DNA from: an uncultured Sulfolobales archaeon
Lineage (GTDB): Archaea > Thermoproteota > Thermoprotei_A > Sulfolobales > NBVN01
NCBI GenBank assembly: GCA_938083005.1
Contig: CALKCU010000016.1
Coordinates: 4,285 to 68,284, forward strand
DNA length: 64,000 nt
Direction: 5' to 3'
Shown: one piece after another, positions 1 to 64,000 of the stretch
Layout: every line of letters starts with the position of its first letter
Position numbering within the stretch: the first letter of the stretch is position 1
The notes under the pieces: generated by a model
The model's database searches: none
What the model saw: the letters and a program-made list of their open reading frames with translations, nothing else
Told to the model about the DNA's origin: nothing
Made by a program: the position numbers and the translations under genes

Positions 1-1
1 G

Positions 2-796
2 CGTATAGACTGAGGGCTCGACTAAGCTCGCGAGCTCGCGGCTGAACGCATACACGGCGGCGAAAGCCAGGGGGATGGCGATGACGCATTTCCTCAGTAC
101 CCCCAGGACTACCCCCTTCGGGGACCGCCCGGCGAGCGCCGGAAAGAGCCTGTCGCTCAGCCTGGTGAGGAGGAGGCCCAGGGCGTAGACCGCCAAGGCT
201 ACGCTAAGTCTCAGGACCGTCTCCGCCACGACGACCTCCCTATCTACGCCCAGGAGCTCCCTAGGTACGGCGCTCAGCTCGGACCGGCCGGCGATAGAGA
301 GTTGGACGGCGTGCGCCGTAGCCATCAGCAGGGTCGAGTAGGAGGTAACCGAGAAGGCCGCGACGGGAGCTGATGATAGGACTGAGAGGCCGGCGAAGAG
401 GGCTAGGGAGACCGATAGGGACCGCGCCCACGCTACGGCTAGGATGTAGGCAACGACGTGGGAGCACGAGACCAGGGCCTCTCCCAGATTGCGCACTCCG
501 GTTACGGAGAGGTAGGAGGGGATTATTAACATGAGGAGCAGGGGGATCAAGGAGCCCCCCACATCGAGCGGAGCGCGCCCCGAGGCGTAGGTCACGTAGA
601 GGTGGGCCGCGACGTACAGTAGCGAGAGCGCCGGCACCACTCCTGGGCGGCCACCACCGGCGAGCGCGGTGAGCACGAGGGACAGCAAGAGAACTGGCAG
701 GAGCTCCGGGCGCGCGCTAGGGTACGCTAGTAGGCCCGCGACGGCCAGGTAGATCCCGATCGCGAGAGCTCTCTCCAGCTGCGCCCTCCCGGACAT
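2..796 (-). CDS. polytopic membrane protein, partial (runs off left edge)
   Basis: Absent from the ORF track because no stop lies inside the window. ATG at 796-794 lies 7 nt downstream of the stop of the 803-1783 minus-strand gene. Hand translation (MSGRAQLERALAIGIYLAVAGLLAY...) stays open to position 2 and is dominated by L/A/V/G hydrophobic stretches. Confidence 0.5.
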   Translation of the reverse strand, partial: MSGRAQLERALAIGIYLAVAGLLAYPSARPELLPVLLLSLVLTALAGGGRPGVVPALSLLYVAAHLYVTYASGRAPLDVGGSLIPLLLMLIIPSYLSVTGVRNLGEALVSCSHVVAYILAVAWARSLSVSLALFAGLSVLSSAPVAAFSVTSYSTLLMATAHAVQLSIAGRSELSAVPRELLGVDREVVVAETVLRLSVALAVYALGLLLTRLSDRLFPALAGRSPKGVVLGVLRKCVIAIPLAFAAVYAFSRELASLVEPSVYT

Positions 797-802
797 CGCT
801 GC

Positions 803-1783
803 TCACACCCTGGCCGTGCTCAAGAGCGCGGAGCTCGCCAACACTTTGACGGCCTCCTCCGCGGAAGCGGTTTTAGCTATAATGTTTAGCCCCTCAACGA
901 CTATGTCTCTCAGGCTAAGCTCCACAAGAGCTCTGACCTCGAGCGCGTCGCTGTCAACGTATGTTATCCTTGCTCTGCCCTCGAGTTCCTCCTCTAGCTC
1001 CCGAGTCCTCTCGCGCATACCCCTCCACACGTGAATGGTCCCGGAGAGTTTCTCCACCGGGAGCTCCAGGAGGCCCGTGAACACGTAGAAGACGAGGTTG
1101 AGCGCGCGGCGCACGTCTCTGAATAGAGAGAGGGGCTCGAGCCTAAAGCAGAGGGGTACGTAGGTACCCGTGACCGGGCTCGAGTGGAGCCCCCCTATCA
1201 GATCGGACAGGCACTCCCTCACGTACTCCTCCACCTGCGCTCTCCTCGAGCTCTCCACTACTCTATCTATAGAGAAAGGAAGTATCGTATACCTCCTGTA
1301 GGGTAGCAAACTACCAACCATGGCGGCTATATTTGCCTTGTCGAAGTCTCTCAGGTCCCCGTGATCGAGGCTCAAGACTAGGAGTACGTGCGGTGCCGCC
1401 CTCAGTTTCCGCACAAACTCCAGCGTCCTGTAAGCCAGCGCGAGGGACCCATCGCGTATACCGGCGACCGCCGTTACGAAGGAGGTCCTCCTGGAGCTAA
1501 CGTACGATGACATCACGCGCGCCAGCTCCTCGTAGTCCGCTAGCTCTGCCCGGGGCGTTAGGACGAGTTCTCTCTCCAGTTGGACCTGCCTACACTTAAC
1601 AGCCCTCCACCTGCCGGGGGGCTGGGGACTCCCGTCGGGGCTCAAAACGAATACCAGCTGGTAGGACTCGAGGGCTCTAGCGAAAAGGTGGAGGAGGCTC
1701 GCGGGGACTATGGCCATCCTCTCCTGCTCTACCAGTTCGAGCCCGTCCAAGAGCTCGAGGACGTAACCCAGCGCTCGGCTCAC
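803..1783 (-). CDS. hypothetical protein (326 aa)
   Basis: Long ORF with ATG start, tightly followed by the membrane-protein ORF. I recognise no family motif. Confidence 0.6.
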   Translation of the reverse strand: MSRALGYVLELLDGLELVEQERMAIVPASLLHLFARALESYQLVFVLSPDGSPQPPGRWRAVKCRQVQLERELVLTPRAELADYEELARVMSSYVSSRRTSFVTAVAGIRDGSLALAYRTLEFVRKLRAAPHVLLVLSLDHGDLRDFDKANIAAMVGSLLPYRRYTILPFSIDRVVESSRRAQVEEYVRECLSDLIGGLHSSPVTGTYVPLCFRLEPLSLFRDVRRALNLVFYVFTGLLELPVEKLSGTIHVWRGMRERTRELEEELEGRARITYVDSDALEVRALVELSLRDIVVEGLNIIAKTASAEEAVKVLASSALLSTARV

Positions 1784-1883
1784 GAGTCTCCTAGCAGTAC
1801 TCGATTTACGACAAAAATTAAGCGGTAGCCCTCGCTCTCTGGTGCGCGCGGATGGGAGCTCTTCGCCTAAGCGCGATCCCGCC

Positions 1884-2279
1884 TCAGGCTGTTTGAGGCC
1901 TCCTGTGCAGGAATCTGATCAAGCAGAGCTCGTTGAGGCTCTTGTTCACCTGGACCCTCCACTGGTGGACCCAGGGTTGGGGCACCGGGCCGAGAGAGGA
2001 TGCGGTGGCGCTCGCGGAGGGACCGACCCTCTGAAGGGATAGGTGGGTAGCCACCGCCGCTACAGCCGCCGCTATTCTACTGGTAGCTGGGGGCTTAGCG
2101 GCCTCCTCGACGACCTCAGGCTTAGGAGCAGCGGTCGCCGCGGGGGCGGCCGAGGGCTTGGCCTCCCTCCTCGAGAGGAGCCACATGGAGGCTCTCAGCG
2201 AGGCTACTATGATGGTCAGTATGATGAAGGCTAGGAGGTAGGCGTAGACTACCGCTAGGAGGTCCGCGACGCCAGCCAT
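1884..2279 (-). CDS. small N-terminally anchored membrane protein, OadG-like (uncertain)
   Basis: N-terminal TM helix (LLAVVYAYLLAFIILTIIVASL), an Ala/Pro-rich linker, then IAAAVAAVATH. This resembles sodium-pump decarboxylase gamma (OadG) proteins. The C-terminal third looks non-native, so the true stop and extent are uncertain. Confidence 0.35.
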   Translation of the reverse strand: MAGVADLLAVVYAYLLAFIILTIIVASLRASMWLLSRREAKPSAAPAATAAPKPEVVEEAAKPPATSRIAAAVAAVATHLSLQRVGPSASATASSLGPVPQPWVHQWRVQVNKSLNELCLIRFLHRRPQTA

Positions 2280-2740
2280 AGGCCCCAGAACACCGGGATC
2301 CGGGCCCTAAAAAAGCTCTCCCGGGCATTCCCGACAGCGAGAGAGGCTAGCTCTCGGTTGGACTGCCCTCGCTGGTCGCCGGCTCGTAACGATCTTGCGC
2401 GGCGTCGCGCGGAGAAGCCGCGGGCGCGGGGATACCGATATGCTCTGAGTCGCGCTGTCCGATCGGGGTCCCTTTACCTCCCCCATCGGGAGCGCGACGC
2501 TCGACAATGATCTCTGGAAGTGATGAGAGGGAGACGCCCGTAGCTCTGGGGCCCTACGCGCCACCGGTGGAGCGAGCATCCCGGTGGGCGGGGTCGGCCC
2601 CGCTGGCGGGGAAGAGCTTCCTTCTGGTCCGGAGGGTTCTCGAGGGGATAGCGCACGCCCGCTGGAGACTGCGCGGTTTGAGGCCGAGCCGATCCTGACT
2701 TTAATATAGCGCGCTACCCCCTTCTCGGCGGGTCTGAGGA

Positions 2741-4084
2741 GTGGTCAACGTAAGGCCCGGTGACTTGGTGAGAGTGCACACCAGAGCGGGTCTCGTCGTC
2801 GAGGGGGTAGTGCTGCCCTCGACCGAGGTCGCCTCCGAGGGACACGTAGTGCTGAAGCTCTCAAACGGCTACAATATTGGTGTCTCCCTAGAGGGAGCGA
2901 CCGTGGAGGTCTTGGCGGAGGGCTACCTGAGGCTAGCCGAGCACGAGGGATCCCAGGGGGTCACAGTAATTAAGGGCGAGGGCGCCCTCAGGATGGCCTT
3001 CGTTAGCACCGGGGGGACCATTACGAGCAGGGTTGAGTACGAAACGGGTGCCGTCAGGCCCGCGCTAAGCGCTGGCGACCTCGTCGAGTTCGCTCCGGAG
3101 CTGCGCGAGCTGTCCGCGGAGCTAGTGGCGGTCGACCTGATGAGGAAGCTGAGCGAGAACATGACGCCGGAGGACTGGTCCCGCATCTCCGAGGAGGTCG
3201 GTAAGCGCCTGAGATCGGGAGCCGACGGAGTGATCGTGGCCCACGGCACGGACACCATGTCCTACACGGCAGCGGCGCTGGCGTTCTCCCTTAGGAGCCT
3301 GGGGAACCCCGTAGTCATGGTTGGTGCTCAGAGGAGCAGTGACAGGCCGAGTACGGACGCTCTCTACAACCTCAGGGCCTGTCCCATCGTGATCAGAGAC
3401 GCCCCGTTCGCCGAGGTGGTCGTGGCCATGCACGGGAGCAGTGACGACCTCTACTCCCTCGTCCACAGGGGCGTCCGGGTCAGGAAGATGCACTCGAGCA
3501 GGAGGGACGCCTTCCAGACGATCAACGACCTGCCCCTGGCGAAGGTCTACGTAAATGAGAGGAGGTTCGAGCTGATCAACAGGAACTACATCCCCAGAAC
3601 CGGGAGCCCCGACGTCCGCGTGATGAGCAGGTTCAGCGACAGAGTAGCCCTCCTCAAGTCCTACCCCGGCTTGGACTGCGGGATCATCGACTACCTGGTG
3701 GACAGGGGGTATAGGGGTATCGTGATCGAGGGCACCGGGCTGGGCCATATCCGTGAGGAGTGCGCGGAGAGCGTTGGGAGGGCTACTGAAGAGGGGGTCG
3801 TCGTGGCCATGGCTACGCAAACGATCTTCGGGAGAGTGAACATGAACGTCTACACGACTGGTCGGAGGCTTCTCAAGGTCGGAGTGGTTCCTGTGGACGA
3901 CATGCTTTCGGAGGTAGCCTTCGTCAAGCTCTCGTGGCTCTGGGGGAACTACCCGAGCGAGGACCCCCGCAGGATAGCCTCCATGCTCGTCACGAACATG
4001 GCTAACGAGATAGGGGGCGCGCAGGGCTTGGAGACCTTCCCGAGGTGGTACCATGGAGATCGACTACAAGAGCCTCGGGCTTAG
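2741..4084 (+). CDS. gatD: Glu-tRNA(Gln) amidotransferase subunit D
   Basis: 447 aa with the asparaginase-type motif VIVAHGTDTMSYTAAALAF. Overlaps the following gatE by 32 nt. Confidence 0.95.
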   Translation: MVNVRPGDLVRVHTRAGLVVEGVVLPSTEVASEGHVVLKLSNGYNIGVSLEGATVEVLAEGYLRLAEHEGSQGVTVIKGEGALRMAFVSTGGTITSRVEYETGAVRPALSAGDLVEFAPELRELSAELVAVDLMRKLSENMTPEDWSRISEEVGKRLRSGADGVIVAHGTDTMSYTAAALAFSLRSLGNPVVMVGAQRSSDRPSTDALYNLRACPIVIRDAPFAEVVVAMHGSSDDLYSLVHRGVRVRKMHSSRRDAFQTINDLPLAKVYVNERRFELINRNYIPRTGSPDVRVMSRFSDRVALLKSYPGLDCGIIDYLVDRGYRGIVIEGTGLGHIREECAESVGRATEEGVVVAMATQTIFGRVNMNVYTTGRRLLKVGVVPVDDMLSEVAFVKLSWLWGNYPSEDPRRIASMLVTNMANEIGGAQGLETFPRWYHGDRLQEPRA

Positions 4085-5966
4085 AGTAGGGCTCGAGGTA
4101 CACCAGCAGCTGAGCACCAAGTCGAAGCTGTTCTGCGGCTGCCCGGCCGAGCTGGCACCCGAGAACGCGGTATACCGTGAGGTAATCCGCAACCTGTGGC
4201 TGGGCAAGTCCGAGCTCGGGGAGCTGGACCCCGCGGCAGCGTACGAGGTCGCTCGGGGTAGGAGGATCGTCTACAGGGCCCCCGAGGGATACGTTTGCCT
4301 GGTCGAGCTGGACGAGGAGCCTCCGCACGACATCAACAAGGAGGCCTTGGCGACAGCTCTGTCCATAGCTAGAGCGCTGAACGCGAAGCCCGTCGACGAG
4401 ATCTACGTGATGAGGAAGATAGTGGTGGACGGATCGAACACCTGCGGGTTCCAGAGGACTGCGATCATAGCCCTCGGCGGCTACGTCGAGGACGAGGAGG
4501 GTACGGTGGGGATCCAGACGATAGCCCTTGAGGAAGACGCGGCCAGAAAGGTGGACGAGGGACCGGGCTTCGTGGTCTATAACCTCGACAGGCTCGGGAT
4601 ACCCCTCATCGAGGTGAGCACAGCACCGGACATCAGGACCCCGGAGCAGGCCCTCAGAGTAGCGTACAGGATAGGGCTCATAATGAGGCTGAGCGGCAAG
4701 GTCAGGAGGGGCATAGGCACGATAAGGCAGGACCTTAATATATCGATAGAGAAGGGGGCTAGGACTGAGGTCAAGGGGGTGGACAAGCTGGAGCTCATCC
4801 CGAAGGTCGTGGCGTACGAGGTGATGAGGCAGCTCTCCCTGCTCGGCATTAAGGACGAGCTCCACAGGAGGGGGCTTAGGCCGGAAGACGTCCCGGACTC
4901 GTTCGTTGACGTAACCGAGGTGCTGAAGGACTGCGAGAGCAGGGTGGTAAGGTCCGGTGTAGAGAAGGGCATGAGAGTCTACGCGCTACCGCTCCCGGGC
5001 TTCAGGGGGATACTGGGTACCGAGGTCTGCCCCGGCAGGAGGTTCGGCACAGAGCTGGCTGACTACGCGAGGGCCTGGGGCGGGGTTAGCGGGATAATCC
5101 ACAGCGACGAGCTCCCGGCGTACGGGATCTCGGAGCGCGACCTGGACTCCATCTACGAGCGCTTAGGCCTCGTCAAGCTCAAGGACGCTTTCATACTGAT
5201 AGTGAGCGATCGCGAGAGGGCCGAGAGGGCCTTCAGCGCTGTCGTGGACAGGCTTAGGTACGCGTTCGTGGGCGTCCCCAGGGAGACCCGGGCCGCGAAC
5301 CCCGACGGCACAACCAGGTACCTAAGGCCGCAGCCGGGTACGGCCAGGATGTACCCGGAGACGGACATACGCCCGATAAGAGTGGACAGCTCCCTGCTAG
5401 AGGAGGTAGAGAGAATCAAGATACCCAAGCCTGAGGAGGTGCTGAGGGTCCTAGTCGAGGAGCACGGCCTTTCGCGGGACCTCGCGGCGCAGCTCATCAG
5501 GGAGCCTGTCCTGGATCTCTACCTGGACCTAGTCGACGATCTGAGGGGGGTCACCAGCCCGCAGATTATCGCTACGACGATTCTCATCCACATGAAGTCT
5601 CTGAAGAGGGAGGGACTAAGCGTCGAGAGGGTCAGGTACGTCGACCTGGCCGGGATCCTGAGAGCCGTAGGTCGAGGGGAGATAGCGAAGGAGGCCGTCC
5701 CGGAGGTGATCAAGGCCGTGGCCTCCGGCTCGAGCCTCGAGGAGGCGCTGAAGCCTTTCAGGACCCTGAGTGTAGAGGAGGTAGAGAGAATAGTCGAGAG
5801 CATAATAGAGTCTAACATCGAGACCATAAGGGCCAGGGGTCCGGAAAGGTCTCTCGGTTTCGTAATGGGGAGAGTCATGTCGGTGGTCAGGGGTAGAGCG
5901 GACGGCGCTATGGTCAACGCCATCGTTAGGAAAAAGCTTCTGAGCCTCTTCCGTGAGCAGGGGTAG
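4053..5966 (+). CDS. gatE: Glu-tRNA(Gln) amidotransferase subunit E
   Basis: 637 aa. N-terminus GLRVGLEVHQQL...KLFCGCP is typical of the GatB/GatE family. Operon partner of gatD. Confidence 0.95.
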   Translation: MEIDYKSLGLRVGLEVHQQLSTKSKLFCGCPAELAPENAVYREVIRNLWLGKSELGELDPAAAYEVARGRRIVYRAPEGYVCLVELDEEPPHDINKEALATALSIARALNAKPVDEIYVMRKIVVDGSNTCGFQRTAIIALGGYVEDEEGTVGIQTIALEEDAARKVDEGPGFVVYNLDRLGIPLIEVSTAPDIRTPEQALRVAYRIGLIMRLSGKVRRGIGTIRQDLNISIEKGARTEVKGVDKLELIPKVVAYEVMRQLSLLGIKDELHRRGLRPEDVPDSFVDVTEVLKDCESRVVRSGVEKGMRVYALPLPGFRGILGTEVCPGRRFGTELADYARAWGGVSGIIHSDELPAYGISERDLDSIYERLGLVKLKDAFILIVSDRERAERAFSAVVDRLRYAFVGVPRETRAANPDGTTRYLRPQPGTARMYPETDIRPIRVDSSLLEEVERIKIPKPEEVLRVLVEEHGLSRDLAAQLIREPVLDLYLDLVDDLRGVTSPQIIATTILIHMKSLKREGLSVERVRYVDLAGILRAVGRGEIAKEAVPEVIKAVASGSSLEEALKPFRTLSVEEVERIVESIIESNIETIRARGPERSLGFVMGRVMSVVRGRADGAMVNAIVRKKLLSLFREQG

Positions 5967-5974
5967 CCTTCAGT

Positions 5975-6604
5975 TCACGCCGCCGGGCCCGCGAGCGCGG
6001 GTAGTACAGGCGCGGGGGTCCCTCCGGCATGGCTAGCGTGGAGAGCCTGCGCGATCCTCTCCACCTCGCTCAGGAACTCTCGCGAGCTGCGGACAACCCT
6101 CAGCAGCCTCCTTACGTGAGTCTTGCTCAAGCCCAGGTCCCTGGAGAGCTTGGAGACGTCCGCAGAGCCCTCGGCGACTAGGGCATACGCTATGGCAGCG
6201 ATGGCGTACTTCGCTCTGTCCGTCCTGGAGCACAGCCTGGGGTACTTCATCATCACCGCGACTATCGCTTCCAGGGCTTTGCTCCTGGGTAGGTAGACTC
6301 TCCTCCTCACTACCTTAACCCTCTTCCCCAGGACCAGGTATCTACCGAAGGAATCGCTGTCGACGTAGAGTGCTGGTCTGTGCTTTATCTCCTTCAGTAT
6401 CTCTAAGTACTTGACCGACGCGTCGGAGATTCTCCCGAAGTTTCTCGCAGCGGTTCTCTCCCTCGGAGACTCCAGCTCGCGCCCGAAGCCTCCTCCGCCG
6501 ACATATATGGAGTCCACGACCGTACCGCACTCCGAGCATACCACCGTACCCCTACTCTCGTCCCAGACCAGGGAGTTTTCGGTTCCGCAGTAGGGACACT
6601 CCAA
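5975..6604 (-). CDS. truncated TFB paralog (TFIIB-type Zn ribbon plus one helical/HTH domain)
   Basis: N-terminus MECPYCGTENSLVWDESRGTVVCSECGTVVD is a TFIIB-type zinc ribbon. Only 209 aa, with one HTH-like segment (VSKLSRDLGLSKTHVRRLLRVV) instead of two cyclin repeats. Confidence 0.75.
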   Translation of the reverse strand: MECPYCGTENSLVWDESRGTVVCSECGTVVDSIYVGGGGFGRELESPRERTAARNFGRISDASVKYLEILKEIKHRPALYVDSDSFGRYLVLGKRVKVVRRRVYLPRSKALEAIVAVMMKYPRLCSRTDRAKYAIAAIAYALVAEGSADVSKLSRDLGLSKTHVRRLLRVVRSSREFLSEVERIAQALHASHAGGTPAPVLPALAGPAA

Positions 6605-6769
6605 GGCCTACTCCATCGGGAGGGTTCGGATAATACCTACAGTGCTTTTGGGTAAAGGTGCTACGGCCGCCGAGAGAGCTAGCCGAAAGTATCGGTGCCT
6701 GGGAGCCTGACGCGACTCAGCTCCATTTGAGTATATTACACTCGGCGGGAGCGCTACTCGGGTGCCTTA

Positions 6770-7681
6770 GTGCTCAGGGATAGATTCGGGAGGCCTCTGA
6801 CTCACCTTCGCATCTCCGTAACTAACTCCTGCAACTACTCCTGCGTCTTCTGCCACAGGGAGGGTTTCTTTGAGGACTCGGGCGAGGAGCTCTCCCCGGA
6901 GGACTGGGACTTCTTCATAGAGGTGGCGGCGGGGCTCGGGCTGAGGTATTACAAGTTCACCGGGGGCGAGCCGCTGCTCTACAGAGGCATCGTAGATGTC
7001 GTGGCGTCCGTGAAGAAGCACGGCGGGGTCCCCTCCATAACCACCAACGGGTACCTGCTGAGGGAGTTCGCGGAGCCTCTGTCTAAAGCTGGCGTAGACC
7101 ACATCAACGTATCGCTCCACTCTCTCAGGCGCGAGGTGTACGCCGCCATAACGGGTCGCGACTCCCTGGATGAGGTGCTCGCCGGAATACGGGAGGCTCT
7201 GAAGCACGGTATTAGGCTTAAGATAAACTACCTGGTTCTAAAGCCCAACATCGACGAGGCCTCGAGCCTGATAGAATTCGCCTCGGAGAATGGCGTGGAC
7301 GTCAACGTGATCGAGCTGATACCGCTCGGGATGACCAAGGACCTCTACGAGGAGCTGCACGCGGACCTCGGGGGTATAGTGAAGCACCTCGAGGCCGTGA
7401 GCATCGAAAAGCGCGTTGAGGCGTTCCAGAACAGGGTGGTCTACGTTCTCCCGTCAGGAGCGTGGGTCTACGTCATAAAGGGATACGGGTACCCGCTCCT
7501 GTGCGCCGGGTGCACGAGGATCCGCGTGGGACCCGACGGGAGGCTAAAGCTATGCCTCTACAGGGGCGACGTCTACCTGGACACGAGGCCATCGATCAAG
7601 GCCAGAGACGCGGATGGAGTGAGGAGAGCTATAATGAAAGCGGCCGAATTGAGAGAGCCGTACTTCAGAAGCTGCCTCTAA
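6770..7681 (+). CDS. moaA: GTP 3',8-cyclase (molybdenum cofactor biosynthesis protein A), radical SAM
   Basis: LRISVTNSCNYSCVFCHREG radical-SAM CxxxCxxC motif. 303 aa with a C-terminal Cys cluster (CAGCTRIRV). Confidence 0.9.
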   Translation: MLRDRFGRPLTHLRISVTNSCNYSCVFCHREGFFEDSGEELSPEDWDFFIEVAAGLGLRYYKFTGGEPLLYRGIVDVVASVKKHGGVPSITTNGYLLREFAEPLSKAGVDHINVSLHSLRREVYAAITGRDSLDEVLAGIREALKHGIRLKINYLVLKPNIDEASSLIEFASENGVDVNVIELIPLGMTKDLYEELHADLGGIVKHLEAVSIEKRVEAFQNRVVYVLPSGAWVYVIKGYGYPLLCAGCTRIRVGPDGRLKLCLYRGDVYLDTRPSIKARDADGVRRAIMKAAELREPYFRSCL

Positions 7682-7833
7682 GGGATCCAGGCTGCTCTGA
7701 GCGTAGGTGGGCTGGTAGAGGCGGTTCTAGCCGCCGCTGATTTCTCCGCCGCGCCTGGCTTCCTCCTTCCGCAGCCTTCCCATTCCTTATGGCGTATAAA
7801 CCTAGGAAGCTCCCGAGCGGGGGACCCCATCCA

Positions 7834-8628
7834 TCACTTGTACTCGCCTAAGGCATTCTCTATCTCGGCTATGAGCTCGTCGAGCCCTACGGCCTCCCGC
7901 GCCGAGACGGGCACCGGGGACTTGATGAACCGTCTGAACAGCTCGCATAGCTGTAGCGAGATCGAGGCGTCGAGGAGGCTCTCGCCGGTGACCAAGGAGG
8001 AACACTCCTCGTACTCCGACAGGAGCCTGTAGATAGGCAACGTTTCGAGGAGCTTCTCGTGGAGCCTCGTCCCGCTGTAGGCCGTCAAGTCTACCACGAG
8101 GTCCACCTTGTTAACCGCTAAGACCATGGGGAGGTTGAGCCTATACATCGCGGAGAGCGCGAGGAGCAGGAGGGAGTACGCTGAGTAGGTCCTCGAGGCG
8201 AGTCTCGCGTCTATCAGGAAGACCATCGCGGCCCTGCTCCCCGAAGAGAGCTCGTGGAGGAGCCGCGGGCCAAGCAGCCTGAACGCCACGACCTCGAGCT
8301 GCCCCGGGAGGTCGGCTAGGGCGTAGTCCGCTCGGCACTCGTCGATCTCCGCTCTGACGTCCTCGACGTAGTTGAGGAGCTCGTCCATGCTGGCCAGCAG
8401 GGCGCCGTTAGGCCCCAGCCCCTTCTTGAACATCAGGTCCCTGGCGTTCACGTACCTCCTAACATCGACGTCGGGCACGTAGGGCAGCAGCTCGGCGGCC
8501 GGGTCAAGGTTGACCTTACACACGAAGTGCTCGAAGCTCTCGAGCCAGAGAGCTAGAGACGACGTGAGCGTAGACTTCCCCGAGCCCGCGGGCCCGGCGA
8601 TGAACACTACGTTCATCCTCGAACCCAC
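7834..8628 (-). CDS. GPN-loop GTPase
   Basis: P-loop FIAGPAGSGKST and a GPNG motif (KKGLGPNGALL). 264 aa. Confidence 0.85.
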   Translation of the reverse strand: MGSRMNVVFIAGPAGSGKSTLTSSLALWLESFEHFVCKVNLDPAAELLPYVPDVDVRRYVNARDLMFKKGLGPNGALLASMDELLNYVEDVRAEIDECRADYALADLPGQLEVVAFRLLGPRLLHELSSGSRAAMVFLIDARLASRTYSAYSLLLLALSAMYRLNLPMVLAVNKVDLVVDLTAYSGTRLHEKLLETLPIYRLLSEYEECSSLVTGESLLDASISLQLCELFRRFIKSPVPVSAREAVGLDELIAEIENALGEYK

Positions 8629-9062
8629 GGCGGTTTCCCGAGGGATCTAATATAGACATGCGATAAGAATCCGGGAGGAGGCGGAGAGGGTCGGTAGCGT
8701 TGAGCTCAACCGACTTTGCGGGCAAGGGTGGTGATCTTGCGAGCGGTAAACCCCTAGCGAGGAGGACGCGAGTATAGCTGAGTCCACCGGTGGACTGTCC
8801 CTCTAGTGGCGTCCCCGGAAGGTGTTCGCGAACTTCTCCTACCCCCAAGGGGGGAGGCGGTGAGAGCTCTGCCCAAGCTCCCGGGGGCGACTAAATGGGG
8901 GTCCAGCCCCGCGGGCTCAGCGACCGCTCATGACACCAGGGAGGCGCACGAAGTGAGTCGACTAATATCCGGGACGAGCGAGAGACCGCGAGGCCTCTCC
9001 GACCTCCAGCAGCCTGTTCTGATGTTAAAAGGAGGAACAGGGTAGATAGTCGTGGTGCGAGC

Positions 9063-9854
9063 TTGAGCGGCAGGATTCCGACCGGGATAGAGCCCCTCGA
9101 TGCGGGCGCTCCTGAGGGGATTCCTCGCGCGTCGACCATACTAATAGCCGGCGAGTCCGGTACCGGGAAATCGGCTCTCATAGCCCACCTGGCGGCTAAC
9201 TTCATGTCCAGGGGCGAGAAGTGCGTCTACGTGGCCCTAGACGACTCTCCGGAATCCTTCGTGGAGCAGCTGGAGAGTTTTGGGTGGCCCGGTCGCGACT
9301 TCCACTCCAGGGATCTGCTCAACATCATAGACGGGTACACCTACACCACCGGCAAGTACCTGAGCTCGGCGTACGCCAAGAAGAGCGTCAACGTGCAGAA
9401 GGTGGACGAGCTGGTGTACTCCCTGCTCAGCTCGGTAGAGGAGCTCAAGCTGGAGGGCACCGGGATCCTCATAGTAGACTCCCTGAACGACCTGCTCTAC
9501 TTCCACGACATTACCAAGATAGTCACGCTGGTGAAGTCTGTCAGGGCCCACGTGTCTAAGCTGAGGAGGGTCCTAGGGGTCATGGTCCTCCACACGGATA
9601 CCGAGGAGAGCGCCGAGCTCGCGAGAAACATAGAGCACCTGTTCGACGGGGTCGTATACACGAGGATAAACGAGGAGCTGAGGAAAATAGGGATACCGCT
9701 CAAGGAGCTCCTAGTCAAGAAGCTGAGGGGGGCCCCGACGAATCCCTTCTGGATACCCTACGCCATAACTAGCTCGGGAATACGCCCTGTGGACGTAGAG
9801 AAACTCGCGAAGCTGATCAAGTCCAGGCTTGAGGAGTACGAGAGGCTCAAATGA
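9063..9854 (+). CDS. KaiC/RecA-superfamily ATPase
   Basis: RIPTGIEPLDAGAPEGIPRASTILIAGESGTGKS is the typical KaiC/RadA-like N-terminus with Walker A. Confidence 0.8.
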   Translation: MSGRIPTGIEPLDAGAPEGIPRASTILIAGESGTGKSALIAHLAANFMSRGEKCVYVALDDSPESFVEQLESFGWPGRDFHSRDLLNIIDGYTYTTGKYLSSAYAKKSVNVQKVDELVYSLLSSVEELKLEGTGILIVDSLNDLLYFHDITKIVTLVKSVRAHVSKLRRVLGVMVLHTDTEESAELARNIEHLFDGVVYTRINEELRKIGIPLKELLVKKLRGAPTNPFWIPYAITSSGIRPVDVEKLAKLIKSRLEEYERLK

Positions 9855-10092
9855 GTTGAGGATAGCGATCAGCGTCTCCAGCAAGTGCGATCTCTGCGGC
9901 CTCTGCGCGGAGTACTGCCCCACCGGGGTTTTTAGGGTCTCGGGCTCCCGCCTGGAGGTAAACGAGAGCGCCTGCATATACTGCAAGGGCTGCGAGGTGT
10001 TGTGCCCCGTCCGAGCGATAAGCGTGCGCGCTCTGGACGAAGGTCTCAGCATTGTGAGGGGGAGGACCCTCGTCTCGGCGAAACCGAGTTAA
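9829..10092 (+). CDS. 2x[4Fe-4S] ferredoxin
   Basis: Two CxxCxxCxxxCP motifs (CDLCGLCAEYCP, CIYCKGCEVLCP). The start may instead be the TTG at 9856. Confidence 0.8.
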   Translation: MRSTRGSNELRIAISVSSKCDLCGLCAEYCPTGVFRVSGSRLEVNESACIYCKGCEVLCPVRAISVRALDEGLSIVRGRTLVSAKPS

Positions 10093-10183
10093 CGTATATA
10101 CGTAAAATAATGACCGGTTTTCCCAACTTTAGGAAGAAAGTTTATAAGCTTGCTGTGTAAAAACGCTCTCGGAGGCGAACCGC

Positions 10184-11644
10184 GTGGCAGAACCCCGCAT
10201 CCTGTACGCCCTAGCGGTCGTAGCAGTGGTAATAGCTGGAGTGGTTGGCTACCTCGCGGGTACGGCAGCTGCTCCGGCGCCGCCTCCAGCTGCGGTGCGC
10301 ACAATCACCGTGCCAACCACGATCACCGTGGTCACGACGGTCACGACTCCCGCACCGACGGTGGTGGCCCCTCCGGAGAGGATACGAGCCGCGTGGATCT
10401 ACGTTGGCCCCATAGGCGACTTCGGGTGGACCTACATGCACGACCTGGGTAGGAGAGTCGTCGAGAGCCTCTTCAGGGAGTGGCTGGAGACCACCTACTA
10501 CGAGTCAGTGACCGAGGCGGGGCTGCTGTCGAGGATTGACGAGCTGGTGAGAGCGGGCTACAACGTGATCTTCACGACCTCGTTCGAGTTCATGGAGAAG
10601 ACCTACGAGGCCGCGAAGAAGTACCCCAACGTGATGTTCTTCCACTGCAGCGGCTACATGAGGTGGACGAACCTGGGCACCTACTTCGCCGACCTCTACC
10701 AGGTCTACTACCTGAACGGGCTGATCGCCGGAGCGCTGACCAGGACCGGGAAGATAGGCTACGTGGCCGCGTTCACGATACCCGAGGTGATAAGGCACAT
10801 CAACGCCTTCGCCATAGGCGCTAAAGAGGTGGGGGAGCAGCTGGGCAGGGACATAGAGGTGTACGTGATAGAGATAGGGGCCTGGTTCGCGCCAGACAAG
10901 GCCATGGACGCGGCTAGGTACCTGGTCGAGGTCATGGGCGTCGACGTGCTAGCGTTCACTGAGGACAGCACGGCCGTAATCGAGTACGCGCAGAGTCTCT
11001 ACGAGAGGGGTAAGGAGGTCTACGTCTTCAGTCACTACGGACCCATGTACGAGTACGGCCCCGATGTGGTTGTCTCCGGGCAGCTCGTCAGGTGGGAAGT
11101 GATATACGCGGACATACTCGTTAAAATAAGGAGCGGGGTCCTGAACCCGACCAACCTGGCAAACGTCGACTACTGGTACCTGCTCAACGGCGGGGCGGTG
11201 GAGCTCGGTGCCCACGTCTTCGAGAACGGGACCGTCATGATGATCAATCCCAAGCACGCGCCCAAGCTCAAGGAGATAGCGGTCAGGGACAAGCTCACGG
11301 GCGAGAGGCTGTCCGTGTACGACCTAGTAATGAGGAGGTACTGGCAGATGAAGGAGGCTCCACTACTGCAGACACTCCAGTTCTCGGCACTAACGCATAA
11401 GCTAGAAAACCTGACCTACGTAGACATAGGCGGAAAGGAGAAGTGGTACCAGATCGCGGCGATCTTTGATCCCTTCGTCGGGCCTTTGGAGGGCTGGTGC
11501 AGATACAGGGGGCCCGAGGCGTTTACCGACTACTGCAAGAGGGCTGATAGAGTGTCGATACCGTCCGGTATGAGGCTGGGACACTTCGACCTCTGGAACA
11601 TGGACTGGTTCGTGAGCTGGGTCAAGTACTTGGGAGCGAGGTAG
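10184..11644 (+). CDS. BMP-family (PnrA/Med-like) ABC substrate-binding protein, membrane anchored
   Basis: N-terminal TM helix, a Thr/Val/Pro-rich linker (TITVPTTITVVTTVTTPAPTVV), then a BMP-like core (GPIGDFGWTYMHDLG). Followed by an ABC ATPase and two permeases. Confidence 0.85.
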   Translation: MAEPRILYALAVVAVVIAGVVGYLAGTAAAPAPPPAAVRTITVPTTITVVTTVTTPAPTVVAPPERIRAAWIYVGPIGDFGWTYMHDLGRRVVESLFREWLETTYYESVTEAGLLSRIDELVRAGYNVIFTTSFEFMEKTYEAAKKYPNVMFFHCSGYMRWTNLGTYFADLYQVYYLNGLIAGALTRTGKIGYVAAFTIPEVIRHINAFAIGAKEVGEQLGRDIEVYVIEIGAWFAPDKAMDAARYLVEVMGVDVLAFTEDSTAVIEYAQSLYERGKEVYVFSHYGPMYEYGPDVVVSGQLVRWEVIYADILVKIRSGVLNPTNLANVDYWYLLNGGAVELGAHVFENGTVMMINPKHAPKLKEIAVRDKLTGERLSVYDLVMRRYWQMKEAPLLQTLQFSALTHKLENLTYVDIGGKEKWYQIAAIFDPFVGPLEGWCRYRGPEAFTDYCKRADRVSIPSGMRLGHFDLWNMDWFVSWVKYLGAR

Positions 11645-11658
11645 GGAGGTTAAACAAC

Positions 11659-13185
11659 ATGTTTTTTCCCTCCAGTCAGCCGGTCCTCCGCGTCGTTGGT
11701 ATAACGAAGAGGTTCCCCGGAGTCCTCGCTCTGGACGACGTTTCTTTGGAGCTCTACCCAGGCGAGATACACTCTCTCCTCGGAGAGAACGGGTCTGGGA
11801 AGTCTACTCTAGCCAAGATCATGGCTGGAATATACGTGCCTGACAGGGGCAGTATAGAGGTCTCGGGCAGATCCTTCAGGTTCCTAGACCCCGTGAAGGC
11901 AGTGAGCTACGGCATAGTCTACATACCCCAGAGCCCCAGCCTGGTGGAGAGGCTCACGGTAGCCGAGAACATACTCATAGCCTTGAGGTCCTACGGCATC
12001 CTGTCGAGCATGGGGAGAGTAAAGGAGGCTGTAGCCAGGAGGGCCCGGGAGATGGGTATCGGTATAGACCCCGAGGCCGAGGTGGGCAAGCTAAGCTATA
12101 CCCAGAAGCAGATAGTAGAGCTATTGAAGGCCTCTCTGCTGGACGCCAAGGTGTTGCTCCTGGACGAGGTCACCACGTACCTGCCCAGGCCCCTCAGGGA
12201 GGCGTTCTACGGCTACCTGAGACTGTTGAGGAGTGAGGGCAGGACTATCCTGCTCATAACGCACAAAGTCTTCGAGGCTATCGAAGTGGCCGATAGAATC
12301 ACTGTTATGCGCTCTGGCAGGATCGTCGGGACTGTAGAGAGGAGCGAGTTCGATGCGGACCTGGTCAGGGGGCTTATGTTCGGGAGTAGCGCCAGCCTGA
12401 ACCATGTTGACTACCTACCCGAGGGGGAACCTCCGAGAGGGCCGACCGTGGAGAGGAGACCGGTGATCCTGCTGGACGACGTCTGGGCCGTGGGCGAGAC
12501 TGGCGGCCACGCTCTCCGAGGTGTGAGTGTGGAGGTCAACCCCGGGGAGATCCTGGGAGTGGTGGGGATCTCGGGGAATGGTCAGAGGGAGCTAGCCGAG
12601 GTCCTCGTAGGCCTCAGACCCGTCGAGAGGGGGCGCTACTACCTGGACGGTATCGATGTGACCAACAAAGGCGCCAAAGCGATAAGGGCCTCCGGGGTTG
12701 GGTTCGTTCCGGAGGCCCCGCTCTACTACAGCCTGTCCGGGGACCTTAGCTTGATGGAGAACCTGGCTCTAGCTGAGCAAGGGGGAGGGCCGGTCCTCTC
12801 GCTGAGGCCCCTCGCGGCGAGGGTCAGAGAGCTTATCGAGAAGTACGGAATCGCGGCCGCGTCTCCCAGGACCCAAGCGAAGGTGCTCTCGGGAGGCAAC
12901 GTCATGAGGTTTACCATAGCTAGGGAGCTAGAGTCCGCTAAGAAGGCCCTGGTGGCGCTGAACCCGACGAGGTCGCTCGACGAGAGGTTCGCTCTGAGCT
13001 TCGTCAAGGCTCTCAGGAGGAGCTCCCGGCTCAGCGGCCTCTCCGTAGTCTACATCAGCGAGAGCCTAGACGAGGTCCTCCGAGTGAGCGACAGGGTGGC
13101 CGTTATAAACAGTGGCAGGATAGTCGGCGTCTACAGCAGGGAGGCCGCCGAGAGGGAGACTCTGGAGAAGCTCATGGTGATGTAG
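11659..13185 (+). CDS. ABC transporter ATP-binding protein (duplicated ATPase)
   Basis: 508 aa with Walker A GENGSGKST and a second P-loop GISGNGQRE. Architecture is typical of sugar/nucleoside importers. Confidence 0.9.
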   Translation: MFFPSSQPVLRVVGITKRFPGVLALDDVSLELYPGEIHSLLGENGSGKSTLAKIMAGIYVPDRGSIEVSGRSFRFLDPVKAVSYGIVYIPQSPSLVERLTVAENILIALRSYGILSSMGRVKEAVARRAREMGIGIDPEAEVGKLSYTQKQIVELLKASLLDAKVLLLDEVTTYLPRPLREAFYGYLRLLRSEGRTILLITHKVFEAIEVADRITVMRSGRIVGTVERSEFDADLVRGLMFGSSASLNHVDYLPEGEPPRGPTVERRPVILLDDVWAVGETGGHALRGVSVEVNPGEILGVVGISGNGQRELAEVLVGLRPVERGRYYLDGIDVTNKGAKAIRASGVGFVPEAPLYYSLSGDLSLMENLALAEQGGGPVLSLRPLAARVRELIEKYGIAAASPRTQAKVLSGGNVMRFTIARELESAKKALVALNPTRSLDERFALSFVKALRRSSRLSGLSVVYISESLDEVLRVSDRVAVINSGRIVGVYSREAAERETLEKLMVM

Positions 13186-14316
13186 GTGGTCAGAGTCTCC
13201 CTAGTGGTGACCAAGCGTTACAGGGAGAGGATGATCACGTCGACGCCCGCGATCCTCACGGTCTCCCTAGTACTCGGGCTGGTCGTATCGTATCTAGCTA
13301 TCTGGGCCACCGTTGGGCTGGAACCTGCGAGCTTCTTCGCTACGTTCTACCAGACCCTGGCATCGTACAGCGGGCTGCTCGAGCCTTTCCTGTTCCTAAC
13401 CCTCCTGGGCGCGGCGATCTCGGTGGCCTTCTACGGGTCGTACTGGAACGTCGGTGCCGAGGGGCAGTACGTCCTGGGAATGCTGGGCGCGATGTATCTC
13501 GTGATGTTCTCCCCGCTTAGCGGAACCCTACTGGAGGGCGATCGGGCGAGCGCCGCCGTCGTAAAGCTCGCAGCGGTGATCTTGGGCGGGCTGCTCGGGG
13601 CTCTATGGTCCGTGATACCCGGGTTCTTCAAGGCTTTCGTAAGGGTTAACGAGGTCCCGGTGCTGCTGCTGATGAACTACGTCGCCTACTGCCTCTCGGA
13701 TTACCTGACCGGGGGGCCGTGGAAGGGTAGGTATACCTATGGTTACATAAGAACGGATATGATACCGGAGGCGGCGAGGCTCACCGTCGTCCCGGGCCTG
13801 GAGATCCTGAGATACGAGGTCGCAGTAGCAGCTGCCGCAGTGCTCGCCGGGGTCTACCTGGTGCTGGAGCGCACTAGACTCGGGCTGCGGATAAAGGTAT
13901 TGGGGACTAACCCGGTCGCTTTAAGGTCTCTGGGTTACGACGACAGGACCGTCATCCTGACCGTGGCTGCTCTGAGCGGCTTCATAGCCGGTTTAGCGGG
14001 AGCGCTGAGGCTCCTGGGTTACGACTACCGCCTGCCCTATAACATAGGCGACGGAAAGACGGGCTTCTACGGATACACGGCCATTCTCGTGGCCTGGCTC
14101 TCCTTCAGGGATGTCAGATTGCTCGTGCCGTCGGCGGTGATAGTCTCGGCTCTGAACAGCTTCGGGTACAGGATGCAGCTGAGCCTCAAGGGTCTACTAC
14201 CACCAGGGGTCTCGGCCCACGCCTTCTCCCAGATCTTCATCGGGATCACTCTCGCCGTCTACACCATAGCCAGGGTCGCTAGGGACCACTCCGTCAGGCT
14301 GGTGATCGAGAGATGA
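13186..14316 (+). CDS. ABC transporter permease
   Basis: 376 aa multi-TM protein, adjacent to the ATPase with start abutting its stop. Confidence 0.85.
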   Translation: MVRVSLVVTKRYRERMITSTPAILTVSLVLGLVVSYLAIWATVGLEPASFFATFYQTLASYSGLLEPFLFLTLLGAAISVAFYGSYWNVGAEGQYVLGMLGAMYLVMFSPLSGTLLEGDRASAAVVKLAAVILGGLLGALWSVIPGFFKAFVRVNEVPVLLLMNYVAYCLSDYLTGGPWKGRYTYGYIRTDMIPEAARLTVVPGLEILRYEVAVAAAAVLAGVYLVLERTRLGLRIKVLGTNPVALRSLGYDDRTVILTVAALSGFIAGLAGALRLLGYDYRLPYNIGDGKTGFYGYTAILVAWLSFRDVRLLVPSAVIVSALNSFGYRMQLSLKGLLPPGVSAHAFSQIFIGITLAVYTIARVARDHSVRLVIER

Positions 14317-15239
14317 GGGAGCTCCTGGAGTGGTTCGTCCAGATCTTAGCACCCGCGTACGTAGTCTACACGCTCGCCGCCACCGGGAGCGCGGTGGTGG
14401 AGAGGTGCGGGGTCCTCAACCTAGCCATAGACGGTCTCTTCGTGCTAAGCTCCTCGCTAGCCTACACGTACGCAGTGCTGTTCTCGGCGCTCCTCCAGGG
14501 CGGCGCTCCGGCCACGTGGCTATCACTGCTACTCACAGCGGCAACGGTCGCCCTACTCTACTCTCTCTACACGACCTTGAGCACGGTCCTGCCAGTGAGC
14601 CAGGGGGCTATAGGACTGTCCTTCATGTTCATAGGCTACGGTCTGGGAGCGGTAGTGGGCAACATCGGGAGGATAGCTTTCGGCCTCCGAGGAGTGAGAG
14701 TGGCCTACTTGGGCGCGGGGCACGGCAGCGCCGCCTCCGCCTACCTCTCCACGATCTTAGCGGTGACCGCGGTCTACCTGCTGCTCTACAAGCTTAAGCT
14801 CGGGGTCATGATCAGGGCCGTGGGGGAGGACCCGAGGCTAGCCAGCCAGGTCGGCGTCAGCGTGACCGGCACCAGGCTCCTGACCGGTCTCCTGGGCGGC
14901 GCGCTCGTAGGCCTAGGCGGGGCCCTCTTTACCCTGTGGAGGGTGGGCGGGTGGTCCCAGGGGCAGGGTCTGAACCACGGCTGGCTCGCTTATGCCATCT
15001 CGATCGCTGGCTGGAGACATCCGCCCCTAGTGGCCCTCGTCTCCCTGTTCTTCTCGACCGCGTACGTCCTGCTCCCCCACCTCCAGAGGCTCGGACTCCC
15101 TATTGAGGCCTCTACCGCCGCACCCTACGTCACCTCGATAGCCATTATGGTGGTCGTGTCCTCCATCCGCGGGAGGAGCAGGCTCTTGGCGGACCCCAAG
15201 TCTCTGGGGAGGGCCTTCTTCAGGGAGGAGCAGGTATAG
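14313..15239 (+). CDS. ABC transporter permease
   Basis: 308 aa multi-TM protein with a 4-nt overlap with the preceding permease. Confidence 0.85.
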   Translation: MRELLEWFVQILAPAYVVYTLAATGSAVVERCGVLNLAIDGLFVLSSSLAYTYAVLFSALLQGGAPATWLSLLLTAATVALLYSLYTTLSTVLPVSQGAIGLSFMFIGYGLGAVVGNIGRIAFGLRGVRVAYLGAGHGSAASAYLSTILAVTAVYLLLYKLKLGVMIRAVGEDPRLASQVGVSVTGTRLLTGLLGGALVGLGGALFTLWRVGGWSQGQGLNHGWLAYAISIAGWRHPPLVALVSLFFSTAYVLLPHLQRLGLPIEASTAAPYVTSIAIMVVVSSIRGRSRLLADPKSLGRAFFREEQV

Positions 15240-15259
15240 GGGGCAAGGCCTCCCGCACC

Positions 15260-16081
15260 TCACTGGCGCTTGCACAAGAGCACGGGGTCCCCCCTACTCA
15301 CTTGGAGGAGCTCCCTAGCCGACCCCAGGTTCACCGCTAGCTCCGCGAGCTGGAAGCTGTTCTCGTAGAGCACCAGCGTCCCGGGGGGCGCGACGGAGAA
15401 CACCTCCTCTACTCTGGCCACGTGCTCGCGGGTCCCAACAACCACATCCACTCTATCCTCAACACGTATGTCCAGGAGGTCAGCTAGCTTCCCGAACCCC
15501 TCCGAGAGTATCACGTTACCGAACCTGTCTACGTGGACCACCCAGACCCTCACGCAGTCGCCCACCTTCTCGGAGCCCACCCGAAGCCTGGGCCTGACGA
15601 GGTCCCCCGGGTCTAGCGGGTCTCCCAGCGAGCCGAGGCCGGCTCCGCACGCTATCCTCGCGGCGATCGGTGCGAAGATGTCCCTCCCGTGGAAGGACCT
15701 CGAGACGGGTTTCCAGTAGAGCTCCTCTCGGTTTAGGACCACCGCTCCCTCCAGCCCGTCATCCTCAGCCGCCGGTACCAGGAGCCCGTTGTCTGGTCCC
15801 ACGAAGTAGTAGTTCCTGCTAGCTATAGCCACAGCCCTCCTGGAGCTACCGACCCCCGGGTCGACGACCGCCACGAAGACGGTTCCCGGAGGGAAGTACT
15901 TGTACGCGGAGAGCAATACGTAGGAGCCATACTCGACGTCGAAGGGCGGAACCTCGTGCGTCACATCTACGAGGACCGCGCTCCGGCAGACCCTCAGCAC
16001 CACCCCCTTCATCGAGGGTACGTAGGGGTCCGAGGTGCCGAAGTCCGTGAGGAGAGCTACGACCCCGCAGGCCTCCCTCAA
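15260..16081 (-). CDS. SAM hydrolase / SAM hydroxide adenosyltransferase (DUF62 family)
   Basis: VVALLTDFGTSDPYVPSMKGV...VVDPGVGSSRRAVAI matches the DUF62 chlorinase/fluorinase-like family. The track ORF extends to 16396, but that part is non-homologous-looking and overlaps rpiB antisense. An in-frame TTG at 16081 sits about 39 nt from a TATA box. Confidence 0.8.
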   Translation of the reverse strand: MREACGVVALLTDFGTSDPYVPSMKGVVLRVCRSAVLVDVTHEVPPFDVEYGSYVLLSAYKYFPPGTVFVAVVDPGVGSSRRAVAIASRNYYFVGPDNGLLVPAAEDDGLEGAVVLNREELYWKPVSRSFHGRDIFAPIAARIACGAGLGSLGDPLDPGDLVRPRLRVGSEKVGDCVRVWVVHVDRFGNVILSEGFGKLADLLDIRVEDRVDVVVGTREHVARVEEVFSVAPPGTLVLYENSFQLAELAVNLGSARELLQVSRGDPVLLCKRQ

Positions 16082-16115
16082 GGACTCGTCGCCAACCTGC
16101 AGCGGCCGCGCTGCC

Positions 16116-16123
16116 CTATATTT
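16116..16123. promoter_or_regulatory. shared TATA-like box (ctatattt) between divergent genes
   Basis: Lies about 37 nt from the rpiB GTG (16157) and about 39 nt from the DUF62 TTG (16081) on the opposite strand. Confidence 0.4.
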
Positions 16124-16156
16124 GGATGAGCCCCAGTCCTCTACCGGGCGAGCGAC

Positions 16157-16612
16157 GTGAAGAAGGTCGTCGTCGGCTCGGACGACCTGTACCCGTGCGT
16201 TAGGGCTGCGCTCGAGTACCTCAGGGAGAGGGGCTACCAGGTGGAGGTGGTAGGCTCGCCGAAGACGGGTAGGCCGGAGCCGTGGCCGGATGTGGCCTAC
16301 GCCGTGGCTATGGCAGTGGCCAGGAAGGAGGCCGATTGGGGAGTGCTGGTCTGCTACACGGGCACCGGGGTCTCCGTAGTCGCCAACAAGGTCCACGGGG
16401 TAAGGGCCGCGCTATGTAACGACGCGCAGACAGCCCGCGGGGCCAGGTTGTGGAACGATGCCAACGTCCTCGCGATGAGCGGTAGGCTGGTCACCGAGAT
16501 CCTGACGCGCGAAATACTCGAGGCTTGGACCTCGGTCGAGAGCCCGGACCCCTCGGAGCTACCCAACATCGAGAAGCTTAAGGAGATAGACCGCGCCCTC
16601 AGGAGGCAGTAG
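16157..16612 (+). CDS. rpiB: ribose-5-phosphate isomerase B (RpiB/LacAB family)
   Basis: 151 aa. KKVVVGSDD...CYTGTGVSVVANKVHGVRAALCNDAQTARGARLWNDANVLAMSGRL matches RpiB. Confidence 0.85.
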   Translation: MKKVVVGSDDLYPCVRAALEYLRERGYQVEVVGSPKTGRPEPWPDVAYAVAMAVARKEADWGVLVCYTGTGVSVVANKVHGVRAALCNDAQTARGARLWNDANVLAMSGRLVTEILTREILEAWTSVESPDPSELPNIEKLKEIDRALRRQ

Positions 16613-16720
16613 CGGAGGGATCCCGGGAGAGCGTCCCGAGTCCGGGGCGCTCGCTATACGCATAATACCCCATACCCACGGAGTATTTATTGCTTCGCTC
16701 GGAGCTTTGTCGGTGGTACC

Positions 16721-18571
16721 TTGAAGGGTTGGTCCGGGAGATACCTCTACGTAGACTTATCCAAAAAGAAGTTCCACTACGTGGACATCCCTGTGGATGT
16801 CCTGAGGAACTTCATAGGCGGGAGGGGGCTAGCCGTTAAGCTGCTGTGGGACCTTAACCCGGTTGGTGTGGACCCGCTCTCGCCGGACAACCACCTGGTT
16901 TTGGCGACCGGTCCTCTGACCGGCTACCCGCTCCCGTCCTCGGGTAAGCTGCAGATAGCGTCCAAGTCTCCGCTCACTGGCGGCTACGGAGACGGCAATA
17001 TAGGAGCCAGGGCTGCGGTCGAGCTCAGGAAGCTGGGAGTGGACGCCGTAGTCATCGGTGGGAAGGCCGAGAAGCCGACGATACTCTACCTGACCTGCGA
17101 GGGAGTGGAGTTCAGAGACGGGAGCGACTACTGGGGGCTCACGACTAAGGACGCCGAGGAGAGGCTGAAGAAGGAGCTGGGCGGGGGCGTAAGCGTCCTG
17201 AGCATAGGCCCCGGTGGCGAGAGGCTGGTGAAGTACGCCACCGTGCTCAGCGAGCTCGGGAGGTCGGCCGGGAGGCCGGGCATGGGCGCCGTGATGGGCT
17301 CCAAGAACCTCAAGGCTGTGGCCATAAAGGGCTGCTCCATGCCGGAGCCCGCGAGCGTAGAGGAGCTGGTGAATCTGGGGGCCGAGGCCTATAGGAAGAT
17401 CAAGGAGTCCCCGGCTTACGAGTTCTGGTGCAGGCAGGGCACGATGGGCACTATAGAGTGGTCCCAGAAGAACTCCTGCCTCCCCTCCTACAACTTCAGC
17501 GAGGGAGTCTTCGAGTACTGGGAGGGCATAGATGGCTACATCATGGAGTCCATGAAGGTCAGGGTCAAGGCCTGCCCCAACTGCAACATGCCATGCGGCA
17601 ACGTAGTCAAGTACGTGACCTATACCGACGCTGGCGAGGCCGAGCTCGATTACGAGAACGTCGCGATGCTGGGCTCGAACATAGGCCTTGCCCCGCTAAA
17701 CAAGGTTTCCCACATAAACGTGCTGGCGGATCTGTACGGAATCGACACCATAAGCCTCGGGAGCGCGATCGGCTACTCCATGGAGCTGAGCGAGAAGGGG
17801 CTACTGAAGGAGAGGATCGAATGGGGGGACTACTCCAGGATCAAGGAGCTCGTCCGGCAGATAGCGTATAGGGAGGGTCTTGGCGATCTCCTAGCCGAGG
17901 GGGTCGCCGCGATGGCTGAGAGGATCGGTGGCGACGCCTGGAAGTACGCCATCCACGTTAAGCGTCTCGAGGTCTCGGCCTACGACTGCCACGCGGCTCC
18001 GGGGATGGCTCTGGCCTACGGCACTTCACCGATAGGGGCCCACCACAAGGACGCGTGGTTCATCGCTACGGAGGTCAGGATGGGCAGGTTCGAATACACC
18101 GCTGAGAAGGTGGAGAGACTGGTCTGGTTGCAGAACATAAGAGGGGGCATGTTCGAGTCTCTGACCACCTGCAGACTCCCGTGGGTCGAGGTTGGACTGA
18201 GTCTGGACTACTACCCCAGGCTCCTGACTGCCGCTACCGGCTACACCTACACCTGGGACACTATACACGAAGTCGCGGACAGGATCTACGCGCTCGTGAG
18301 GGCCTTCTGGGTGCGGGAGTACGCAGCAGCGGGGCTTAGGTGGGATCACTCTATGGACATGCCTCCGGCGAAGTGGTTCGTCCAGCCTCTCACCAAGGGT
18401 CCGCTGAAGGGCGCTAAGCTGGACTCCGGTGGCTACACAAAGATGTTGATGCACTACTACGCTCTAAGGGGCTGGGATGAGAGGGGGATCCCGAAGAGGT
18501 CCACGCTTGAGAGGCTTGGTCTAGGCTACGCCGTCTCCCAGCTCGAGAGCCTGGGGGTGGGTCTGAGCTAA
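16721..18571 (+). CDS. aor: tungsten-containing aldehyde:ferredoxin oxidoreductase family protein
   Basis: 616 aa. N-terminus GWSGRYLYVDLSKKKF and overall AOR-family layout. A TATA box sits at about 16684. Confidence 0.9.
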   Translation: MKGWSGRYLYVDLSKKKFHYVDIPVDVLRNFIGGRGLAVKLLWDLNPVGVDPLSPDNHLVLATGPLTGYPLPSSGKLQIASKSPLTGGYGDGNIGARAAVELRKLGVDAVVIGGKAEKPTILYLTCEGVEFRDGSDYWGLTTKDAEERLKKELGGGVSVLSIGPGGERLVKYATVLSELGRSAGRPGMGAVMGSKNLKAVAIKGCSMPEPASVEELVNLGAEAYRKIKESPAYEFWCRQGTMGTIEWSQKNSCLPSYNFSEGVFEYWEGIDGYIMESMKVRVKACPNCNMPCGNVVKYVTYTDAGEAELDYENVAMLGSNIGLAPLNKVSHINVLADLYGIDTISLGSAIGYSMELSEKGLLKERIEWGDYSRIKELVRQIAYREGLGDLLAEGVAAMAERIGGDAWKYAIHVKRLEVSAYDCHAAPGMALAYGTSPIGAHHKDAWFIATEVRMGRFEYTAEKVERLVWLQNIRGGMFESLTTCRLPWVEVGLSLDYYPRLLTAATGYTYTWDTIHEVADRIYALVRAFWVREYAAAGLRWDHSMDMPPAKWFVQPLTKGPLKGAKLDSGGYTKMLMHYYALRGWDERGIPKRSTLERLGLGYAVSQLESLGVGLS

Positions 18572-18617
18572 GCCTTATAAACACCAGCTACCATTTTTAC
18601 GTGAAGTAGGGTACGGA

Positions 18618-18959
18618 ATGGAGAGTAGGGGGAGGTTAAGCCTGGAGTCTATATGCGGCGGGCTACCGGAGGAGCTTTGCGTTCAGATAAGCTCCGGGCA
18701 ACAGATCGTCAAGATAAGGGTAGAGAAGAGGAAGTTCGGCAAGGAGGTAACGGTGATAGAGGGGCTGGACGGTGCCGTCTACAATCTGAAGGAGGTCGCT
18801 TCAAGGTTAAAGTCGAGGCTGGCCGTGGGCGGCACGGTCAAGAACGACCACATAGAGTTACAGGGGAATCAGACTACCAGAGTAAGGCACATCCTCACCG
18901 AGGAGCTGGGCATACCCCCGGAGAATATAATAGTTATAGAATCTGAGGAGACTGGGTAG
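18618..18959 (+). CDS. translation initiation factor aSUI1/eIF1
   Basis: KIRVEKRKFGKEVTVIEGLD...LKSRLAVGGTVKNDHIELQGNQ is the SUI1 signature. Confidence 0.9.
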   Translation: MESRGRLSLESICGGLPEELCVQISSGQQIVKIRVEKRKFGKEVTVIEGLDGAVYNLKEVASRLKSRLAVGGTVKNDHIELQGNQTTRVRHILTEELGIPPENIIVIESEETG

Positions 18960-19015
18960 TCGAAGGCTCTGAAGCTGAACAACGTTTATTTGTGAAACTG
19001 CTTCTCCTTCCCTCT

Positions 19016-19963
19016 TCACTCCTCTGGGAGCTGCAGCTTTAGGCTCCGGACGAGCTCTCTATACCTGTTCCTCACCGTCACCTCCGTTACCCCCACGACG
19101 GCCGCTATGTCCTTCTGGGTCCTCTTTATCCCCAGCAACTGGGCCGCGGCGTAGACGGCGGCAGCGGCCACACCGGTTGGGTCCTTGCCGGCCGTGATAC
19201 CGAGCCTCCTCGCCTCCTCTAGCAGCTCTATGGCCTTCTTGGCCACCCTACCGCTCAGCCCGAGGGCCGAGACTATCCTGGGTACGTAGTCCGCCGAGTC
19301 GGTCGGGGGGACCCTTATCTCCAGCTCCTTGACGAGCATCCTGTAGCACCTCGAGATCTCGCGCTTGTCAGCCTTGGTAACGGAGGATATCTCGTCAAGG
19401 AGCCGAGGTATCTTGTGGATCCTGCAGGCGACGTAGAGGGAGGCCGCCGCCACCGCCTCGACGGACCTGCCCCTGATGATCCCCCTCTCTATGGCTCTCC
19501 TGTATATCGATACCGCCTCCTCCTTTATGGACTTGGGCAGCCCGAGCTGGTCCGCTATCCTCTCGAGCTCCGCAGCCGCCTGCGTTATGTTCCTGTCTAT
19601 AGAGCTCTGTATCCTCGTCCTGAGCTGCCACTTCCTCCACCTCATGGCCTCCAGCCTCTTCTTCATCTCGAGCTTCTTCCCGGTAGCGTCCTTGTCTGTC
19701 CAGTCTATGACCGACGTCAGGCCGCCGTCGTGTATCATGGGGGAGAGGGGGGAACCCGCTCTGGCTCTCTTGCTCTCCTCGTCTGAAGTGAACGCTCTCC
19801 ACTCCGGCCCCTGGTCTACCACTCTCTCCTCGATAACTTCGCCAGTCTCTGTGCAGACGTACTGCCCGCGTGTCTCGTCAAACACTATCTTGTTCGGGGG
19901 ACACCTCTCCTCCACTACCTCTCCTCCGGCTACCTCCTGATGCGACTCTTCAGAAGGCACCAT
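19016..19963 (-). CDS. tfb: transcription initiation factor B
   Basis: 315 aa with an N-terminal Zn-ribbon-like region, GPEWRAF and two cyclin-like repeats. Confidence 0.95.
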
Positions 19964-20062
19964 CAGACACCACCGAAAAGCTTATTTCTGCCCACCTTGG
20001 ACTGCTACTATATTTTTGATGTGGTAGCTTATAAGCTTTTCTCCTCACATGGGATAGCGGAA

Positions 20063-20136
20063 GCCGCCGTAGCTCAGCCTGGCAGAGCGCCGGCCTTGTA
20101 AGCCGGCGGTCGCGGGTTCGAGTCCCGCCGGCGGCT
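20063..20136 (+). tRNA. tRNA-Thr (anticodon TGT)
   Basis: Hand-folded cloverleaf: acceptor GCCGCCG/CGGCGGC, anticodon arm CCGGC-CTTGTAA-GCCGG, T arm GCGGG-TTCGAGT-CCCGC. 74 nt with no encoded CCA. Confidence 0.9.
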
Positions 20137-20396
20137 CCCGCCCTCACGGGCTTGTCGCGCGGAGGGATCGCGGCACGTCGAAGACGCGCCCCGGTGTCTG
20201 CTCCGCTGGAGCTAGCGCGAATCGAAGAGTGGACGTAGGCTATCCGCCCCGGGGTCTCCCGCGAAACTGCCCGCGCGGTGGGAGTGGTACCGAGCGGGGG
20301 CTGGGGACTATTCGGACGCTAGGACCGCTAAGCGCGGTCTGGGACTCTCTCCAGCTTAAAAGCTCTCACCGGGAGCTAGCTTAGGTAGCCGACTGT

Positions 20397-20630
20397 ATGG
20401 GTAAGGTGTATACTTCCGTGGTTAAGAGAGCCGCTCGGAAGCTGCTGGAGCTGTACCCGGGGGAGGTCTCGGAGGATTTCGAGAAGAACAAAGAGCTGGT
20501 GTCCAAGTACCTAGACGTCAAGTCTAAGAAGCTCAGAAACCAGGTAGCCGGCTACCTGACGCGACTAGTCAAGCTCTCGAAGAAGGCCGAGGTCCTCCCG
20601 CAGGAAGCGGAGATCTCGGATGAGGGTTAG
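20397..20630 (+). CDS. rps17e: 30S ribosomal protein S17e
   Basis: MGKVYTSVVKRAARKLLELYP is the typical S17e N-terminus. 77 aa. Confidence 0.9.
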   Translation: MGKVYTSVVKRAARKLLELYPGEVSEDFEKNKELVSKYLDVKSKKLRNQVAGYLTRLVKLSKKAEVLPQEAEISDEG

Positions 20631-21372
20631 GATCGAGCTTTACGGGTTCCTGAGAAACCTGGCCGGGTCGGGCGAGGTCGTGGTAGAGGTCCCGGACAGC
20701 TCTACCCTAGGGGAGGTCCTCTCCGCGGCTTCGGCCAGAGTCCCGGAGCTCCAAGAGGCTGTCGACCAGCAGGGGAGGCTCAAACCCTACTTCCTTCTCT
20801 TCGTTAACGAGGTCGACTACGCGCTCCTGGGGGGGTACGACTACGTGGTGAGGGACGGGGACTCCCTCCAGATACTCCCCATAAGCCACGGCGGGTCCAT
20901 CGCTCCCCTGGTGGAGTACCTTGAACGAATAAGCTCGGTGAGAGTGCTCGCGTGCATGGTCGACGAGAGGCTCGCAGAGCTCCTGCTGGGCTACGTAGAC
21001 TCGGTCAACGAGGGGTGCGTGGCGCAGGTACTACCGAGGAGGTACTATTACGGGACCGGGTACTCGGCCCTAGCGGCCTACCTGGCTCTCCGCTCCATGG
21101 AGCTCGGGATCAACGTAAGCAAAAAGAAGTCCCTGGAGTTCTTGCTCTACTACTTTGGGGACAGGCAGATAGGCAACGTGCTCAAGCTTCTCAGGAGTGA
21201 TCGCTCGAGGGAGTACGTGGCCGTCTACGCGTGCTTACCGGAGGCGGAGAGCTCGGGAGACCCCTTTGTCAGGTCCATCGCCGATCGCTGCGAACCCCCA
21301 GAAGAGCCCCGGAGCGTGCCTGTGGAGACCGTAGAGAGGCTGGCGCACGGTATGCTCAAGATAATCTCGTGA
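20620..21372 (+). CDS. MoaD/ThiS-like ubiquitin-fold domain fused to KEOPS subunit Cgi121
   Basis: Residues 1-92 look like a beta-grasp MoaD/ThiS protein ending in ...LQILPISHGG. The C-terminal part carries SLEFLLYYFGDRQIGNVLKLL, resembling the Cgi121 motif (M. jannaschii ...SFWMEILVRASGQRQIHEAIKII, from memory). Confidence 0.7.
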   Translation: MRVRIELYGFLRNLAGSGEVVVEVPDSSTLGEVLSAASARVPELQEAVDQQGRLKPYFLLFVNEVDYALLGGYDYVVRDGDSLQILPISHGGSIAPLVEYLERISSVRVLACMVDERLAELLLGYVDSVNEGCVAQVLPRRYYYGTGYSALAAYLALRSMELGINVSKKKSLEFLLYYFGDRQIGNVLKLLRSDRSREYVAVYACLPEAESSGDPFVRSIADRCEPPEEPRSVPVETVERLAHGMLKIIS

Positions 21373-21450
21373 CCACACCTCTAGGCTCGGGGATCTTGGG
21401 GTCCGAAAGCTTAAAAAACCCGATCGGAGAGGTTACTTGAGTGGTCCCCC

Positions 21451-21531
21451 ATGTTCGAAGAGGAGGAGTGGTGGGAGGAAGAGGAGGAGTGGTGGGAGGA
21501 GGAAGAGGAGGAAGAGGAGTGGGAGGAGTAA
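21451..21531 (+). CDS. 26-codon Glu/Trp micro-ORF (MFEEEEWWEEEEEWWEEEEEEEEWEE), hypothetical
   Basis: ATG at 21451 and TAA at 21529-21531. A TATA-like ttaaaaaa lies at about 21410-21417 and a T5 run at about 21554 downstream. Coding status is unproven. Confidence 0.3.
   Translation: MFEEEEWWEEEEEWWEEEEEEEEWEE
21457..21498 (+). repeat. perfect 2 x 21-nt tandem repeat (gaagaggaggagtggtgggag)
   Basis: Read directly from the sequence. Followed by a degenerate GAG/GAA/TGG continuation to 21528. Confidence 0.9.
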
Positions 21532-21620
21532 TCAGGCTTCTGCCACCGGTCCGTTTTTAGGTTTAAAGCCGCCCTCCGCGTACATTCTCCCAGCCCTCCG
21601 GCCACTGCGGGGATAGGCTC

Positions 21621-23441
21621 TTGGTCCGGGTAGCCACCGTCGAGAGGGACCTGTGCAATCCGAGAAAATGCCAGCTCGAGTGCGTTAGGTTCTGCCCCAT
21701 CAACAGAACGGGCAAGAAGGCCATCGAGGTCCCCCAGGATCTAGGTAAGGCGGTGATATACGAGGAGGTATGCGTGGGGTGCGGTATCTGCGTCAAGAAG
21801 TGCCCGTTCCATGCCATCACAGTGGTGAACCTGCCAGACGAGCTTGAGAAGTACGTAGTCCACAGGTACGGGCCGAACGCCTTCAAGCTCTACGGGCTCC
21901 CGGTGCCGCAGGAGGGCAGGGTAGTCGGTGTCATAGGTAGAAACGGGATCGGCAAGACGACGGCTCTCAGGATACTCGCGGGCGAGATGGTTCCGAACCT
22001 TGGCGATCTCGGCTCGGAGCCGAGCTGGGACGAGGTCATCAAGTTCTTTAAGGGCTCCGAGCTCCACAACTACTTCCACAGACTCGCGAATGGGAGGATC
22101 AGGGTAGTGCACAAGATCCAGCACGTCGACGCTGTGAGGGTCTATGTCAAGGGGTACGTAGGGGAGGTGCTCAAGAGGATAGACGAGAGGGGTATCCTGG
22201 GAGAGCTCAAGAAGGCTCTCGATATAGAGCCCCTGCTCGACAAGAGAGTGCCCACGCTGAGCGGCGGAGAGCTGCAGAAAGTGACTGTAGCGGCGGCCCT
22301 CCTCAGGGCCGCCGACGTGTACATGTTCGACGAGCCCGCCAGCTATCTCGATGTCAGGGAGAGGCTGAGGGTCAGCAGAGCCATAAGGAGGTACGTCCCT
22401 AGCGGGGCGTACGCGATTGTCGTGGAGCACGATCTGACGGTGGTAGACTACATCGCTGACCTCGTCTCCATAGTCTACGGGGAGCCCGGAGTCTACGGGG
22501 TATACTCGAAGCTCTACTCCGTCGGGTCGGGAGTCAATCACTTCCTCGGAGGCTATCTCCCCGCCGAGAACATGAGGATACGCTCGGAGCCCGTGGTCTT
22601 CAACATGAGGCCGGAGCAGCGCGCGATCGAGGTGGAGCAGAGGCAAGTCTACCTCGTGTGGCCGGAGATGTCGAAGTCCCTTGACGGCTTCACTCTCAGC
22701 ATCGACCAGGGAGAGATAAGGGTCGGGGAGGTGGTGGGGATAGTGGGTCCCAACGGGATCGGCAAGACGACCTTCGCCCGCCTGATAGTGGGCGAGATAG
22801 AGCCGGACTCGGGGTACGTACCGTTCAGGGGGCTGAGGATATCGTACAAGCCTCAGTACATAAAGGGGGAGGAGTACCCTTGGGAGTACGTGGGGGAAGC
22901 CCTCGAGAGCATCACCAAGGAGGGGATAGCCTCCAGTGAGTGGTTTGCTGATGAGGTGGTGAGGAAGTTCAAGCTCCACAAGCTTAAGGAGAAGAGGATC
23001 GGGGAGCTCAGCGGCGGTGAGCTCCAGAAGTTCTCAATAGCCGTAGCCCTAGCAAGGGACGCCGAGCTCTACGTACTCGACGAGCCGTCAGCCTTCCTCG
23101 ACGTGGACGAGAGGCTAGCTGTGGCTAGGGCCGTAAGGAAGATAATTGAGGGGAGGAGAGCGGCGTGCCTGGTCGTAGACCACGACCTGATGCTGATAGA
23201 CTACATATCGGACAGGCTCATAGTGTTCTCGGGCGAGCCGGGGGTCAGGGGGAGGAGTTTCGGACCCGTTGACGTGAGGAGAGGGATGAACTCGCTCCTT
23301 AGGGAGCTCGAGGTGACGTTCAGGAGAGACGTGAGGACCGGGAGGCCGAGGATCAATAAGCCTGACTCGTACCTAGACAGGTACCTCAAGAGCGTCGGGG
23401 AGTACTACTACACCAAGCCGATGGAAGAGGGAGAGCGGTAG
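21621..23441 (+). CDS. ABCE1 / RNase L inhibitor (ribosome recycling ATPase)
   Basis: 606 aa with N-terminal Fe-S domain (CNPRKCQLECVRFCP, CVGCGICVKKCP) followed by two ABC ATPase domains. Confidence 0.95.
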   Translation: MVRVATVERDLCNPRKCQLECVRFCPINRTGKKAIEVPQDLGKAVIYEEVCVGCGICVKKCPFHAITVVNLPDELEKYVVHRYGPNAFKLYGLPVPQEGRVVGVIGRNGIGKTTALRILAGEMVPNLGDLGSEPSWDEVIKFFKGSELHNYFHRLANGRIRVVHKIQHVDAVRVYVKGYVGEVLKRIDERGILGELKKALDIEPLLDKRVPTLSGGELQKVTVAAALLRAADVYMFDEPASYLDVRERLRVSRAIRRYVPSGAYAIVVEHDLTVVDYIADLVSIVYGEPGVYGVYSKLYSVGSGVNHFLGGYLPAENMRIRSEPVVFNMRPEQRAIEVEQRQVYLVWPEMSKSLDGFTLSIDQGEIRVGEVVGIVGPNGIGKTTFARLIVGEIEPDSGYVPFRGLRISYKPQYIKGEEYPWEYVGEALESITKEGIASSEWFADEVVRKFKLHKLKEKRIGELSGGELQKFSIAVALARDAELYVLDEPSAFLDVDERLAVARAVRKIIEGRRAACLVVDHDLMLIDYISDRLIVFSGEPGVRGRSFGPVDVRRGMNSLLRELEVTFRRDVRTGRPRINKPDSYLDRYLKSVGEYYYTKPMEEGER

Positions 23442-23472
23442 CACCGACTCGAGGTCCCCGGAGATCCGATCG

Positions 23473-24438
23473 CTAGAAGGGCAGCCGGGCGGGCAGTCCG
23501 ATCTTCTGCAGCAGGTCGCAGAGCACGCACGTCCTCCTGCTGTAGGCTGTGGGCGAGCCGCATACGGAGCACTGGGGCAGCTCTCCCAGCCTCGACGCCT
23601 CCGGTAGCAGCTCCCTCTCAACGTACCTGTCCACAGCCTCGAGTATCCTGAGGAGGGAGCCGGGCCTAGCTCTCTCCACCTCGTAGAGATAGTCCCGCAC
23701 TACGGCCCTCAGCGTAGGTCTGAACCTGATGTAGGGACACTCCGTCTCCTGGAACTTGAAACCCCTCATGAACGCGTAGACAGCGGTCTCCCACTCGTAT
23801 ATCTTCCTGAGGGGCTTGACCCTCTTGACGAAGTACCTACTAAGTGTGGGGCTCAGCGGGTGCCCCTGTATAAGCCTTACTCTGTCGCCCCTCAGCAGGT
23901 TCATCACGTAGGTCTGGACCTCGTCGTCCAGGTTGTGAGCGGTCAGCACCCTGTCGTAGCCCAGGGTCCTCGCGTAGTGGTTTATTATCCTCCTCCTCAA
24001 CACACCGCAGTACGTGCAGGGGCTAGTCTTCAGCCCCCTCGACCTATCCAGGGAGACTAGCTCGTCTAAGCCGAGGCCCGCGAACTCCTTAAAGGATGCC
24101 ACATGGAGGTCTATGCCGTAACTCCTCGCGACGTCCGCTATCCAGGCCACGTCGTCCGCTCGGTTGTAGCCCTCTACTCCCTCTATCACCGTCACTATGC
24201 CCATCCTCCCAGGATCGTGCACCTCCTTGACCAGATCCAGGAGGACGAAGCTGTCCTTGCCCCCCGAGAGTGCTAGGAGCACTCTCTCGCTGGGGGAGAA
24301 CATCCTATACCTCTCGACCTCCTCCCCCAGCCTCCTCAGCAAGTCCTCTCTGAAGCACCTACTACACAGCGCCCTCCCGGTATGCCTTTGCGCGACCCTG
24401 GCCTCGGCCTCCCCGCACGCGTCGCAGCGCCTGATCAA
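23473..24438 (-). CDS. tRNA 2-thiolation PP-loop ATPase (TtuA/NcsA family)
   Basis: N-terminal CxxC...CxxC, PP-loop LALSGGKDS and a C-terminal Cys pair (CSVCGSP...CVLC). Confidence 0.85.
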   Translation of the reverse strand: MIRRCDACGEAEARVAQRHTGRALCSRCFREDLLRRLGEEVERYRMFSPSERVLLALSGGKDSFVLLDLVKEVHDPGRMGIVTVIEGVEGYNRADDVAWIADVARSYGIDLHVASFKEFAGLGLDELVSLDRSRGLKTSPCTYCGVLRRRIINHYARTLGYDRVLTAHNLDDEVQTYVMNLLRGDRVRLIQGHPLSPTLSRYFVKRVKPLRKIYEWETAVYAFMRGFKFQETECPYIRFRPTLRAVVRDYLYEVERARPGSLLRILEAVDRYVERELLPEASRLGELPQCSVCGSPTAYSRRTCVLCDLLQKIGLPARLPF

Positions 24439-24520
24439 GGTCCCAAGCGTAGTGCTCTGGCCAGCTTTAAGCGTCTCAAAGCTTTTATTGAGGTCGCTGG
24501 GGATCGTCGGGGGGTACGAC

Positions 24521-24754
24521 GTGGGGGTAGAGCCCTACGTTAGGCCTCCGCGCCTGGTGAAGGAGAGGGGGATAGTCAAGAACCTTCGGCGCGGTCGCGG
24601 CTTCAGCAAGTGCGAGGTCGAGAAGGCCGGTCTCGCCGTAGAGAGTGCGAGGTCCATGGGGATACCGGTGGATGCGAGGAGGAGATCGTGCCACGAGTGG
24701 AATGTTAAAGCACTCCTGGAGCTCCTGGCTCGCGGCTCCACCCCCGCCAGCTAG
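24521..24754 (+). CDS. rpl13e: 50S ribosomal protein L13e
   Basis: RPPRLVKERG...RRGRGFSKCEVEKAGL...GIPVDARRRS resembles archaeal L13e. GTG at 24521 is about 32 nt after the TATA box gcttttattg. The upstream part of the track ORF (24197-) is antisense to the thiolase gene. Confidence 0.75.
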   Translation: MGVEPYVRPPRLVKERGIVKNLRRGRGFSKCEVEKAGLAVESARSMGIPVDARRRSCHEWNVKALLELLARGSTPAS

Positions 24755-24766
24755 CCGGGCGCAGGG

Positions 24767-25066
24767 TCAGTCGCTGCCTTCTATAGTGAGAGCCGCCCGG
24801 CTATGCCGAGAGACCTCTCCGCCGGCCTCCTCCAGCGCGAGGCCTTCGGCCAGCGCGAGGGCTCTGCGAAGCTTCTCACCTAGCCTCGTCATCCTGTAGG
24901 CCCTGCGGCACCCGTCGGATCCCGCGGGCTCCACGATCCCTAGCTCTTCGAGGACCCGGAGAGCAGCGAGGACCTCGCACTCCGTCATTCCGGCATCCGC
25001 TGCCACATCCTCCGCGGTGAAGAGCCCCGCATTCATGGAGTCCAGCAGTCTCTTGATCCTGCTCAC
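24767..25066 (-). CDS. small winged-helix transcriptional regulator
   Basis: 99 aa. FTAEDVAADAGMTECEVLAALRVLEELGIVE is a wHTH-like segment. Divergent from the pilus-like operon. Confidence 0.6.
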   Translation of the reverse strand: MSRIKRLLDSMNAGLFTAEDVAADAGMTECEVLAALRVLEELGIVEPAGSDGCRRAYRMTRLGEKLRRALALAEGLALEEAGGEVSRHSRAALTIEGSD

Positions 25067-25375
25067 TCCGGGCCCTTAGCGATCCTCGGGAAGACGGTGA
25101 GTTTTAAAGCGGCAGGACCATTAGCCGGAGACCGTTCGTCTCTGGATGCCCGGCGCACTCAGGGACTTCTGCCTCGCCCGCGGATGCTCCGCTACTCCCC
25201 GCACAATCATGAGCAGCCGTAGAACCAGCGGAGCGGTGCTCCCATCGTCCCCGGCCAGGAGTAGGAGAGGCTTTCTTAAGAACGCCGCACCGCTGAAGAA
25301 GCGGCCCATTTCCGGCACACATGCCCCTGGATAGCGCGGACCTCTTTTTAAGGGGAGCTCCTATTGGGAACAGAC

Positions 25376-25822
25376 ATGGCTGTAGAGAGGGGGTTGAGAA
25401 GGGGGGTAAGCGAGCTGGTGATAGTGCTAGCCCTCATAGCGATAATAATCCCCATAGTGATGGTGCTTCAGGGATGGCTCTCTAGCAGAGCGGGAAGCCT
25501 CGAGGGCATCAACGTTATCCAGCCCCTCAGCGGGTATGTGATCAGCAGAACCTACACGGACGGTAGGGAGGTCATTACGATAGGTCTGCGTAACCAGGGT
25601 CAGACCTCGTACGAGGTGAAGGGCTTCAAGGCCGTGCTGGTGAACGGGTCTGTGAGAGACGTAGAGTGGTCCAGCAGCACTGCCGGCACCGTACTAGAGC
25701 CGGGTAGTGAGAGGGTATTCGTCATCACCGTCTCCTCAGGCTCGACTAGGGTCAAGAGCATTGTAGTGACAGCGAGCGAGATTGCCACCGGAAAGCGCGT
25801 CGAGACTTCGATAAACCTGTGA
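25376..25822 (+). CDS. prepilin-like protein with class III (type IV pilin-like) signal peptide
   Basis: MAVERGLRRG|VSELVIVLALIAIIIPIVMVL: a charged n-region, Gly, then a long hydrophobic helix. ATG at 25376 is 27 nt after the TATA box ctttttaagg. The track start is a TTG at 25364. Confidence 0.55.
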   Translation: MAVERGLRRGVSELVIVLALIAIIIPIVMVLQGWLSSRAGSLEGINVIQPLSGYVISRTYTDGREVITIGLRNQGQTSYEVKGFKAVLVNGSVRDVEWSSSTAGTVLEPGSERVFVITVSSGSTRVKSIVVTASEIATGKRVETSINL

Positions 25823-25978
25823 GAGGCCTAGCGCCCCCGAACACAAACCCAGGGGTGTTTTTAGCTGGAGGTCCTCCTCAGCTACAACGTCGGGCTTTCC
25901 TCCATAAGCATAGTCAGAGACCCCTCCGGGAACTACCACTACCTCGTCAGCGACATAGACCCGGAGAAGTACGAGGCC

Positions 25979-28240
25979 GTGGCGAGGCTCGTTAGCAAGG
26001 CCCTGGAGCTCGTAGACCCGAGGAGGAGCGCGGGAGTCTACGACGTCACCAAGGCCGTGCTTGCGTACCTCAAGGGCTACGACCCGGAGCTCGTATCATA
26101 CGTGGTAAGCAGGGAGCTCAAGTACAAGAAGCTCCAAGTCCTCGTCGACGACCCCTACGTGGAGGACGTATCGATAGTCGGCCCGGGACCGGTTTGGGTT
26201 AGGCACAAGTACGTGCTCGAGAGGGATCCCTCGGCTGACTACATCGAGACGAACATCGTGATATCCTCCCACGAGGAGCTGATGAGCTATATGGAGCTCA
26301 TAGCCGAGAGGTCCGGCAGAGTGGTGAATAGGAAGGCCCTCGTCATGGACTTCACACTCCCCGAGGAGGACGGCGGTCACAGAGTCCACCTAGTCCTGCC
26401 CGACGTGGCCCACCCGACCGGGGAGGTGGTCATTAGGAAGAAGGTTCACCACGGCTCTGTAGACCTCGACGTCCTCGTTAAGACCGGGACCGTGCCGGAG
26501 CCTGTGGCTGAGCTGGTAAAGCTCGTTGTCAGGAGGGGCGGGTCCCTGGTAATCCTCGGACCCCCGGGGTCTGGTAAGACCACCTTGCTCAAGGCCATAC
26601 TGTACTCGGTCATCCCCAGGCACTGGAAGATAGCGATAATCGAAGACACTCCCGAGGTGGACGTGCCGAAGGGCGCCAGCTGGGTCAGGTACGCTGTGCC
26701 CGCCAACGTCTGGGGTTCTGATAGGGGGGTGGACCAGATGGCCTTAGCTAAGGCTGCTCTCAGGGCCTCGGTCAGCCGGTTCCTGGTCATCGGCGAGACC
26801 CGGGGCGCCGAGGCGAAGGTGCTGGCCCAGGCTATGAACATGGGGCTGGGCGGTCTATGCCTGCCGAGAGACCAGCTGGTCCTGGCAAGGGTCGACGGGC
26901 GGGTGGACCTCTACGAGATCGGAGAGTTGGTGGACGGAGTGTTGAGGGGCGACTACGGCAGAGTAGAAGTCGTAGCGCCCGGACCAGATCTCGAGCCGAC
27001 GTGGCGACCGATATCCGCGGTGGTCGTGAAGAGGGGGTCCGGCAGGTTCGTGAGGGTCGAGGTCGACGGCGGAGCCGTGCACGAGGTCCACGAAGAGCAC
27101 ATCGTCGTCGTAGCGGGCAGAGGATCGGGTCTAGAATTCAAGAGAGCGAGAGAGCTCGAGCCCGGCGACCTGCTGATAGCGCTCCCCCATCCCCCCAGAT
27201 CGACCAGCGAGAATGCCTTCGTGGAGGTCCCGGTGCTCACCGGAGACCCGGGATCCGGACCCCCCAGCGCGCCCGCTCCGCTAACGAGCCAGGCCATCCA
27301 CCTGAGGCTTAGCAAGAGCCTGGGGTACGTCGTGGGAGCCTACCTGGCGGCGGGCTCCCTCGCGGGGGACCGCTCTGGGGTCCCGGTGGGAGTTCGGTTC
27401 GACGTCAGCGCGGACGCTTTGAGCAAGCTTCTCGCGTCCCTGGAGGGCGTGGGTCTCAAAAGCGCCGAGATCGAGACCGCCAGTGCCCCGCTCGGGGGCT
27501 TTGCCCGTGTGGTCGCGAGGTCCCGGGTCCTGGCCCAGCTACTCGCCCGCATCGCGGGCGAAGACTCCGACGCCAAGCGCGTGCCACTGAATCTAGCCCT
27601 CGAATCGGGTAGGGAGTTCAGAGCGGGCCTGGTGGAGGGATACCTCGAGAGCTCTCGGAGCCCGCGCACGGGGGATGGTATCGGGATGCGCGCGCCGAGC
27701 CGGAAGCTGGCGGAGTCCCTAGCCCTCGTCCTCAAGACCTTCGGTCTGCAGCCCTCGGTTAGGAGCTCTGAGTCGGGCGACTACGAGATCCTCGCCGAGG
27801 AGGGGGAGGTCAGGAGGCTTCTAGCGAGCCCCGAGTGCGGTGGCGGGCCGGTGCTGCTGAGGGTCAGGAGGGTGGAGGTGGTCGAGAAGGAGAGTCTGCT
27901 GTACGACGTCGAGGTCCCGGGAGCTCACCTCTACGCCATTTCGGGCTCCCTGATACTGACTCACAACACGACATTCCACGCGGGCTCGCCCGAGGAGGCT
28001 ATCGTCAGGCTCACCTCGCCCCCGATAGAGCTGGCCCCGCAGCAGCTCGCCATGATCTGGCTCTTCGTCACGCTGGGCTTCCTCGAGGGGGAGGGGTTGA
28101 GGAGGGTCGTCGTCAGGGTCGACGAGCCGGTGCTCAAGTCGAGCACTCTGGTCCTCAACACGATCTACAGATACGGTGAGGAGGTGGACCTGGAGACGCT
28201 TACCAAGAGGTTTACTAGAGCGAGAGACCTATGGGTCTAG
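25979..28240 (+). CDS. PilB/FlaI/VirB11-family secretion ATPase, intein-containing
   Basis: DPYVEDVSIVGPG, Walker A ILGPPGSGKTTLLKA, IIEDTPE, VIGETRG, and AQAMNMGLGGL[intein]TTFHAGS (compare FlaI QAMQTGHSVMATFHA, from memory). A homologous-looking N-terminal extension lies upstream of the GTG start (see findings). Confidence 0.85.
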   Translation: MARLVSKALELVDPRRSAGVYDVTKAVLAYLKGYDPELVSYVVSRELKYKKLQVLVDDPYVEDVSIVGPGPVWVRHKYVLERDPSADYIETNIVISSHEELMSYMELIAERSGRVVNRKALVMDFTLPEEDGGHRVHLVLPDVAHPTGEVVIRKKVHHGSVDLDVLVKTGTVPEPVAELVKLVVRRGGSLVILGPPGSGKTTLLKAILYSVIPRHWKIAIIEDTPEVDVPKGASWVRYAVPANVWGSDRGVDQMALAKAALRASVSRFLVIGETRGAEAKVLAQAMNMGLGGLCLPRDQLVLARVDGRVDLYEIGELVDGVLRGDYGRVEVVAPGPDLEPTWRPISAVVVKRGSGRFVRVEVDGGAVHEVHEEHIVVVAGRGSGLEFKRARELEPGDLLIALPHPPRSTSENAFVEVPVLTGDPGSGPPSAPAPLTSQAIHLRLSKSLGYVVGAYLAAGSLAGDRSGVPVGVRFDVSADALSKLLASLEGVGLKSAEIETASAPLGGFARVVARSRVLAQLLARIAGEDSDAKRVPLNLALESGREFRAGLVEGYLESSRSPRTGDGIGMRAPSRKLAESLALVLKTFGLQPSVRSSESGDYEILAEEGEVRRLLASPECGGGPVLLRVRRVEVVEKESLLYDVEVPGAHLYAISGSLILTHNTTFHAGSPEEAIVRLTSPPIELAPQQLAMIWLFVTLGFLEGEGLRRVVVRVDEPVLKSSTLVLNTIYRYGEEVDLETLTKRFTRARDLWV
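26858..27967 (+). mobile_element. 370-aa intein with LAGLIDADG homing-endonuclease domain
   Basis: Begins with Cys (CLPRDQLVLARVDG) and ends ...LYDVEVPGAHLYAISGSLILTHN, followed by Thr(+1). Two LAGLIDADG-like motifs (LGYVVGAYLAAGS, FRAGLVEGYLESS). Removal restores a contiguous conserved ATPase motif. Confidence 0.85.
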
Positions 28241-29658
28241 CCGATTCCCCCGTTCTCTCGGTGGCTAGGGTCCTGGGAGGGTACCTGGAGCTGCTGAACT
28301 CGGTGAGGATAAGGAGGGGTAAGCCGAGGCTCGAGCCCCGCAAGGGGGCCCTCTACGTGCTGAGGGTCTCTGCCGTACCGACCATAGCTGCTTTATCGGC
28401 TTCGTGCGCGGCACCGCTCCTCCGCAATCCGGGTCTGATCTACTACGCGATCCCCGCGGCGGTCCTCACACTCCTTCTGGCGCCCCTAGCTGCGGAGTAC
28501 CTGCTCTACCTCGGCTACGTGAGGAACTTGGGGGAGGACCTAGCGTACTTCATGATGCTAGAGGGGGTGAGCCCCGGTGACGACCTGCTGAGGGACCTGG
28601 AGGAGGAGTCTAGGTCTCTGTGCTCGTTTCTCCCAGCGTTGTGCAACGAGTGCTCCAGGCTCAGACTGTTCACCAGGTTCTTCCCCGGCGCGAGGGGCGT
28701 CAGAGAGTACGTTTCGAGAGCCCCGAGGCCGATGAGGAAGCTGCTCCTGGAGTACATGGTGGTCCGCGAGAGCGCCGATCTCGGCTCGTGGCTCTACGGC
28801 AAGTTTCGGGAGGTCCTCCGAGAGCTCAAGAACTCCGCGAGAAGCTCGCTGGAGCTCAAGACCCTCCTGAGCCTGGCCGCGGTCGTGTTCAACGGCCTCT
28901 CGCCCCCCCTGATCGCCCTCGCGACGGCACTGAGCAGCGCGGAGACCCCTCACGCCTACCTAATCATAGCAGCGCCCGCTGCTGCCCTGGTCGCGGCGGA
29001 GGGGTTGGCTCCCAGGTTACTGAAGGTGTCCTCCGAGAGTAGGGAGCTCGGGTACCTGGCCCCCCTACTGATGGCGCCTCTCCTCTCGCTCCCTCTGCTT
29101 GGACCCAGGACCTCGGCTACTCTGCTGGGCCTCCTCCTCACCGCTCTGGGAGCAGTCGCGACTGCGAGGTACGCTAAAGCGTACTCGGTCGTCATGTCGC
29201 TGCCGTCCCGGCTAGTCGTCCTGGCGGACAAGATACCCTACTCCAGCAACCCCAAGAGGTTAGTGGAGGAGAGCCTGGCTGACGCGCACGGCCGCGGCGT
29301 CCTCCCCTCCCTCTGCTACCACATGCTCCTGAGGTCCGTAAAGCAGGGGAGCGTGGACACGGTCAGAGTGATCGCGTTTAAAGATATAGTCGAGGAGCTC
29401 TTCTCCCTGGTAAAGCAGGGCACCGCGGTGAGGATCCTGGTCCTGGTCACGGCACTCTCCCAGCCCTTCATCTTCAGCTTCTCGACGTCCCTGGTCGCAG
29501 CGCTGGGGCTGGCGAGCGGGGGGATCGGCATCTACGGCCTCGCGTCGTCCCTCCTCTATAGCTCGGTCGCGACGTTCGCCGTCTTCGGCACCTTCAAGAA
29601 CACACTCCTAGCGGGACTGGTGCTGCTGGAGCTCTGCGCGCTCGGTGTGGCTCCGTGA
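28231..29658 (+). CDS. polytopic membrane protein, FlaJ/TadC/PilC-like platform (tentative)
   Basis: 475 aa with two repeats of a soluble helical segment followed by TM helices. Start overlaps the ATPase stop by 10 nt. Confidence 0.6.
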   Translation: MGLADSPVLSVARVLGGYLELLNSVRIRRGKPRLEPRKGALYVLRVSAVPTIAALSASCAAPLLRNPGLIYYAIPAAVLTLLLAPLAAEYLLYLGYVRNLGEDLAYFMMLEGVSPGDDLLRDLEEESRSLCSFLPALCNECSRLRLFTRFFPGARGVREYVSRAPRPMRKLLLEYMVVRESADLGSWLYGKFREVLRELKNSARSSLELKTLLSLAAVVFNGLSPPLIALATALSSAETPHAYLIIAAPAAALVAAEGLAPRLLKVSSESRELGYLAPLLMAPLLSLPLLGPRTSATLLGLLLTALGAVATARYAKAYSVVMSLPSRLVVLADKIPYSSNPKRLVEESLADAHGRGVLPSLCYHMLLRSVKQGSVDTVRVIAFKDIVEELFSLVKQGTAVRILVLVTALSQPFIFSFSTSLVAALGLASGGIGIYGLASSLLYSSVATFAVFGTFKNTLLAGLVLLELCALGVAP

Positions 29659-31721
29659 TGGTCCCTCTCGTGACCAGGATAGTGAAGCTGGACGAGGTTC
29701 TCGGCAAGCTGGGACCAGTCGATGGCGTGGAGCTGCTCAGGAGCGCGCAGGGCAGACCCGCGCTTAGGGTTGTAAGTGACGGAAGTGCTCGCTTCTACTC
29801 CCTCGATGAGGAGCCCCTGCTGGTGGCGACCATAGGCTCCCCACCGTCGGTCCTGAGCGTAGGCGGGGTCCGCGTTGAGGGCTCCGGTCACGAGGTGTCC
29901 CTCACAGCCGGGGGGAGGGTGTTCCGGGGCAGCGGGCTAGTCGGGGAGTCCGGGACTCTGGCCTACTTCATCGTATGCAGGAGGAGCAGGTGCCGCGCTG
30001 GAGTGGTCGACCTCGTCGACGGGCTCGTCAGGCTCTACGACGTAGATGGCCTGCGCCCCGCGGACCTCCGGGGCTTCGCGGTCAGCGCGGGTGCGGAGGG
30101 CTTCTCCGTAGCCAACAGGTCTTTAACCATCTCCGTGTCCACTAGTGGAGTGGAGCTACTGCCGGGGTTCTTCAGGTTCATCGCGAGCTGCCCGACCGGG
30201 GACTACCTGGTGGACCGGGAGGGGTTCCTAGTGAGGGTCAGGAGAGGAATCATCGATGTCCTCGGTAGAGTGGTAGAGCCTGTCTCGGCGGCATGCCTGA
30301 GCGACGGAGTAGTCGTGGCAGACAGAGAGGGCCTCAAGGTCGTGAGATACGGTGCCTACACCACCGTACTCAAGGAGGCGGTCAGGGAGCTATCCTCGTT
30401 CAGGGACGTGGTCTCCGCCGTGAGTAGGGCGGGAGTGGTCAGAATACTGAGCGGCAAGGACTCCTACGTTCTCGACTCTCCCCTGCTGAGATCGTGCAAG
30501 TCGACTAGGAGGGGGGTCGCCTGCCTCACCGAGGACTCCATCGTCTTCCTGGACCCGGAGGTCCGCATCGAGGTGGAGGTGGACGTCGCTGGCGGCAACG
30601 AGGGAGAGCCGGTAGAGCTGAGGGTCAAGCCATGGTTCGAGAGCTGCCGCCTCTCGATCGCCCCAAAGCTCATCGGGATCCTAGACAGGGTCGTAGACGA
30701 CGGGGCGCTCCGCGCTAGGATATACCCGAGGATCCTGGGGTGGGAGGGCTACGTCAGGGTCACCGTGGAGTGTCCCACCTACTGTCGGAGCGTCGACGAG
30801 TACGTCAAGTTCGGTAGCCTAGAGCTGGGGGAGGTCCTCGAGAAGTACGTCGCCGTGGTCAAGTCGGGGAGGATTCTGGGGAGCGTAGACCACAACTGCC
30901 TCGGCCGAACAACCTTTAGGGTCCTCAGCGGCTTCCCGCTACCCGTCCCCCTCAGAGTGACAGCAACAGGTCTCGAGGGGGCTAGCGTCACGCTCAGCAG
31001 AGACGTGGTAGTCCCCGGGCTCAACGAGGTCTCTGTGAGGCTCACGGGGAAGTGCTCCGGCGACGGCGGAGTGTTCGTAAAGCTGACCAGCGGTCCGGGA
31101 GTTGTCGAGCCCGAGGAGATAGCGACGATCTACATAGACCCCGGGGAGTTCAGGGTCATCGAGTGGAGACCCGACGAGGAGGTCTCGATCTCCAGTGAGG
31201 GCCCCGGGAGCGTGGTAAGAGCGCCGGACTCCTACCTGAGGCTCTACTGCTCGAACGGGAGGACATTCGAGGGGCGTGATAGCATCGCTGTGGAGGACTG
31301 CGAAGAGCCCGCCCTACTCGATGTAGCTAAGGTCTTAAGCGAGGGCGGCGAGGCGTTCGAGCTCAGAGCGGGGAGAGTCCTCAGGGACGCCGTTCGGAGA
31401 TGCCTTAGCGGTTCCGGGAGTGCTAGAGTCGTCGCCGGGGGGTTCTACGCGGACTGCGGCAAATACGAGGTCACCGCCGGCGAGGACCTCCGCTTGAGGA
31501 TGGAGTACGAGAGCGGCTACAGGGTCTCCGTCTACCTCGGCAACGCTAGGGCGCGCGAGCTGAGGCTCAACCCGCTCTACCTGCTGACGGGGTTCTCCGT
31601 CGGCCTGGGCCCGGGCAGAGTGGAAGTGGACTGGAGGAGCGTGTTCAGGCTGGCCCTCTGGACAGCCTTGTCGATAGGGCGTTACGTAGAGGAGCTAGTC
31701 CATGGACGAAGGGACTTATGA
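29655..31721 (+). CDS. hypothetical protein (688 aa), operon member
   Basis: Long ORF coupled to neighbours (4-nt overlap upstream, 20-nt overlap downstream). No recognisable motif, signal peptide or clear TM helix. Confidence 0.7.
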   Translation: MMVPLVTRIVKLDEVLGKLGPVDGVELLRSAQGRPALRVVSDGSARFYSLDEEPLLVATIGSPPSVLSVGGVRVEGSGHEVSLTAGGRVFRGSGLVGESGTLAYFIVCRRSRCRAGVVDLVDGLVRLYDVDGLRPADLRGFAVSAGAEGFSVANRSLTISVSTSGVELLPGFFRFIASCPTGDYLVDREGFLVRVRRGIIDVLGRVVEPVSAACLSDGVVVADREGLKVVRYGAYTTVLKEAVRELSSFRDVVSAVSRAGVVRILSGKDSYVLDSPLLRSCKSTRRGVACLTEDSIVFLDPEVRIEVEVDVAGGNEGEPVELRVKPWFESCRLSIAPKLIGILDRVVDDGALRARIYPRILGWEGYVRVTVECPTYCRSVDEYVKFGSLELGEVLEKYVAVVKSGRILGSVDHNCLGRTTFRVLSGFPLPVPLRVTATGLEGASVTLSRDVVVPGLNEVSVRLTGKCSGDGGVFVKLTSGPGVVEPEEIATIYIDPGEFRVIEWRPDEEVSISSEGPGSVVRAPDSYLRLYCSNGRTFEGRDSIAVEDCEEPALLDVAKVLSEGGEAFELRAGRVLRDAVRRCLSGSGSARVVAGGFYADCGKYEVTAGEDLRLRMEYESGYRVSVYLGNARARELRLNPLYLLTGFSVGLGPGRVEVDWRSVFRLALWTALSIGRYVEELVHGRRDL

Positions 31722-33405
31722 GCTTAGAGACGGGCTCCTGGTGTACAGGGGAGACGCCGAGGTATGTGTCAAGAGAGTGACTAAGGTATCGAACGTGAGC
31801 ACCGCGGTGCAGGACCTCGACGACCACGCCGCGGTGAGGTACGTCAAGGCGTACGCCAACGCCCTCAACCTCGGCTTCCCCCTGGAGTTCTACACTGCGG
31901 TGAGGCCTGTGGACAGGGTGGCGTTCGCAAAGAGTCTCGAAAAGGTCATAACCGAGAGCATGATCGTTTACGAGGTCAATCCGTTCAAGTACGATAGCAA
32001 GATAAGGGCGGCGAGAGCCAGGCAGCTGAGGAACAGAGTCCTCGAGGACTCCGTCCAGCCCTTCGAGGTCGAGGTCTACGTGGCCGTCTCCTCCTGCGCC
32101 GAGGACTTCGAGACCGCTCTGGAGGCTCTGAGGACCAGGCTGAGGGTCCTGAGGAGCACGCTGAGTACCCTGGGGGTGGATCTCGAGGAGGTCGACGCGG
32201 GGAGAGTGATCACCAAGCTGGCCCTAGCCGAGATGCCCCAGCGGAGGCGCGGTCTCCTCCGCAGAGTGGTCGATAGGCTCAAGAGGAAGATAGTCGCGGT
32301 GGACTTAGTCTCGGTACCGGTCTTTACGTTCATCCCCCTGCTGGGGCGAGCGAGGCCCTCCCTGAGGTCCTCGGGGGTAAGGCTGGGGGTGGACCTGGAG
32401 AGTGGAGAGGAGGTCTACTGGAACCCGGACGAGGCTACGTCTCCCCATGTGCTGGTGGTGGGGCCCTCCGGAATAGGCAAGACCACGTTCCTGGCCGAGC
32501 TCTCGCTATCCCTCAGCAGGGCCGGGCTCGGAGTGCTGGTCTTAGACCCGAAGAGCGAGTACGCCAAGCTCCTCGAATCGAAGGGCGGGAGGGCCTTCCG
32601 CTATGTCCTGGGCAGGGACGTCTCGCTGGGGCTCGTCGAGCTGCTGAGGAGAGTGCGCGACGCTCTCGGCAAGGATGTCGCGGAGGTGCTGCTGGACCTC
32701 GTGGCGGTCCACAGAGAGCTCGGTAGAAGAGAGGTCTTTCAGTGCCTCTATACGGCCTTGAGTAGCATCGGTGGGATCCCGGAGAGCGGGGATCTAGAGC
32801 TCGTGGACTCTCTGAAGAGGTTCTCTAGGTACTGCCCCGAGGAGTACTCGGAGTACGCCACCGGCAAGGTGCTCTCGACGCTGGCGGCGGTGTCCGGGGG
32901 GAGGCGGGGGCTGATAAGCCTGCTAGGGGAGCTTGACGGAGTGAACATCGTGGACGTCTCGGTAGCCCTCTCCGTGGACCCCTACGTGCTGCCCATGCTA
33001 CTGAAGGTCCTCTCGATGGCCGTGAGGCTCCTGCCCAGCGGATCCCCGGAGAGGTCTAGGTACCGGAGAATGCTTGTGGTGGACGAGGCCTGGACCGTGC
33101 TCAGGGACAGATCTCTGGAGGTGGTAGAGGAGCTCATAAGGATCGGGAGGAGCTTCGGCACTGTGGTGGCGCTGGCTACGCAGGCGATAAGGGACTTCAC
33201 CGAGGTCCTGGGACCCCTAGTCGACAACCTCGGTCTACTCGTGGTGCTCCCCTCAACGAGCGCCGAGTACTGGGAAGAGGTCAGAAGGATGCTAAGGGCG
33301 AGCGGAGAGCGCGTAGAGAGGATGAGGACCCTCGGGAGGGGCTACGCTCTAGTGAGGATGGCCCCCGATCCCAGGGCTCTCCTAGTTAAGCTAGACCACC
33401 GCTAA
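31702..33405 (+). CDS. VirB4/HerA-superfamily (DUF87-like) ATPase
   Basis: Walker A VLVVGPSGIGKTTFL and Walker B RMLVVDEAWTVL. The DEAW motif is characteristic of VirB4/TrbE/CedB-type ATPases. 567 aa. Confidence 0.7.
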   Translation: MDEGTYELRDGLLVYRGDAEVCVKRVTKVSNVSTAVQDLDDHAAVRYVKAYANALNLGFPLEFYTAVRPVDRVAFAKSLEKVITESMIVYEVNPFKYDSKIRAARARQLRNRVLEDSVQPFEVEVYVAVSSCAEDFETALEALRTRLRVLRSTLSTLGVDLEEVDAGRVITKLALAEMPQRRRGLLRRVVDRLKRKIVAVDLVSVPVFTFIPLLGRARPSLRSSGVRLGVDLESGEEVYWNPDEATSPHVLVVGPSGIGKTTFLAELSLSLSRAGLGVLVLDPKSEYAKLLESKGGRAFRYVLGRDVSLGLVELLRRVRDALGKDVAEVLLDLVAVHRELGRREVFQCLYTALSSIGGIPESGDLELVDSLKRFSRYCPEEYSEYATGKVLSTLAAVSGGRRGLISLLGELDGVNIVDVSVALSVDPYVLPMLLKVLSMAVRLLPSGSPERSRYRRMLVVDEAWTVLRDRSLEVVEELIRIGRSFGTVVALATQAIRDFTEVLGPLVDNLGLLVVLPSTSAEYWEEVRRMLRASGERVERMRTLGRGYALVRMAPDPRALLVKLDHR

Positions 33406-33520
33406 GAGCTCGGACTCCGCGGGCTCTCCCGAGCGTCGGGAGAGCCGGGAGACCGGGCACTGTCGTGACACGGAGGGGTTGTAAAAGGTTATAAGGTCGG
33501 AGCATTAGGAGGTCTCTGGT

Positions 33521-33594
33521 GCCGGGGTAGCTCAGCAAGGTAGAGCGCCGGGCTGTTAACCCGGTGGTCGGAGGTTCGAGTCCTCCCCCCGGCG
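33521..33594 (+). tRNA. tRNA-Asn (anticodon GTT)
   Basis: Acceptor GCCGGGG/CCCCGGC, anticodon arm CCGGG-CTGTTAA-CCCGG, T arm GGAGG-TTCGAGT-CCTCC. CCA is encoded at 33595-33597. TATA box aaggttataagg lies about 28 nt upstream. Confidence 0.9.
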
Positions 33595-33767
33595 CCATTC
33601 GGCGACGCCGCGTACAAGCTCTCTGCCCGGGAACAAGGCTCTAGTTCGCCTGGGGCTGGCGGGCTCGGGGCTTCTGAGAAAACCTAGAGCCTAAGAGGGA
33701 GGACCCCAGTCTATGGGGGTTCGGGAGAGCAAAAACGGTTTGGGAGTTCTCGAGCTGGACCGCCAGG

Positions 33768-33947
33768 TTAAGCCGGGTAGTCCTCGGGAACCTTGGCCCT
33801 GAAGTACTTCCCGCTAGGGCTCTTGAACAGACCTATCTTGACTCCCTTCCTACCCTTGGGAGCTAGGGTCCAGACCTTCTCCGGTACCAGCTCTAGCTCC
33901 TGCCCTGTGTGCGGGTCCTTCACCTTAACAGGGGGCTTCTTGCTCAT
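33768..33947 (-). CDS. cren7: chromatin protein Cren7
   Basis: 59-aa ORF below the track cutoff. Hand translation [59 protein letters not shown] is nearly colinear with Sulfolobus Cren7 (from memory). An AT-rich promoter region lies upstream. Confidence 0.9.
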
Positions 33948-34193
33948 TTACTTTTTCACCATCACCGTGCTATCCTCGACGTTATTAAACTTTGCACAAC
34001 TACTTCAGGTAGGAGCTCGGGATCTACATAGAATTTACATCAAAGTTCATCTGAAGCATTATATCAAATAGAAACCGGGGCATACTTGCGTCGAGACCCT
34101 TCCTCCGATAGCGGATTACTTCAGCTGATGAAAAAACTCAAGGCGGTAAGGTAACGTAGTACCGCATCCCCTCTCCACGTTGGTCGCCCGGAG

Positions 34194-34757
34194 CTACCGC
34201 TGGGACCACAGGTACTCGCTCAGCCTCCTGAGGATCACCTGAGCGTCGCTGAATAGTCTAGCCCTAGACTCGACCAGCTCCCTGTCCAGCTTGAGCCTCC
34301 GGCTCCTCGCGAGCCCCCCGATGCTCCTCAGAGCCTCCAGGTCCTCGGTCCTCCCGGCGACGGCCTTCAGAACAACGTAGTCCTCCGGCCTTACCGCTCT
34401 CACACTGGTCCCGAGGACGTCGTACTCGACCGCGCCCTCGATGATCTCGTCCGGTATATAGAAGTCGTAGAGGTTCTCGTAGAGATCCACCGTGACCTCG
34501 TAGCCGTCAACGAAGCAGGTGATGCTGGGGGTGCCGAGCCATGTGGACCCGAGGATGCAGCCTCGGCTCCTGGCCAGCTCCTCCAGGACGCTGTAGTTCA
34601 CCAGGACGGACGTGGAGGTCACGAAGAGGTCGACGTCCCCCTCGAAGCTCTCCCTGCCGAGCGCCAGCTCTACGGAGGTGCTACCGATCACTACACCGTC
34701 GATCCCCTCGGCCCGGAGCAGGCCGATCATCCTGCTCAGCGCCCTACTCGAAAACAC
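34194..34757 (-). CDS. nucleotidyltransferase-fold protein
   Basis: GSTSVELALGRESFEGDVDLFV fits the pol-beta-type NTase motif (G[ST]...D.D). 187 aa. Confidence 0.55.
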   Translation of the reverse strand: MFSSRALSRMIGLLRAEGIDGVVIGSTSVELALGRESFEGDVDLFVTSTSVLVNYSVLEELARSRGCILGSTWLGTPSITCFVDGYEVTVDLYENLYDFYIPDEIIEGAVEYDVLGTSVRAVRPEDYVVLKAVAGRTEDLEALRSIGGLARSRRLKLDRELVESRARLFSDAQVILRRLSEYLWSQR

Positions 34758-34891
34758 ACGTTCACCTGGCGCGTAGTACGCGTAGGGCTTAAAGAATCCA
34801 CGAGCGTGGAGCCGCGGCTTCCGAGAGTCCCCGGGCCGCCCAGACCTCGGTCCGCTCGGAAGAACGGTCTCCCTCCGCGTTGCGCGTGTCG

Positions 34892-35059
34892 CTACTTCTT
34901 CACTCCTATCCTCTTCCTCTTAGGCCTAAGGTTGCGGCTCCTGCACCTCCTACACTTGGTCGCTCCGGGGGGGTTCTTGGCTCCGCACTTCCTGCATATC
35001 AGCTTGTTCAGTACCCTCTCCTCGACTATCTTGAGGAGCGCCGGGTCGGTGATGGGCAT
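34892..35059 (-). CDS. rpl40e: 50S ribosomal protein L40e
   Basis: 55-aa ORF below the track cutoff: [55 protein letters not shown], with a Zn-ribbon CxxC...CxxC and a basic tail. Confidence 0.9.
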
Positions 35060-35145
35060 CCGCTACCCCACCTTTACGAGAGGATTACACTTAAAAGTTT
35101 AAGCCACGGAATATACGATAGACAGCCCAGCGGAGATGGTAAGGG

Positions 35146-35667
35146 TTGAAGATACCCCTGGACCACCTCTGCGTGAGGTCCGGCGTGCTGTGTCCTAGGT
35201 GCGAGTCGCTAGTCAGGAGCGGCATCGTAACGGAGCTTGACGTAGAGGTGATGAGGCTCCTCCTCAAGGCGGAGGGGATGCCCGATTTCAGGTTCCTGCG
35301 GGATTCCGAGTACGTGAGGTCGGCGAACCTCGGGAGCGTTCTCGTCGTGCAGATCAGCATGCCGCCCAACGCCGTCGACAGCAGGGCCCTCCTGAAGCTG
35401 TCCAGGCACTTAGAGGGTCAGCTGAACGTAAGGGTCAGAGTGGTAGACGCCAGGAACTCTAGCGCGAAGGACCTCGTGAGAAACGTCATCCAGCCCGCTA
35501 GGGTCCTGGGCGTGAACACGCTCTGGCTCCCCGACGGCTCGATGGAGTACGTGGTCAGAATACCGAGGTCCGACATAAAGCACCTCCCGGCGCCCCAGGA
35601 AGACGTAGAACACCTCCTCTCGCAGATGGTCGGGGTCAACGTGAGGATAAGGGTGGTGGAGAGCTGA
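35146..35667 (+). CDS. conserved archaeal Zn-ribbon protein, possibly KH/NusA-like RNA binding (uncertain)
   Basis: [29 protein letters not shown]-terminal CxxxxxCxxC element. 173 aa. Product assignment is weak. Confidence 0.5.
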
Positions 35668-35729
35668 CCGTCTACAGGACCCACGTCTCCTCCGAGCTCG
35701 GGCCTCACCTGGAGGGCTCCGAGGTTATT

Positions 35730-36959
35730 GTGGCCGGGTGGGTCCACGCAAAGAGGGACCTGGGGGGTAAGAAGTTCCTGCTCTTGAGGGACAGGGACGG
35801 TATCGTGCAGGTCGTCATAAGCAAGGACCAGAGGGAGCTGTGCGAGCTGTTCTACGAGCTCACCCTGGAGTCCGCCGTCTCGGTAGTCGGGAAAGTGAGG
35901 GCCGATGCTAGAGCGCCGGGAGGCTTCGAGGTGGTCCCGACCAGGATAGTGGTGCTCAACCTCGCTAGGGCCCCTCTGCCCCTGGACGTGAGCGGCAAGG
36001 TCCCAGCGGACGTCGATACGAGGTTCAGGGAGAGGGTCCTGGATCTTAGGAGGGAGGAGACCAAGGCCATGTTCAAGGTGCTATCCGTAGCCCTGAGGGC
36101 GATGAGGGAGGAGCTCTACAGTGCCGGCTTCGTAGAGGTCTTCACTCCGAAGATAGTCGCGACCGCGACGGAGGGAGGGGCTACCCTCTTCCCGGTCGCC
36201 TATTTCGGGCGCGAGGCCTACCTAGCGCAGAGTCCGCAGCTCTACAAGGAGCTGCTAGCGGGCGCGTTTGAGAGGGTCTTCGAGATAGCTCCGGCGTGGA
36301 GAGCTGAGGAGTCGGATACCCCCTACCACCTCGCCGAGTTTATATCCGTCGACGTCGAGATGGCGTTCGCAAACTACGAGGACGCCATGAGGATCCTCGA
36401 GAGGGTCGTAGCGAGGGCTGCGAGAGAGGTCAGGGAGGTAGCACCAAGGGAGCTCAGAGTGCTCGGCTACGAGCCTCCGGAAATCAGGCTGCCCGTGAGG
36501 AGGATCACTTACGCTGACGCTGCAAGGGTCCTAGCGGAAAGCGGGGAAAGGGTAGATCCCGGTGAGGATCTCTCCACACCTCACCTGAGGAGGCTCTCGG
36601 AGCTCGTAGGGGAGGAGGTCTACTTTATTGTCGACTGGCCCGATAAAACCAGGCCCTTCTACACGATGCCCAAAGACGACGGAGTCTTCAGCGAGTCGTT
36701 CGACTTTGTCTGGGGGCACCTCGAGATAGCCTCGGGGAGTACTAGGGTCCACCGGAAGGACCTGCTAGTGAAGAGGTTGAAGGAGAGAGGGCTCAACCCG
36801 GAAAACTTCGAGTTCTTCCTTAAGTGGTTCGACTACGGGATGCCTCCCCACGCCGGATGGGGGATGGGGCTAGCCAGGCTCGGGCTCATGCTGACCGGCG
36901 CCAAGAACGTCAGGGAGCTGGTAGCCTTTCCGAGGGACAAGAAGAGGCTCGTCCCGTGA
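35730..36959 (+). CDS. aspS: aspartyl-tRNA synthetase (archaeal type)
   Basis: [48 protein letters not shown] and [10 protein letters not shown] match archaeal AspRS. The conserved N-terminal YRTHVSSEL is encoded upstream of this GTG (in-frame CTG at 35664), so the true start is probably earlier. Confidence 0.9.
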
Positions 36960-36994
36960 GCGGCGGCTGACGATACTCGGGGACGACCTGTTCC

Positions 36995-39829
36995 ATGCCC
37001 AGCGCGCCGGCTTCCTCTCATACCGCAGACCCCGAGGGGGTGACGCGACCGCGGGATCCGCTAGACATGCTCGACGAGAGGCTGAGAAGAGTGATGCTCG
37101 AAGAGGGTTATACTTCTCTAACCCCGATCCAGGAGATCGCCATACCGAAGGTGCTCTCGGGGAGGCACGTTCTGGTGGTGGCCCCGACGGGCTCGGGAAA
37201 GACCGAGGCGGCCGTCTTCCCGATACTGACGGAGATCCTCAGGAGGAGCTACTTCGAGCGCGTAGCGGTGCTCTACATCACTCCACTCAGGGCCCTCAAC
37301 AGGGATATTATGAGGAGAGTCGTGAGGATATCTCGCAGGCTGGGCATAGAGGTTTCCGTGAGGCACGGCGATACCCCGTCCTCGATGAGGAGGCTCATCG
37401 CTTTGAAGCCTCCGCACGTACTGATAACGACTCCCGAGACGTTCTCCTACATCCTCGTAAACCCGAAGCTGAGGGAGGCCCTGAGGAAAGTCAGGTGGGT
37501 CGTGATAGACGAGCTCCACGAGCTCCTGGAGAGCAAGAGGGGCTCCCAGGTCTCCGCGAACCTAGAGAGGCTGGTGGAGATAGCCGGCAGCTTCCAGAGG
37601 ATAGGGCTCTCCGCTAGCATAGGGGACCTCGAGACCGCCAAGAAGTTCCTGGCCTACGGGCGACCGGTTGAGGAAGCAGTTCTCGATGAAGTTAGGGACG
37701 CCGAGATCCACCTCGTCTCCGGGTACTACTCCGCAGACCCTTCCGGGAAGGTCAATGCCATAGCGGACATAGTCGGGAAGTACGGGACCTCCATAGCATT
37801 CACGAATACGAGAGACGAGGCTGAGTACATAGGCAGGAAGCTGAGCGACCTAGGATTGAGGGTCGGGGTACATCACGGTAGCCTATCTAGGGAGGAGCGC
37901 GAGGAGGTCGAGTCTCTCCTGAAGGAGGGGTCCCTGCCTTGCGTCGTCGCGACGTCGAGCCTCGAGCTAGGAATAGACGTGGGCTCGGTCAACGCTGTCG
38001 TCCAGGTCTCGTCGCCTAGGCAAGTCCTCAAGCTGGTCCAGAGGGTAGGGCGGTCTCGCCACGGACCGGGGATGAAGGCTCTGGGTTACGTGATCTGCGA
38101 TGACTCTCTGGACGATATAATGGAGTCGGCGGTCATAATCAGGAGAGCGCTAGCCGGGGAGCTGGAGAAAGCTAGGCCGTTCGAGAAGCCCTACGACGTC
38201 CTGGTCCACATTCTCGTCGGCATGGGCTTAGAAGGAGGCTACACGGTCGACAAGGCCTATAGGGTCCTCACCAGGTCATACCCCTACTCGGGCCTTGACC
38301 CGGAGGAGCTTAGGAGGGTTGTCGACAAGGCGGTCGAGTTCGGCTACCTCAGGGTCCGGGACGACGGCGCTCTTGAGACGGCGCCCAAGGGCAGAGTGTT
38401 CTACATGACCTCGACGACCATAGTTGACGTGTCTTCTTACGACGCGGTGGACTCTCTGTCCAGGAGGAGGGTCGGAAAGCTCGACGAGGAGTTTGTGGCG
38501 AACCTCGAGGACGGAGCGAGCCTGGTCCTCGGAGGAAGACTGTGGAGAGTGGTCGCCGTAGATCCGGGAGCGCGCAGAGTCTACATCGAGGAGGTGCCGG
38601 AGGGGGAGGCGCTAATCCCGTCCTGGACCGGGGAGACTATCCCCGTGGACTACAGGGTCGCTAGAGAGGTGTGCGGAGCGCTGAGAGCCGCTGTCGCGAC
38701 CGGTCGGCTCGATACGCGGTACTCCTCGTTCATGAGCGGGGAGGCGGTGGACTACGTGAAGAGGGTCCTAGAGGAGTACAAGCGGGGTAGTCACCCGCTG
38801 CCGTCTGACAGGGTCCTAGTCGTGGAGTACCTTGACTCAAACAGGCCCCTGCTTGTAGTGTTGAGCTGCCTCGGCACGAAGGGCAACAGGGGTCTCGCGT
38901 ACCTAGTCCTCCGCGAGCTGGAGCAGGTATGCGGAACGAGCCTGGCTTTCAAGGCGGACCCCTATAGAGTGATCGCCGAGATCCCGTACAGGCTACCCCC
39001 GCATGAGGTCTTCGAAAGCGTCCTGAGAGCCCTGAGTACGGAGAAGCCCTCCGAGGTGCTGGTCGAGGGGATGAAGAGATCGAGACTCTTCGACCTACTC
39101 CTCTTCAACGTTGGGCGCAGGCTCAACCTCATACCCGAAGACGCTGACCCGAAGCTCGTGAGGGCGATTATAGCCGGGCTCCGCGCCGACGGGGTGGTCA
39201 GCACCGAGGCGGTGAGGGAGGGGCTGACGCGGTACGTGGATGCGGGGGTGGTCACGAGGCTTGTTGAGGGCGTTAGGAGCGGTAGGATCCGCGTCGAGTT
39301 GAGGTCGTCGTTTAAGCTCTCGCCCCTAGCCGCCGAGGGACTCAGAGTGGAGAGAGCGTACGACAGAGTAAGGGGAGGCTTCATACCCAGGAAGGTCATT
39401 GCCGAAGTGGTGAGGAGGAGGATACTTGGGAAGGAGGTGCTGCTCGTCTGCCTCAAGTGCGGGCACAGCTGGACCTCTAGAGTGGGGGACCTAAGTGATA
39501 GAGTCAACTGCGGCAGATGCGGTTACGGACTGGTGGGAGTTAGCAAGAGCGTCTCGGAGGAGGTCGTCGCGGTAGCCAGAAAAGCCATCAAACTCCGCAA
39601 CGAGTACAGGTACAGGCTGAGCGAAGAAGAGGTGAGGGTATTCGAGAGGCTCATGGACAGCGCGATGCTGGTCCTAGACTACGGCAGGAGAGCCGTCGAA
39701 GCTCTGGTAGCCCACGGTGTTGGACCGGATACGGCCAAGAAGGCCCTTCAGTACAGCGGCGAGGAGTTCTACGTAAAGCTCTACGAGCTAGAAAAGCTCT
39801 ACATCAAAACGAGGAGATTCTGGGACTGA
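36995..39829 (+). CDS. Lhr-type DEAD/DEAH-box helicase with C-terminal Zn ribbon
   Basis: VVAPTGSGKTEAAVFPIL, VVIDELHEL, SASIG and HHGSLSREERE motifs with a long Lhr-like C-terminal extension ending in CLKCGHSW...CGRCG. An alternative start is the ATG at 37067. Confidence 0.85.
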   Translation: MPSAPASSHTADPEGVTRPRDPLDMLDERLRRVMLEEGYTSLTPIQEIAIPKVLSGRHVLVVAPTGSGKTEAAVFPILTEILRRSYFERVAVLYITPLRALNRDIMRRVVRISRRLGIEVSVRHGDTPSSMRRLIALKPPHVLITTPETFSYILVNPKLREALRKVRWVVIDELHELLESKRGSQVSANLERLVEIAGSFQRIGLSASIGDLETAKKFLAYGRPVEEAVLDEVRDAEIHLVSGYYSADPSGKVNAIADIVGKYGTSIAFTNTRDEAEYIGRKLSDLGLRVGVHHGSLSREEREEVESLLKEGSLPCVVATSSLELGIDVGSVNAVVQVSSPRQVLKLVQRVGRSRHGPGMKALGYVICDDSLDDIMESAVIIRRALAGELEKARPFEKPYDVLVHILVGMGLEGGYTVDKAYRVLTRSYPYSGLDPEELRRVVDKAVEFGYLRVRDDGALETAPKGRVFYMTSTTIVDVSSYDAVDSLSRRRVGKLDEEFVANLEDGASLVLGGRLWRVVAVDPGARRVYIEEVPEGEALIPSWTGETIPVDYRVAREVCGALRAAVATGRLDTRYSSFMSGEAVDYVKRVLEEYKRGSHPLPSDRVLVVEYLDSNRPLLVVLSCLGTKGNRGLAYLVLRELEQVCGTSLAFKADPYRVIAEIPYRLPPHEVFESVLRALSTEKPSEVLVEGMKRSRLFDLLLFNVGRRLNLIPEDADPKLVRAIIAGLRADGVVSTEAVREGLTRYVDAGVVTRLVEGVRSGRIRVELRSSFKLSPLAAEGLRVERAYDRVRGGFIPRKVIAEVVRRRILGKEVLLVCLKCGHSWTSRVGDLSDRVNCGRCGYGLVGVSKSVSEEVVAVARKAIKLRNEYRYRLSEEEVRVFERLMDSAMLVLDYGRRAVEALVAHGVGPDTAKKALQYSGEEFYVKLYELEKLYIKTRRFWD

Positions 39830-40532
39830 GCCCCAGCTCGACGCAGTATACCCCCCTGAGCCCGGGGACGTAGGTAGAGGGGGGCTCTCCGCAGGGGACT
39901 CTAAGACCGTACACCGAGTACCACAAGCCGTTGACGAACTCTATGATCTTCTCAGCCTTCTCGGCGTCTCCCTCCATGAACACTCTAGCGAGCGCTATCA
40001 CGGACTTGCCAGCCACGTGTACAAGGGCCTCTCTGCTCACGTCTAGGAACGGCTGGGGGAGATCTCCCAGTGTTGCGATCCTCCTGACCCTGAGGACTAT
40101 ACTCTCCCCCAGCTCCACCGGGGGCTCTCCGTACCTCCAGGCATAGTGCGAGGCGATCAGATCGGTCAGCCTCAGCGCGGGCACGTGGTCTGGGAGGCCC
40201 AGTCTGTAGTCTATCGAGTAGGCCAGGTCGAGGGAATCTCTATCTAGGCGGAGGAGCGAGCGAAGGATCTCGTTGGTCGCGCCGACGTAAGCGAGAGCGT
40301 CGTAATCCGCTCGCCCCCTGCAGACGAGCCTGAACCTCATCGAGACGGTTCTCTCCAGTTCCTCCTTGAAGCTCGCGACGTACTCCGCCGCGGGCTCGGG
40401 GAGCTCTATCCTATCAGCACCTCCCGAGGGGACTGCCTCCACGTCCAGGTCCAAGCTCAGTCCACCGACTCTAGCCACCAAGACGGGGTTGCTCGCGCCG
40501 GCTATCGGCACGTACGCTAGTGGGAGGGCCAC
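39804..40532 (-). CDS. hypothetical protein (242 aa)
   Basis: ORF only. Convergent with the helicase gene, overlapping it by 26 nt. No motif recognised. Confidence 0.5.
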   Translation of the reverse strand: MALPLAYVPIAGASNPVLVARVGGLSLDLDVEAVPSGGADRIELPEPAAEYVASFKEELERTVSMRFRLVCRGRADYDALAYVGATNEILRSLLRLDRDSLDLAYSIDYRLGLPDHVPALRLTDLIASHYAWRYGEPPVELGESIVLRVRRIATLGDLPQPFLDVSREALVHVAGKSVIALARVFMEGDAEKAEKIIEFVNGLWYSVYGLRVPCGEPPSTYVPGLRGVYCVELGLSPRISSF

Positions 40533-40637
40533 GGTCGTCGCCTGGGAAGCGTTCCCGCTGGACTTAAAGCTCTTCTCGAGAGCTCCGGGGCAGGCTCGGA
40601 CTTAGCTCGCTCACGCTATTTAGGCTCTGTAACCCCA

Positions 40638-40994
40638 GAAGAGGGCGGTGGCCGGAGCCGGCTGGTAGCTACGGGGAACTGGGGAAACACCGCCCTCCAC
40701 ACGGCACGGAGGCTCCGCAAGGAGCGCGGGGAGACCCGCGGCGACGGCACAGAAACGGCACGGCCACTCCCGGGTGTCCGTGAGGCGGCGAGGGCGCTCC
40801 GGCGACGGAGCGTCAGCAACCCGCTGAGTATGGGAGTGGATGCGCTGAAACGGCCGCCCCTCCGGGAGCAAGGCCGAGCAGCACCGATGAGTCGCCGTGT
40901 GAGGTGCGGGTAGGCCGCATAGTCCAATGCTACCGCAGTACAGAAGGCGGGTTATAGCCGGCACCGGCCACCGAGTCCGCGCTCCGCCTCTTCC
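40638..40994 (+). ncRNA. rnpB: RNase P RNA (archaeal type), approximate ends
   Basis: CR-I-like GGGGAAACACCGCCC (40681-40695) and CR-V-like ACAGAAGGCGGGTTAT (40940-40955). 10-bp terminal helix 40646-40655/40964-40973 plus outer 7-bp 40638-40644/40987-40993. TATA box ctatttagg at 40616-40624. The track ORFs here are Arg/Pro-rich junk. Confidence 0.6.
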
Positions 40995-41048
40995 CTATCA
41001 AGAGAAATCCCGGATACAGCTTTAAAGCAGTCAACCCTAGGGAAACTG

Positions 41049-41122
41049 GGGGCCGTAGTTTAGCTTGGTAGAATGCGGGGCTTGGGCCCCCGTGGTCCGG
41101 GGTTCAAATCCCCGCGGCCCCA
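41049..41122 (+). tRNA. tRNA-Pro (anticodon TGG)
   Basis: Acceptor GGGGCCG/CGGCCCC, anticodon arm CGGGG-CTTGGGC-CCCCG, T arm CGGGG-TTCAAAT-CCCCG. CCA encoded at 41123-41125. Confidence 0.9.
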
Positions 41123-41282
41123 CCAGAGGGCGATGCGACGGTCCTCGACGCTGGAACACTTACGCTCGACGGAAAGGCGCGGCACGCGCATGCGGCAAGT
41201 CCGGGGTCGTGGGGAAAGCCCGCGGCCTTTCGCGGTGCGCAGGGATTTCTAGCCCAGCGCGAGACCCCCCGTGGTAGCGTAG

Positions 41283-41831
41283 GTGGCGGTCGCTAGAGTA
41301 GCTGTAGTGTACTACTCGAGGACCGGCGTTACGAAGACCGTCGCTGAGAGCCTAGCGGAGCCCCTGAGGAGCGCTGGCGCCCCCGTAGACGTGTACGGGG
41401 TTCTGCCCGCGGAGGAATACTCCAGACCTCTCCACTTCAATCCCAGGCTAGCATACGAGACTCTCGTGAGGAGGGGCACCGACGTGAAGTTCGAGCCGGA
41501 GGAGCCTAGGCTGGAGGAGTACGATGTCGTAGTCGTAGCTTCGCCCGTATGGTTTAACACTCTGGCGCCACCCGTTCAAGAGTTTCTGAGGAGGCACCGT
41601 CGCGGAGCGAGGTCCCTAGTCGTCATCACGACGAGCACTCTAGATGTGGACTGTTCGAGAGTCAGTAGGGTTGTCGAGGAGCTCTACGGGAGCGAGCCGG
41701 CTCTGTGCGTAAACGTTAGGAGCGCTCAGGTCGGGGACCCAGCTGAGCTCCGGAGGATCTCTTGTGATATCTCTAGGAAGATAGTAAATCTAGCCGGAGG
41801 GGGCCGGATCCCAGAGGCCGAGAGCTCCTAG
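41283..41831 (+). CDS. flavodoxin-fold protein
   Basis: VAVVYYSRTGVTKTVAESLA N-terminal flavodoxin-like motif and VVVASPVWF. 182 aa. Confidence 0.7.
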   Translation: MAVARVAVVYYSRTGVTKTVAESLAEPLRSAGAPVDVYGVLPAEEYSRPLHFNPRLAYETLVRRGTDVKFEPEEPRLEEYDVVVVASPVWFNTLAPPVQEFLRRHRRGARSLVVITTSTLDVDCSRVSRVVEELYGSEPALCVNVRSAQVGDPAELRRISCDISRKIVNLAGGGRIPEAESS

Positions 41832-41976
41832 ACTACCGCGTCGGACCAGCGGCATTTAAGCCTCGCTCCGTACCCCACTACCGGCTCGCGGTGCGGTTGG
41901 CTTGGACGAGCGCCGCGACGGTAAGGTCCGTGGGAGTCGCGCCGGATCGCGTAGAGTATTCCTGAGGAGACACCTG

Positions 41977-42552
41977 ATGCTGAGCAGGGAGTTCGCGGAC
42001 ATGCTGCTGAGGGGCGTTAAGAGATCTACCATACGACTAGGGATCGTGATACCGAAGTACGACGAGGTTATAGTCCACAGCGGTGGGAGACCCATAGCAA
42101 AGGCCAGGATAGCCGGCGTCAGGTACAAAAAGGTCCACGAGCTCGCGGACGAGGACGCGAAGCTCGACGGGTTCGGTGGCCTCGGTGAGCTCCTCGACGC
42201 TCTCGAGAGGACCTACAAGGGCATCAGCATGGACGACGACGTGACGGTAATCGAGCTAGAAGTGGTGCGGAAGTTCGACGAGCTGAGAGGCGATGAAGTG
42301 TACCACGGCCTCAGCCCGTCGGACATAGCCAGGCTCGGACTGAGATACCTGAGGAGGGAGCTCAGTGATGGAGAGGTAGAGATACTGGAGCTGCTGAGCA
42401 GAGGTCTCTCGATCAGGGGTGCCGCGAGCAAGCTCTACGGGTCTCCGCACAGAAGGTTTAGAGTGAGGAGAGTCGTGAGGAGGGTTCTCGGGGAGTTAAA
42501 GTCCAGGGGCATAATCAGAGTCCGAGAGGAACCCGCCGACCAGATCGCGTAG
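41977..42552 (+). CDS. ASCH (PUA-like) domain protein fused to a C-terminal LuxR-type HTH
   Basis: MLSREFADMLLRGVKRSTIRLG is a typical ASCH start, and the C-terminus has ILELLSRGLSIRGAASKLYGS. ATG at 41977 is preceded by gaggag. The track ORF begins at 41902. Confidence 0.65.
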   Translation: MLSREFADMLLRGVKRSTIRLGIVIPKYDEVIVHSGGRPIAKARIAGVRYKKVHELADEDAKLDGFGGLGELLDALERTYKGISMDDDVTVIELEVVRKFDELRGDEVYHGLSPSDIARLGLRYLRRELSDGEVEILELLSRGLSIRGAASKLYGSPHRRFRVRRVVRRVLGELKSRGIIRVREEPADQIA

Positions 42553-42705
42553 GGCTCTCCGTAGAGCTCGAACTGCCCGGGAGCTAGACTCCCCCAACTC
42601 CGCTTACGCGTAACAGCCCGTCTCTCGCAAGGGGACGCCGCGAGGCGTCCCCCGGTTGTCGCTCGAGTTTATTTTCTTCGCTTCCAGTTCTTCACGTGAG
42701 CGACT

Positions 42706-43080
42706 GTGCAGAGGCTACCGCCTGAAGTAGAGAAGACTTTGGCCAAGTACCAGGAAGTTGAGGCTCAACTGGCCTCGGTTATGACCCAAAAGGGAACAGT
42801 GATATCTTACATAAGGGAGATAGAGAGGACCCTAGCGCTGCTCAGAGAGCTTCCGGACGACGCTGTCGTCTACAGAAGCACGGGCCACGTGTTCGTGAAG
42901 GTGAGCCGGGAGGATGCCATAAAGGATCTAGAGGGGAAGAAGGAGGAGCTCGAGATAAGGCTGACAAGCCTTGAGAAGATGGAGGGGATACTGAAGAAGC
43001 AGCTCGAGGAGCTGAGGAGTGTTCTCGCTAAGTACGCGAAGGCCACGGCTGCCGAGTCTCGCAAGGAGGAGGAAGAGTGA
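42706..43080 (+). CDS. pfdB: prefoldin beta subunit
   Basis: 124 aa coiled-coil/beta-hairpin/coiled-coil layout with VYRSTGHVFVKVSREDAIKDLEGKKEELE. Confidence 0.85.
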   Translation: MQRLPPEVEKTLAKYQEVEAQLASVMTQKGTVISYIREIERTLALLRELPDDAVVYRSTGHVFVKVSREDAIKDLEGKKEELEIRLTSLEKMEGILKKQLEELRSVLAKYAKATAAESRKEEEE

Positions 43081-43182
43081 CTCCCAGCGTAAACCGAGGA
43101 GGGGGCGTGAGGCCCGCTTACCTCAGTTCTCCGCCTGCGGAGACGGGTAGAGCGCTCTAGCTAGGCGCTGTGGTGAAGGGGG

Positions 43183-44046
43183 ATGCCGGAGACCTCGAGA
43201 GCGGGCGAGAGCATTCGCACTGGAGGGCCCGGCATCGCGAGGCTGTTCCCCATAGTCGCATTCCTGAGCGTTCTCGGGGGCTCCTTCAAGGTAGTCAGCG
43301 GACTGGTCTTCGGATCGAAGGCTGCTTTGGTGGACGCCTTAACTAGCATAGCCAACGTCTTAGCAGTGCTCGCGGTGACCAAGTACGAGAGGCTGAGCCT
43401 TAGACCTCCTGACGAGGACCACCACTACGGGCACGGGAGGATGTCGGTCGGCGGGAGCATGTTCGCGGTGGCCCTCTACTCGATGGTCGGGGGAGCCATG
43501 CTCGTCGACCTCGTTTACAGCAGCATAGCCAGCTACGAGGTCCACATACTGGCGACGGTCTTCGCGGCGCTCGGGGCGATCCCCTACGCAGCTGCCATAG
43601 CCCTCTCTAGGAGGATGGGGGGATCGTACGGGACGTACGCCAAGTTCACCGCGGTGGAGCTTATGGAGAGCGCGGTAGTCGTGCTATCGTCGCTCGGGGG
43701 CGCGGTAGTCAACTACCTGGTTGACTCCGCCGGAGCCGCTGCGCTGCTCACCTACCTGTACGTCGGGATAGTGAGAGAGGTGCGGAGCTTGCTACACGTA
43801 GTGAGCGACAAAGCGCCCGGGTTCCTCGCGGAGAGCATCAGGAGAGCGGCGAGGGAGCTCAACGTAGAGATCAGGAGCATCAGGATAAGAGAGGTGGCTA
43901 CCGGGAAGTACTACGGTGACCTAACCATAGCCCTACCAGCGGAGATCCCCCTGGGGAGGGCTCACGAGATAGCCCACGCCGTAGAGCGCTCCCTCAAGAG
44001 CATGGGCGTCGACATAGACCTGACAGTCCACGTAGAGCCCGCGTAG
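43183..44046 (+). CDS. cation diffusion facilitator family transporter
   Basis: ALVDALTSIANVLAV...PPDEDHHYGHGR plus a C-terminal cytoplasmic domain. 287 aa. Confidence 0.85.
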   Translation: MPETSRAGESIRTGGPGIARLFPIVAFLSVLGGSFKVVSGLVFGSKAALVDALTSIANVLAVLAVTKYERLSLRPPDEDHHYGHGRMSVGGSMFAVALYSMVGGAMLVDLVYSSIASYEVHILATVFAALGAIPYAAAIALSRRMGGSYGTYAKFTAVELMESAVVVLSSLGGAVVNYLVDSAGAAALLTYLYVGIVREVRSLLHVVSDKAPGFLAESIRRAARELNVEIRSIRIREVATGKYYGDLTIALPAEIPLGRAHEIAHAVERSLKSMGVDIDLTVHVEPA

Positions 44047-44137
44047 CCCGCCAGAGGCCTCACGCGGTTGCTCGCGGCGCCGGGCTCGTGAAGCTTCGCT
44101 ACGCTTAAAACCTGGTACAGCGCAGTAACAATGGCGT

Positions 44138-44260
44138 GGGCCCGTAGCTCAGCCAGGCAGAGCGGCGGACTCGAGGCCGAGGCTCCAGTCCGGGTCTTAG
44201 GACCTCGCGGGATGACTTGAAGAGACCCGTAGGTCGGGGGTTCAAGTCCCCCCGGGCCCA
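44138..44260 (+). tRNA. intron-containing tRNA, isotype unresolved (49 nt of intervening sequence)
   Basis: 5' 27 nt (acceptor plus D arm) are identical to the tRNA at 47913-48002. The 3' 30 nt form a canonical AGGTC variable loop, a GGGGG-TTCAAGT-CCCCC T arm and acceptor CGGGCCC, with encoded CCA. The anticodon arm must be assembled from 44165-44230. Confidence 0.7.
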
Positions 44261-44405
44261 CCACACGCGGAGGGCAACGGGCTCCTAACCCAGAGCTCTT
44301 CTCGCGCGCTCAACCGCGTCGGAGGCTACTGATCGCACGACCTACGGTCAGCCGAAATCCCCGCACCGCTAGCCGGGTAGAGCCCTGCGCTCTCTCGGCA
44401 CCGAG

Positions 44406-45083
44406 CTAGCTTATCGGAGGCACTCTCTCTAGCTTGTACCAGGTGATCTCGTCCCGCTTCAAGAGCTTGTCTAGGTAGTCCGTGTCGACCTCTCCCTCGA
44501 TGAGCAGGTAGTAGAAGCCCTCGACCACGGAGCTCTCGGAGACCTTGATCACGTCGTATCTCTCCGATATGGACCTGATAACCTCCGACGCTAGCTCCTT
44601 GAAGTACGTGGTGAAGTAGACAGCCAGCTTGGGAGCGCTCTTCGACACGAGGTACACCCGCACCACTTCCCTCAGGGCCTTAAATTCTTCGGGAAACGCT
44701 TGCTCCAGGCTCTCTCCACCTAGCTCTCCGAGGACCCCCTTATTCGCGTAAACCCACGGACACATTAGCGAAGACGCGACTTCGAGCGACGATAAGTTCA
44801 CGATTAGGGGGAACATCCTGCAGGATAGAGGCTTCTCCTCGTGTATCCGACACGCTCTGCTAGCGACGTCGTAGAAGGGGCAGAACCCGCTCACGATCAC
44901 CCGGTAGAAGCCCTGTCCCACCTCCTTGAGGCGGAGCTCGACTCCCACGAACTCTCCGAGCTTTCTAAAGTACGGCACCTCGTACCACAGGAGAACGGGG
45001 CACTCCCTCTCCTCGGTAAAGAAGCAGCAGTGAACGCACCTGTAGCAGGTGAACCTGACTACTGACACCTCAGGTCCACGCAC
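44406..45083 (-). CDS. YkgJ-family (CxxCxxCC) cysteine-cluster protein
   Basis: FTCYRCVHCCF motif plus downstream Cys residues (CPFYD..RACRIHEEKPLSCRMFP). Confidence 0.6.
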   Translation of the reverse strand: MRGPEVSVVRFTCYRCVHCCFFTEERECPVLLWYEVPYFRKLGEFVGVELRLKEVGQGFYRVIVSGFCPFYDVASRACRIHEEKPLSCRMFPLIVNLSSLEVASSLMCPWVYANKGVLGELGGESLEQAFPEEFKALREVVRVYLVSKSAPKLAVYFTTYFKELASEVIRSISERYDVIKVSESSVVEGFYYLLIEGEVDTDYLDKLLKRDEITWYKLERVPPIS

Positions 45084-45439
45084 ACGTAGTCCCCGTCTTT
45101 AAGCCCCAGGGCCCCCCTGAGGTACTTCGAGGAAACCAGCTCGAGCACTCTAGGACCGTGCCTCGAGAGGTCCGGCCTCAGCACGAGCACGTCGACGGGA
45201 GAACCCGAGTCGGCTCCCACCGTGCCCAGCCAGTACTTGAAGCCTCCGAGTACACTGCCGCTGTGGATGATGCTCTTCACGTGGTGCGGCTCGCAGAGCA
45301 GCTCGACGTCCCGCGTCGACATCCCCACGTCGATGTTGAGCGTACCCGGGTACGGCTCCTCGCCCAGGATCTCCGTCAGGATCACGAAGTAGACGTGTCT
45401 GCTGACGAAAACCCTCCCGAGGCCTACACCGCTCACCAC
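45059..45439 (-). CDS. ribK: CTP-dependent riboflavin kinase (archaeal RibK)
   Basis: 126 aa. PYPGTLNIDV is the signature of the archaeal riboflavin kinase family. Confidence 0.7.
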   Translation of the reverse strand: MVSGVGLGRVFVSRHVYFVILTEILGEEPYPGTLNIDVGMSTRDVELLCEPHHVKSIIHSGSVLGGFKYWLGTVGADSGSPVDVLVLRPDLSRHGPRVLELVSSKYLRGALGLKDGDYVCVDLRCQ

Positions 45440-45440
45440 T

Positions 45441-46079
45441 CTACCTCTCAGGCGCAGAGCGCCTCACCTCCTTGGATATCCTGTCCGCCTGGTATACGGG
45501 CTCCGGGAGGTCGTGCTGCTTAAACAGAGCCTTGGAGAGGACGCGGAGCTCGTCGAGGCTCACCCTGTGACCTATGCTGAGGTAGATCTCCCTCCTACCG
45601 CGGCTCACGACCACGCCGCCGACCGTTCTACCGACGAGCACGACCCTCTCCCCCTCTAGGACCTCCACCCTGCCGTAGAGCAGGCTCTTCGCCGCTCCGA
45701 CAGAGGGCTTGTCGAGGACGACGCCTATGTGCGAGGCTATGCCGAAGCCCCTCGGGTGGGTAACGCCGTGACCGTCGACCACGATGAGGTCCGGCTCGCG
45801 GCTTAGCATCTCGCAGGCCTTGATCATCAGGGGCGCCTCCCGGAACGCCAGCAGACCCGGGATGTAGGGTACCCCGACCTCCCCCTCGACTGCTACGTAC
45901 TCAACGAGGTCGAGATCCGGGTAGTTCAGCAGAGCAGCTACGGCCACTCCCCTCTCCCCGCGGTAGCCCGCGTCGAGGCCGGCCACGTACCTAACCTTGG
46001 AGAGGTCCAGCTTCGAGACTACGACACGCGAGGAGAGCCTCTCCTGAAGCCTCTTCGCTCTCTCGGGGTCGAACACCAT
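45441..46079 (-). CDS. nfi: endonuclease V
   Basis: VAGLDAGY, YIPGLLAFREAP and VDGHGVTHPRGFGIASHIGV motifs. Confidence 0.9.
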   Translation of the reverse strand: MVFDPERAKRLQERLSSRVVVSKLDLSKVRYVAGLDAGYRGERGVAVAALLNYPDLDLVEYVAVEGEVGVPYIPGLLAFREAPLMIKACEMLSREPDLIVVDGHGVTHPRGFGIASHIGVVLDKPSVGAAKSLLYGRVEVLEGERVVLVGRTVGGVVVSRGRREIYLSIGHRVSLDELRVLSKALFKQHDLPEPVYQADRISKEVRRSAPER

Positions 46080-46082
46080 CGA

Positions 46083-46688
46083 TTAAGCTACCGGGTAGAA
46101 CTTCTCGTAGGACCTCCCGGGGGTCACGACGACGACGTCGACTCCGTCCCCCGAGACCGCGTCTCTGCTGATAGCAGCCTTGACGGCGTTGAAAGCCAGC
46201 CTCTCCGCATCGGAGACTTCCATGTCCTCCCTGTAGCTGCTCTCGATAACGCCTATGGCTATGGGGGCCCCGGTCCCGATAGCAGCGTAGTTGTCCTCTA
46301 TCAGGGACCCCAGGGGGTCCATGACGAAGAGGTGCGGCCCCGTCTCGTCTATGCCGCCGAATATCACCTCCGAGAGGAACGGGTAGTACTTGTACTGGTA
46401 GAGGAGGGTCGAGAGGAGCTTCGCCGCTCCCCTGACGCTGATCGGGTACCCGAGCTGGATCTCGTACGACCTTATCTCGACCGCCAGCCACCTGGTGATC
46501 GTCAGTATGTCAGCGAAGAGCCCGGCCATGGCTACCCCGAACCTGTCCGCGAGAAGGTACGTCTTCTTACCGACCTTGCTAACTACGTAGCCCCCGTATG
46601 AGACCCTCTTCTCCGCGGCTAGAACTACCCCACTCCTCAGCTTCAGCCCCACCGCTGTAGCCCCGGTGACCAGCCTCTCGTAGCCCAC
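46083..46688 (-). CDS. psmB: proteasome beta subunit
   Basis: Propeptide followed by TGATAVGLKLRSGVVLAAEKR. 201 aa. Confidence 0.9.
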   Translation of the reverse strand: MGYERLVTGATAVGLKLRSGVVLAAEKRVSYGGYVVSKVGKKTYLLADRFGVAMAGLFADILTITRWLAVEIRSYEIQLGYPISVRGAAKLLSTLLYQYKYYPFLSEVIFGGIDETGPHLFVMDPLGSLIEDNYAAIGTGAPIAIGVIESSYREDMEVSDAERLAFNAVKAAISRDAVSGDGVDVVVVTPGRSYEKFYPVA

Positions 46689-46974
46689 ATGCCTCCCCGC
46701 CGAGTAGCTGGGCGGGCATTATAAGTGCTGGATGCCGTGTGGAGCCGGATGGCGAGCTCGCCGCGTATGTATAGCGACGGCAGTCCTCCTCCTCCGTTTC
46801 TAGTTCCCCGTAGACGCTTGACTGCCGCTTCGCGGAGAACTGCCACCGAGCTCCTCGCGTTTCCCGAAAGAGATGGGAGGTAAAACGCGCATGAGACCCT
46901 CGCTCCTACAGGGGATGGGGTGAGCAGATAAGTATATTAAGCCGGGAGGGCCCCGTTGGGAATGAGATGAAACA

Positions 46975-47550
46975 GTGGTACCCGAGCCCTTCGTGCTGTA
47001 CGTAAGCAAAAGGTTTATCGATAGGGCCTGCAAAGCCTTCGGCCTTGGGACCATCATCGCCGCGGCAGCCAGGAAGCCGCTAACTGAGATGCTCAAGAGG
47101 ATGAACGTTCAATTGGAGGAGCTCGATAGAGACAGAGCCAGGGAGGTTCTCAGCAAGCTCGGAGAGTCTAAGGGCATAACCGTCAGCGTCGGTCAGCTCG
47201 TAAAGAACTTGACCCTCGCGTTACTCGCGCCGACGACTCTCCTCTACGCGATGGCGAAGAAGATTATATACAGGTCCGGGGTTGAGACTGAGGACAGCGT
47301 TATGCTAGAGTTCTACGTGGAAATACCGAGAGCGTTTAGGCCCTCCCTAATCTACTACATGTGGCTAGTCGTGCCGAAGACTGAAGCTGGGGAAGAGAGG
47401 TCGAGGAAGCTGGTTAAGACTATAGCAGAGAGAGCGGGGACCGCGCCCCTGACGGATGGGGAGTGGGAAGCGCTCCGGCCCATAATAGAAAAACTGAGGG
47501 AGCAGCTAGAGGTAAGGGGTCTAGCCGAGAACCTCTGGAAAGCGATCTGA
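46975..47550 (+). CDS. hypothetical protein (191 aa)
   Basis: ORF only. No motif recognised. Confidence 0.5.
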   Translation: MVPEPFVLYVSKRFIDRACKAFGLGTIIAAAARKPLTEMLKRMNVQLEELDRDRAREVLSKLGESKGITVSVGQLVKNLTLALLAPTTLLYAMAKKIIYRSGVETEDSVMLEFYVEIPRAFRPSLIYYMWLVVPKTEAGEERSRKLVKTIAERAGTAPLTDGEWEALRPIIEKLREQLEVRGLAENLWKAI

Positions 47551-47912
47551 ACACTGCGCGATAGCCCTCAAAAGCCAGACCTCTTTGAGCTCTGCTCTCG
47601 TGGCGGCGGAGCATTTAAGTCCCGTCGCCCTTCACCATGCTCGCCTAAGTTCTCCGCGAAACCTTACGTCTCTTCTCTCCGAGCCGGCTCTCCCGGGTGA
47701 GCGCAGACAGGTTAAGGCCTCCGAATTCGCTCGGCCCCCGCCAAGTTCGCGAGAAGGTCTGCTCCCCGAATAAGCCGCTCACCAAGCCGTCTCCAGGCAC
47801 GAGAGCGCGAGTGGTCTCCAAGATCTCTACCACCAAGGAGGCACGTCCCATCTAGTCCCCTTCCACTGCAGCCGAGAAATCTTTATCCGCACTTTAAGGG
47901 CGCGCTCAAGAG

Positions 47913-48002
47913 TGGGCCCGCGGGGATTCGAACCCCGGACCGCCCGGTGTCCCATGGCGATCAATATGAGCCGGGCGCTCTGCCTGGCTGAGCTACGGGC
48001 CC
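47913..48002 (-). tRNA. tRNA with CAT anticodon (elongator Met or Ile2) with 16-nt canonical intron
   Basis: Minus strand: GGGCCCG TA GCTC AGCCAGGCA GAGC G CCCGG CTCATA [ttgatcgccatgggac] A CCGGG CGGTC CGGGG TTCGAAT CCCCG CGGGCCC A. Intron at 47949-47964 (plus coordinates) forms a bulge-helix-bulge (CUCA:UGGG). Not initiator-like. Confidence 0.9.
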
Positions 48003-48074
48003 CCGAGAGCGTTTCTAACCTAGTTTTTAAGCGTTAGGTTAAAGCTTATTTCGCTTCTTAGCCGAGAGTCCTCC

Positions 48075-48148
48075 GGGCCGGTAGCTCAGCCTGGAAGAGC
48101 GCTCGGTTTGCACCCGAGAGGTCCCGGGTTCAAGTCCCGGCCGGTCCA
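48075..48148 (+). tRNA. tRNA-Ala (anticodon TGC)
   Basis: Acceptor GGGCCGG/CCGGTCC gives the G3:U70 identity pair. Anticodon arm CTCGG-TTTGCAC-CCGAG. CCA encoded at 48149-48151. Confidence 0.9.
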
Positions 48149-48662
48149 CCACCAGCATCCTCTAGGCGGCGTTATCCCGGTCAGCGATATCCATGCCGCG
48201 CGGTCGCCAGCTATCGATGAGACGCGGAGCCTCAGCGAGTCCGTCACCGCCGAATCCTCGCCCCCGAGCGCGCCGGGCACACTCACCGCAGCGCGCATCG
48301 CCAAAGCTCGATGAACGCACGCGGACGCCGTAGACTCGCGGGGGACTGGGTTTTGAGAGACCGCTTCCGCCCGAGCAAAGGGTCCAGCACATAAGCGAGC
48401 GGCTAGGACTCCGCATACCGAGCGCGCTGGGCCTCCGGGTAGGGCGGGGAGAGGGTCGAGCGTTACGCGAGCAGCGCCTGGAGCCGAAACGGTCGCGCGG
48501 AGGAGGGCCCGGCCTCCGCGTCCAAAATAGTTGGGCCATCCGCGCGAGGTCCAGCAGTGAACGGTGCGGCCTCGCCCGGGGCCTCAGTTTAGCGCGAGGA
48601 CCGTGGAGTCGAGTACCTCTACTTTATACGCCGTCCAGGCTGCGCTCACGGGGTGGTAACGC

Positions 48663-48991
48663 GTGGGTCGCGGTCTCGGGATAGCTGTTCTCGCCGGCTC
48701 TATGGTAATGCTGATCCTCGGCTGGCTCCCGATAATCGGCCCCCTCCTCACCGGACTAGCCGCCGGGGCCCTAGCGAAGAGCGCGGGCAGAGGCGCTCTA
48801 GCGGGGTTTTGGCCGGAGTACTGGGTGGCGCCGTACTAGCTATGTTCGCAGTGCTGCTGGGAGTGACACTCCTCGGGCCTCGCGGCGCGCTCCTCGGCGT
48901 CCTCATGGGTCTGGGTCTGATCACGTGGTACCTAGGCGGTGCCGTCATCGCTCTCGTGGGCGGTCTGATAGGCGGTGCCCTGACCGAGTAG
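48663..48991 (+). pseudogene. glycine-zipper small membrane protein split by a 1-nt frameshift
   Basis: Frame A from GTG 48663 (TATA ctttatacg about 33 nt upstream) reads VGRGLGIAVLAGSMVMLILGWLPIIGPLLTGLAAGALAKSAGRGALAG and stops at 48839. Frame B continues VLAGVLGGAVLAMFAVLLGV...LIGGALTE to 48991. The switch falls in the GGGGTTTT run at 48803-48810. Confidence 0.4.
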
Positions 48992-49171
48992 CCCGCATCG
49001 TAACCTCGCGGCTATGCTCTTTTACATCTCCCACCCACTCGTCTAGAGGCGCGGGTTTCGCGACCCGAGGGTGAGCGTCATCGTCGTCGATCAAAGCCTC
49101 CTCACGGGGGTCCGAACTCTCTAGAACGTCTTCGGGAACCCCGCTCATGGCCTTAGAACGCCCCCGGCGCG

Positions 49172-50452
49172 ATGCTCGGAGGCTCCATGCGAATCGAGCA
49201 GCCCAGACCTGCCTTGCGCTCGGGACCGGTGGGGAGGGTTTGTGGACAGCCGGCGATCGCACTACCATCGGAACGCGAGCGCATGTACGTTGCGGCGCCG
49301 GAGCCCCCGGAGCCTTCACTCAAGCCGACGGTCCTACACGCTCCACGCACAAGCGTTTCTAGGAACGTGGTCCATTCAACCAGGTTTTTAAGGCTGTTTT
49401 ATGCAATAAAACCTAGGGGAAGGAGTCTGAGTAGCCTGGGGATCGCGCTGCTAGTACTACTGATCACCGTGGTGCTACCGTGCTCCGTTGCGCACGCGGG
49501 TTTGAGAGAGCTCGTCGTAGCCGTTACGCATCCCTCGCTCGCCGCCGTAGTAAAAGCCGTCGGTGGCGAGAGGGTCCGGGTAGTGGTGCTGATACCTCAG
49601 GGTGTAGACCCGCATCACTACGAGCCCTCCCCTGCGGAGCTCCTCGACCTTCTGAGGGACGCCAGGGTAGTGGTGATGACGGGTCCCTCGCACCTACCGA
49701 TAGAGGAGAGGATCGAGGAGCTCTACGAGTCTGGGCTCTACGGCTGGGTCTTGCTGACCTACCGAGACTACTCCGGGGAGGGGCTGGAGCTCCTGGAGAT
49801 CCCTTCGACGGGGAGGGTCAACCCCCACGAGTACTCCCTGTCCCTCCGGGGACTGAAGTCCATCGCGCGGTCGCTATACAAGGCCCTGGCCGGAGTTGAT
49901 CCCGAGGGCGCTGACTACTACGAGCAGAGACTCCGAGAGTACCTGGGCTACCTCGATAGGCTCTCCGGGATCGCGGATAGCGCCAGGAGGAGGCTTGGAG
50001 CTGTCCGCATAGGCCTGCTAACGCCGCTGCTCCAGTACGCTATCGCAGACGCGGGTCTGGAGCTCGGGTACGTTGTGGTGGTCGAGCACGGGCTCCCGGT
50101 CGAGATCAAGCAGGTCCTCGACACCGTGGAGGCTTACGGGAGGTCCTACGATGTCCTAGTAGTGTCCGATATAGAGCTAGCCGAGTACCGCGGGATGGTC
50201 GAGGAGCTCGCCAGGCGCGGTATTAGAGTCGTCGCGGTCCCCGTCTCTCCTCTAATCCAGGAGTCCCCGGAGCTGGTGCCCCTAGTAGTATCCCTAAGCC
50301 TGCTCGCTCCGCAGCTCGAGGCGGAGCGCGGAACCGGGCAGAGCCCCTCTCCCTACCCCTACGTGACAGCGGCGCTGCTTATCATGCTGACTCTGGCCAT
50401 ACTCCTGGTCTTCGCGCTCAGGGCGAGAAGCCGTGGAGCCGCGGGAGGGTAG
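49172..50452 (+). CDS. ZnuA/TroA-family metal ABC substrate-binding protein
   Basis: VAVTHPSLAAVVKAVGGERVRVVVLIPQGVDPHHYEPSPAEL matches cluster-9 SBPs, with a C-terminal TM anchor. The track start is probably too far upstream. GTG at 49367 gives a basic n-region plus TM (RSLSSLGIALLVLLITVVLPCSVAHA). Confidence 0.8.
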   Translation: MLGGSMRIEQPRPALRSGPVGRVCGQPAIALPSERERMYVAAPEPPEPSLKPTVLHAPRTSVSRNVVHSTRFLRLFYAIKPRGRSLSSLGIALLVLLITVVLPCSVAHAGLRELVVAVTHPSLAAVVKAVGGERVRVVVLIPQGVDPHHYEPSPAELLDLLRDARVVVMTGPSHLPIEERIEELYESGLYGWVLLTYRDYSGEGLELLEIPSTGRVNPHEYSLSLRGLKSIARSLYKALAGVDPEGADYYEQRLREYLGYLDRLSGIADSARRRLGAVRIGLLTPLLQYAIADAGLELGYVVVVEHGLPVEIKQVLDTVEAYGRSYDVLVVSDIELAEYRGMVEELARRGIRVVAVPVSPLIQESPELVPLVVSLSLLAPQLEAERGTGQSPSPYPYVTAALLIMLTLAILLVFALRARSRGAAGG

Positions 50453-51218
50453 GGTGGAGGTGGTCGACGTTCACGCTGCCTACAACGGGTACTACGCCGT
50501 CGAAGCCGCGACTCTAGAGCTCCGCTCCCCGTTCTACGCACTCCTGCTAGGGCCCAACGGGGCCGGTAAGACTACGCTGATCAAGGTGTTGGTGGGTCTC
50601 CTGAGACCAGCCCGGGGCTATGTGAGAGTGTACGGCGTCGACCCGTTCTCCGATAGAGCCTCTCTCTCGAAGCTCGTCGGATACATGCCTCAGCCGGGGA
50701 CCAGTAGGCCTAGCCCGTTCGTCAAGGTGAGGGAGCTGGTGGCCATGGGTTATCTGTCTACTAGGCGTCCTCCCAGGTATATAGATAGTGAAACGGAGAG
50801 GCTGGTTCTGGAGTCTCTCAAGACCATGGGTATAGAGGACCTCGCCGACAGGCGCCTGAGCGACCTTAGCGGAGGCGAGCTGCAGAGAGCCGTCATCGCG
50901 AGTATCATAGCCAGGAGACCCAGGCTGCTCGTCCTCGACGAGCCCCTGGCTCCGCTGGACTTCAGCGCAAAGTGCGAGTTCGCGGAGCTCCTCCTAAGGC
51001 TCCACGAGCGCCTGGGGGTCGACGTGATAATGAGCACACACGAGCTGACCCTATGCATGTACTCGGAGCCCGTGGTCATTCTGATCAACAGGAGAGTGAT
51101 AGCGTACGGGCCTGCTAGAGATGTGCTGACCCCGGAGAACCTGAAGAGAGCCTATCCCGATGCCGTGAGGATCGGTGGCCTGACCATCCTCGCCGAAAGC
51201 CATGCCGTACGCGGGTGA
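50433..51218 (+). CDS. metal ABC transporter ATP-binding protein
   Basis: Walker A GPNGAGKTT, signature LSGGELQR, Walker B LLVLDEP. Confidence 0.9.
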   Translation: MEPREGRVEVVDVHAAYNGYYAVEAATLELRSPFYALLLGPNGAGKTTLIKVLVGLLRPARGYVRVYGVDPFSDRASLSKLVGYMPQPGTSRPSPFVKVRELVAMGYLSTRRPPRYIDSETERLVLESLKTMGIEDLADRRLSDLSGGELQRAVIASIIARRPRLLVLDEPLAPLDFSAKCEFAELLLRLHERLGVDVIMSTHELTLCMYSEPVVILINRRVIAYGPARDVLTPENLKRAYPDAVRIGGLTILAESHAVRG

Positions 51219-51227
51219 CACTCCGGA

Positions 51228-52043
51228 GTGGTGGCCGAACCGGTAGTCCTGAGGGGTCTGATCGCTATCCTGCTCGCGGGTCCCGTGTTCAGCTCGATGA
51301 GCTACATGCTCACGGTCTCCCAAACCCTGATGTTCGCGATAGAGATCGCGCACTCGCTAATGGCTGGAGCGCTACTGGGAGCTCTCCTCGAGGAGGTAGT
51401 GCGGATAGTCCCCATGGAGGCGACAGTATTCCTCTACTCGATGACGGTCTCAGCCCTCGTCGCCGAGCTCGTCCGCAAGAGGGTACCTAGGGACACCGTC
51501 CTAGCTTTAGTGGCCTCGTTCTCGGCGGTCGTGACCGTGGCTTCGCTGTGGGGGCTCGTCTATACCACGCCCCTCGGGGTCTCTAAAGCCCTGGGAGCCC
51601 TGTGGGGGACCGTGCTCCTGGTGAAGCCTGTGGACCTAGTCTATATGGCCGCGGTTGCTTTGGTGGTGGTGTTGGTGGTAACCCTCTTCGACCTGGAGCT
51701 AAAGTACATAAGCTTCGACCCGGAGCTAGCAGCCGTTTCGGGACTCAACGTAAGGGCGTACTACTACCTCGTTTACGCCGTCGCGTCCCTGGCTCTCTCC
51801 GTGACCGTCAAGGTCTACGGAATCGTCCTGGTAAGCGTGCTAACCGTGGCACCGAGTATCGCCTCGCAGTACCTCCTCAGGAGGATCAGCCTGCCGGTCT
51901 TTCTCTTACTAGGGCTGGCGGTATCTGTTCCCGGGTACGCTATATCTCTAGCTTTCAACGTTCAAACGTCGCTCTGCATAGGGCTTATAAGCCTGGGCGT
52001 AATCGCCTTCGGCGCTGCGATGAGGTGGCTTTATGGGCGATGA
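51228..52043 (+). CDS. metal ABC transporter permease (ABC-3 family)
   Basis: 271 aa multi-TM protein in the operon after the ATPase. Confidence 0.85.
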   Translation: MVAEPVVLRGLIAILLAGPVFSSMSYMLTVSQTLMFAIEIAHSLMAGALLGALLEEVVRIVPMEATVFLYSMTVSALVAELVRKRVPRDTVLALVASFSAVVTVASLWGLVYTTPLGVSKALGALWGTVLLVKPVDLVYMAAVALVVVLVVTLFDLELKYISFDPELAAVSGLNVRAYYYLVYAVASLALSVTVKVYGIVLVSVLTVAPSIASQYLLRRISLPVFLLLGLAVSVPGYAISLAFNVQTSLCIGLISLGVIAFGAAMRWLYGR

Positions 52044-52491
52044 GCTGACCCCGGAGCTGGCTGACTACCTGGTCGTGGTAACGCACCTGACCGCGAAGCG
52101 CGGTGGTACGTGCTGCGTGAAGCTGTTCGAGGTCTCGGAGTTCCTCGGCGTGGCGAAGCCCACGGCCTCCATAATGTTGGGGAAGCTCCTCCGCATGGGA
52201 CTGATAACGAAGAGTAGGGAGGGTGTGGGTCTGAGCCGGCGCGGGCTCGACGTCGTCAACGCGATCATCAGAAAGCACGAGATCTTAGAGACCGCGCTCC
52301 TGCGGTACGGGCTCAACCACGAGAGAGCGTGTGAGATAGCCAGGAAGCTCGAGGTGGTCCTAGAGGAGGAAGACGTATCAACTATCGAGGAGAGCCTCGG
52401 TAAGCCTAGGGAGGCTTGCGGTAGTCCCCTGTGTCGACTCGAGTCCGCGTTGAGGGTCCGGGGCGTCAGCACTCCCCCCTCTCGAGGGTAG
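52033..52491 (+). CDS. DtxR/MntR-family metal-dependent transcriptional regulator
   Basis: wHTH (VSEFLGVAKPTASIMLGKLLRMGLI) followed by a dimerisation/metal domain (IRKHEILETALLRYGL). Overlaps the permease stop. Confidence 0.85.
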   Translation: MGDELTPELADYLVVVTHLTAKRGGTCCVKLFEVSEFLGVAKPTASIMLGKLLRMGLITKSREGVGLSRRGLDVVNAIIRKHEILETALLRYGLNHERACEIARKLEVVLEEEDVSTIEESLGKPREACGSPLCRLESALRVRGVSTPPSRG

Positions 52492-52593
52492 CACTCCATT
52501 CCGTCGAACCCGGGACTCCGGTGGGGGGACCCGCGAGCGGATCCCCGCGCTTGATTCCAGGATCTATTTTCGGCTCACACTAGAGGACTCTCG

Positions 52594-54003
52594 GTGGCGG
52601 GAGTGAACGTTAAGATAGTAGCGTCTCTGGGTCCCGCGTCTAGCAGCAGCGATGTAGTGAGCAAGATGGTGTCCCTGGGAGTGAGCGGGTTCAGGATCAA
52701 CTTCGCGCACGGAGACGCGAGCGTGTGGTCGGAGTATGTCGGGATGGTCAGAAGGGTAGAGCCCGGCAGCGGACAGTACATAGCCCTAATCGGGGACCTA
52801 ATGGGTTCCTCGCTTAGGCTGGGCAAGCTAGAGGAGAGCGTGGCCGTCAGAAAGGGGTCCCTGGTTAGGTTCTCCCTGACCGCGGTACCCAGCCCGGAGG
52901 GGGAGCCCGTGAGGGTGCCCGTGGACGTTCCTAGAAAGGTCGTCGAGGAGCTTTCGGAGGGCGACGTCATACTCATGAGCGACGGGAGAGCGTCCTTCAG
53001 AGTGACCGAGGTTGGCGACGACTACTTCGACGCGGTGGCTCAGACGGACTCCGTGCTATCGTCTAGGAAAGCCTTCGTCGTGAAGGGGAGGGAGTTCGAT
53101 CTACCGATCCTCGGCAGGAAGGACTTCGACGACCTGAAGTTCGCGTGCTCTGAGGGCTTCGAGTACGTCGGGCTTAGCTACGTCAGGACCCCCGACGACG
53201 TCCGGTACGTCAGGAAGATCATCGAGAGGCTGAACTGCGGAGCGGGTATCCTAGCAAAGATAGAGACCCCCAGCGCTGTGAAGAACCTCGACTCCATAGT
53301 AGAGGAGTCCGATGGGGTCGTGGTAGCGCGCGGGGACCTCGGTATGAGCCTGGGTCTCGAGGAGATACCACTGCTGCAGAAGGCTATAATCAGGAAGAGC
53401 AGGGAACACGGGAAGCCCGTGATAGTCGCTACACAGCTCCTGGAGTCCATGCTCGAGAGCCCGGTCCCCACGAGGGCCGAGGTTGTCGACGTCTACGAGG
53501 CTGTTCAGAGCGGTGTCGACGCGCTAATGGTGACCGGTGAGACGGCCGTCGGCAAGTACCCGGTCGAGGTGGTGAAGTGGTTGAGCAAGATAATAAGGGC
53601 AGCGGAGGCGGGCCTAGCTCTGCCCCGGGAGGTATACGCAGCCGACCTCCGGGCCAAGTTCGTAAGGGGGGTCGTAGAGCTCGCGGAGGAGCTCGGTGCA
53701 GCCATAGCTATCTACAGCATGAGGGGGACCACTGCGAAGAGAGCCTCCATCGCGAGGCCGAGGGTACCAGTTTACGTGGGCGTGCCGAGACCCGAGGTCG
53801 CCAGGAAGCTCTCGATAATGTGGGGGCTTAGCGTGTACGTGGTCGAAGCTGAGTCCTACCCGGAGGGCCTGGAGAAGCTCTACCAGGTCCTGGTGTCCGG
53901 CGGTAAGCTCAAGGCCGGAGACATAGTCGTCCTGGTCTACGGTCTAGTCGAGGAGTACGAGGAGGTGATCAAGATAAGGAGGGTCCCTCCGCAGCTCCAG
54001 TAG
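52594..54003 (+). CDS. pyk: pyruvate kinase
   Basis: KIVASLGPAS, FRINFAHG, ILAKIETPSAV, VVARGDLGMSLG and ATQLLESM motifs. Confidence 0.9.
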   Translation: MAGVNVKIVASLGPASSSSDVVSKMVSLGVSGFRINFAHGDASVWSEYVGMVRRVEPGSGQYIALIGDLMGSSLRLGKLEESVAVRKGSLVRFSLTAVPSPEGEPVRVPVDVPRKVVEELSEGDVILMSDGRASFRVTEVGDDYFDAVAQTDSVLSSRKAFVVKGREFDLPILGRKDFDDLKFACSEGFEYVGLSYVRTPDDVRYVRKIIERLNCGAGILAKIETPSAVKNLDSIVEESDGVVVARGDLGMSLGLEEIPLLQKAIIRKSREHGKPVIVATQLLESMLESPVPTRAEVVDVYEAVQSGVDALMVTGETAVGKYPVEVVKWLSKIIRAAEAGLALPREVYAADLRAKFVRGVVELAEELGAAIAIYSMRGTTAKRASIARPRVPVYVGVPRPEVARKLSIMWGLSVYVVEAESYPEGLEKLYQVLVSGGKLKAGDIVVLVYGLVEEYEEVIKIRRVPPQLQ

Positions 54004-54084
54004 GATGGTCGGTCCGCTCGGTGCCTATCTAGAGGTAGAGCTGCGGAGGACCTTGAGATTCTCGAGTCTTGTATCGAGCTTATT

Positions 54085-54840
54085 TTGAGGGACGTGGACG
54101 CTGTACGGAGGCGCTCGTTGAGCCGGAGGCAGAGGAAGCAGGTCGGCAAGCAGGTGGTCAAGAAGAGGTACAAGAGAGTAAGGTACGACCTGGTCGTCCT
54201 GGGCTCGATCCTCGTCATCGCTGGACTCCTGACTTACGGTATCGTCGCGAACGTCGCGACCGGAACGCAGCCCTCCGGGAGCGCCGAGGCTGGGGAAAAC
54301 CCTCTCGAGGTCCTTAGGCTCCTCGCTAGCGCGGAGAACCTCAAGAACGAGTCGGTAATCCTGGTCTACAGGATCAGGGGGGACCTCCCCGCGGACTCCT
54401 ACACTCTGGGGACGCTCGACTACGTCACCGCCTACGTAGCCAAGGAGGTCACCACGCTGAACGGTACGAGCAGGATCGCGTTCGCGCTGTTCACTCGCGC
54501 GATCCAGGGACCTCTCTACCTGGTAACCGAGGTGCTCGGCCTCGGGTTTAGAGCCGAGAACATCGCTGATCTGTTCTTCAACCCTGAGATCAGGACCACG
54601 TGGATCAACGCAACGGTGGAGGACCTAGGCGAGAGGGTGGTGGACGTGGGCCCGCTGGGCAGCGTGAGGGTCTCCTCCCAAGTTTACAGGTTCTACAAGG
54701 TAATCAACAACAGGGTTAGGTACATCGAAGTGGAGGCCTTGAGGTGCGTAGACGCGGGCTACATCCCGGTGAGAGTGGAAGCCGGTGTGGACGGTAATAG
54801 GTTCGTGATGGAGCTGGTCAGCGTCAGGAGGGTGGGCTAG
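54085..54840 (+). CDS. hypothetical N-terminally anchored protein (251 aa)
   Basis: Highly basic N-terminus, then one TM helix (LVVLGSILVIAGLLTYGIV), then an extracellular-looking domain. Confidence 0.55.
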   Translation: MRDVDAVRRRSLSRRQRKQVGKQVVKKRYKRVRYDLVVLGSILVIAGLLTYGIVANVATGTQPSGSAEAGENPLEVLRLLASAENLKNESVILVYRIRGDLPADSYTLGTLDYVTAYVAKEVTTLNGTSRIAFALFTRAIQGPLYLVTEVLGLGFRAENIADLFFNPEIRTTWINATVEDLGERVVDVGPLGSVRVSSQVYRFYKVINNRVRYIEVEALRCVDAGYIPVRVEAGVDGNRFVMELVSVRRVG

Positions 54841-54847
54841 GACGAGG

Positions 54848-55693
54848 GTGGGCCGGCAGAGCTTCGGTACGAGCGACGCCCTAAGCGAGAGGGTCCGGGA
54901 GGTCCTCAAGCGCATTAAGTACAAGGTCGCGGTGGTAAGCGGGAAGGGGGGTGTGGGGAAGTCCCTGGTCTCCTCCTACACCGCCGTGGCTCTCGCGAGG
55001 AGGGGTCTCAGGGTCGGTCTACTGGACGTAGACTTCCACGGACCCTCCTCCCACATCTTCCTGGGCCTCAGGAACGCGCGGCCTAGAGCGACCCTCGAGT
55101 GGATAGAGCCCGTCGAGGGCCCCCTCGGGATAAGGGTGATGTCCGTAGCCTTCCTGACTCCGGAGGAGGACACCCCGGTGATATGGCGGGGACCCCTGAA
55201 GTCCTCGGCGATAGTGGAGCTGCTGACCAAGGTGAACTGGGGAGACCTGGACTTCATGATCGTGGACCTGCCCCCGGGAACCGGGGACGAGGCCCTGACG
55301 CTGGCGCAGGTGGTGAGAGACGTGGACGGCTCCATAGTCGTAGCGATGCCTTCCACCGTGGTCAAGAGCGTAGTGTCTAGGGCCATAAACTTCGTGAAGT
55401 ACGTGGGTTTGAGACCCATAGGGCTTGTCGAGAACATGAGCTTCTTCTACTGCCCCGACAGCGGCCGCAGGTACGAGATCTTCGGCGAGTCCGCGGTCGA
55501 GGAGCTCTCGGCGAAGTACGGGATACCCGTGATAGCTAGGATCCCGGTGGACCCCCGGCTCTCGGAGTACGTGGAGACCGGGAGGGTACTGATACTCGAG
55601 GAGCCCGACTCCCCACTGTCGAGGTCGTTCGAGGAGATAGCGAGTAGGCTGTTAGCCGAGCTGGAGAGGGTCCAGTCGGGAGCCGGACGCTAG
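54848..55693 (+). CDS. Mrp/NBP35-family Fe-S cluster carrier ATPase
   Basis: KVAVVSGKGGVGKS deviant Walker A, DLPPGTGDE and a CP motif (FYCPDSG). Confidence 0.9.
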   Translation: MGRQSFGTSDALSERVREVLKRIKYKVAVVSGKGGVGKSLVSSYTAVALARRGLRVGLLDVDFHGPSSHIFLGLRNARPRATLEWIEPVEGPLGIRVMSVAFLTPEEDTPVIWRGPLKSSAIVELLTKVNWGDLDFMIVDLPPGTGDEALTLAQVVRDVDGSIVVAMPSTVVKSVVSRAINFVKYVGLRPIGLVENMSFFYCPDSGRRYEIFGESAVEELSAKYGIPVIARIPVDPRLSEYVETGRVLILEEPDSPLSRSFEEIASRLLAELERVQSGAGR

Positions 55694-55798
55694 GACCTCG
55701 CGGAGCTCGCTGTTAGCACGTAGGCAGCTACACGAGGTCTACCCCTCAGTTTCCTGTCCATCCCACTCTCCTCCCACCAGAGCAAGCCTTCGACCCAG

Positions 55799-55820
55799 AC
55801 CCCTCTATTTCCAGTGCAGA
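55799..55820 (-). promoter_or_regulatory. ORB-like (Orc1/Cdc6 origin recognition box-like) element
   Basis: Minus strand reads TCTGCACTGGAAATAGAGGGGT (xxCAnnGGAAA-N4-GGGGT). Inverted relative to the element at 56005-56026. Confidence 0.45.
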
Positions 55821-56004
55821 TGAGCGGGCCCTAGTAGGGTGGGGCAACTGCGCTCCCTAAACTCTAGGTTAGAGCTTTTGGGCTAGAAACTATGAAGAGA
55901 TAGAAAATTCTTTATACAAACCTTTTTTAACAATAGTCTCTCTAAAGGAAATGAGACTTTTTAGTATTGTTGAGGAAACTTTCGCAGCAGTAGGGGTCCA
56001 CCCA

Positions 56005-56026
56005 TGTCCAGCGGAAAAGGTGGGGT
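56005..56026 (+). promoter_or_regulatory. ORB-like (Orc1/Cdc6 origin recognition box-like) element
   Basis: TGTCCAGCGGAAAAGGTGGGGT fits TCCA-NN-GGAAA-N4-GGGGT. Lies on the other side of the AT-rich stretch at 55861-55980. Confidence 0.45.
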
Positions 56027-56054
56027 GTCCCTCTAAAGTTCGGTTCGGCGACCC

Positions 56055-56342
56055 CTACTTTTCGCATGGAGTGGGAGAACAGACCCACCCGGACCCACTG
56101 CGGCAGTATTTCCTCCTGATCGAGCTCTCCACGTCGACCCCTAGCAGGTTTGCCAGGGATAGGGTCCAGGCCAGCACGTCGGCTATCTCCTCCTCGACCT
56201 TCTCTCTGCTGTTGCTGAGTATGGCTTCCGCTAGCTCACCGACCTCCTCGACCAGCCACGCGAACGTAGCGTAGACGCCCCTAGCCGAGTCCCTTTCATA
56301 GAACATCTCCCTCATCAGCTCCTGGACCTCTCTGAGGGTCAT
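56055..56342 (-). CDS. MazG-like nucleotide pyrophosphohydrolase (small, single domain)
   Basis: MTLREVQELMREMFYERD...WLVEEVGELAEA...EEEIADVLAWTLSLANLLGVD carries the EExxE/D MazG motifs. The internal ATG at 56342 sits 37 nt from a TATA box. The upstream part of the track ORF overlaps sec61-beta antisense. Confidence 0.75.
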   Translation of the reverse strand: MTLREVQELMREMFYERDSARGVYATFAWLVEEVGELAEAILSNSREKVEEEIADVLAWTLSLANLLGVDVESSIRRKYCRSGSGWVCSPTPCEK

Positions 56343-56373
56343 CACGACGCGCCCGCAGAGCCAGGCACCGGAG

Positions 56374-56384
56374 CGTTTATAACC
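56374..56384. promoter_or_regulatory. shared TATA-like box (cgtttataacc) between divergent genes
   Basis: Centre is about 37 nt from both the mazG-like ATG (56342, minus) and the sec61-beta GTG (56416, plus). Confidence 0.4.
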
Positions 56385-56415
56385 GCGCGGACCCGGGGAG
56401 GAGTGGTGTTGGAGT

Positions 56416-56586
56416 GTGTCCGCCAGCAGGAGGAAGCGCAGAGAGGCCCCGGTGTCCCCGGCCGCGGGACTAGTTAGGTTCTTCGAGGAGGTCGAGTCCG
56501 CTTTCGAGATAACCCCAAAACAGCTGGTGATAGTCTCGCTCGTCTTCGTGATCACGATAGCTCTACTGAACCTTCTGCTCAGATAG
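56416..56586 (+). CDS. preprotein translocase Sec61 beta subunit (archaeal SecG)
   Basis: 56-aa ORF below the track cutoff: VSASRRKRREAPVSPAAGLVRFFEEVESAFEITPKQLVIVSLVFVITIALLNLLLR. It has the AGL(V/I)R(F/Y)F motif plus a C-terminal TM anchor. Confidence 0.8.
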   Translation: MSASRRKRREAPVSPAAGLVRFFEEVESAFEITPKQLVIVSLVFVITIALLNLLLR

Positions 56587-57465
56587 CTTCAGTAGCAGCC
56601 CCCAGTACTCATCGACCTCCCTCTCCAGCTCTCTGACTAGCTCGTCGGTCACTTCCCTGAACCTTCCCTGCCTCTTCAGGTACTCCACTATGGGCTTCCT
56701 CCTGCTCCTGTCGGCGTAGGGCCTACTGAAGGGCGATATGGTGACTCTCCCTCTCTCCGCCTCGAAGAGGACCCAGAGACCTGTTTCGATGGCTAGCCTT
56801 GCTATCTCGACGGTCTCCGAGGGGTCGAACCTCCAGCCCGTAGGGCACGGCGCGTGGAGGTGGATGTACTTGAAGCCCCTGATCGAGGTGGCCTTCCTGA
56901 GCTTCTCGATGAAGTCTATGGGGTAAGCGATGCTGGCTGTCGCTACGTACGGTATTCCATGGGAGATCATTATCAGGGGCATGTTCTTCTTGGGCTCCCT
57001 CTTCCCCCTCCAGGTCGTCGTAGTCCAGGCCCCCAGAGGGGTCTGCGAGGACCTCTGGATACCGGTGTTCATGTAGGCCTCGTTGTCGACGCATATGTGT
57101 ATCACGTCCTCGTCCCTCTCGGCAGCCCCCGAGAGCGTCGCGAACCCTATATCCGCAGTGCCCCCGTCACCGGCCCATACCACGGCCACCGCGTCCTCGC
57201 CCAAAAGCCTCTTAGCCGCCGCGACTCCGGAGGCCACAGCGTCGGCCGAAGCGAAGGCGACGTTTATTATCGGGAAGGAGAGCCCGTTGCCGGGCATTAG
57301 ACCCTGGAGTATCGATGTGCAGCCAGCGGGTATGACCAGGATGGCTCTGTGGCCCAGAGCCATGCCTACGTACCTCAGTCCCATGGTCTCGGGGCAGCCG
57401 GGGCACGCCGCGTTCCCGGGTAGGACGTACTTCTCCTTGGGTAGGTCCCTTATAGTCAGGGGCAC
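56563..57465 (-). CDS. porB: 2-oxoacid (pyruvate-type):ferredoxin oxidoreductase beta subunit
   Basis: PGNAACPGCPETMGLRY and the TPP-binding GDGG motif. Last gene of a gamma-delta-alpha-beta operon. POR versus VOR specificity cannot be decided by eye. Confidence 0.85.
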   Translation of the reverse strand: MPLTIRDLPKEKYVLPGNAACPGCPETMGLRYVGMALGHRAILVIPAGCTSILQGLMPGNGLSFPIINVAFASADAVASGVAAAKRLLGEDAVAVVWAGDGGTADIGFATLSGAAERDEDVIHICVDNEAYMNTGIQRSSQTPLGAWTTTTWRGKREPKKNMPLIMISHGIPYVATASIAYPIDFIEKLRKATSIRGFKYIHLHAPCPTGWRFDPSETVEIARLAIETGLWVLFEAERGRVTISPFSRPYADRSRRKPIVEYLKRQGRFREVTDELVRELEREVDEYWGLLLKLSEQKVQ

Positions 57466-57471
57466 GCCGCA

Positions 57472-58692
57472 TCACCTCCCGGGGTAGAACTCTAGAGGAC
57501 TGGAAACCCAGCCGCTCTCCGACACCTCCTTCGCGAAGGACTCGCCTATCCTGGCGAAGTCCTCGTAGTTTGCCTCGTAGCCAGCTAGACCGGCCACCAC
57601 GTTCTTGACTGGGACGCTCGGCCTCGCGGAGTAGATGTGGGACGCCAGGTCGAGGAATATCGGTCCCGCGGAGCCGGCGGAAACGGCCCTGTCGAGGACT
57701 AGCACTCCCCTCTTTCCACTCACGGCCTCCAGTATCCTACGGGACGGGAATGGCCTTGCGTACCTCAGCTTGAGCACTCCGAACCTCAGGCCCGTCTCCC
57801 TGAGCATATCGACCGCGATCCTCATGTCCCCCACCCAGGCCCCGGCACCAACGAACAGGTAGTCCGCGTCCTCGCACCTATAACATTCAACGAGGCCACC
57901 GTAGTACCTGCCTGTGAGCTTCCCCCACTCCTCGTCTACCTTCTCGATGACGTCCTCCGCGTTCTTCAACCCGAGGTGCACGTCCCATCTCATCTTAGCG
58001 TTGGCGAGTAGATCAGCTGGCACGTTGCCCATAATCAGGGGATCTCCCGACCTTATTACGTACGGCTGTCGCCTCTCCGGTAGGAACGAGTCGACTAGCT
58101 CCTGGTCAGGCACCTCAACAGGCTCGACCGTATGGCTCAGGATGAAGGCGTCCAGGCCTATCATGCCCGGCAGGGACACGTCCGGGTCCTCGGTTATCTT
58201 GAAGAGCTTTATCGTCTCGTCTAGTACCTCCTGGTTGTTCTCAGCCATAGCTATCAGCCACCCCGTATCCCTCTGGCTCATGATGTCGTGGTGATCCGTC
58301 CATATGTTCCACGGGGGTCCGATGGTCCTCGTGACGATGGCCATGACCATGGGTATCCTCGCGTGGGCGACCCACCAGACCATCTCCACCATGTACAGGA
58401 GGCCGTGCGACGACGTTGCGGTGAACGCCCTCACGCCCGCTGTGGCCGCGCCGTAGGCCGCGGCGAGCGCCGAGTGCTCGGACTCTACCCTTATGACTTG
58501 TATATCCGCCTCGCCCGAGTCGGCCATCTCGCTGATCTTCTCGACCATGGTGGTCTGCGGCGTTATAGGGTACGCCGGGACGACCTTGACCCTCGAGAGC
58601 TTCACCGCGTAAGCAACACAATGGTTACCAGTGAGGGTAAGCCTCTTCACGGTCACACCTCCTCCGACAGCCTGATAGCCTTCACCGGGCAT
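57472..58692 (-). CDS. porA: 2-oxoacid:ferredoxin oxidoreductase alpha subunit
   Basis: 406 aa. LTGNHCVAYAVKLSRVKVVPAYPITPQT is a typical alpha-subunit N-terminus. Confidence 0.85.
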   Translation of the reverse strand: MPGEGYQAVGGGVTVKRLTLTGNHCVAYAVKLSRVKVVPAYPITPQTTMVEKISEMADSGEADIQVIRVESEHSALAAAYGAATAGVRAFTATSSHGLLYMVEMVWWVAHARIPMVMAIVTRTIGPPWNIWTDHHDIMSQRDTGWLIAMAENNQEVLDETIKLFKITEDPDVSLPGMIGLDAFILSHTVEPVEVPDQELVDSFLPERRQPYVIRSGDPLIMGNVPADLLANAKMRWDVHLGLKNAEDVIEKVDEEWGKLTGRYYGGLVECYRCEDADYLFVGAGAWVGDMRIAVDMLRETGLRFGVLKLRYARPFPSRRILEAVSGKRGVLVLDRAVSAGSAGPIFLDLASHIYSARPSVPVKNVVAGLAGYEANYEDFARIGESFAKEVSESGWVSSPLEFYPGR

Positions 58693-58925
58693 ACCGACGC
58701 GCAGATACCGCAGCCCTTGCAGTACGTGTAGTCTATGCTCACCTTGAACCTCTCACCAGAGCTCTCGATCTCGACCACGCTATCGGGGCAGTAGAGCCAG
58801 CACAACCCGCAGCCGACGCACTTAGCATAGTCTATCTCGGGCCTCCTAAACCTCCAGCTACCCGTGATCCCGTGGACACCGATCTTAGGTCTCGAGAGCG
58901 GTAGGAGGAACCTAGCCCGCTCCAA
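58653..58925 (-). CDS. porD: 2-oxoacid:ferredoxin oxidoreductase delta subunit (2x[4Fe-4S])
   Basis: CVGCGLCWLYCP and CKGCGICASVCP motifs. The only in-frame canonical start after the gamma-subunit region is the TTG at 58925 (14-nt overlap with porG). The longer track ORF overlaps porG by 145 nt. Confidence 0.8.
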   Translation of the reverse strand: MERARFLLPLSRPKIGVHGITGSWRFRRPEIDYAKCVGCGLCWLYCPDSVVEIESSGERFKVSIDYTYCKGCGICASVCPVKAIRLSEEV

Positions 58926-59490
58926 CCTCGACCACCTCGTTGTACGCCCTCTCGGCCGCCTTGGCGTTGAGCTCCGCGATCCGCCCCGAGAGGGCGCTCC
59001 TGACCGCCTCCAGGATGTAGTCCAGCTCGATGCCAAGGATCCTGGAGAGGGCTCCAACCATCGCTACGTTTACGAGAGGCCACCCCGCTAGCACGAGACC
59101 TAGGTCGAGGGCTATCCTGGTCGCGTTGACTACGTAGAGCCTGGCCTTAGCGGGAGGCTGCTGAGGCTTTGGCGAGTTTATCACTGCCGCACCGCCCTCC
59201 TTTAGACCGGCGAACGCGTTTACGTAGTTCATTATAGCGGGGTCCAGGACAACGACGGAGTCCGGCCTCCTGATCATAGACCTGGTGTATATCCTCTTGC
59301 TGCTTATTCTCGCGTACGCGGTTACCGGAGCCCCTCTCCGCTCAGCGCCGAAGAAGGGGAAGGCTACCCCCCAGAGACCCTTTCTGACGGCCGCGTCCAC
59401 GAGCAGGTTGGCAGCTGTAACCGCTCCCTGACCTCCGCGACCGTGGAACCGCACCTCTACAGTCTCCCCTCCGAGGAGGGAGCTCATCAA
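58912..59490 (-). CDS. porG: 2-oxoacid:ferredoxin oxidoreductase gamma subunit
   Basis: VRFHGRGGQGAVTAANLL is a typical gamma-subunit N-terminus. TATA box (gatatataagc) lies about 30-38 nt upstream. Confidence 0.85.
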   Translation of the reverse strand: MMSSLLGGETVEVRFHGRGGQGAVTAANLLVDAAVRKGLWGVAFPFFGAERRGAPVTAYARISSKRIYTRSMIRRPDSVVVLDPAIMNYVNAFAGLKEGGAAVINSPKPQQPPAKARLYVVNATRIALDLGLVLAGWPLVNVAMVGALSRILGIELDYILEAVRSALSGRIAELNAKAAERAYNEVVEVGAG

Positions 59491-59552
59491 CTGCCGCCAG
59501 GTTGTACTCTTGGGTACGATATATAAGCAATCTTGGAGAACGCTTGGACTGC

Positions 59553-60902
59553 TTATACCACTCCAACGACATCAATGCGGTAGAAGTCCGAGACCGCTCG
59601 CAAGCTCCCCTCTCGACAGCCGAGGTCTAGGCCCGAGAGGGGCATCGGAATTCCGAGATGCTTCACCGACCCGCAGCCCGGCAGGTAGACCCCGACGTCT
59701 ATGCCTCTGGGCAACCTCGAGACCTCGGGCCGCAGATCCGCCGCTCTGAAGCCGCATTTGGGACACCTGTAGCCCTTACCCCTTCCGGCGGACTCCATTC
59801 GCGATCCGCACTTGGGACACCTAGGGTTGCGCCTCAGGTACCTCTCCTCGAGATCGACGACCTCTAGGAGCTCGACGTGGAGTGTTGGTCTGTCGTCGTC
59901 CCAGAGCTTCACGGAGCCGCACAGCCTCACGACGTCGCCGGCCACCAGCAGGCGAGCGTACCTGGTTAGGCCGGTTTCCTTAAACACGGCCGCTCTGAGC
60001 TCCCCCAATCCATCGCTAACGCTGAGCACCACGTCTCCCCCGGGTCTGACGGCGACCTCCCTAACGACCCCGGCGAGGCACCCCGTCCTCAGGGGCTTGA
60101 GCTCGAGTGAGGCCCTCGGGATCATATGCTCCCCGGAGGCTTGGTTGGTCTTAAATACCATCCACCCCTCGATCGGCTCGGGTATCGCGAGAACCCTAAG
60201 GGCTTCGACTAGCTTGTCCGGGTCGAGCCCGCGTATCCCCAGGAGCACGGGATCGGGACCCCCAGGCGTAGCGGTGATCCTCCCACTCTCGGGATCGTAG
60301 CTGCAGAAGGTCTCGTACTCCCGGGAGGAGTCCAGCTCAGCCAAGGCCCCGACGTCGGGAGCTCTCCTGGGGGACCCGACATAGGACGGGTCCCGGTATA
60401 CCAGGAGTTCGTAGGTGCAGACGGACCTACTCCAGCCGAGTGCGGCCAGGGCTCCAACGCATCCCCAGTTCATCCCGAGGGGTAGGACGACGGAATCCCC
60501 CAGGGACTTAATGATGCTGCCCAGGTAGTCCAGGTGCACGAAGTCTGTCAAAGCCTTCGTGTAGACTTCGCGGAGCCTCTCAGTGAGACCGTAGGGTACT
60601 ACGGCGGCGCAGGCCTTCGACAGGTCCCCCCGGACCTGGGCTACGTACTCGACGAGCAGGCCGGAGAGCTCCTCTACCAGGGGGTCGAGGCGGTCGACCG
60701 CGAGCTCTACACCTATGGCCACCGCACCGTTCCCGCGGGTCTTACGCGGTACTGCCGGGTTCAGCCTAACGAGGTAGGGGTAGTCTAGAAGGCTCCTAAC
60801 GTAGCCCTTCTCCACGAGCCTTTTAAAAAGGCGGTAGAGCGCGTGAGTCGTGCACCCTCCGTGCTGCGAGTCTACGCCGTCGATGCCTATCGAGACCTTC
60901 AA
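59553..60902 (-). CDS. tiaS: tRNA(Ile2) 2-agmatinylcytidine synthetase
   Basis: MKVSIGIDGVDSQHGGCTTH matches the TiaS N-terminus (IGIDDTDS..GMCTT, from memory). An OB-like middle region and a Zn ribbon CPKCGSRM...YRCPKCG follow. Confidence 0.8.
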   Translation of the reverse strand: MKVSIGIDGVDSQHGGCTTHALYRLFKRLVEKGYVRSLLDYPYLVRLNPAVPRKTRGNGAVAIGVELAVDRLDPLVEELSGLLVEYVAQVRGDLSKACAAVVPYGLTERLREVYTKALTDFVHLDYLGSIIKSLGDSVVLPLGMNWGCVGALAALGWSRSVCTYELLVYRDPSYVGSPRRAPDVGALAELDSSREYETFCSYDPESGRITATPGGPDPVLLGIRGLDPDKLVEALRVLAIPEPIEGWMVFKTNQASGEHMIPRASLELKPLRTGCLAGVVREVAVRPGGDVVLSVSDGLGELRAAVFKETGLTRYARLLVAGDVVRLCGSVKLWDDDRPTLHVELLEVVDLEERYLRRNPRCPKCGSRMESAGRGKGYRCPKCGFRAADLRPEVSRLPRGIDVGVYLPGCGSVKHLGIPMPLSGLDLGCREGSLRAVSDFYRIDVVGVV

Positions 60903-60903
60903 T

Positions 60904-61167
60904 TCATCTCTTCTCGAAACTCTTGCCCTCCACTACGATCATCGTCAGGGTGGACCTGACCTTGGACAGCTTCCTGATTCTGTTCGTGATTATCTCCTTC
61001 AGCTCCTCGATCGACCTCGCCCTGACCTTGACCACTATGTCGTACACTCCGTAAACAGCGCTGGCCTCCACGACACCATCTATTCTTGAGAGCTGCTCCA
61101 GCACTTCGTCCTCGGCTCCTATGTCGGTGTTCAGTAGTACTATTGCGGTAGCCGATCCCTCGGGCAT
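60904..61167 (-). CDS. stand-alone Lrp/AsnC ligand-binding (RAM) domain protein
   Basis: 87 aa. AIVLLNTDIGAEDEVLEQLSRIDGVVEASAVYGVYDIVVKVRARSIEELKEII is typical of the AsnC C-terminal domain. Confidence 0.7.
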   Translation of the reverse strand: MPEGSATAIVLLNTDIGAEDEVLEQLSRIDGVVEASAVYGVYDIVVKVRARSIEELKEIITNRIRKLSKVRSTLTMIVVEGKSFEKR

Positions 61168-61206
61168 TCTAGCACCGAGTACAGAGGAGAGGCGACCATT
61201 TAAATT

Positions 61207-61422
61207 TTACTCCCCGAAATCGCACGCCAAGTCTATCTCCGCCGGCTTGGGAAGGGCTTCCGAGCCGTCTAGAGGCTCGACCCTGATGTAGGGTAGATCG
61301 TTCGACACGTCGTCCGGCACGTGTATCAAAGACACTTCGTAATACCTCTTGAGCCTCTCTATCACGAGGTTGAGCTTCCTCGCGTTCCGCTGAGAGCGGG
61401 GGCCATAGCCTAGAAACACCAC
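61207..61422 (-). CDS. hypothetical small protein (71 aa)
   Basis: GTG start preceded by ggagggg 8 nt upstream. No motif recognised. Confidence 0.4.
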   Translation of the reverse strand: MVFLGYGPRSQRNARKLNLVIERLKRYYEVSLIHVPDDVSNDLPYIRVEPLDGSEALPKPAEIDLACDFGE

Positions 61423-61510
61423 TAGCCTACCCCTCCTGATGTTCCCACCGAGCTGTACTTGAGGTCGATGGTTGCTTATAAAGCATGGGCCAAATGGTGA
61501 CGGAGCGGAG

Positions 61511-61595
61511 CGCCGGGGGCGGGATTCGAACCCGCGCGGGCGATAGACCCACCGGCTCTCAAGGCCGGCCCCTTAGGCCGCTCGGGCACCCCGGC
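61511..61595 (-). tRNA. tRNA-Ser (anticodon TGA), class II
   Basis: Minus strand: GCCGGGG...CCGGC-CTTGAGA-GCCGG, long variable arm TGGGTCTATCGCCCGC, T arm GCGGG-TTCGAAT-CCCGC, discriminator G. 85 nt. Confidence 0.9.
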
Positions 61596-61599
61596 TTCC

Positions 61600-62190
61600 T
61601 CAAAAAGCCTCTCTACCGCTCTTAAATTTCCGCAGCTTTAGCGGCGCCAGTGTCCTGACGATCTCGGACGCCACTGCGCACATCTCCTCCACGCCGAGCG
61701 AGGACGTATTGATTATGACGTCAAACACTTCGAGCTCGTCCACGTCAATGTTGTAGTACTTCCTATACCTCCTCGCCTCCGAGTCCTCCCTTACCTTAAT
61801 CTCGCGTAGGGCCTCCTCGACGGTCTTTCCGTCCCTCCTCGCCAGCCTCTCTGCCCTGACCAGCAGAGGAGCGTACGTCAACACCTTCACGTGCGCCACG
61901 TCTTTGAGTATCCAGGCCGATATGTGCCCATCGACAACGACGCACCCCCTCCTAGCCTCCTCCAGGGCCGTGCTGTCTATGAGGTAGTCTATGCTCGAGT
62001 CCTCCTCCGCCACTCTGCTGAGCTCCTCCAAGCTCATCATCCTAGACCTGGCTATGCTCCTGAAGATCTCCCCCATCGAGACGTACCTTAGGTTGAGGTC
62101 CCTGGCTAGGCCCCTAGCTAGAGTGGTCTTTCCGCTCCCGGGTTTACCGCTTACGGCGACTACCAGTCCAGCCTCGCAGAGCTCCCCCAA
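61600..62190 (-). CDS. cmk: cytidylate kinase (archaeal type)
   Basis: VVAVSGKPGSGKTTLARGLARDLNLRYVSMGEIFR. 196 aa, in the usual neighbourhood next to rpl34e. Confidence 0.8.
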   Translation of the reverse strand: MGELCEAGLVVAVSGKPGSGKTTLARGLARDLNLRYVSMGEIFRSIARSRMMSLEELSRVAEEDSSIDYLIDSTALEEARRGCVVVDGHISAWILKDVAHVKVLTYAPLLVRAERLARRDGKTVEEALREIKVREDSEARRYRKYYNIDVDELEVFDVIINTSSLGVEEMCAVASEIVRTLAPLKLRKFKSGREAF

Positions 62191-62205
62191 AACGACCGCC
62201 TTAGG

Positions 62206-62472
62206 TCAGAGGCCGCGCACCGCGGTCTTGTACGCTAGCGCCAGGCACCGCGGACAGAGGACTCCGCCGAAGGGCCTCTCGGGCCTCTTGCTGGACTTGG
62301 GTCCGCGCTTCACCTCCCTGGCGTCTCTCGGAACACCCCCCAGGGGTCCACCGCAGAGGGCGCAGCGAGCAGCATACCCGTAGTCTCTCTCGTAGAAGAC
62401 TCTGGGCTCCCCGGACGGAGCCCTCCTAGTCACCCTCCTCCGAGACCTCGACCTGAGGGCCGGCCTCACCAT
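62206..62472 (-). CDS. rpl34e: 50S ribosomal protein L34e
   Basis: MVRPALRSRSRRRVTRRAPSG...CALCGGPL...CPRC. The internal ATG at 62472 gives the typical 88-aa L34e. Confidence 0.85.
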   Translation of the reverse strand: MVRPALRSRSRRRVTRRAPSGEPRVFYERDYGYAARCALCGGPLGGVPRDAREVKRGPKSSKRPERPFGGVLCPRCLALAYKTAVRGL

Positions 62473-62615
62473 GACCCTTACCGCTAGAGGAGCTAGACTC
62501 AAGCCTAAAAGCCTTTCGGAGACTCTCAAGCTTAATAGGCGAAGCGCTCTCGAGTCTGTGGTGGGACCCTACGGCTATTTACCAGGGGAACGATTCCAAG
62601 AAGGTAACGGGCGGT

Positions 62616-62963
62616 GTGAGGAGGCCTTCGAGGAAGAAGAGGAAGTACGAGCTAGGAGGATACCCGGTGCTGACAAAAGCCGGGGACAGGGACTTCAGAG
62701 TCAAGGAGAGAGCCATGGGGGGTAGCGTCGTTGTGAGGGAGAGGCTCGCGGCCTATGCCAACGTATACGATCCCGCGTTTGGGACGAGCAGGAAAGTGAG
62801 GATAATCAGAGTACTCGAGAACAGGGCTAACAGGGAGTACGTGAGGCTTGGCATAATCACCAAGGGAGCGTTAGTGGAGACCGAGATCGGCCCCGCGCGC
62901 GTCACCTCGAGGCCTTCGAGAGACGGAGTGGTGAACGCTGTCCTGATAAGGAGCGAGCGGTAA
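62616..62963 (+). CDS. rps8e: 30S ribosomal protein S8e
   Basis: RKKRKYELGG...ANVYDPAFGTSRKVRIIRVLENRANREYVRLGIITKGALVETEIGPARVTSRPSRDGVVNAVL matches S8e. The conserved N-terminal IYQGNDSKKVTGG lies in frame upstream of this GTG, so the true start is probably earlier (see findings). Confidence 0.9.
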   Translation: MRRPSRKKRKYELGGYPVLTKAGDRDFRVKERAMGGSVVVRERLAAYANVYDPAFGTSRKVRIIRVLENRANREYVRLGIITKGALVETEIGPARVTSRPSRDGVVNAVLIRSER

Positions 62964-62969
62964 GGCTCC

Positions 62970-63269
62970 GTGGCGAGTCCAGTCAAGGAGGTAAGGGTCT
63001 GGTCCAGCTACTTCGATCAGACGCTGAGCCGTAAATACGGGAGAAGGCTCCCCCGAGAGCTCTCGGTACCCGACCCCAAGCCGACCGAGGTTTTGGAGGC
63101 CTGCAAGAGCCTCGGGTACGAGTGTGAGATAGAGGAGAAGAGGTACCCGAGGGCCTGGTACAAGCCGTCGGCACTGGTGGTCGTGAGGGTCCCCCGCGAC
63201 GTTAGCAAGTACGAAGTGGTCAAGTCGATCGGGAGGAGGCTCGTCGAAATGAGAGCTAAATCGCGGTAG
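62970..63269 (+). CDS. srp19: signal recognition particle protein SRP19
   Basis: VRVWSSYFDQTLSRKYGRRLPRE is the SRP19 signature. 99 aa. Confidence 0.9.
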   Translation: MASPVKEVRVWSSYFDQTLSRKYGRRLPRELSVPDPKPTEVLEACKSLGYECEIEEKRYPRAWYKPSALVVVRVPRDVSKYEVVKSIGRRLVEMRAKSR

Positions 63270-63827
63270 CACGGTTTGCCCCTGGACGTTCGTCGGCGTA
63301 GCCAGGAGCGCGGTGATATCGCCGTCTCGGCGGCGTGGGACTTCTATAGCCTCCCCGGTAGGCGAAGCGTATAGATTTTCCGCGGGGAAACAGCCCGCGG
63401 ACCTCCCATTCGACTCCTCGGCGCTCGCTGTTGGGTGCGGCTTAAGTCCGGGCCTCAGCGGCACGTCCCCGCTCCGATCGTCCGGAGGGTCGTCCGGCAA
63501 ATCCTGGTACCCAGCGCAGTGTTAGCCCCGAGCAGGGCGACCTTCGTAGGCTGGAAGGCGCCCCCAGCGGTGCCATCTAGGTAGGAGACGCCGGCGACGC
63601 GAGCGCCCGATACGCTCGCGCTGGGTGAAGATGCCGGTGCCGGACTCCGCAGCTAACGTTGGACCCCAGTTGGAGCTTAGATGGTCTGTGCGGTAGCCAG
63701 ATCCGCGCTGGACCAACAGGGCTTGGCAACGACCGACTAGGGCAACCGCGCTCTAGCGTCACCCGCTCCCGGTCGCCTGGTCGCAACGCAATTAAACTCG
63801 GGTCAGTAGTGTGGAGGGGTGAGGAAT

Positions 63828-64000
63828 GTGAGGAGGGGGTATAGGGAGGAGCTGGAGAAGGTGGGCATCAAAGTACTCGACGTCTACAGACGTAAGGATA
63901 GAGATACGGTAAGGTTCCTCTACAGGGGTAGGGTTTACCTGGCAGAGCTCAAAGGATTCTACGATGCGATGAAGCCTGGAGAGCTTATCGGCGCCCTGCT
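63828..64000 (+). CDS. hypothetical protein, partial (runs off right edge)
   Basis: GTG at 63828 about 35 nt after the TATA-like aattaaact. Frame is open to the window end (VRRGYREELEKVGIKVLDVYRRKDRDTVRFLYRGRVYLAELKG...). Confidence 0.4.
   Translation, partial: MRRGYREELEKVGIKVLDVYRRKDRDTVRFLYRGRVYLAELKGFYDAMKPGELIGAL

Follow-up and report, generated by a model that had tools for sequence, protein, structure and literature searches.

The eukaryotic proteins Ub-eL40 and Ub-eS31 are N-terminal ubiquitin-like (Ubl) fusion precursors with a translation-related context, in which a protease uncovers the Gly-Gly (GG) end. Among living proteins, Urm1 is regarded as the closest to the ancestor of the ubiquitin-like modifiers, and all archaea and eukaryotes have the KEOPS complex. 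A Ubl-Cgi121 fusion adjoining rps17e was described in all Thaumarchaea by Makarova and Koonin in 2010 (Archaea 2010:710303; PMC2948915), who already proposed a link of this fusion to tRNA modification; in the same paper, Cgi121 was called absent from the Sulfolobales. For the Sulfolobus Urm1, conjugation to proteins has been demonstrated experimentally (PMC4569737). HvJAMM1 cuts linear SAMP1-MoaE exactly after the last Gly, in a GG-dependent manner, in vitro and in vivo, and the activity of Ubl-MoaE fusions requires cleavage at this position (PMC4443979). MoaD-MoaE is likewise cleaved by DRJAMM (PMC8832034).

The literature considered here covered Cgi121 in connection with Urm1, with the fusion and with Thaumarchaeota, together with two papers on Sulfolobus KEOPS/Urm1, the URM1 gene-shuffle paper of 2025 and a t6A review of 2022; on the Ubl-Cgi121 fusion it contained only the 2010 comparative paper, and no experiments on the fusion or its cleavage. 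Cgi121, KEOPS and S17 go unmentioned in the main text of the proteomics study of Saccharolobus Urm1 substrates. The JGI pipeline annotation of one relative (P0015) already lists both domains. The novelty that the preliminary description of this locus attached to the fusion, the S17e linkage and the tRNA-modification idea was overstated, all three having been published for Thaumarchaea in 2010 (PMC2948915).

We analysed a window of 64,000 nucleotides (the whole stretch of DNA under study) from a 70-contig metagenome-assembled genome (MAG) that is 83% complete. The gene for ribosomal protein S17e, rps17e (20397..20630, plus strand; Pfam Ribosomal_S17e, E 1e-16), is followed on the same strand by an ATG-started, single unbroken frame (20620..21372) coding for a Urm1-like Ubl, GG and Cgi121 (250 aa plus stop). 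The 3' end of rps17e and the 5' end of the fusion ORF overlap by 11 nt. In the 25 related loci compared in the first two rounds, and again in those loci of the phylum sample that had a Ubl, rps17e was immediately 5' of the Ubl gene; the coupling to rps17e is real and strongly conserved. Twenty homologous protein clusters from NCBI, JGI, ENA and Logan assemblies were recovered, each of about 250 aa and sharing 48-81% identity. The AF2 model of the 250-aa fusion had a mean pLDDT of 87.5.

Residues 1-92 (20620..20895, plus strand), which end in ...ILPISHGG, were assigned by Pfam and Foldseek to a Urm1-like beta-grasp Ubl of the ThiS/MoaD/Urm1/SAMP superfamily. This half matched Pfam ThiS (35.6 bits, cut-off 22.5) and Pfam Urm1 (29.6 bits, cut-off 21.8), and G91-G92 align to the final positions of the Pfam profiles, i.e. 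to the C-terminus of the family. The NCBIfam equivalog thresholds were not reached (SAMP1, 46.5 against 60 needed; Urm1_like, 32.5 against 70 needed), and the Ubl half is thus placed as a superfamily member with no assigned equivalog. Its top PDB sequence match was the Urm1 of T. brucei (E 5e-7). The AF2 pLDDT was about 90 across residues 1-90, and Foldseek matched this half to SAMP1 (3po0, TM 0.85), to the S. solfataricus Urm1 (4wwm, TM ~0.8) and to yeast Urm1 (2ax5, TM 0.76). The translation product does not end at the GG: 158 residues continue in frame, so that a free GG end would need proteolysis.

The junction (residues 88-94, I-S-H-G-G-S-I; 20881..20901, plus strand, GG codons 20890-20895) was coil in the DSSP analysis of the AF2 model, and pLDDT fell there to about 70. 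S89, H90, G91 and G92 were invariant across the 20 clusters, and the linker had a constant length among them. Fused proteins from five lineages have an invariant HGG (the window's genus, g3/g7, f9, f18 and P0021/P0022/P0047). The part after GG begins where the free-standing Cgi121 proteins of relatives begin, an N-terminal helix being followed by a strand. The predicted cleavage site is after G92.

The remaining residues 93-250 (20896..21369, plus strand) form a module that NCBIfam, a custom profile and Foldseek assign to a diverged Cgi121, a KEOPS subunit. These C-terminal 158 aa contain SLEFLLYYFGDRQIGNVLKLL and matched NCBIfam Cgi121 NF011465 with an E of 2e-8 and 34.4 bits, under the 40-bit cut-off. 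Pfam CGI-121 gave no match in the fusion protein and none in the whole genome, and a custom profile was therefore required. The profile built from 22 orthologous modules matched all solved Cgi121/TPRKB (E 8e-16 to 1e-5) and nothing else significantly, and 15 of the 22 modules individually matched Pfam CGI-121 (E up to 0.01). Foldseek matched this half to TPRKB (7sza_B, 9fl9_A), P. furiosus Cgi121 (1zd0, TM 0.60), the yeast protein (4xah) and that of M. jannaschii (7kjt_H), with E values of 4.5e-4 to 1e-2 and probabilities of 0.94-1.0. On this profile and fold evidence, the C-terminal half is a diverged yet genuine Cgi121. Alignment to MjCgi121 located the conserved Cgi121 helix motif at N165-I184 (NVSKKKSLEFLLYYFGDRQI; 21112..21171, plus strand), pairing K168 with the Lys of 'IAK' and Q183-I184 with the 'QI' of 'RQI'. 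The tRNA 3'-CCA-binding residues of TkoCgi121, K59, Q74 and I75, were mutated in PMC10989989; by alignment they correspond to K168, Q183 and I184, which are the predicted CCA-binding residues here. Across the 20 clusters, position 168 was K or R, I184 was invariant and Q183 was present in at least 90%. In the custom profile search, the fused module was the sole Cgi121-like sequence in the 83%-complete genome. The preliminary description had recognised the 11-nt overlap with rps17e, an N-terminal beta-grasp half ending in GG and a C-terminal Cgi121 half; the coordinates agree with the first, the above-cut-off Pfam matches and the fold matches with the second, and the HMM, 22-module profile and fold comparisons support the third.

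The order rps17e, Urm1-like Ubl, Cgi121 was widespread across the phylum, as fused or split genes. The rps17e-linked Ubl ended HGG-stop in at least 12 related genomes, and most free-standing matches of the fusion profile stopped exactly at profile position 92, their own C-terminus. In split relatives, the stop codon of the Ubl overlaps the start codon of Cgi121; in G187, one in-frame TAG lies between the two genes, and two congeners differ from each other, G179 being fused and G160 carrying GG, SYVV and a stop. In another family, the same Ubl was joined through GG to an unrelated phosphoribosyltransferase. In the gene tree of the Ubl and Cgi121 modules, the well-supported branches alone require at least four fusion/fission changes. 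Rather than joining f18, the window's protein clustered with split genes from its own family, as the sister of genus g5; by this tree the window's fusion is an event independent of the Thaumarchaea fusion, and a single origin shared with Thaumarchaea was rejected. On a point of the 2010 paper, the survey shows that the Sulfolobales and Desulfurococcales do have Cgi121, as a diverged ORF right after urm1, short (127-134 aa) in Sulfolobaceae-type genomes. New in this work are the phylum-wide operon order, the fusion/fission changes (at least four), the retention of HGG, the JAMM pattern described below and the extension of all four Ubls of the genome; the architecture itself has been known since 2010.

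We consider it slightly better than even (probability about 0.55) that the 250-aa product is a precursor cut after GG by a JAMM protease, giving equal amounts of free Urm1 and Cgi121. The gene is an archaeal urm1 fused in frame to cgi121, its usual follower in the conserved rps17e-urm1-cgi121 operon; in the proposed scheme, the JAMM/MPN+ metalloprotease of the genome would hydrolyse the peptide bond after G92. The 92-aa Urm1-like product with its free Gly-Gly could then be adenylated and thiocarboxylated by the single E1 (ThiF/UbaA type), and the thiocarboxylated Ubl might serve tRNA thiolation and/or protein urmylation. The 158-aa Cgi121 product would join Bud32 and Kae1 in KEOPS and grip the tRNA CCA end for t6A37 synthesis. 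The fusion would impose equal synthesis of both products, which the overlapping stop and start codons of split relatives would approximate. We infer the cleavage, the protease responsible and the role of the released Ubl. Proteolytic release and a non-catalytic Ubl module, the two alternatives of the preliminary description, are still the two standing hypotheses, and the evidence leans to release. Release is favoured by the free GG end that is usual in the family, the HGG invariant in five fused lineages, the JAMM pattern among genomes, the HvJAMM1 and DRJAMM precedents, the post-GG residues on all four ThiS-family domains of this genome, the coil junction with the usual Cgi121 start behind it, and the phosphoribosyltransferase fusion; the commonness of JAMM, the G036 fusion, the GG-less g6 domain and the missing start codon of the JAMM ORF count against it.

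The partner genes of this precursor reading were found in the genome. Bud32 (206 bits, over the cut-off) and Kae1 are adjacent to each other on another contig (C2), and a single ThiF-family E1 of 267 aa (ThiF/UbaA type) is present. The single Prok-JAB (JAMM/MPN+) ORF (C31:8198-8536) has a 137-aa open frame (33.5 bits, cut-off 25 bits) that bears an H-T-H…S-P-L-D motif; no ATG, GTG or TTG was found upstream of its catalytic-Glu region (the N-terminal third). All four ThiS-family domains of the genome extend past GG (...SGG-S, ...AGG-A, MoaD-GGGG-MoaE and Ubl-Cgi121), and among the genes of the window is one for a tungstopterin-dependent aldehyde:ferredoxin oxidoreductase. MoaD must then mature, and a GG-exposing activity must exist.

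JAMM co-occurrence was compared among genomes. Where the rps17e-linked Ubl had residues after GG, a Prok-JAB match over the Pfam cut-off was present in 23/23 inspected genomes (the Ubl being fused to Cgi121 in 16 and to the phosphoribosyltransferase in 4, and bearing a short tail in 3). The 12 relatives in which JAMM was not detected were all GG-stop, and G195, the only fused relative with no detected JAMM, had lost the GG. In the window's family alone, JAMM was found with post-GG residues in 4/4, against 3/14. JAMM is frequent phylum-wide (108/151 sampled genomes), and the co-occurrence therefore has the form of a necessary-condition pattern over about six independent lineages and is no proof. 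The complete genome G036 encodes MoaD-...PPPAGG-ELF...-MoaE in a single frame and gave no Prok-JAB or JAB match; internal-GG fusions thus occur where JAMM is not detectable. A general rule that residues after GG imply JAMM was rejected by this genome, and the rule holds only for the rps17e-linked Urm1-type Ubl.

These observations also bear on the alternative that the protein remains fused, which we regard as rather unlikely. The Ubl would then be a fixed, non-conjugating part of Cgi121 or KEOPS, and the GG only a linker or recognition element. Such a Ubl might dock the E1, the proteasome, Bud32 or the tRNA-thiolation enzymes, and KEOPS regulation by a Ubl was also considered by Makarova and Koonin in 2010 (PMC2948915). 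Lineage g6 retains a fused, beta-grasp-like N-terminal domain without GG on Cgi121 in genomes with no detected JAMM, and its persistence in two clusters (P0032 and P0033, from the 50%-identity representative library) indicates that an uncleaved Ubl-Cgi121 is viable. The JAMM-less MoaD-MoaE fusion with internal GG in G036 points the same way, and the overlap of the Ubl stop and Cgi121 start in split relatives is compatible with physical joint action. Against permanent fusion, H-G-G is strictly kept in five fused lineages, exactly as in the free forms, and each GG-retaining Urm1-type fusion was found in a JAMM-bearing genome. Moreover, Sulfolobus has an orthologous free Urm1 that becomes conjugated and requires its free C-terminus to act as a modifier (PMC4569737), and the same Ubl is elsewhere fused to an unrelated phosphoribosyltransferase, an arrangement more in keeping with a module that can be released than with a domain specific to KEOPS.

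Partial or regulated processing (e.g. by redox state or temperature), with both forms coexisting, seems distinctly improbable. How much inactive precursor there is relative to active Urm1 plus Cgi121 would then depend on JAMM activity, and KEOPS assembly would be tied to the Ubl supply, in the manner of the reversible regulation proposed for SAMP1-MoaE. HvJAMM1 and SAMP1 reversibly regulate MPT synthase by linkage and cleavage (PMC4443979), and the need of every Ubl of this genome for maturation would make JAMM a single control point; however, the sequence data give nothing to tell this from constitutive cleavage, and Cgi121 is essential in tested archaea (PMC10989989), so that an inactive precursor would be costly. 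Finally, a merging of neighbouring genes by a sequencing or assembly frameshift or a lost stop was rejected as extremely improbable: the fragmented and incomplete MAG, the unlike congeners G179 and G160, which could reflect an error, and the single TAG of G187 would allow it, but the fused frame is common to 20 clusters from independent assemblies with the same length, a conserved linker length and an invariant S-H-G-G, and the fusion was present in 11/11 inspected f18 genomes, several of them single-contig.

The preliminary description had also drawn on a TtuA/NcsA-type PP-loop thiolase as context. This gene (23473..24438, minus strand) is present behind ABCE1, but it has no conserved linkage to the fusion locus: in five relatives the orthologue was 60 kb to >800 kb away or on another contig, and a conserved NcsA/TtuA linkage was rejected. 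With the thiolase on the opposite strand and its position not conserved, this context gives no support to the idea that the locus joins two anticodon-loop modification pathways. A second NcsA/TtuA paralogue is present elsewhere in the genome.

The repeated collapse of the urm1-cgi121 operon into one gene is strong genomic evidence that both act together. We put at a little under even odds the broader reading that archaea have repeatedly come to make Urm1 as a polyprotein-type precursor, GG-joined to the product of the next gene in the rps17e operon (at least four lineages with Cgi121, another with the phosphoribosyltransferase) and released by JAMM, so that the supply of the sulfur carrier/modifier would be coupled 1:1 to KEOPS assembly and hence s2U and t6A capacity. 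If true, this would be a prokaryotic counterpart of the eukaryotic ubiquitin-fusion precursors, and a lineage that has lost both JAMM and GG would represent the next step, in which the Ubl is captured as a lasting domain of KEOPS. Should the fusion be a precursor processed by JAMM, Ubl precursor synthesis, a hallmark of eukaryotic ubiquitin, would extend to archaeal Urm1, there would be a physiological substrate for the MPN+ proteases of Thaumarchaea and hyperthermophilic Thermoproteota, and a simple in-vitro assay would become possible. If it is uncleaved, the KEOPS of these organisms carries a Ubl domain.

Compared with Ub-eL40 and Ub-eS31, the partner here is a tRNA-modification subunit and rps17e is neighbouring but unfused; the Ubl is of the Urm1/ThiS type, and the protease would be MPN+ and not a cysteine deubiquitinase. 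Common descent of these fusions with Urm1-Cgi121 is unsupported. The Thaumarchaea fusion shares the order of Ubl then Cgi121, the position directly after rps17e and the GG at the junction. Its f18 junction was …IIPVIHGG-S/A/N/Q… in 11/11 genomes, with JAMM in 20/20. In contrast, it represents a separate fusion event, the window's lineage is labelled 'Sulfolobales archaeon', and the window's Cgi121 module was only about 14-17% identical to the f18 modules. The Sulfolobus/Saccharolobus Urm1 loci (Saci_0669; S. solfataricus Urm1, 4wwm) have rps17e, a Ubl ending …INHGG and a Cgi121-like ORF (L030, L032, L114), and 4wwm is a homologue of the L030 Ubl (E 1e-13). Unlike in the window, this Ubl ends GG-stop and overlaps the start of a separate Cgi121-like ORF of 127-134 aa, the downstream 'small uncharacterised protein' (arCOG07188). 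No JAMM match over the Pfam cut-off was found in this family, with sub-threshold matches only in 2/38 and 1/6 genomes. Conjugation was shown for this free Urm1. The Ubl-MoaE fusions (MoaD-MoaE, SAMP1-MoaE, MoaX; HvJAMM1, DRJAMM) differ in their partner, as Cgi121 is not known to use the Ubl thiocarboxylate. They are alike in that a sulfur carrier is GG-joined to a co-expressed protein, and the window's genome itself has such a fusion, MoaD-GGGG-MoaE, together with one JAMM.

The fusion ORF (20620..21372, + strand) is a single frame of 250 codons with an ATG start; it immediately follows rps17e (ribosomal protein S17e, 20397..20630, Pfam E 1e-16), whose stop it overlaps by 11 nt, as the preliminary description had it. 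Residues 1-92 end in ...ILPISHGG and reached 35.6 bits against Pfam ThiS and 29.6 bits against Urm1, both above cut-off; the GG falls on the final positions of these profiles. The sole match of the 158 C-terminal residues was the NCBIfam Cgi121 model (34 bits, E 2e-8, under the 40-bit cut-off). An AlphaFold2 model built from an alignment of relatives reached a mean pLDDT of 87.5, the seven-residue interdomain coil (88-94) being less confident. Foldseek against the PDB matched the N-terminal part to SAMP1 (TM 0.85), yeast and fungal Urm1, S. solfataricus Urm1 and MoaD proteins, and the C-terminal part to human TPRKB and to yeast, plant, P. furiosus and M. jannaschii Cgi121. At the sequence level, the closest solved relative of the Ubl is a eukaryotic Urm1. 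A profile of 22 Cgi121-like modules from related loci (15 of them individually passing Pfam CGI-121) matched every solved Cgi121/TPRKB (E 8e-16 to 1e-5) and gave no other significant match. These results bear out the proposed beta-grasp Ubl and Cgi121 halves. K168, Q183 and I184 align, via MjCgi121, with TkoCgi121 K59, Q74 and I75, which bind the tRNA 3'-CCA end (PMC10989989).

A protein search over 201 genomes of the class and an rps17e-anchored sample of 151 genomes of the phylum (about 100 loci inspected by script, with iterated HMMs) revealed that the order rps17e, Ubl, Cgi121 is widespread. The HGG-retaining fusion was found within the window's family (its own genus, g3 and g7), in g37 (family f9) and in family f18 (11/11 inspected genomes, junction ...IIPVIHGG-S/A/N/Q...). 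An exhaustive profile search added P0021, P0022, P0047 and P0117 to the fused clusters. Split genes, in which the Ubl ends exactly in HGG-stop and the Cgi121 start overlaps or abuts it, were present in four genera of that family (g2, g4, g5 and g8), in families f11, f5, f30 and f41 and in part of f23. At a locus of sister genus g5 (L013, G187:C147:24996-25718), the Ubl (...PVAHGG) and Cgi121 (AMAIDEAV...) share one frame with one TAG between them, while in its congener G135 they lie in different frames, 4 nt apart. Three genomes carry short tails after the GG (SYVV, SPRHM, SPRHV); SHGG-SYVV-stop in G160, set beside G179, a congener with the fusion, suggests either a recent frameshift or an error of assembly. 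In family f3 the Ubl is joined through HGG-(S/V/K) to a phosphoribosyltransferase (PRTase; Pfam Pribosyltran, E 2e-25; loci L033 (G044:C1), L109, L110 and L111), whereas in family f6 (L034, G022) the Ubl ends in GG-stop, a separate PRTase gene follows and a Cgi121-like ORF lies further downstream. Cgi121 also lies downstream of rps17e, either adjacent or at most 1-2 kb away, with no Ubl between, at L106 and L107 (f2) and at L051-L056 and L074-L076 (families f22, f23, f28). No JAMM was found in f2 (0/5), f22 (0/12) or f28 (0/5).

The window's genome encodes one ThiF-type E1 and four ThiS-family domains, none of which ends in GG. Besides the Ubl-Cgi121 fusion, these are an 83-aa Ubl ending ...VVSGG-S (G000:C22:19190-19423; L001 1489-1740), a 91-aa Ubl ending ...AAGG-A (G000:C14; L002 1372-1647) and a 252-aa MoaD-...SAGGGG-THE...-MoaE fusion (G000:C57, - strand; L004 1003-1761). 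Because the window encodes a tungstopterin-dependent aldehyde:ferredoxin oxidoreductase, MoaD must be matured, and a GG-exposing activity must therefore exist in this organism. In a known case, HvJAMM1 cuts linear SAMP1-MoaE exactly after the last Gly, GG-dependently, in vitro and in vivo, which activates MPT synthase (PMC4443979). The genome's only JAMM/MPN+ protease is a 137-aa open frame (G000:C31:8198-8536, - strand; L009 1456-1872) that aligns with Prok-JAB from profile position 3 onwards. Upstream of the region with the likely catalytic Glu (...GKELTGLGIG...), this frame lacks ATG, GTG and TTG, and translation from the first canonical codon would yield a protein truncated to 96 aa; initiation probably occurs at a non-canonical codon (ATC, CTG or ATT).

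We compared JAMM searches with the locus inspections. A JAMM above cut-off was present in 23/23 genomes with residues after the GG of the rps17e-linked Ubl (16 Cgi121 fusions, 4 PRTase fusions and 3 tails), and 12 inspected genomes without a detected JAMM all had GG-stop. The single fused genome in which no JAMM was detected, G195, has lost the GG. Inside the window's family the pattern was 4/4 vs. 3/14 (Fisher p ~0.01, calculated by hand on relatives that are not independent). It recurs with the PRTase partner: f3, with the fusion, has JAMM, and f6, with separate genes, has none above cut-off. Since JAMM is common in the phylum (108/151 genomes), the co-occurrence amounts only to a necessary-condition pattern across about six independent lineages.

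The fusion protein may be a precursor cleaved after G92 by a JAMM-type protease, a reading to which, from sequence and by analogy, we give a probability of roughly 0.55. The HGG is invariant and the junction flexible, the post-GG part corresponds to the start of free-standing Cgi121 proteins, and the same Ubl has unrelated partners, all of which fits this reading. Counting against cleavage by this JAMM is its lack of a canonical start upstream of the catalytic-Glu region. That the Ubl is instead a permanent module and the protein stays fused is a possible but clearly less probable explanation. Genus g6 shows that such a protein is viable: Cgi121 carries a degenerate, beta-grasp-like N-domain without GG (...VLVIIERDLSDLL... 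and ...VLAVIDLRPDQVL...; L029 in G195:C9, P0032, P0033), a state maintained across two clusters of the representative library (50% identity). The g6 genomes with this fusion, G195 among them, yielded no JAMM; here the Ubl was possibly captured as a permanent KEOPS domain. A deliberate falsification test of the wider rule that post-GG residues imply a JAMM yielded a counter-example, a MoaD-...LLPPPAGG-ELFMNSRF...-MoaE fusion in one 235-aa frame (L117, G036:C1:761181-761861) in a complete Sulfolobaceae-type genome where neither Prok-JAB nor JAB was found. Either another protease exists, or such MoaD-MoaE fusions can work uncleaved. The commonness of JAMM, this counter-example, g6 and the JAMM start set the weights that we give to cleavage and its alternatives, and leave regulated partial processing of the fusion rather improbable. 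Sequencing error, a frameshift or lost stop joining two genes, is ruled out for practical purposes, because 20 protein clusters from independent NCBI, JGI, ENA and Logan assemblies (labelled 'Sulfolobales archaeon'; 48-81% identity) share the length and an invariant S-H-G-G.

In the window's genome the 22-module profile matched the fused gene (E 9e-41) and no other locus; adjoining Kae1 and Bud32 genes lie on a different contig. Since this is the sole Cgi121 locus of the 83%-complete MAG, KEOPS must, judging by gene content, use the fusion protein. The tRNA-Thr(TGT) gene at 20062-20139 (+) is flanked by rps17e and a divergent TFB gene. Because it decodes ACA, which is an ANN codon, its product would itself be a t6A37 (KEOPS) substrate; its placement is probably coincidental. 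An NcsA/TtuA-type thiolase was confirmed at 23473..24438, on the opposite strand and convergent with ABCE1. Its proximity, taken earlier as a link between two modification pathways, carries no weight: in five relatives the orthologue is either on a different contig or separated by a distance of between 60 kb and more than 800 kb. A second NcsA/TtuA paralogue is encoded elsewhere in the genome.

The preliminary description's domain identities thus stand, and of its interpretations we lean towards proteolytic release, but its core idea is 16 years old. Makarova and Koonin (2010, PMC2948915) reported the Ubl-Cgi121 fusion in all Thaumarchaea then available, apparently co-transcribed with S17e, and suggested a possible link to tRNA modification or KEOPS regulation. 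JGI had already annotated both domains in a relative (P0015), and no experimental work on the fusion was found in the literature searched. What is added here is how widely the urm1-cgi121 operon extends, the repeated occurrence of the GG-retaining fusion and the co-occurrence of JAMM, together with one counter-example. In Sulfolobales, the 2010 study described S17e, a Urm1-like Ubl (arCOG00540) and a small uncharacterised protein (arCOG07188), and stated Cgi121 to be 'absent in Sulfolobales/Desulfurococcales'. The f5 loci are of the Sulfolobaceae type, their Ubl being a homologue (E 1e-13) of S. solfataricus Urm1, for which a crystal structure exists. The ORF downstream (127-134 aa) has Cgi121 motifs and matches our profile (E 5e-15 to 2e-20); its location immediately downstream of the Urm1-type gene points to arCOG07188, in which case Cgi121 is not absent from this group. 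Family f18 is evidently the thaumarchaeal case. In a maximum-likelihood tree of the Ubl and Cgi121 modules, the fused label changes five times, four of them forced by well-supported branches alone, and the window's protein is sister to split genus g5 and unrelated to the f18 clade. Fusion has therefore repeatedly arisen or been undone, and the window's protein, which shares the thaumarchaeal architecture, stems from a separate event: it is an independent recurrence of the published arrangement.

Follow-up and report, generated by a model that had tools for sequence, protein, structure and literature searches.

The window, by which we mean the whole 64-kb stretch of DNA that was analyzed, contains five consecutive plus-strand open reading frames (ORFs) and a divergent gene for a 99-aa winged-helix (wHTH) protein, and an ORF check of the window placed all of them at the coordinates claimed in the initial annotation. 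The five genes encode, in this order, a prepilin-like protein, an UpsE-like assembly ATPase, an UpsF-like polytopic membrane protein, an UpsX-like protein, and a CedB-like ATPase. The last four are translationally coupled, with the previously described overlaps of 10 nt (28231-28240), 4 nt (29655-29658), and 20 nt (31702-31721). All of the sequence motifs quoted at that stage (RRG|VSELVIVLALIAIII, GPPGSGKTT, IIEDTPE, GETRG, GPSGIGKTT, and VVDEAW) were found. A tRNA-Asn gene lies 116 nt 3' of the operon.

The wHTH gene (24767..25066, minus strand) codes for a predicted regulator of the SSO5209 family (NCBIfam SSO5209_fam, 5.2e-11; 3e-22 for the orthologue from locus L055). A literature search on SSO5209 found no paper. 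The gene adjoins the operon in most loci, and in L013, L017, and L022 it is situated upstream and shares the operon's strand. In the window the two transcription units share an intergenic control region (25067..25363) in which two TATA-like boxes were read from the sequence: TTTTAAA (25102-25108) faces the wHTH gene and CTTTTTAAGG (25344-25353) faces the pilin gene. Both boxes keep their relative positions throughout 10 orthologous intergenic regions with spacers of 54 to 543 nt, and presumably act as promoters; the SSO5209-family protein may control the two of them. Inspection of 11 orthologous upstream regions revealed no conserved A(N)TTTC, the short motif of UV-responsive promoters known from Sulfolobus.

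Predicted pilin, assembly ATPase and membrane platform

The first gene (25364..25822, plus strand) starts with either TTG at 25364 or ATG at 25376. The prepilin-like product carries a putative signal of class III type, RRG|VSELV, followed by about 20 hydrophobic residues and a beta-sandwich domain, the N-terminus is highly conserved in nine orthologues, and an N-x-S/T sequon is present in seven of the nine. The prepilin would be cut after RRG by a prepilin peptidase encoded elsewhere in the genome; no gene for such an enzyme was identified within the 64-kb window. Family relationships of the pilin are weak. It matched ArlF at 0.007 and 0.004, whereas orthologues from L056 and L055 matched UpsA at 0.0056 and UpsB at 0.07, respectively, and the family consensus, slightly nearer ArlF than UpsA, hit Ig-like Pfam domains at about 0.002. 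Genuine UpsA was the top non-member match of the pilin family HMM (12.4 bits; next 8.5), with UpsA model scores of at most 17 against the NCBIfam equivalog cut-off of 130. Alignment with a single UpsA sequence in hhalign was weak or null, the PDB-sequence profile search with the pilin family returned noise only, and scans of the window pilin against Pfam, NCBIfam, and PHROGs gave nothing useful.

The second gene (25865..28240, plus strand) encodes a predicted type IV filament assembly ATPase of the UpsE-like kind, interrupted by an insert of 370 aa (26858..27967, plus strand) in the region of the His box. The insert has the hallmarks of an intein with a LAGLIDADG-type endonuclease domain: Cys1, a C-terminal His-Asn pair, and Thr at position +1 (GLGGL|C...THN|TTFHAG), a Pfam Intein_splicing match at 1e-4, and NCBIfam matches to the intein-bearing RNA polymerase A'' and RFC models. 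The gap is exact when the protein is compared with the intein-free orthologues from L014 and L055 and with UpsE, and intein-free orthologues run continuously over the junction (GLGGL|TTFH). The insertion is confined to the clade of the window, in which the ATPase measures 826-877 aa versus 434-459 aa elsewhere. By these sequence features the insert is an intein, predicted to splice out and leave an ATPase of 421 aa, which would be active only after splicing. The initial annotation missed the intein within the 753-aa ORF, together with a likely upstream start. The frame is open from 25865, 38 codons upstream of the start of the 753-aa ORF, and the 38 added residues align with the UpsE N-terminus. 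Since eight orthologues have a TTG start at this position after GGTGTTTTT, a tract located 3' of the pilin gene, translation most likely begins at 25865, where the window has CTG.

The Walker A, Asp-box, Walker B, and His-box motifs (GPPGSGKTT, IIEDTPE, VIGETRG, and TTFHAG) are all visible in the ATPase, which places it in the secretion superfamily, and Pfam T2SSE was matched at 1.4e-13. The spliced form aligned end to end with UpsE of L048, a Sulfolobaceae-like contig (7e-46, 31% identity, residues 5-397 versus 1-383), and the best solved relatives of the extein were FlaI (4ii7, 1.4e-33), archaeal GspE, and CpaF. Of the PilB/FlaI/VirB11 assignment proposed earlier, the archaeal type IV filament part therefore stands, whereas VirB11 was reached at just 1e-11.

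The third gene (28231..29658, plus strand) encodes a 475-aa polytopic membrane protein with about nine hydrophobic segments and soluble helical regions at approximately 95-210 and 313-398. Its polytopic nature had been recognized, and the proposed FlaJ/TadC likeness was not borne out by any direct match to the T2SSF, FlaJ, or TadC models; the family consensus matched NCBIfam UpsF instead, at 1.2e-12 (residues 45-477 versus 31-463 of 484). Pfam T2SSF was matched neither by any of 13 members nor by the consensus. Genuine UpsF is likewise without a Pfam match. In the reverse direction, genuine UpsF was the top non-member match of the family HMM, collinear over 58-480 versus 60-477, by a small margin (15.9 bits against 13.4 and 11.4 for the next matches). 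The score of 47 compares with an NCBIfam equivalog cut-off of 400. The window protein itself had no direct match in Pfam, NCBIfam, PHROGs, PDB, or Foldseek, a Foldseek search with a model of the membrane protein (pLDDT 68) had no match with E below 0.1, hhalign with a single UpsF sequence was weak or null, and phmmer with genuine UpsF retrieved no protein of the operon. These comparisons identify the 475-aa protein as a remote UpsF homologue, recognizable at the level of profiles and consensus sequences only. An internal duplication was also considered and rejected after hhalign of the N- and C-terminal halves gave no significant similarity.

UpsX-like protein and CedB-like ATPase

The fourth gene (29655..31721, plus strand) encodes a 688-aa protein, predicted to be cytoplasmic and all-beta, in which neither a signal peptide nor a transmembrane segment was found. 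It contains conserved cysteines. In the AlphaFold2 model (mean pLDDT 82.3) the N-terminal half is propeller-like and is accompanied by Ig-like sandwiches and, at the C-terminus, an amphipathic helix (660-683); Foldseek with this model returned generic beta-propeller and Ig or PKD matches only. Regarded initially as an orphan, the protein can now be assigned to a family remotely related to UpsX. Family consensus sequences matched NCBIfam UpsX at 1.8e-11 and 6.8e-11, natural distant members did so at 6e-6, 2e-5, and 1e-3, and genuine UpsX was the top non-member match of the family HMM with 23.7 bits versus 6.4 for the next one. Alignment of the family with UpsX in hhalign (P = 0.0037) ran collinearly along some 500 columns, with the C-terminal helix among them. 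The score of 43 lies far from the NCBIfam equivalog cut-off of 550, the window protein itself had no direct Pfam, NCBIfam, or PHROGs match, phmmer with genuine UpsX retrieved no operon protein, and PDB-sequence profile searches with the UpsF-like and UpsX-like families gave noise only. The 688-aa protein is hence described here as a remote UpsX homologue, visible with profiles or consensus sequences only.

The fifth gene (31702..33405, plus strand) encodes a 567-aa ATPase that had been proposed to be of the VirB4/HerA type. Profile searches agree and narrow the assignment to the CedB family (NCBIfam CedB, 1.2e-50), with residues 23-565 matching profile positions 74-587 of 590. As the score of 172.7 bits is below the cut-off of 700, the protein is to be seen as a family member and not as a proven orthologue. 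Canonical CedB was reached by phmmer at 3.9e-39, whereas CedD reaches the orthologues at only about 1e-3 to 1e-4, and these similarities assign the last gene to the CedB family and not to CedD. The Walker A motif (G254 to K260) and D461-E462-W464 are invariant among 16 homologues. The match to the profile starts at position 74, and the protein accordingly lacks an N-terminal membrane segment such as that of Sulfolobus CedB. CedB is needed for DNA import, and roughly one in two CedB/CedD/VirB4 proteins has no transmembrane helices (PMC11823120, PMC11868833). Neither the operon nor the set of membrane proteins encoded in the 64-kb window yielded a homologue of CedA, CedA1, or CedD, with the reservation that NCBIfam may have no CedA/CedA1 models, and the other membrane proteins of the window were transporter subunits or had no match. 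Operon and window thus offer no candidate for the DNA conduit.

Conservation of the operon and its probable function

Comparison of gene neighborhoods, one of the checks suggested along with the initial annotation, revealed a single gene order. Each of the 25 distinct loci whose upstream DNA is long enough has the pilin, UpsE-like, UpsF-like, UpsX-like, and CedB-like genes one after another in this order, and in 14 more truncated loci the UpsX-like gene lies immediately 5' of the CedB-like gene. The order persists as CedB-like identity drops to about 30%. Such an arrangement in 25/25 informative loci and 14 partial ones is not due to chance. Altogether, metagenomes of hot springs and vents yielded at least some 40 distinct loci with remote but specific homologues. 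The carriers are uncultured archaea of these habitats, Desulfurococcales-grade Thermoprotei; assemblies GCA_033581075.1, GCA_015523295.1, and GCA_054024695.1 are examples of their lineages. At L052-L054 the CedB-like and wHTH genes are retained and the pilus genes are absent; similarity of an 813-aa protein encoded at L052 to the UpsX-like family was not detectable.

The operon is a resident one and was not recently inserted, as had been supposed from its GC content. Its GC (0.61-0.65) is like that of the remaining window (0.58-0.64), neither an integrase gene nor an att-like repeat was found at the locus, and related genomes share the housekeeping neighbors ABCE1, L13e, Cren7, and AspRS.

Our preferred reading, which we hold with moderate confidence, is that this vertically inherited operon provides a type IV pilus machine of the Ups-like kind along with a DNA-translocation ATPase of the CedB type and serves most likely in pilus-mediated contact and the exchange or uptake of chromosomal DNA. 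The UpsE-like ATPase and the UpsF-like platform would polymerize the pilin to a surface filament that brings cells into contact. The UpsX-like beta-propeller/Ig protein would dock at the membrane complex, perhaps via its C-terminal amphipathic helix, and recruit the soluble, anchor-less CedB-like ATPase, which as a hexamer would drive DNA across the membrane. The UpsX-like gene is always directly 5' of the CedB-type gene and overlaps it, from which an UpsX-CedB interaction is predicted, and the UpsX-like protein probably acts as an adaptor between the CedB-type motor and the pilus machine. In keeping with this reading, UpsX itself is cytoplasmic, moves to the membrane after UV treatment, and is not needed for pili or aggregation, yet it promotes DNA exchange (PMC3892339).

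An ordinary adhesion or aggregation pilus, in which the CedB-like ATPase acts with the UpsX-like protein as a second motor for biogenesis or retraction and moves no DNA, would be in keeping with several observations. Pilin, ATPase, and platform together make up a full pilus core. Neither CedA, CedA1, or CedD nor any DNA-processing gene turned up in the operon or elsewhere in the window. In bacterial type IV secretion it is VirB4 that drives pilus assembly, and to our knowledge Archaea have no PilT. CedB may also energize the assembly of the Ced apparatus (PMC11823120). We nevertheless consider this explanation unlikely: CedB, the sole characterized member of the family, is needed for DNA import, the dispensability of UpsX for pili and aggregation is accompanied by an effect on DNA transfer, and L052-L054 keep the CedB-like gene without any pilus genes. 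The chance that the pilus genes and the CedB-like gene have unrelated functions and are co-transcribed merely through historical arrangement seems small to us. The genes overlap at the last three junctions and their order is invariant despite identities of 30-40%, a degree of conservation unexpected without selection for co-expression, and L048 provides a second, independent ups/ced gene cluster, with canonical cedB, upsA, upsX-upsE-upsF, and cedD inside 12.8 kb.

The tRNA-Asn gene downstream and weak matches of the two ATPases to VirB11/TrbB and VirB4/TraC/TrwB-type proteins could mean that the unit serves an integrated conjugative element or plasmid as its transfer module, with VirB11-like and VirB4-like motors. 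We regard this as highly improbable and largely refuted by the absence of att repeats and the fixed genomic context: the operon occupies the same housekeeping position in all related genomes, neither an integrase nor a direct repeat of the tRNA end accompanies it, GC does not shift, and candidates for VirB6, VirB2, VirD4, or a relaxase were not found. The first ATPase is, besides, far nearer to FlaI/UpsE than to VirB11. A VirB11/VirB6 reading was dropped on the same poor VirB11 match and on the failure to find any VirB6 similarity.

Returning to the preferred reading of a pilus machine joined to a DNA translocase, Ups and Ced are genetically separate in model Sulfolobus species and are known to cooperate in DNA exchange. 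We put forward, tentatively and as the less probable extension of that reading, that Ups and Ced are halves of one ancestral machine, and that here the pilus core, the UpsX-type adaptor, and the CedB-type motor may still form a single competence-like apparatus for DNA import or exchange that dispenses with the CedA/CedA1 (VirB6/VirB2-type) conduit. If so, UpsX would physically link the pilus platform to the DNA translocase, and this would account for its role in Sulfolobus.

New in this work is the joining of Ups-like and CedB-like systems in one translationally coupled operon of Desulfurococcales-grade lineages. According to the literature searched, Ups genes are absent outside Sulfolobales and the function of UpsX is unknown. 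The remote homologues in metagenomic loci make the question of Ups-type pili beyond Sulfolobales a testable one, and the role of UpsX, known since 2013 only as a cytoplasmic promoter of DNA transfer, becomes testable in tractable Sulfolobus. Coordination of the Ups pilus and the Ced translocon here takes the form of one unit of transcription and translation. Five gene families annotated so far as hypothetical, DUF87, or HerA-like are now assigned, and the putative intein adds a further example of such an element in a secretion-superfamily ATPase.

Relation to known DNA-transfer and pilus systems

The initial annotation saw in the operon a hybrid that matched no described system. This view had to be revised: the best matches of four of the five products are Sulfolobales UpsE, UpsF, UpsX, and CedB, with the pilin weakly similar to UpsA, and for the UpsF-like and UpsX-like products UpsF and UpsX were the only meaningful matches.

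The VirB11 and VirB4 pair of bacterial type IV secretion resembles the operon in bringing together a secretion-superfamily ATPase and a VirB4/HerA-type ATPase, but the first ATPase goes with FlaI/UpsE (1e-33 to 1e-46 versus 1e-11 for VirB11) and other type IV secretion components are absent. With bacterial competence, based on the Com pseudopilus or a type IV pilus, and with transjugation in Thermus, where type IV pilus uptake is paired with HerA-like export ATPases (PMC11868833), the operon shares the principle of a type IV filament plus a separate DNA-moving ATPase. This is an analogy only: homologues of ComEC and ComEA were not found, and the translocase of the operon is of the CedB/VirB4/HerA type.

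In Thermoproteales, the Ted system (TedA, TedB, TedC, and TedD) is a domesticated DNA-transfer apparatus that is encoded on the chromosome and has an ATPase of the VirB4 type (PMC9905601). Like the operon, it is a chromosomal system of hyperthermophilic crenarchaea with a VirB4-type motor; unlike the operon, which is of the type IV pilus kind, it works with a VirB2-like pilin together with a VirB6-like channel and lacks an ATPase or platform of the type IV filament kind. The link to Ced, the crenarchaeal DNA-import system of CedA, CedA1, CedA2, CedB, CedD, and CedE, is closer, as the last gene of the operon is of the CedB family over essentially its full length, including the N-terminal domain, and has invariant Walker motifs. 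The differences are the lack of CedA, CedA1, and CedD in the operon or window, the anchor-less ATPase with its 173 bits versus 700, and the coupling to pilus genes, which we did not find described for Ced loci in the literature searched.

Ups itself, the UV-inducible type IV pilus system of Sulfolobales, differs from the operon in several respects. The similarities are remote, with 31% identity for the ATPase and profile-level matches only for UpsF and UpsX. The order is pilin-E-F-X in the operon and X-E-F-A-B in Sulfolobales, there is one pilin gene where Ups has two, a CedB-like gene is added at the 3' end, the ATPase carries the predicted intein, and A(N)TTTC was not found upstream. The hosts are of Desulfurococcales grade, whereas Ups is confined to Sulfolobales in the literature searched. 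Common to both systems are the UpsE-, UpsF-, and UpsX-like genes, combined in one operon with a pilin that bears a putative class III-type signal.

Gene organization and the two ATPases

The ORF map bore out the five consecutive plus-strand genes of the initial annotation, i.e., those for the pilin (25364/25376-25822), the pilus ATPase (25979-28240 in the ORF tool's listing), the membrane protein (28231-29658), the 688-aa protein (29655-31721) and the CedB-like ATPase (31702-33405), together with a divergent minus-strand gene for a 99-aa wHTH protein (24767-25066). The gene overlaps of 10, 4 and 20 nt and all quoted motifs were found again, and the operon has the GC content of the rest of the window. 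The wHTH protein is a member of the SSO5209 family (window protein 5e-11, an orthologue 3e-22).

The first ATPase, listed at 753 aa, was corrected in its length and, most likely, in its start. In its His-box region, it is interrupted by a 370-aa intein (DNA 26858-27967) with LAGLIDADG-like motifs and a LAGLIDADG-type domain. The first intein residue, Cys, directly follows GLGGL, and the last residues, THN, precede TTFHAG. In the intein-free orthologues of the metagenomic loci L014 and L055, as in the genuine UpsE, GLGGL runs directly into TTFH, and the alignment gap at the junction is exact. The intein is limited to the clade of the window; neither more distant orthologues nor UpsE have it. 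Its endonuclease may have decayed, since the first LAGLIDADG-like motif (LGYVVGAYLAAGSL) has no acidic residue.

The ATPase frame is open from 25865. Eight orthologues carry a TTG start at the matching position, after a conserved GGTGTTTTT, and the 38 extra N-terminal residues align with the extreme N-terminus of a UpsE. Most likely, the gene covers 25865-28240, and its spliced product has 421 aa. The window has CTG at 25865, which may initiate translation or be a sequencing error; alternatively, GTG 25979 may be used. In the window, too, GGTGTTTTT precedes this codon (25835-25867); this tract resembles a Shine-Dalgarno site followed by a T-run, and could also act as a transcription attenuator downstream of the pilin gene.

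The spliced protein matched FlaI (1.4e-33), archaeal GspE (2e-27), CpaF (7e-19) and, only at 1e-11, VirB11. It aligned over its full length (31% identity, 7e-46) with the UpsE of L048, a Sulfolobaceae-like metagenomic contig. It is an archaeal type IV filament ATPase. The last ATPase matched the NCBIfam CedB model (1.2e-50, residues 23-565) from profile position 74 onwards; therefore, the membrane anchor of the Sulfolobus CedB is missing. Canonical CedB hit this ATPase with 3.9e-39, whereas CedD hit the operon ATPases only with ~1e-3. Walker A and DEAW were invariant in 16 homologues. Searches of the operon and of the membrane proteins of the 64-kb window found no CedA, CedA1 or CedD.

Remote Ups relatives in the operon

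The pilin, the membrane protein and the 688-aa protein gave no direct match in Pfam, NCBIfam, PHROGs or PDB. At the family level, the 688-aa protein lost the orphan status initially given to it and appeared as a relative of UpsX. Three distant natural members matched the NCBIfam UpsX collinearly (6e-6, 2e-5 and 1e-3), consensus sequences did so with 1.8e-11 and 6.8e-11, and no other family was matched by more than one member. The membrane-family consensus matched the NCBIfam UpsF (1.2e-12, 45-477 versus 31-463 of 484) and no other platform model. The lack of a T2SSF match is no evidence against a platform role because the genuine UpsF and UpsX are likewise without Pfam matches.

Family HMMs built without L048 were searched against 4,458 six-frame ORFs. 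The best non-member was the genuine UpsX for the 688-aa family (23.7 bits; next 6.4), the genuine UpsF for the membrane protein (15.9 bits; next 13.4 and 11.4) and the genuine UpsA for the pilin (12.4 bits; next 8.5). The UpsF alignment was collinear (58-480 versus 60-477), with a small margin over noise, and the assignment of the pilin is weak. All Ups similarities of the operon are remote, far under orthology cut-offs. An N-x-S/T sequon (NGS or NGT) at pilin residues ~88-92 was kept in seven of nine orthologues, which would fit an extracellular, glycosylated subunit.

The AlphaFold2 model of the UpsX-like protein (mean pLDDT 82) predicted that the N-terminal half is all-beta and propeller-like and that several Ig-like sandwiches and a C-terminal amphipathic helix (660-683) are present; all Foldseek matches were to generic architectures in which a beta-propeller is combined with Ig or PKD domains. 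No family member has a signal peptide or transmembrane segment. These predictions agree with the properties of UpsX, a cytoplasmic protein without recognisable domains, part of which is recruited to the membrane after UV; UpsX promotes DNA exchange, and pili and aggregation form without it (PMC3892339).

Twelve cysteines of the UpsX-like protein were invariant in 13 close homologues; C281, C290, C532 and C549 were invariant family-wide, and C179 and C214 nearly so. This pattern points to disulfides or a metal site, in a protein that is cytoplasmic and comes from a hyperthermophile. In L013, a 1.2-Mb contig, the gene call is split into two ORFs (388 and 315 aa; 7928-9989); it is intact in the close relative L017, and the split may reflect a frameshift, a pseudogene or faulty assembly. 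ARAGORN called a 100-nt tRNA-Val within the window's UpsX-like coding region (30321-30420), which is probably a false positive because it has no Rfam support.

Distribution and genomic neighbourhood

Few close homologues exist for the 688-aa protein and the membrane protein (13 and 15 sequences, respectively, among 5.8 billion proteins; six GTDB species; 16 clusters when 1.84 billion representatives were searched exhaustively with profiles). All are from MAGs that carry the label Sulfolobales, Desulfurococcales, Desulfurococcaceae or Thermoprotei archaeon. The operon itself is far more widespread. It was surveyed by a metagenome scan with CedB-like alignment, contig look-ups and neighbourhood analysis with the family HMMs. 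All 25 distinct loci with sufficient upstream DNA had the order pilin, filament ATPase, membrane protein, large beta protein, CedB-like ATPase, in contiguous or overlapping frames. In 14 truncated loci, the CedB-like gene lay directly 3' of the large beta protein gene. The CedB-like identity to the window fell as low as ~30%.

The operon is flanked by housekeeping genes (ABCE1, L13e, Cren7, AspRS, Lhr), and no integrase or att repeat was present. Inspection of the orthologous upstream regions showed no conserved UV-type promoter motif. The Cren7 gene (33768-33947, minus strand) lies just downstream in the window and nearly all related loci; in the window, an Rfam-confirmed tRNA-Asn (33521-33594, plus strand) lies between. 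On the minus strand, ARAGORN also reported a 91-nt 'tRNA-Asn (att)' (47912-48002), adjoining tRNA-Ala. A low-GC variant (L052 6602-11107; also the metagenomic loci L053 and L054) keeps the SSO5209-type wHTH gene, has a CedB-like gene that is divided between two ORFs (191 aa and 380 aa) and lacks pilin, pilus ATPase and platform genes. In their place, it encodes an 813-aa protein that has an amphipathic helix at its C-terminus and does not detectably resemble the UpsX-like family.

Comparison with the Ups and Ced systems

Judged from these similarities, the operon is distantly related to the Ups pilus operon and carries a CedB-family gene fused at the 3' end. The initial annotation was confirmed with corrections: the proposed hybrid, in which a type IV pilus is joined to a Ced-type motor, was supported in substance, but its parts are recognisable Ups and Ced relatives rather than unknowns. 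The most economical mechanism would have three steps: the pilus would bring cells into contact, the UpsX-like protein would connect the CedB-like hexamer, which lacks the anchor, with the pilus platform, and this hexamer would drive DNA transport. For UpsX, the operon yields a prediction that is concrete and testable.

Ups and Ced genes are physically linked a second time, independently, in L048 (1-12781), where upsA, canonical cedB, upsF, upsE, upsX and cedD lie within 12.8 kb. UpsA (160 bits), CedB (746) and UpsF (435) scored over their cut-offs; the contig also encodes a UpsE-like ATPase, UpsX (519 bits) and CedD (510 bits). This clustering of cedB, ups and cedD, genes that are dispersed in model Sulfolobales, supports an ancestral Ups-Ced link.

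Neither the 2016 census of archaeal type IV pili nor a 2026 preprint on TFF classification names a VirB4, HerA or CedB partner, and both place Ups in Sulfolobales only; according to the Ced papers of 2023-2025, other Crenarchaea lack Ups genes. In Sulfolobales, cells are brought into contact by Ups pili and DNA is taken up through Ced, the genes of both being dispersed and co-regulated (PMC11823120, PMC11868833), whereas here both are combined in one translationally coupled unit.

Follow-up and report, generated by a model that had tools for sequence, protein, structure and literature searches.

A class 1 intein with a degenerate LAGLIDADG domain in the His box of an archaeal FlaI/TadA-like ATPase

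The ATPase gene and its insert

The gene analyzed here lies in a window of 64,000 nucleotides (the whole stretch of DNA under study) from an uncultured hyperthermophilic archaeon. It encodes a FlaI/TadA-like T2SSE ATPase, type-IV-pilus-like and belonging to the FlaI/VirB11 superfamily, and the operon around it is intact and syntenic in relatives. A CedB-like DNA-import ATPase is encoded as a further part of this pilus/DNA-transfer machine. The ORF list places the start of the gene at a GTG (25979); the open frame, however, extends upstream by another 38 conserved codons, to a CTG (25865), implying a precursor of 791 residues and a mature ATPase of 421. At this conserved start position the relatives carry TTG instead of CTG, so that the expression of this copy is not certain.

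Translation of positions 26858-27967 on the forward strand gave 370 residues without a stop, reading CLPRDQLVLARVDG...SGSLILTHN, flanked by ...QAMNMGLGGL on the upstream side and TTFHAGSPEEA on the downstream side. The insertion point falls between Leu331 and Thr702 of the precursor, inside the ATP-site His box (QAMxxGxxxx/TxHA, where the slash marks the point of insertion), whose first His is a Leu in this clade according to the orthologue alignment. The features of the locus are listed in Table 1.

Table 1. Coordinates of the ATPase exteins, the intein and its parts (positions within the window)
Feature	Position	Strand	Details
N-extein	25865..26857	+	331 residues; Walker A GPPGSGKTT, Walker B VIGETRG, first His-box half QAMNMGLGGL
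Intein	26858..27967	+	370 residues, Cys1 to Asn370; exact gap in intein-free orthologues, HINT + LAGLIDADG fold in model
N-terminal splicing (HINT) lobe	26858..27193	+	intein residues 1-112; C1, H75, H78, H81 invariant (11 relatives)
Block A CLPRDQLV	26858-26899	+	N-terminal HINT lobe
Block B GGAVHEVHEEHIVVV	27068-27112	+	His78 at B7, His81 at B10
Variable linker	27194..27307	+	residues 113-150; low-confidence loop 129-142 included
LAGLIDADG-fold endonuclease-like domain	27308..27832	+	residues 151-325; Foldseek matches, motif register against Asp-keeping copies
LAGLIDADG motif 1 LGYVVGAYLAAGS	27320-27358	+	Ala165 in catalytic position
LAGLIDADG motif 2 FRAGLVEGYLESSR	27617-27658	+	Ser266 in catalytic position
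C-terminal splicing lobe	27833..27967	+	residues 326-370; Y349, D350, H357, H369, N370 invariant (11 relatives)
Block F LLYDVEVPGAHLYAISG	27896-27946	+	Asp350, His357
Block G SLILTHN	27947-27967	+	His369, Asn370
C-extein	27968..28240	+	90 residues + TAG stop; begins with Thr+1 nucleophile and second His-box half (TTFHAGSPEEAIVRLTSPP)

When 18 orthologues were aligned, those lacking the intein (P0022-24, P0029, P0042 and P0072 among them) showed one continuous gap with the same boundaries and read QAMNMGLGGL/TTFHGGS across it; the insert is absent from 72 of the 90 orthologues placed on the tree, and these 72 read GLGGL/TTFH at the site. The sequence-only reading had delimited a 370-residue insert in this secretion ATPase, with intein-free alleles to be looked for among relatives, and both points stood, as such alleles are present and gapped at exactly these boundaries. 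Its expectation that removal of the insert restores a conserved TFHA block was also confirmed: the product spliced in silico aligned without gaps with the His box of FlaI (4II7) over the junction (QAMQTGHSVMATFHA), and likewise with 4IHQ and with GspE (2OAP). The Pfam T2SSE score was 50.7 bits for the precursor, with a match ending at the junction, and 71.3 bits for the spliced product. The joined-extein peptide predicted from splicing is ...GLGGLTTFHAGSPEEAIVR, with the junction GLGGL-TTFHAGSPEEAIVR. An ordinary conserved domain was also considered as the identity of the insert and was rejected in view of the empty-site alleles and of the fold.

Splicing domain and nested endonuclease-like domain

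The insert is a class 1 (standard) intein, with Cys1, a His-Asn end, Thr+1 and a HINT fold. Cys1 is invariant in all copies and Thr+1 is conserved. Alignment to blocks A, B, F and G, a check proposed by the earlier reading, found the expected residues in place with the sole exception of B7: block B reads HEVHEEH, with the invariant B10 histidine (H81) and with His78 at B7 where Thr is usual, a position that is not essential (PMC2807308). The N-terminal Cys and the C-terminal His-Asn followed by Thr, among the features from which a full-size intein had been proposed, are conserved, and the HINT fold appears in the model. Profile matches were taken as suggestive and not as proof of an intein: Pfam Intein_splicing was matched with an E of 1.6e-5 and 25.2 bits, below the cut-off of 35.8, and TIGR01443 with 13.2, below the cut-off of 15.6, while the Pfam and NCBIfam searches also matched the intein-containing RpoA'' and RFC equivalog models.

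The AlphaFold model of the intein, built from an 11-sequence alignment, reached a pLDDT of 86 and a pTM of 0.86 (the single-sequence prediction reached a pLDDT of 36.6). Foldseek searches with this model retrieved intein structures, mini-inteins included, with E values from 4e-18 to 1e-9. They included PI-PkoII, the best match (4e-18), TliVMA (1e-17), PhoVMA (also among the top matches), PI-PfuI and PI-SceI. PI-PkoII (the Tko Pol-2 intein, 2CW7; TM 0.73) has the same HINT + LAGLIDADG layout; it differs in being an active endonuclease of 537 residues in a DNA polymerase, with extra DNA-binding domains, and is 13% identical. A phmmer search of PDB sequences with the intein yielded a marginal match to PI-PkoII alone (E 0.087). 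Together, the splicing residues and the model suggest that the insert is removed by protein splicing.

The central domain of the model matched I-DmoI and I-Tsp061I (E about 1e-6, TM to target 0.6-0.7), and PI-PkoII, TliVMA and PI-PfuI over their endonuclease domains. It contains two LAGLIDADG-like helices, at residues 155-167 and 254-267 (153-165 and 252-265 in the model), arranged in a modeled pseudo-dimeric alpha-beta fold, and both are degenerate. Ala165 and Ser266 are in register with LADG[ST] and GDG[ST] in related copies, and also with the GDG of PI-PkoII, and these catalytic positions are never acidic in the inteins of the orthologue group (18/18). In the copies from paralogous ATPases (L056-L058, L061-L063 and L036), motif 1 has LADG[ST] or LGDGS, and motif 2 keeps a canonical Asp-Gly, as GDG or TDG. 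The replacement of both catalytic aspartates implies that the nested nuclease is most probably inactive. Of the homing endonuclease proposed by the sequence-only reading, the nested LAGLIDADG fold and its two motifs held, but both motifs are degenerate and their catalytic acidic residues are gone. A comparable case is PhoVMA (7QST; cf. TliVMA, 7QSS/7QSU), likewise a full-size archaeal class 1 intein that kept the LAGLIDADG architecture but lost an active-site aspartate, and for which experiments showed no nuclease activity (PMC8966425). Its host is the A subunit of a V-ATPase and not a secretion ATPase, and it lost one aspartate through a deletion within block E, whereas here both were substituted without deletion.

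Insertion points, selection and distribution

Inteins occupy three further points in the ATPases of relatives, namely the P-loop, QAMQ/TGH and the KlbA site, and some of these genes hold two inteins just six residues apart. Including the GGL/T site described here, one ATPase superfamily therefore presents four separate insertion points. The KlbA inteins of Methanocaldococcus and Thermococcales (Mja KlbA, 2JMZ/2JNQ) likewise reside in an archaeal ATPase of the VirB11/FlaI superfamily (COG0630, PF00437), in the His-box loop between Walker B and TxHA, but their host is a different paralogue and they show no specific sequence relationship to the intein studied here; the Mja copy, a mini-intein of 168 residues, has no endonuclease. 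We compared KlbA genes from Methanocaldococcus genomes other than that of M. jannaschii and from Methanothermococcus genomes. KlbA of Methanocaldococcus reads ...AMNTGHDG/A...SN/CSGTLHA and our ATPase ...AMNMGLGGL/C...HN/TTFHA, which puts the present site downstream of the KlbA site, by one residue in the N-side register and by two in the TxHA-side register; a single additional residue in the KlbA loop accounts for the difference between the two offsets. The KlbA inteins L015, L016, L018, L020, L021 and L025 begin with Ala1, and the one found here with Cys1. KlbA inteins belong to class 2, in which Ala1 is combined with Cys+1 and the amide bond is attacked directly (PMC2807308). The presence of inteins in KlbA proteins of Methanocaldococcus, cited in the sequence-only reading, was borne out by the Ala1/Cys+1 inteins in the Methanocaldococcus KlbA genes compared here. 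Its question of whether both occupy the same site is answered in the negative: by sequence comparison the insertion site is not the KlbA site, being offset by one residue on the N side and carrying Cys1/Thr+1 in place of Ala1/Cys+1.

The exteins of the intein-bearing genes are under strong purifying selection (dN/dS 0.02-0.06). Within the intein, dN/dS was 0.04-0.39 for the HINT lobes (0.07-0.19 for the N-terminal lobe), 0.25-0.47 for the endonuclease-like domain and 0.19-0.85 for the linker. As the value for the endonuclease-like domain is about 0.3, and not 1, there is room for a residual or different function. With its 370 residues this copy is shorter than all the other orthologous ones, which have 383-447, and its linker, residues 113-150, is shorter than in every orthologous intein.

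The intein family is sporadic, occurring in 27 of 301 genomes and in 16 of the 92 genera of the order, with 8 of the 9 other genomes of its own genus carrying it; all family members found come from uncultured MAGs. No other intein was detected in its own genome, an 83%-complete MAG, using PF14890 and the intein itself as queries. The history of the intein was read from the trees of inteins and exteins and not from the comparison of intein and extein identities, a horizontal-transfer test in which HINT identity reached a plateau at about 50% in all comparisons. On the intein tree the copies from the orthologue group cluster together, and on the extein tree the intein-bearing alleles fall into three separate clades. 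To account for this distribution, the intein must have been lost precisely several times or have invaded several times; the latter would imply that the nuclease was active more recently than proposed below.

Origin, fate and meaning of the intein

We consider it highly probable that the insert is a class 1 intein in the ATPase His box with a dead nuclease, immobile and probably inherited vertically. After translation, Cys1 would form a thioester at the N-terminal junction with the help of the block B histidine; Thr+1 would attack this thioester to give a branched intermediate; cyclization of Asn370, helped by His369, would release the intein; and an O-to-N shift would leave the mature 421-residue ATPase with QAMNMGLGGL-TTFHAGS restored. 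Because the ATP-site motif is split in the unspliced precursor, the latter should be inactive. The LAGLIDADG domain still folds in the model, but with the metal-binding aspartate gone from both motifs its ability to cleave DNA has most likely been lost, which would make the intein an immobile copy. Inheritance within the genus would have been vertical following an older invasion, whose source may be the intein family that retains an intact-looking nuclease in paralogous ATPase genes, and the intein would be slowly shrinking.

A working homing endonuclease with non-canonical active-site residues, in an intein that is currently mobile, is an unlikely alternative to this dead-nuclease reading. 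The conserved LAGLIDADG fold, modeled with high confidence, and a domain dN/dS well under 1 would be in keeping with it, as would the Glu/Asp conserved in most copies two residues ahead of the canonical motif 2 position and the patchy occurrence of intein-bearing alleles on the extein tree. However, the catalytic positions in the 18 inteins are not only non-acidic but vary widely (A, V, T, S, G, C, R in motif 1; S, L, A, G, K in motif 2), as expected of functionless positions, whereas the sister copies in paralogues hold Asp in both; PhoVMA offers an experimentally inactive precedent, and the linker and flanking segments are undergoing deletion in this copy. We give only a slender chance to another explanation, in which the nuclease-dead intein is kept across the genus through host use: splicing conditional on temperature, redox or assembly would act as a post-translational switch, and the LAGLIDADG fold as a sensor or a DNA/protein-binding module.

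Descent of this intein and those of KlbA from one ancestral insertion, with an offset due purely to extein loop indels, seems very unlikely to us. Both lie in one His-box loop of COG0630-type ATPases, their N-termini are similar ([AC]L..D[EQ]........IGE.V), and the one-residue difference in loop length makes the register ambiguous by 1-2 positions. Against a common allele, anchoring on the conserved G-[HL] of the motif puts the KlbA site behind position 20 and ours behind 21, and anchoring on TxHA sets them two apart; the nucleophiles differ in the way described above, the hosts are different paralogues, direct BLASTP gave a weak block F match only (E 0.008, 16/50 identical), and the PDB search with the intein returned no KlbA match even though 2JMZ is in the PDB. 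Finally, a fixed domain that does not splice, or a decaying gene, with no mature ATPase being made, is extremely improbable: every splicing residue is invariant, the exteins of intein-bearing genes show the low dN/dS given above, the operon is intact and syntenic, and an unremoved insert of 370 residues in the ATP-site motif would abolish function. The sub-threshold intein profile scores would be in keeping with this reading, as would a conserved start position occupied by the non-canonical CTG and the Leu that replaces the leading His of the His box, but the MGL variant of this box is common to the intein-free orthologues.

A literature search on inteins in FlaI, pilus or secretion ATPases found nothing specific; Table 3 of Novikova et al. 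(2016) records 21 archaeal VirB11 (COG0630) and 5 CpaF inteins, Crenarchaeota included (PMC4760082), which are in the same host class as the intein described here. Archaeal secretion ATPases are an established class of intein host, and the present intein, though genuine, is a rather ordinary case that leaves current concepts unchanged. The locus should be annotated as a FlaI/TadA-like ATPase of 421 residues interrupted by an intein of 370, and not as a 753-residue multidomain protein, and the label "active homing endonuclease" is unsuitable for the nested domain. If host use were the true explanation, the switch would control the pilus/DNA-transfer machine with its CedB-like DNA-import ATPase.

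In summary, this locus and its relatives offer, for a single site, a compact series found in nature, made up of nuclease-intact-looking copies in paralogous ATPases, nuclease-dead full-size copies and mini-inteins of 162-239 residues, a material of use for studying the homing cycle, the interference between adjacent inteins and thermostable splicing domains.

The insert and the ATPase that carries it

The insert at 26858-27967 translates without a stop (CLPRDQLV...SLILTHN) between QAMNMGLGGL on its upstream side and TTFHAGSPEEA on its downstream side. A search of 5.8 billion proteins led us to identify two kinds of orthologues: intein-bearing ones of 804-887 residues, 57-76% identical where close and as little as 38% identical where distant, and many of 416-490 residues. 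On alignment the short orthologues showed a single continuous gap that matched the insert exactly (QAMNMGLGGL/TTFHGGS, the slash marking the junction), and 72 of the 90 orthologues in the tree lack the insert. The sequence-only reading had claimed that excising this stretch restores a conserved ATPase block, and this was borne out: the protein spliced in silico aligned with FlaI 4II7 without gaps over the junction (qamnmglgglttfha vs QAMQTGHSVMATFHA, E 1.4e-33) and also with Archaeoglobus GspE 2OAP, while the Pfam T2SSE match rose from 50.7 bits in the precursor, where it breaks off at the junction, to 71.3 bits after in-silico splicing, where it runs through. The motif that is split is the His box of secretion ATPases, which belongs to the nucleotide-binding site of the PilB/PilT/GspE/FlaI family.

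Features of the intein-bearing ATPase and its surroundings
Feature	Window position	Strand	Intein residues	Detail
Conserved gene cluster	25364-33405			
Start region of the ATPase frame	25865-25981			begins with CTG
Called ATPase ORF	25979-28240	+		T2SSE (PF00437) core
MGL of QAMNMGLGGL	26834-26842			first His-box histidine replaced
Intein	26858-27967	+	370 in total	
Block B			His81	in motif HEVHEEH
LAGLIDADG helix 1			155-167	LGYVVGAYLAAGS
LAGLIDADG helix 2			254-267	FRAGLVEGYLESSR
Block F			Asp350, His357	
Block G			His369-Asn370	

The top NCBIfam similarities of the ATPase were FlaI, TadA and BasE, all far under the equivalog cut-offs. Its frame is open 38 codons 5' of the GTG of the called ORF, and these codons encode LEVLLSYNVGLSS..., the conserved N-terminus of the orthologues. 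The same position is a TTG start in eight same-genus genomes, with GGTGTTTTTA(A/G) just 5' of it; the window shares this leader, except that CTG stands in place of TTG, right after an in-frame TAG, leaving the conserved N-terminus without a canonical start codon. The CTG could be a start codon, a down-mutation or a base-call error. Given the open frame, the N-terminus conserved there and the TTG start of the eight relatives, the precursor is best taken as 791 residues: 331 of N-extein, 370 of intein and 90 of C-extein.

Throughout this ATPase clade, whether or not an intein is present, Leu or Met replaces the first His-box histidine, which FlaI, GspE and KlbA have in the form TGH; the second (TFHA) is retained. 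The surrounding cluster keeps the same order in relatives (loci L043-L045) and comprises a 152-residue protein whose N-terminus is prepilin-like (RRG/VSELVIVLALIAIIIP), the ATPase, proteins of 475 and 688 residues without family matches, and a 567-residue HerA/VirB4-like ATPase whose NCBIfam top match is CedB, of DNA import (E 1.2e-50, 173 bits, under the cut-off of 700).

Splicing residues, fold and endonuclease domain

Profile matches were only suggestive of an intein: Pfam Intein_splicing at E 1.6e-5, under its cut-off, and TIGR01443 at E 0.08, together with intein-containing RpoA'' and RFC models. The predicted structure, built on 11 related sequences (mean pLDDT 86, pTM 0.86), argues strongly for one. 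Its top PDB match was PI-PkoII (E 4e-18, TM 0.73), the TliVMA and PhoVMA inteins, PI-PfuI and PI-SceI were among the other best matches, the central domain matched the free-standing endonucleases I-DmoI and I-Tsp061I, and the two outer lobes matched mini-inteins. The N-terminal Cys, C-terminal His-Asn and following Thr pointed out from sequence belong to a class 1 set, Cys1, Thr+1 and the residues of blocks B, F and G, that is present and invariant in relatives; position B7 is His where Thr is usual, a position that is not essential (PMC2807308).

Codon-level comparison of close relatives gave dN/dS values of 0.02-0.06 for the exteins, 0.04-0.39 for the HINT lobes, 0.25-0.47 for the endonuclease-like domain and 0.19-0.85 for the linker. 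Such strong constraint on a host gene whose ATP-site motif is interrupted by 370 residues implies excision of the insert from the host protein; splicing itself we infer.

The sequence-only reading also proposed a full-size intein with a homing endonuclease; the two LAGLIDADG helices and the fold are there, but the catalytic aspartates are not. On the register set by PI-PkoII (EGYFIGDG) and by related copies with ...FLADGS... and ...GFWDGDGT... (loci L061, L058, L062, L063, L056, L057 and L036), their positions are occupied by Ala165 and Ser266. Neither position is acidic in any of the 18 orthologue-group inteins, and both vary freely (A, V, T, S, G or C at the first; S, A, L, G or K at the second). 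The PhoVMA intein, which is without an active-site aspartate, is an experimentally inactive nuclease whose activity was restored by grafting residues back (PMC8966425). By this precedent, and from the non-acidic, freely varying positions, we regard the domain as degenerate and probably inactive as a nuclease, with its fold still maintained. With 370 residues, against 383-447 in the others, the intein is also the shortest of its orthologue group; sequence has been deleted from its linker and from the region that follows the endonuclease domain.

Relation to the KlbA inteins

The KlbA inteins are classic, and the sequence-only reading had asked whether they share this insertion site; they do not. 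Probing with the Mja KlbA intein, which is identical to 2JMZ residues 8-174, retrieved KlbA genes from Methanocaldococcus and Methanothermococcus genomes; these read GEVRGEEA.SLLVAMNTGHDG/AL...VSN/CSGTLHANSADEAILRLTSPP; the window ATPase reads GETRGAEAKVLAQAMNMGLGGL/CL...THN/TTFHAGSPEEAIVRLTSPP. Taking the Gly of Walker B GExRG as position 0, insertion follows position 20 in KlbA and 21 in the window; counted from the C side the sites differ by two residues, because an additional residue precedes TxHA in KlbA. Whereas KlbA inteins have an N-terminal Ala and Cys+1 and belong to class 2 (PMC2807308), the window intein has Cys1 and Thr+1, and direct comparison picked up no more than a generic match in block F (E 0.008). 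The two thus interrupt the same motif at adjacent, not identical, sites, with different chemistry, and have no specific relationship.

KlbA-type inteins (Ala1 ... SN/C at NTGHRG/.../CIGTVHA) were also seen in DPANN (Micrarchaeota) ATPases, in the MAG loci L021 and L023; one lies in a 1148-residue ORF and so represents a class 2 intein of large size.

A wider intein family in these ATPases

Inteins interrupt paralogous ATPases of this order at several sites: site a, in the P-loop (GxxGxGK/S...HN/T), site b (QAMQ/S...HN/TGH) and site c, that of the window (GHGGL/CLP.DQ...THN/(S or T)TxHA). Site-c copies take three forms: full-size inteins whose aspartates are intact, degenerate full-size inteins, and mini-inteins of 162-239 residues that have lost the endonuclease domain (loci L031, L035, L041 and L065; the genes at L031 and L035 have a P-loop intein as well). 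A 1996-residue secretion-ATPase ORF (L075, G249:C10:15000-29000) contains three full-size LAGLIDADG inteins, at the P-loop, QALA/TGH and TGHGGL/STIHA, with only six extein residues (TGHGGL) between the last two; the same tandem junction occurs in L056 and L057, and a relative of L075 (L076, G284:C41:7000-19000) has inteins a and c only.

The site-c family was present in 27 of the 301 genomes and 16 of the 92 genera sampled in the order, including eight of the nine other genomes of the window's genus. A HMMER search that read all of 1.84 billion representatives yielded no more than 42 proteins with E values of 0.001 or lower; in the two word-index searches, all hosts with Pfam annotation were PF00437 ATPases and all named matches were MAGs. 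The intein tree places the orthologue-group inteins together and separates them from the paralogue copies, among which all aspartate-bearing inteins fall. As intein-bearing alleles are found in three separate clades of the extein tree, the phylogeny would be explained either by several precise losses or by more than one invasion.

Inteins of archaeal VirB11/COG0630 ATPases, Crenarchaeota included, were already tabulated (21 inteins listed in PMC4760082), and full-size nuclease-dead inteins are documented (PMC8966425). The window intein is an uncultured-lineage addition to the known archaeal secretion-ATPase inteins. Of more use than this intein itself may be the by-products of its analysis: an ATPase superfamily with four points of insertion, inteins in tandem with six residues between them, and a natural series that begins with active-looking copies and leads, by way of full-size dead ones, to mini-inteins.

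Follow-up and report, generated by a model that had tools for sequence, protein, structure and literature searches.

A probable oriC1-type replication origin between convergent mrp and mazG-like genes of an uncultured hot-spring crenarchaeon

The oriC1 of Aeropyrum pernix K1 has reportedly been studied by Grainge et al. 2006, Robinson & Bell 2007 and Gaudier et al. 2007, and the Orc1-1 dependent oriC1 of Sulfolobus/Saccharolobus by Robinson et al. 2004, Samson et al. 2013 and Dhanaraju et al. 2025. A. pernix Ori1 (NC_000854 444,909-445,231) contains four ORBs, and the AT-rich region between ORB2 and ORB3 becomes nuclease-sensitive when Orc1-1 binds (PMC8287685). The printed sequence has the order ORB1(+), ORB2(-), AT-rich region, ORB3(+), ORB4(+) (PMC8287685). 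Marker-frequency analysis shows that the two origins of A. pernix are both active (PMC10769869), and neither of the cdc6 genes adjoins them (PMC5333045). At S. islandicus oriC1, a ucm motif is positioned midway between ORB2 and ORB3 and is needed for firing; the motif is bound by the nucleoid protein UBP, which contacts MCM (PMC12141716). At euryarchaeal origins (Pyrococcus oriC and haloarchaeal oriC1), an AT-rich region lies between ORB repeats whose core is of the same family, as at the locus described here. Euryarchaeal oriC has many ORB or mini-ORB copies, with longer ORBs or halophile-specific extended G-strings, and cdc6 is tightly linked. To our knowledge, ucm has not been described for euryarchaeal oriC.

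Here, we describe an intergenic spacer in a 64-kb stretch of DNA, the whole of which is referred to below as the window. Judged from its sequence, the spacer is very probably an oriC1-type (Orc1-1/ORB/ucm) chromosomal replication origin of an uncultured hot-spring crenarchaeon.

ORB-like boxes, AT-rich core and ucm motif

The spacer separates a gene encoding a Mrp/NBP35-family ATPase from one encoding a small MazG-like protein. This gap had been put at 360 nt; it is real and measures 361 nt between the stop of Mrp (55693) and that of the MazG-like ORF (56055). The elements of the spacer, and the genes on either side, are as follows.

54848-55693, plus strand: left neighbour, Mrp/NBP35-family ATPase, with Pfam ParA/CbiA/MipZ domains on homologues; context, not part of the origin
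55741-55762, minus strand: ORB-like box A (outer left), GATGGACAGGAAACTGAGGGGT; exact GGAAA-N4-GGGGT; PWM score 17.7 bits
55761-55777, plus strand: direct repeat TCCCAC-N5-TCCCAC, abutting box A on the core-proximal side
55799-55820, minus strand: ORB-like box B (inner left), TCTGCACTGGAAATAGAGGGGT; exact match; PWM score 28.6 bits
55821-56004, no strand: AT-rich region between the inner boxes, a putative duplex-unwinding element (DUE); most AT-rich part at about 55858-55983
55911-55921, plus strand: ucm motif, TTTATACAAAC; match to published Sulfolobus oriC1 ucm oligonucleotides
56005-56026, plus strand: ORB-like box C (inner right), TGTCCAGCGGAAAAGGTGGGGT, with a GT extension to 56028; PWM score 25.2 bits
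56051-56072, minus strand: ORB-like box D (outer right), ACTCCATGCGAAAAGTAGGGGT; one mismatch to GGAAA-N4-GGGGT; PWM score 20.8 bits
56055-56342, minus strand: right neighbour, small MazG-like protein of ~95 aa from an internal ATG; Pfam MazG, E = 3e-13

The original prediction placed two inverted 22-nt elements, read as ORBs, at 55820-55799 on the minus strand and 56005-56026 on the plus strand. Both are present at these positions, where they form boxes B and C, and both contain GGAAA-N4-GGGGT. They are identical at 15/22 positions, rather than the 14/22 proposed, and the addition of boxes A and D brings the number of boxes to four. The layout is A(-) B(-), AT-rich core, C(+) D(-). The G-strings of boxes B and C are both distal to the core and so point away from it, as anticipated, and as they do in the sequences published for A. 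pernix Ori1 and S. solfataricus oriC1. An archaeal oriC1-type origin is marked by at least two ORB elements, with a TCCA..GGAAA core and a GGGGT G-string, and such elements are found here.

Occurrence of the motif at many random positions was named at the outset as grounds for doubt. Within the 64-kb window, the three exact matches to GGAAA-N4-GGGGT (0.13 expected) all fall in the spacer, and none of 100 shuffles reached three matches. We also trained an ORB PWM on relatives alone, with the window excluded. The four spacer boxes are among the five best PWM hits in the window (17.7-28.6 bits), where shuffled sequences lead us to expect 0.1 hits, and this upholds the reading of the elements as ORBs. 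The fifth-best PWM hit (35065-35084, 18.5 bits) was rejected as an ORB because it consists of the Shine-Dalgarno-like sequence AGGTGGGGT and a TATA region directly 5' of a small gene. That gene, on the minus strand, encodes a small zinc-ribbon, L40e-like protein. An exact search of genome representatives with box C and its flank returned no match.

Box D extends over the end of the mazG-like ORF, where it covers the stop codon and the final codons. This ORF continues through box D in the window and in L011, the closest relative, and gains about nine C-terminal residues as a result. Conversely, in relatives with 43% GC the gene is called as stopping before box D.

The core was predicted to be the most AT-rich stretch of the window, and it is the global AT maximum at 60, 100, 120 and 150 nt. 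Its AT content reaches 73% over 100 nt (55884-55983), compared with 38.6% (sd 5.1) for the window on average. No 100-bp duplex in the window is less stable: the core has -113.7 kcal/mol and the mean is -151.9 kcal/mol (sd 6.4). The inner ORB pair is inverted, has its G-strings distal and brackets an AT-rich element, an arrangement characteristic of oriC1-type origins. The second most AT-rich stretch of the window, at 33935-34141, reaches 65% AT over 100 nt and is intergenic between minus-strand genes. It contains neither an ORB nor ucm and was rejected as an origin-like region, being an ordinary promoter-bearing spacer.

The motif TTTATACAAAC agrees with ATTATACAAAAG and ATTATACAAACT, the ucm sequences given for oligonucleotides of Sulfolobus oriC1 (PMC12141716). 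Its 9-nt core, TTATACAAA, occurs once in the 64-kb window (0.01 expected). The motif is separated from boxes B and C by ~90 nt and ~83 nt, respectively. The location of ucm within the DUE is a feature of crenarchaeal origins. By analogy, the motif is the presumed binding site for a UBP-like nucleoid protein. It also contains the TATA-like sequence TTTATA and, given this, a promoter inside the AT-rich core is possible.

When flipped, the locus has the layout of A. pernix oriC1: (-)(-)DUE(+)(-) becomes (+)(-)DUE(+)(+), so that box D corresponds to ORB1, box C to ORB2, box B to ORB3 and box A to ORB4. The GGGGTGT extension is common to box C and the inner ORBs of A. pernix, and a ucm-like sequence, ATGATACAAAA, is found in the A. 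pernix Ori1 core just as ucm is found in the core here. The two loci are also alike in size (about 323 bp in A. pernix and about 332 bp in the window). Their AT-rich core sequences are unrelated; hence, the window is not derived from A. pernix itself. Further differences concern the distance that separates the G-strings in the convergent pair of boxes (24 nt in the window and roughly 55 nt in A. pernix, the latter taken from a lossy OCR sequence), the orientation of ucm relative to the asymmetric box pattern, which is opposite in the two loci, and the TCCCAC-N5-TCCCAC repeat beside the outer box, which is not visible in the A. pernix Ori1 sequence. The genes that flank A. pernix oriC1 are not given in the reviews or in the Ori-Finder 2 paper.

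Sulfolobus oriC1 resembles the locus in its AT-rich DUE, which has ucm midway and is enclosed by two inverted ORBs whose G-strings are distal. The ORB core, TCCA-N2-GGAAA-N4-GGGGT, is common to both. Conversely, Sulfolobus oriC1 has three ORBs and directly adjoins orc1-1, whereas the window has four boxes and no orc1 was found. With ucm as a third origin element, and a box layout like that of A. pernix, the initial reading of the spacer as a candidate origin is both supported and extended.

In an exact search with A. pernix ORB4, a Thermoplasmata MAG, L010, was the only match, and no record from Aeropyrum was found. At 5255-5549 of this locus (CAZXWO010000018.1), three ORB-like boxes, one of which is identical to the A. 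pernix ORB4 core, are found between thiC and a gyrB-like ORF, beside the AT maximum of the locus. We rejected L010 as a positive control since the ORF beside the ORB cluster encodes ThiC, not Orc1. The cluster may be another origin without an adjacent orc1.

Conservation in relatives and the TCCCAC repeat

The closest homologues of the window's Mrp are from uncultured hot-spring MAGs, labelled 'Sulfolobales archaeon' by NCBI. The syntenic order in these relatives is PK, hypothetical, Mrp, spacer, MazG, Sec61-beta, POR. We compared the spacers of seven distinct syntenic lineages, with genomes of 43-64% GC. Boxes A, B and C have the same orientations in 7/7 lineages. Box D is present in 5/7 and was not detected in L094 or L099. 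Boxes A and B are spaced by 55-58 nt except in the most divergent lineage, where the distance is 69 nt, and the spacing between boxes C and D is constant, at 44 nt, in the five lineages that carry box D. In all seven lineages, ucm is located between boxes B and C. The cores of the relatives are 136-237 nt long and 52-78% AT; ucm excepted, the core sequence is poorly conserved.

In the seven-lineage alignment, 52/110 columns inside the elements are invariant, compared with 5/261 outside (odds ratio 46, p = 1e-26). Invariant columns number 9/20 for box A, 10/20 for box B and 14/22 for box C, and box B is identical in L011. Conservation of the elements in related genomes, a further mark of an oriC1-type origin, is therefore observed.

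The genomes that share the synteny are of two composition classes: 61-64% GC (the window and L011) and 43-44% GC (L092, L094, L096, L098 and L101). Mrp from these synteny-sharing genomes is about 57-67% identical to that of the window. Base composition has thus shifted considerably inside a single lineage. L011 has an extra GC-rich insert of ~190 nt (5853-6040) between the Mrp stop and box A. The insert contains hairpin-forming repeats, e.g. CCCCGAAGG...CCTTCGGGG, and is not present in the window.

Locus scans based on Mrp gave 80 unrelated Mrp loci with an alignment query and only distant Mrp genes with a single-protein query. A metagenome scan with a composite pattern, comprising box A and the TCCCAC repeat, identified five more divergent lineages (L104-L108) with an ORB cluster and two TCCCAC copies. 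The ucm core is present in 4/5 of these; the exception is L104, a 2.2-kb fragment. The flanking genes are Mrp and MazG in L108, TiaS and MazG in L105 and L107, and a hypothetical gene and aldehyde:ferredoxin oxidoreductase (AFOR) in L106. The neighbours change and the parts persist. Hence, the element set behaves as a self-contained module rather than as a regulatory region that belongs to one gene.

The TCCCAC-N5-TCCCAC repeat has a single occurrence in the window (0.03 expected) and a periodicity of 11 bp. It is joined to an ORB in every lineage, and across the seven aligned lineages 10/17 of its columns are invariant. The divergent metagenomic loci L104-L108 also show the repeat beside an ORB. 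In L106 the ORB and both TCCCAC copies form 37-nt perfect inverted copies (2996-3032 and 3412-3448), so that the arrangement is symmetric and the copies flank an AT-rich, ucm-bearing core. It is conceivable, though on balance doubtful, that the ORB-fused repeat binds an extra uncharacterised origin factor, or a second Orc1 protomer, and so defines a lineage-specific variant of oriC1.

Gene context of the spacer

MazG is the most consistent neighbour of the module, being found in the window, L011, L092-L101, L105, L107 and L108 but not in L106. The genes on either side of the spacer were said to converge. This is correct, and the convergence is wider than first described. To the left, ~72% of coding bases are on the plus strand and to the right 11/11 ORFs are on the minus strand, in each case towards the spacer. 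The switch in orientation occurs at about 55.7-56.0 kb, and transcription converges on the spacer over many kb. Consequently, departing forks would meet most nearby transcription head-on. Such a context is unusual for an origin. The cumulative GC-skew and purine-skew (RY) maxima, at 55724 and 55737, are within the spacer. A skew analysis had been proposed as a check on the origin; inside the window, the switch in gene orientation explains the maxima, and we set them aside as origin evidence for this reason.

As the original prediction noted, there is no orc1/cdc6 gene in the window; none was found among P-loop ORFs of at least 200 aa, with 55 kb covered on one side and 8 kb on the other. Similarly, no Cdc6 domains were found in the flanks of the relatives' loci. 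An adjacent orc1/cdc6 gene, which is typical but not universal for oriC1, is thus not observed here. We do not count this against an origin because A. pernix oriC1 likewise is not adjacent to such a gene. Hence, orc1/cdc6 adjacency does not define the oriC1 family in this clade. The initiator at this locus is assumed to be Orc1.

Elsewhere, the window encodes an archaeal RNase P RNA at 40653-40966 (185 bits) and seven tRNAs (at 20063, 33521, 41049, 44138, 47913, 48075 and 61511). Three of the tRNA genes are longer than 71 nt (123, 90 and 85 nt), consistent with introns.

Alternative explanations and significance

The elements might form an Orc1-binding cluster that does not fire. Such a cluster could be an origin that is dormant or a relic, or else a site bound by Orc1/UBP that has an architectural or regulatory role between convergent transcription units. 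The many kb of transcription directed at the spacer would suit such a site, UBP binds hundreds of non-origin sites (PMC12141716) and haloarchaea are known to have dormant origins that bear ORBs (PMC4595724). We nevertheless consider this unlikely. The full element set, with the DUE at the stability minimum and a central ucm, is under strong selection in genomes of 43% to 64% GC, and has persisted although the flanking genes changed. A relic would decay, and a regulatory site tied to one gene would neither keep a DUE nor change contexts. Even less probable is an ordinary AT-rich intergenic region, with promoters, terminators or a small ncRNA, in which the resemblance to ORBs and ucm is coincidental. 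The spacer does lie where two convergent genes end and where their transcription has to stop, and the TTTATA within ucm is TATA-like. However, three exact ORB cores (0.13 expected) and a unique ucm (0.01 expected) are found in one 290-nt stretch, and the conserved columns correspond to the boxes rather than to a contiguous RNA-like block. A scan for promoters and terminators of the bacterial type, which is of little relevance to archaea, found nothing, including no terminator-like hairpin.

A discrete ncRNA in the AT-rich stretch was another outcome that the original prediction said would tell against an origin. The Rfam search of the spacer gave no match even at E <= 1, which counts against an ncRNA, and folding of the core on both strands did not differ significantly from shuffled sequences (z-scores of -1.42 and -1.18). 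Hence, neither a known RNA family nor an unusually stable conserved fold was found. The inverted repeats that flank an AT-rich core, and above all the 37-nt perfect inverted copies that form the terminal repeats in L106, could also recall a mobile-element remnant (a MITE or an integration scar) with terminal inverted repeats that resemble ORBs by chance. This explanation is highly improbable. Only one copy of the element is present in the window and in each of the 8-15 kb loci that we examined, and it holds a fixed syntenic position in at least seven lineages; the multiple dispersed copies or variable presence typical of MITEs were not seen. Furthermore, the interior diverges while the ends are conserved, and no transposase is nearby in the loci examined.

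We therefore favour an oriC1-type origin, on the grounds that its DNA elements are present, statistically specific, suitably arranged and conserved in evolution. For this locus, the binding of proteins, the unwinding of DNA and firing are inferred from the origins of Aeropyrum and Sulfolobus. By analogy with these, Orc1-1 initiator molecules would bind the four ORB boxes with defined polarity, and the inverted inner pair, B and C, would bracket the AT-rich region. ATP-bound Orc1-1 would recruit the MCM helicase to this region, where the DNA would be distorted and opened. A UBP-like nucleoid protein on the central ucm may help MCM to become active and leave, and replication would then be bidirectional. 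Higher-order Orc1 assembly could be aided by the two outer boxes, A and D, and possibly also by the TCCCAC repeat.

The origin type is well known, and only three features exceed the textbook picture: the TCCCAC repeat, the link to MazG and the convergence of transcription. Replication specialists may find interest in the lack of orc1 linkage, the convergent head-on transcription and the extra repeat, none of which overturns current understanding. If the repeat does define a variant of oriC1, it would be one that is never linked to orc1, usually has a small mazG beside it and is sited where transcription meets departing forks head-on. For an uncultured thermophilic crenarchaeal lineage, the origin can be annotated with confidence at the level of sequence. 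The architecture of four ORBs and ucm, hitherto characterised in Aeropyrum, would thereby extend to a dozen genomes of very different base composition. Within it, ucm, recently shown to be essential in Sulfolobus, is the sole conserved point in an unwinding region that otherwise drifts freely.
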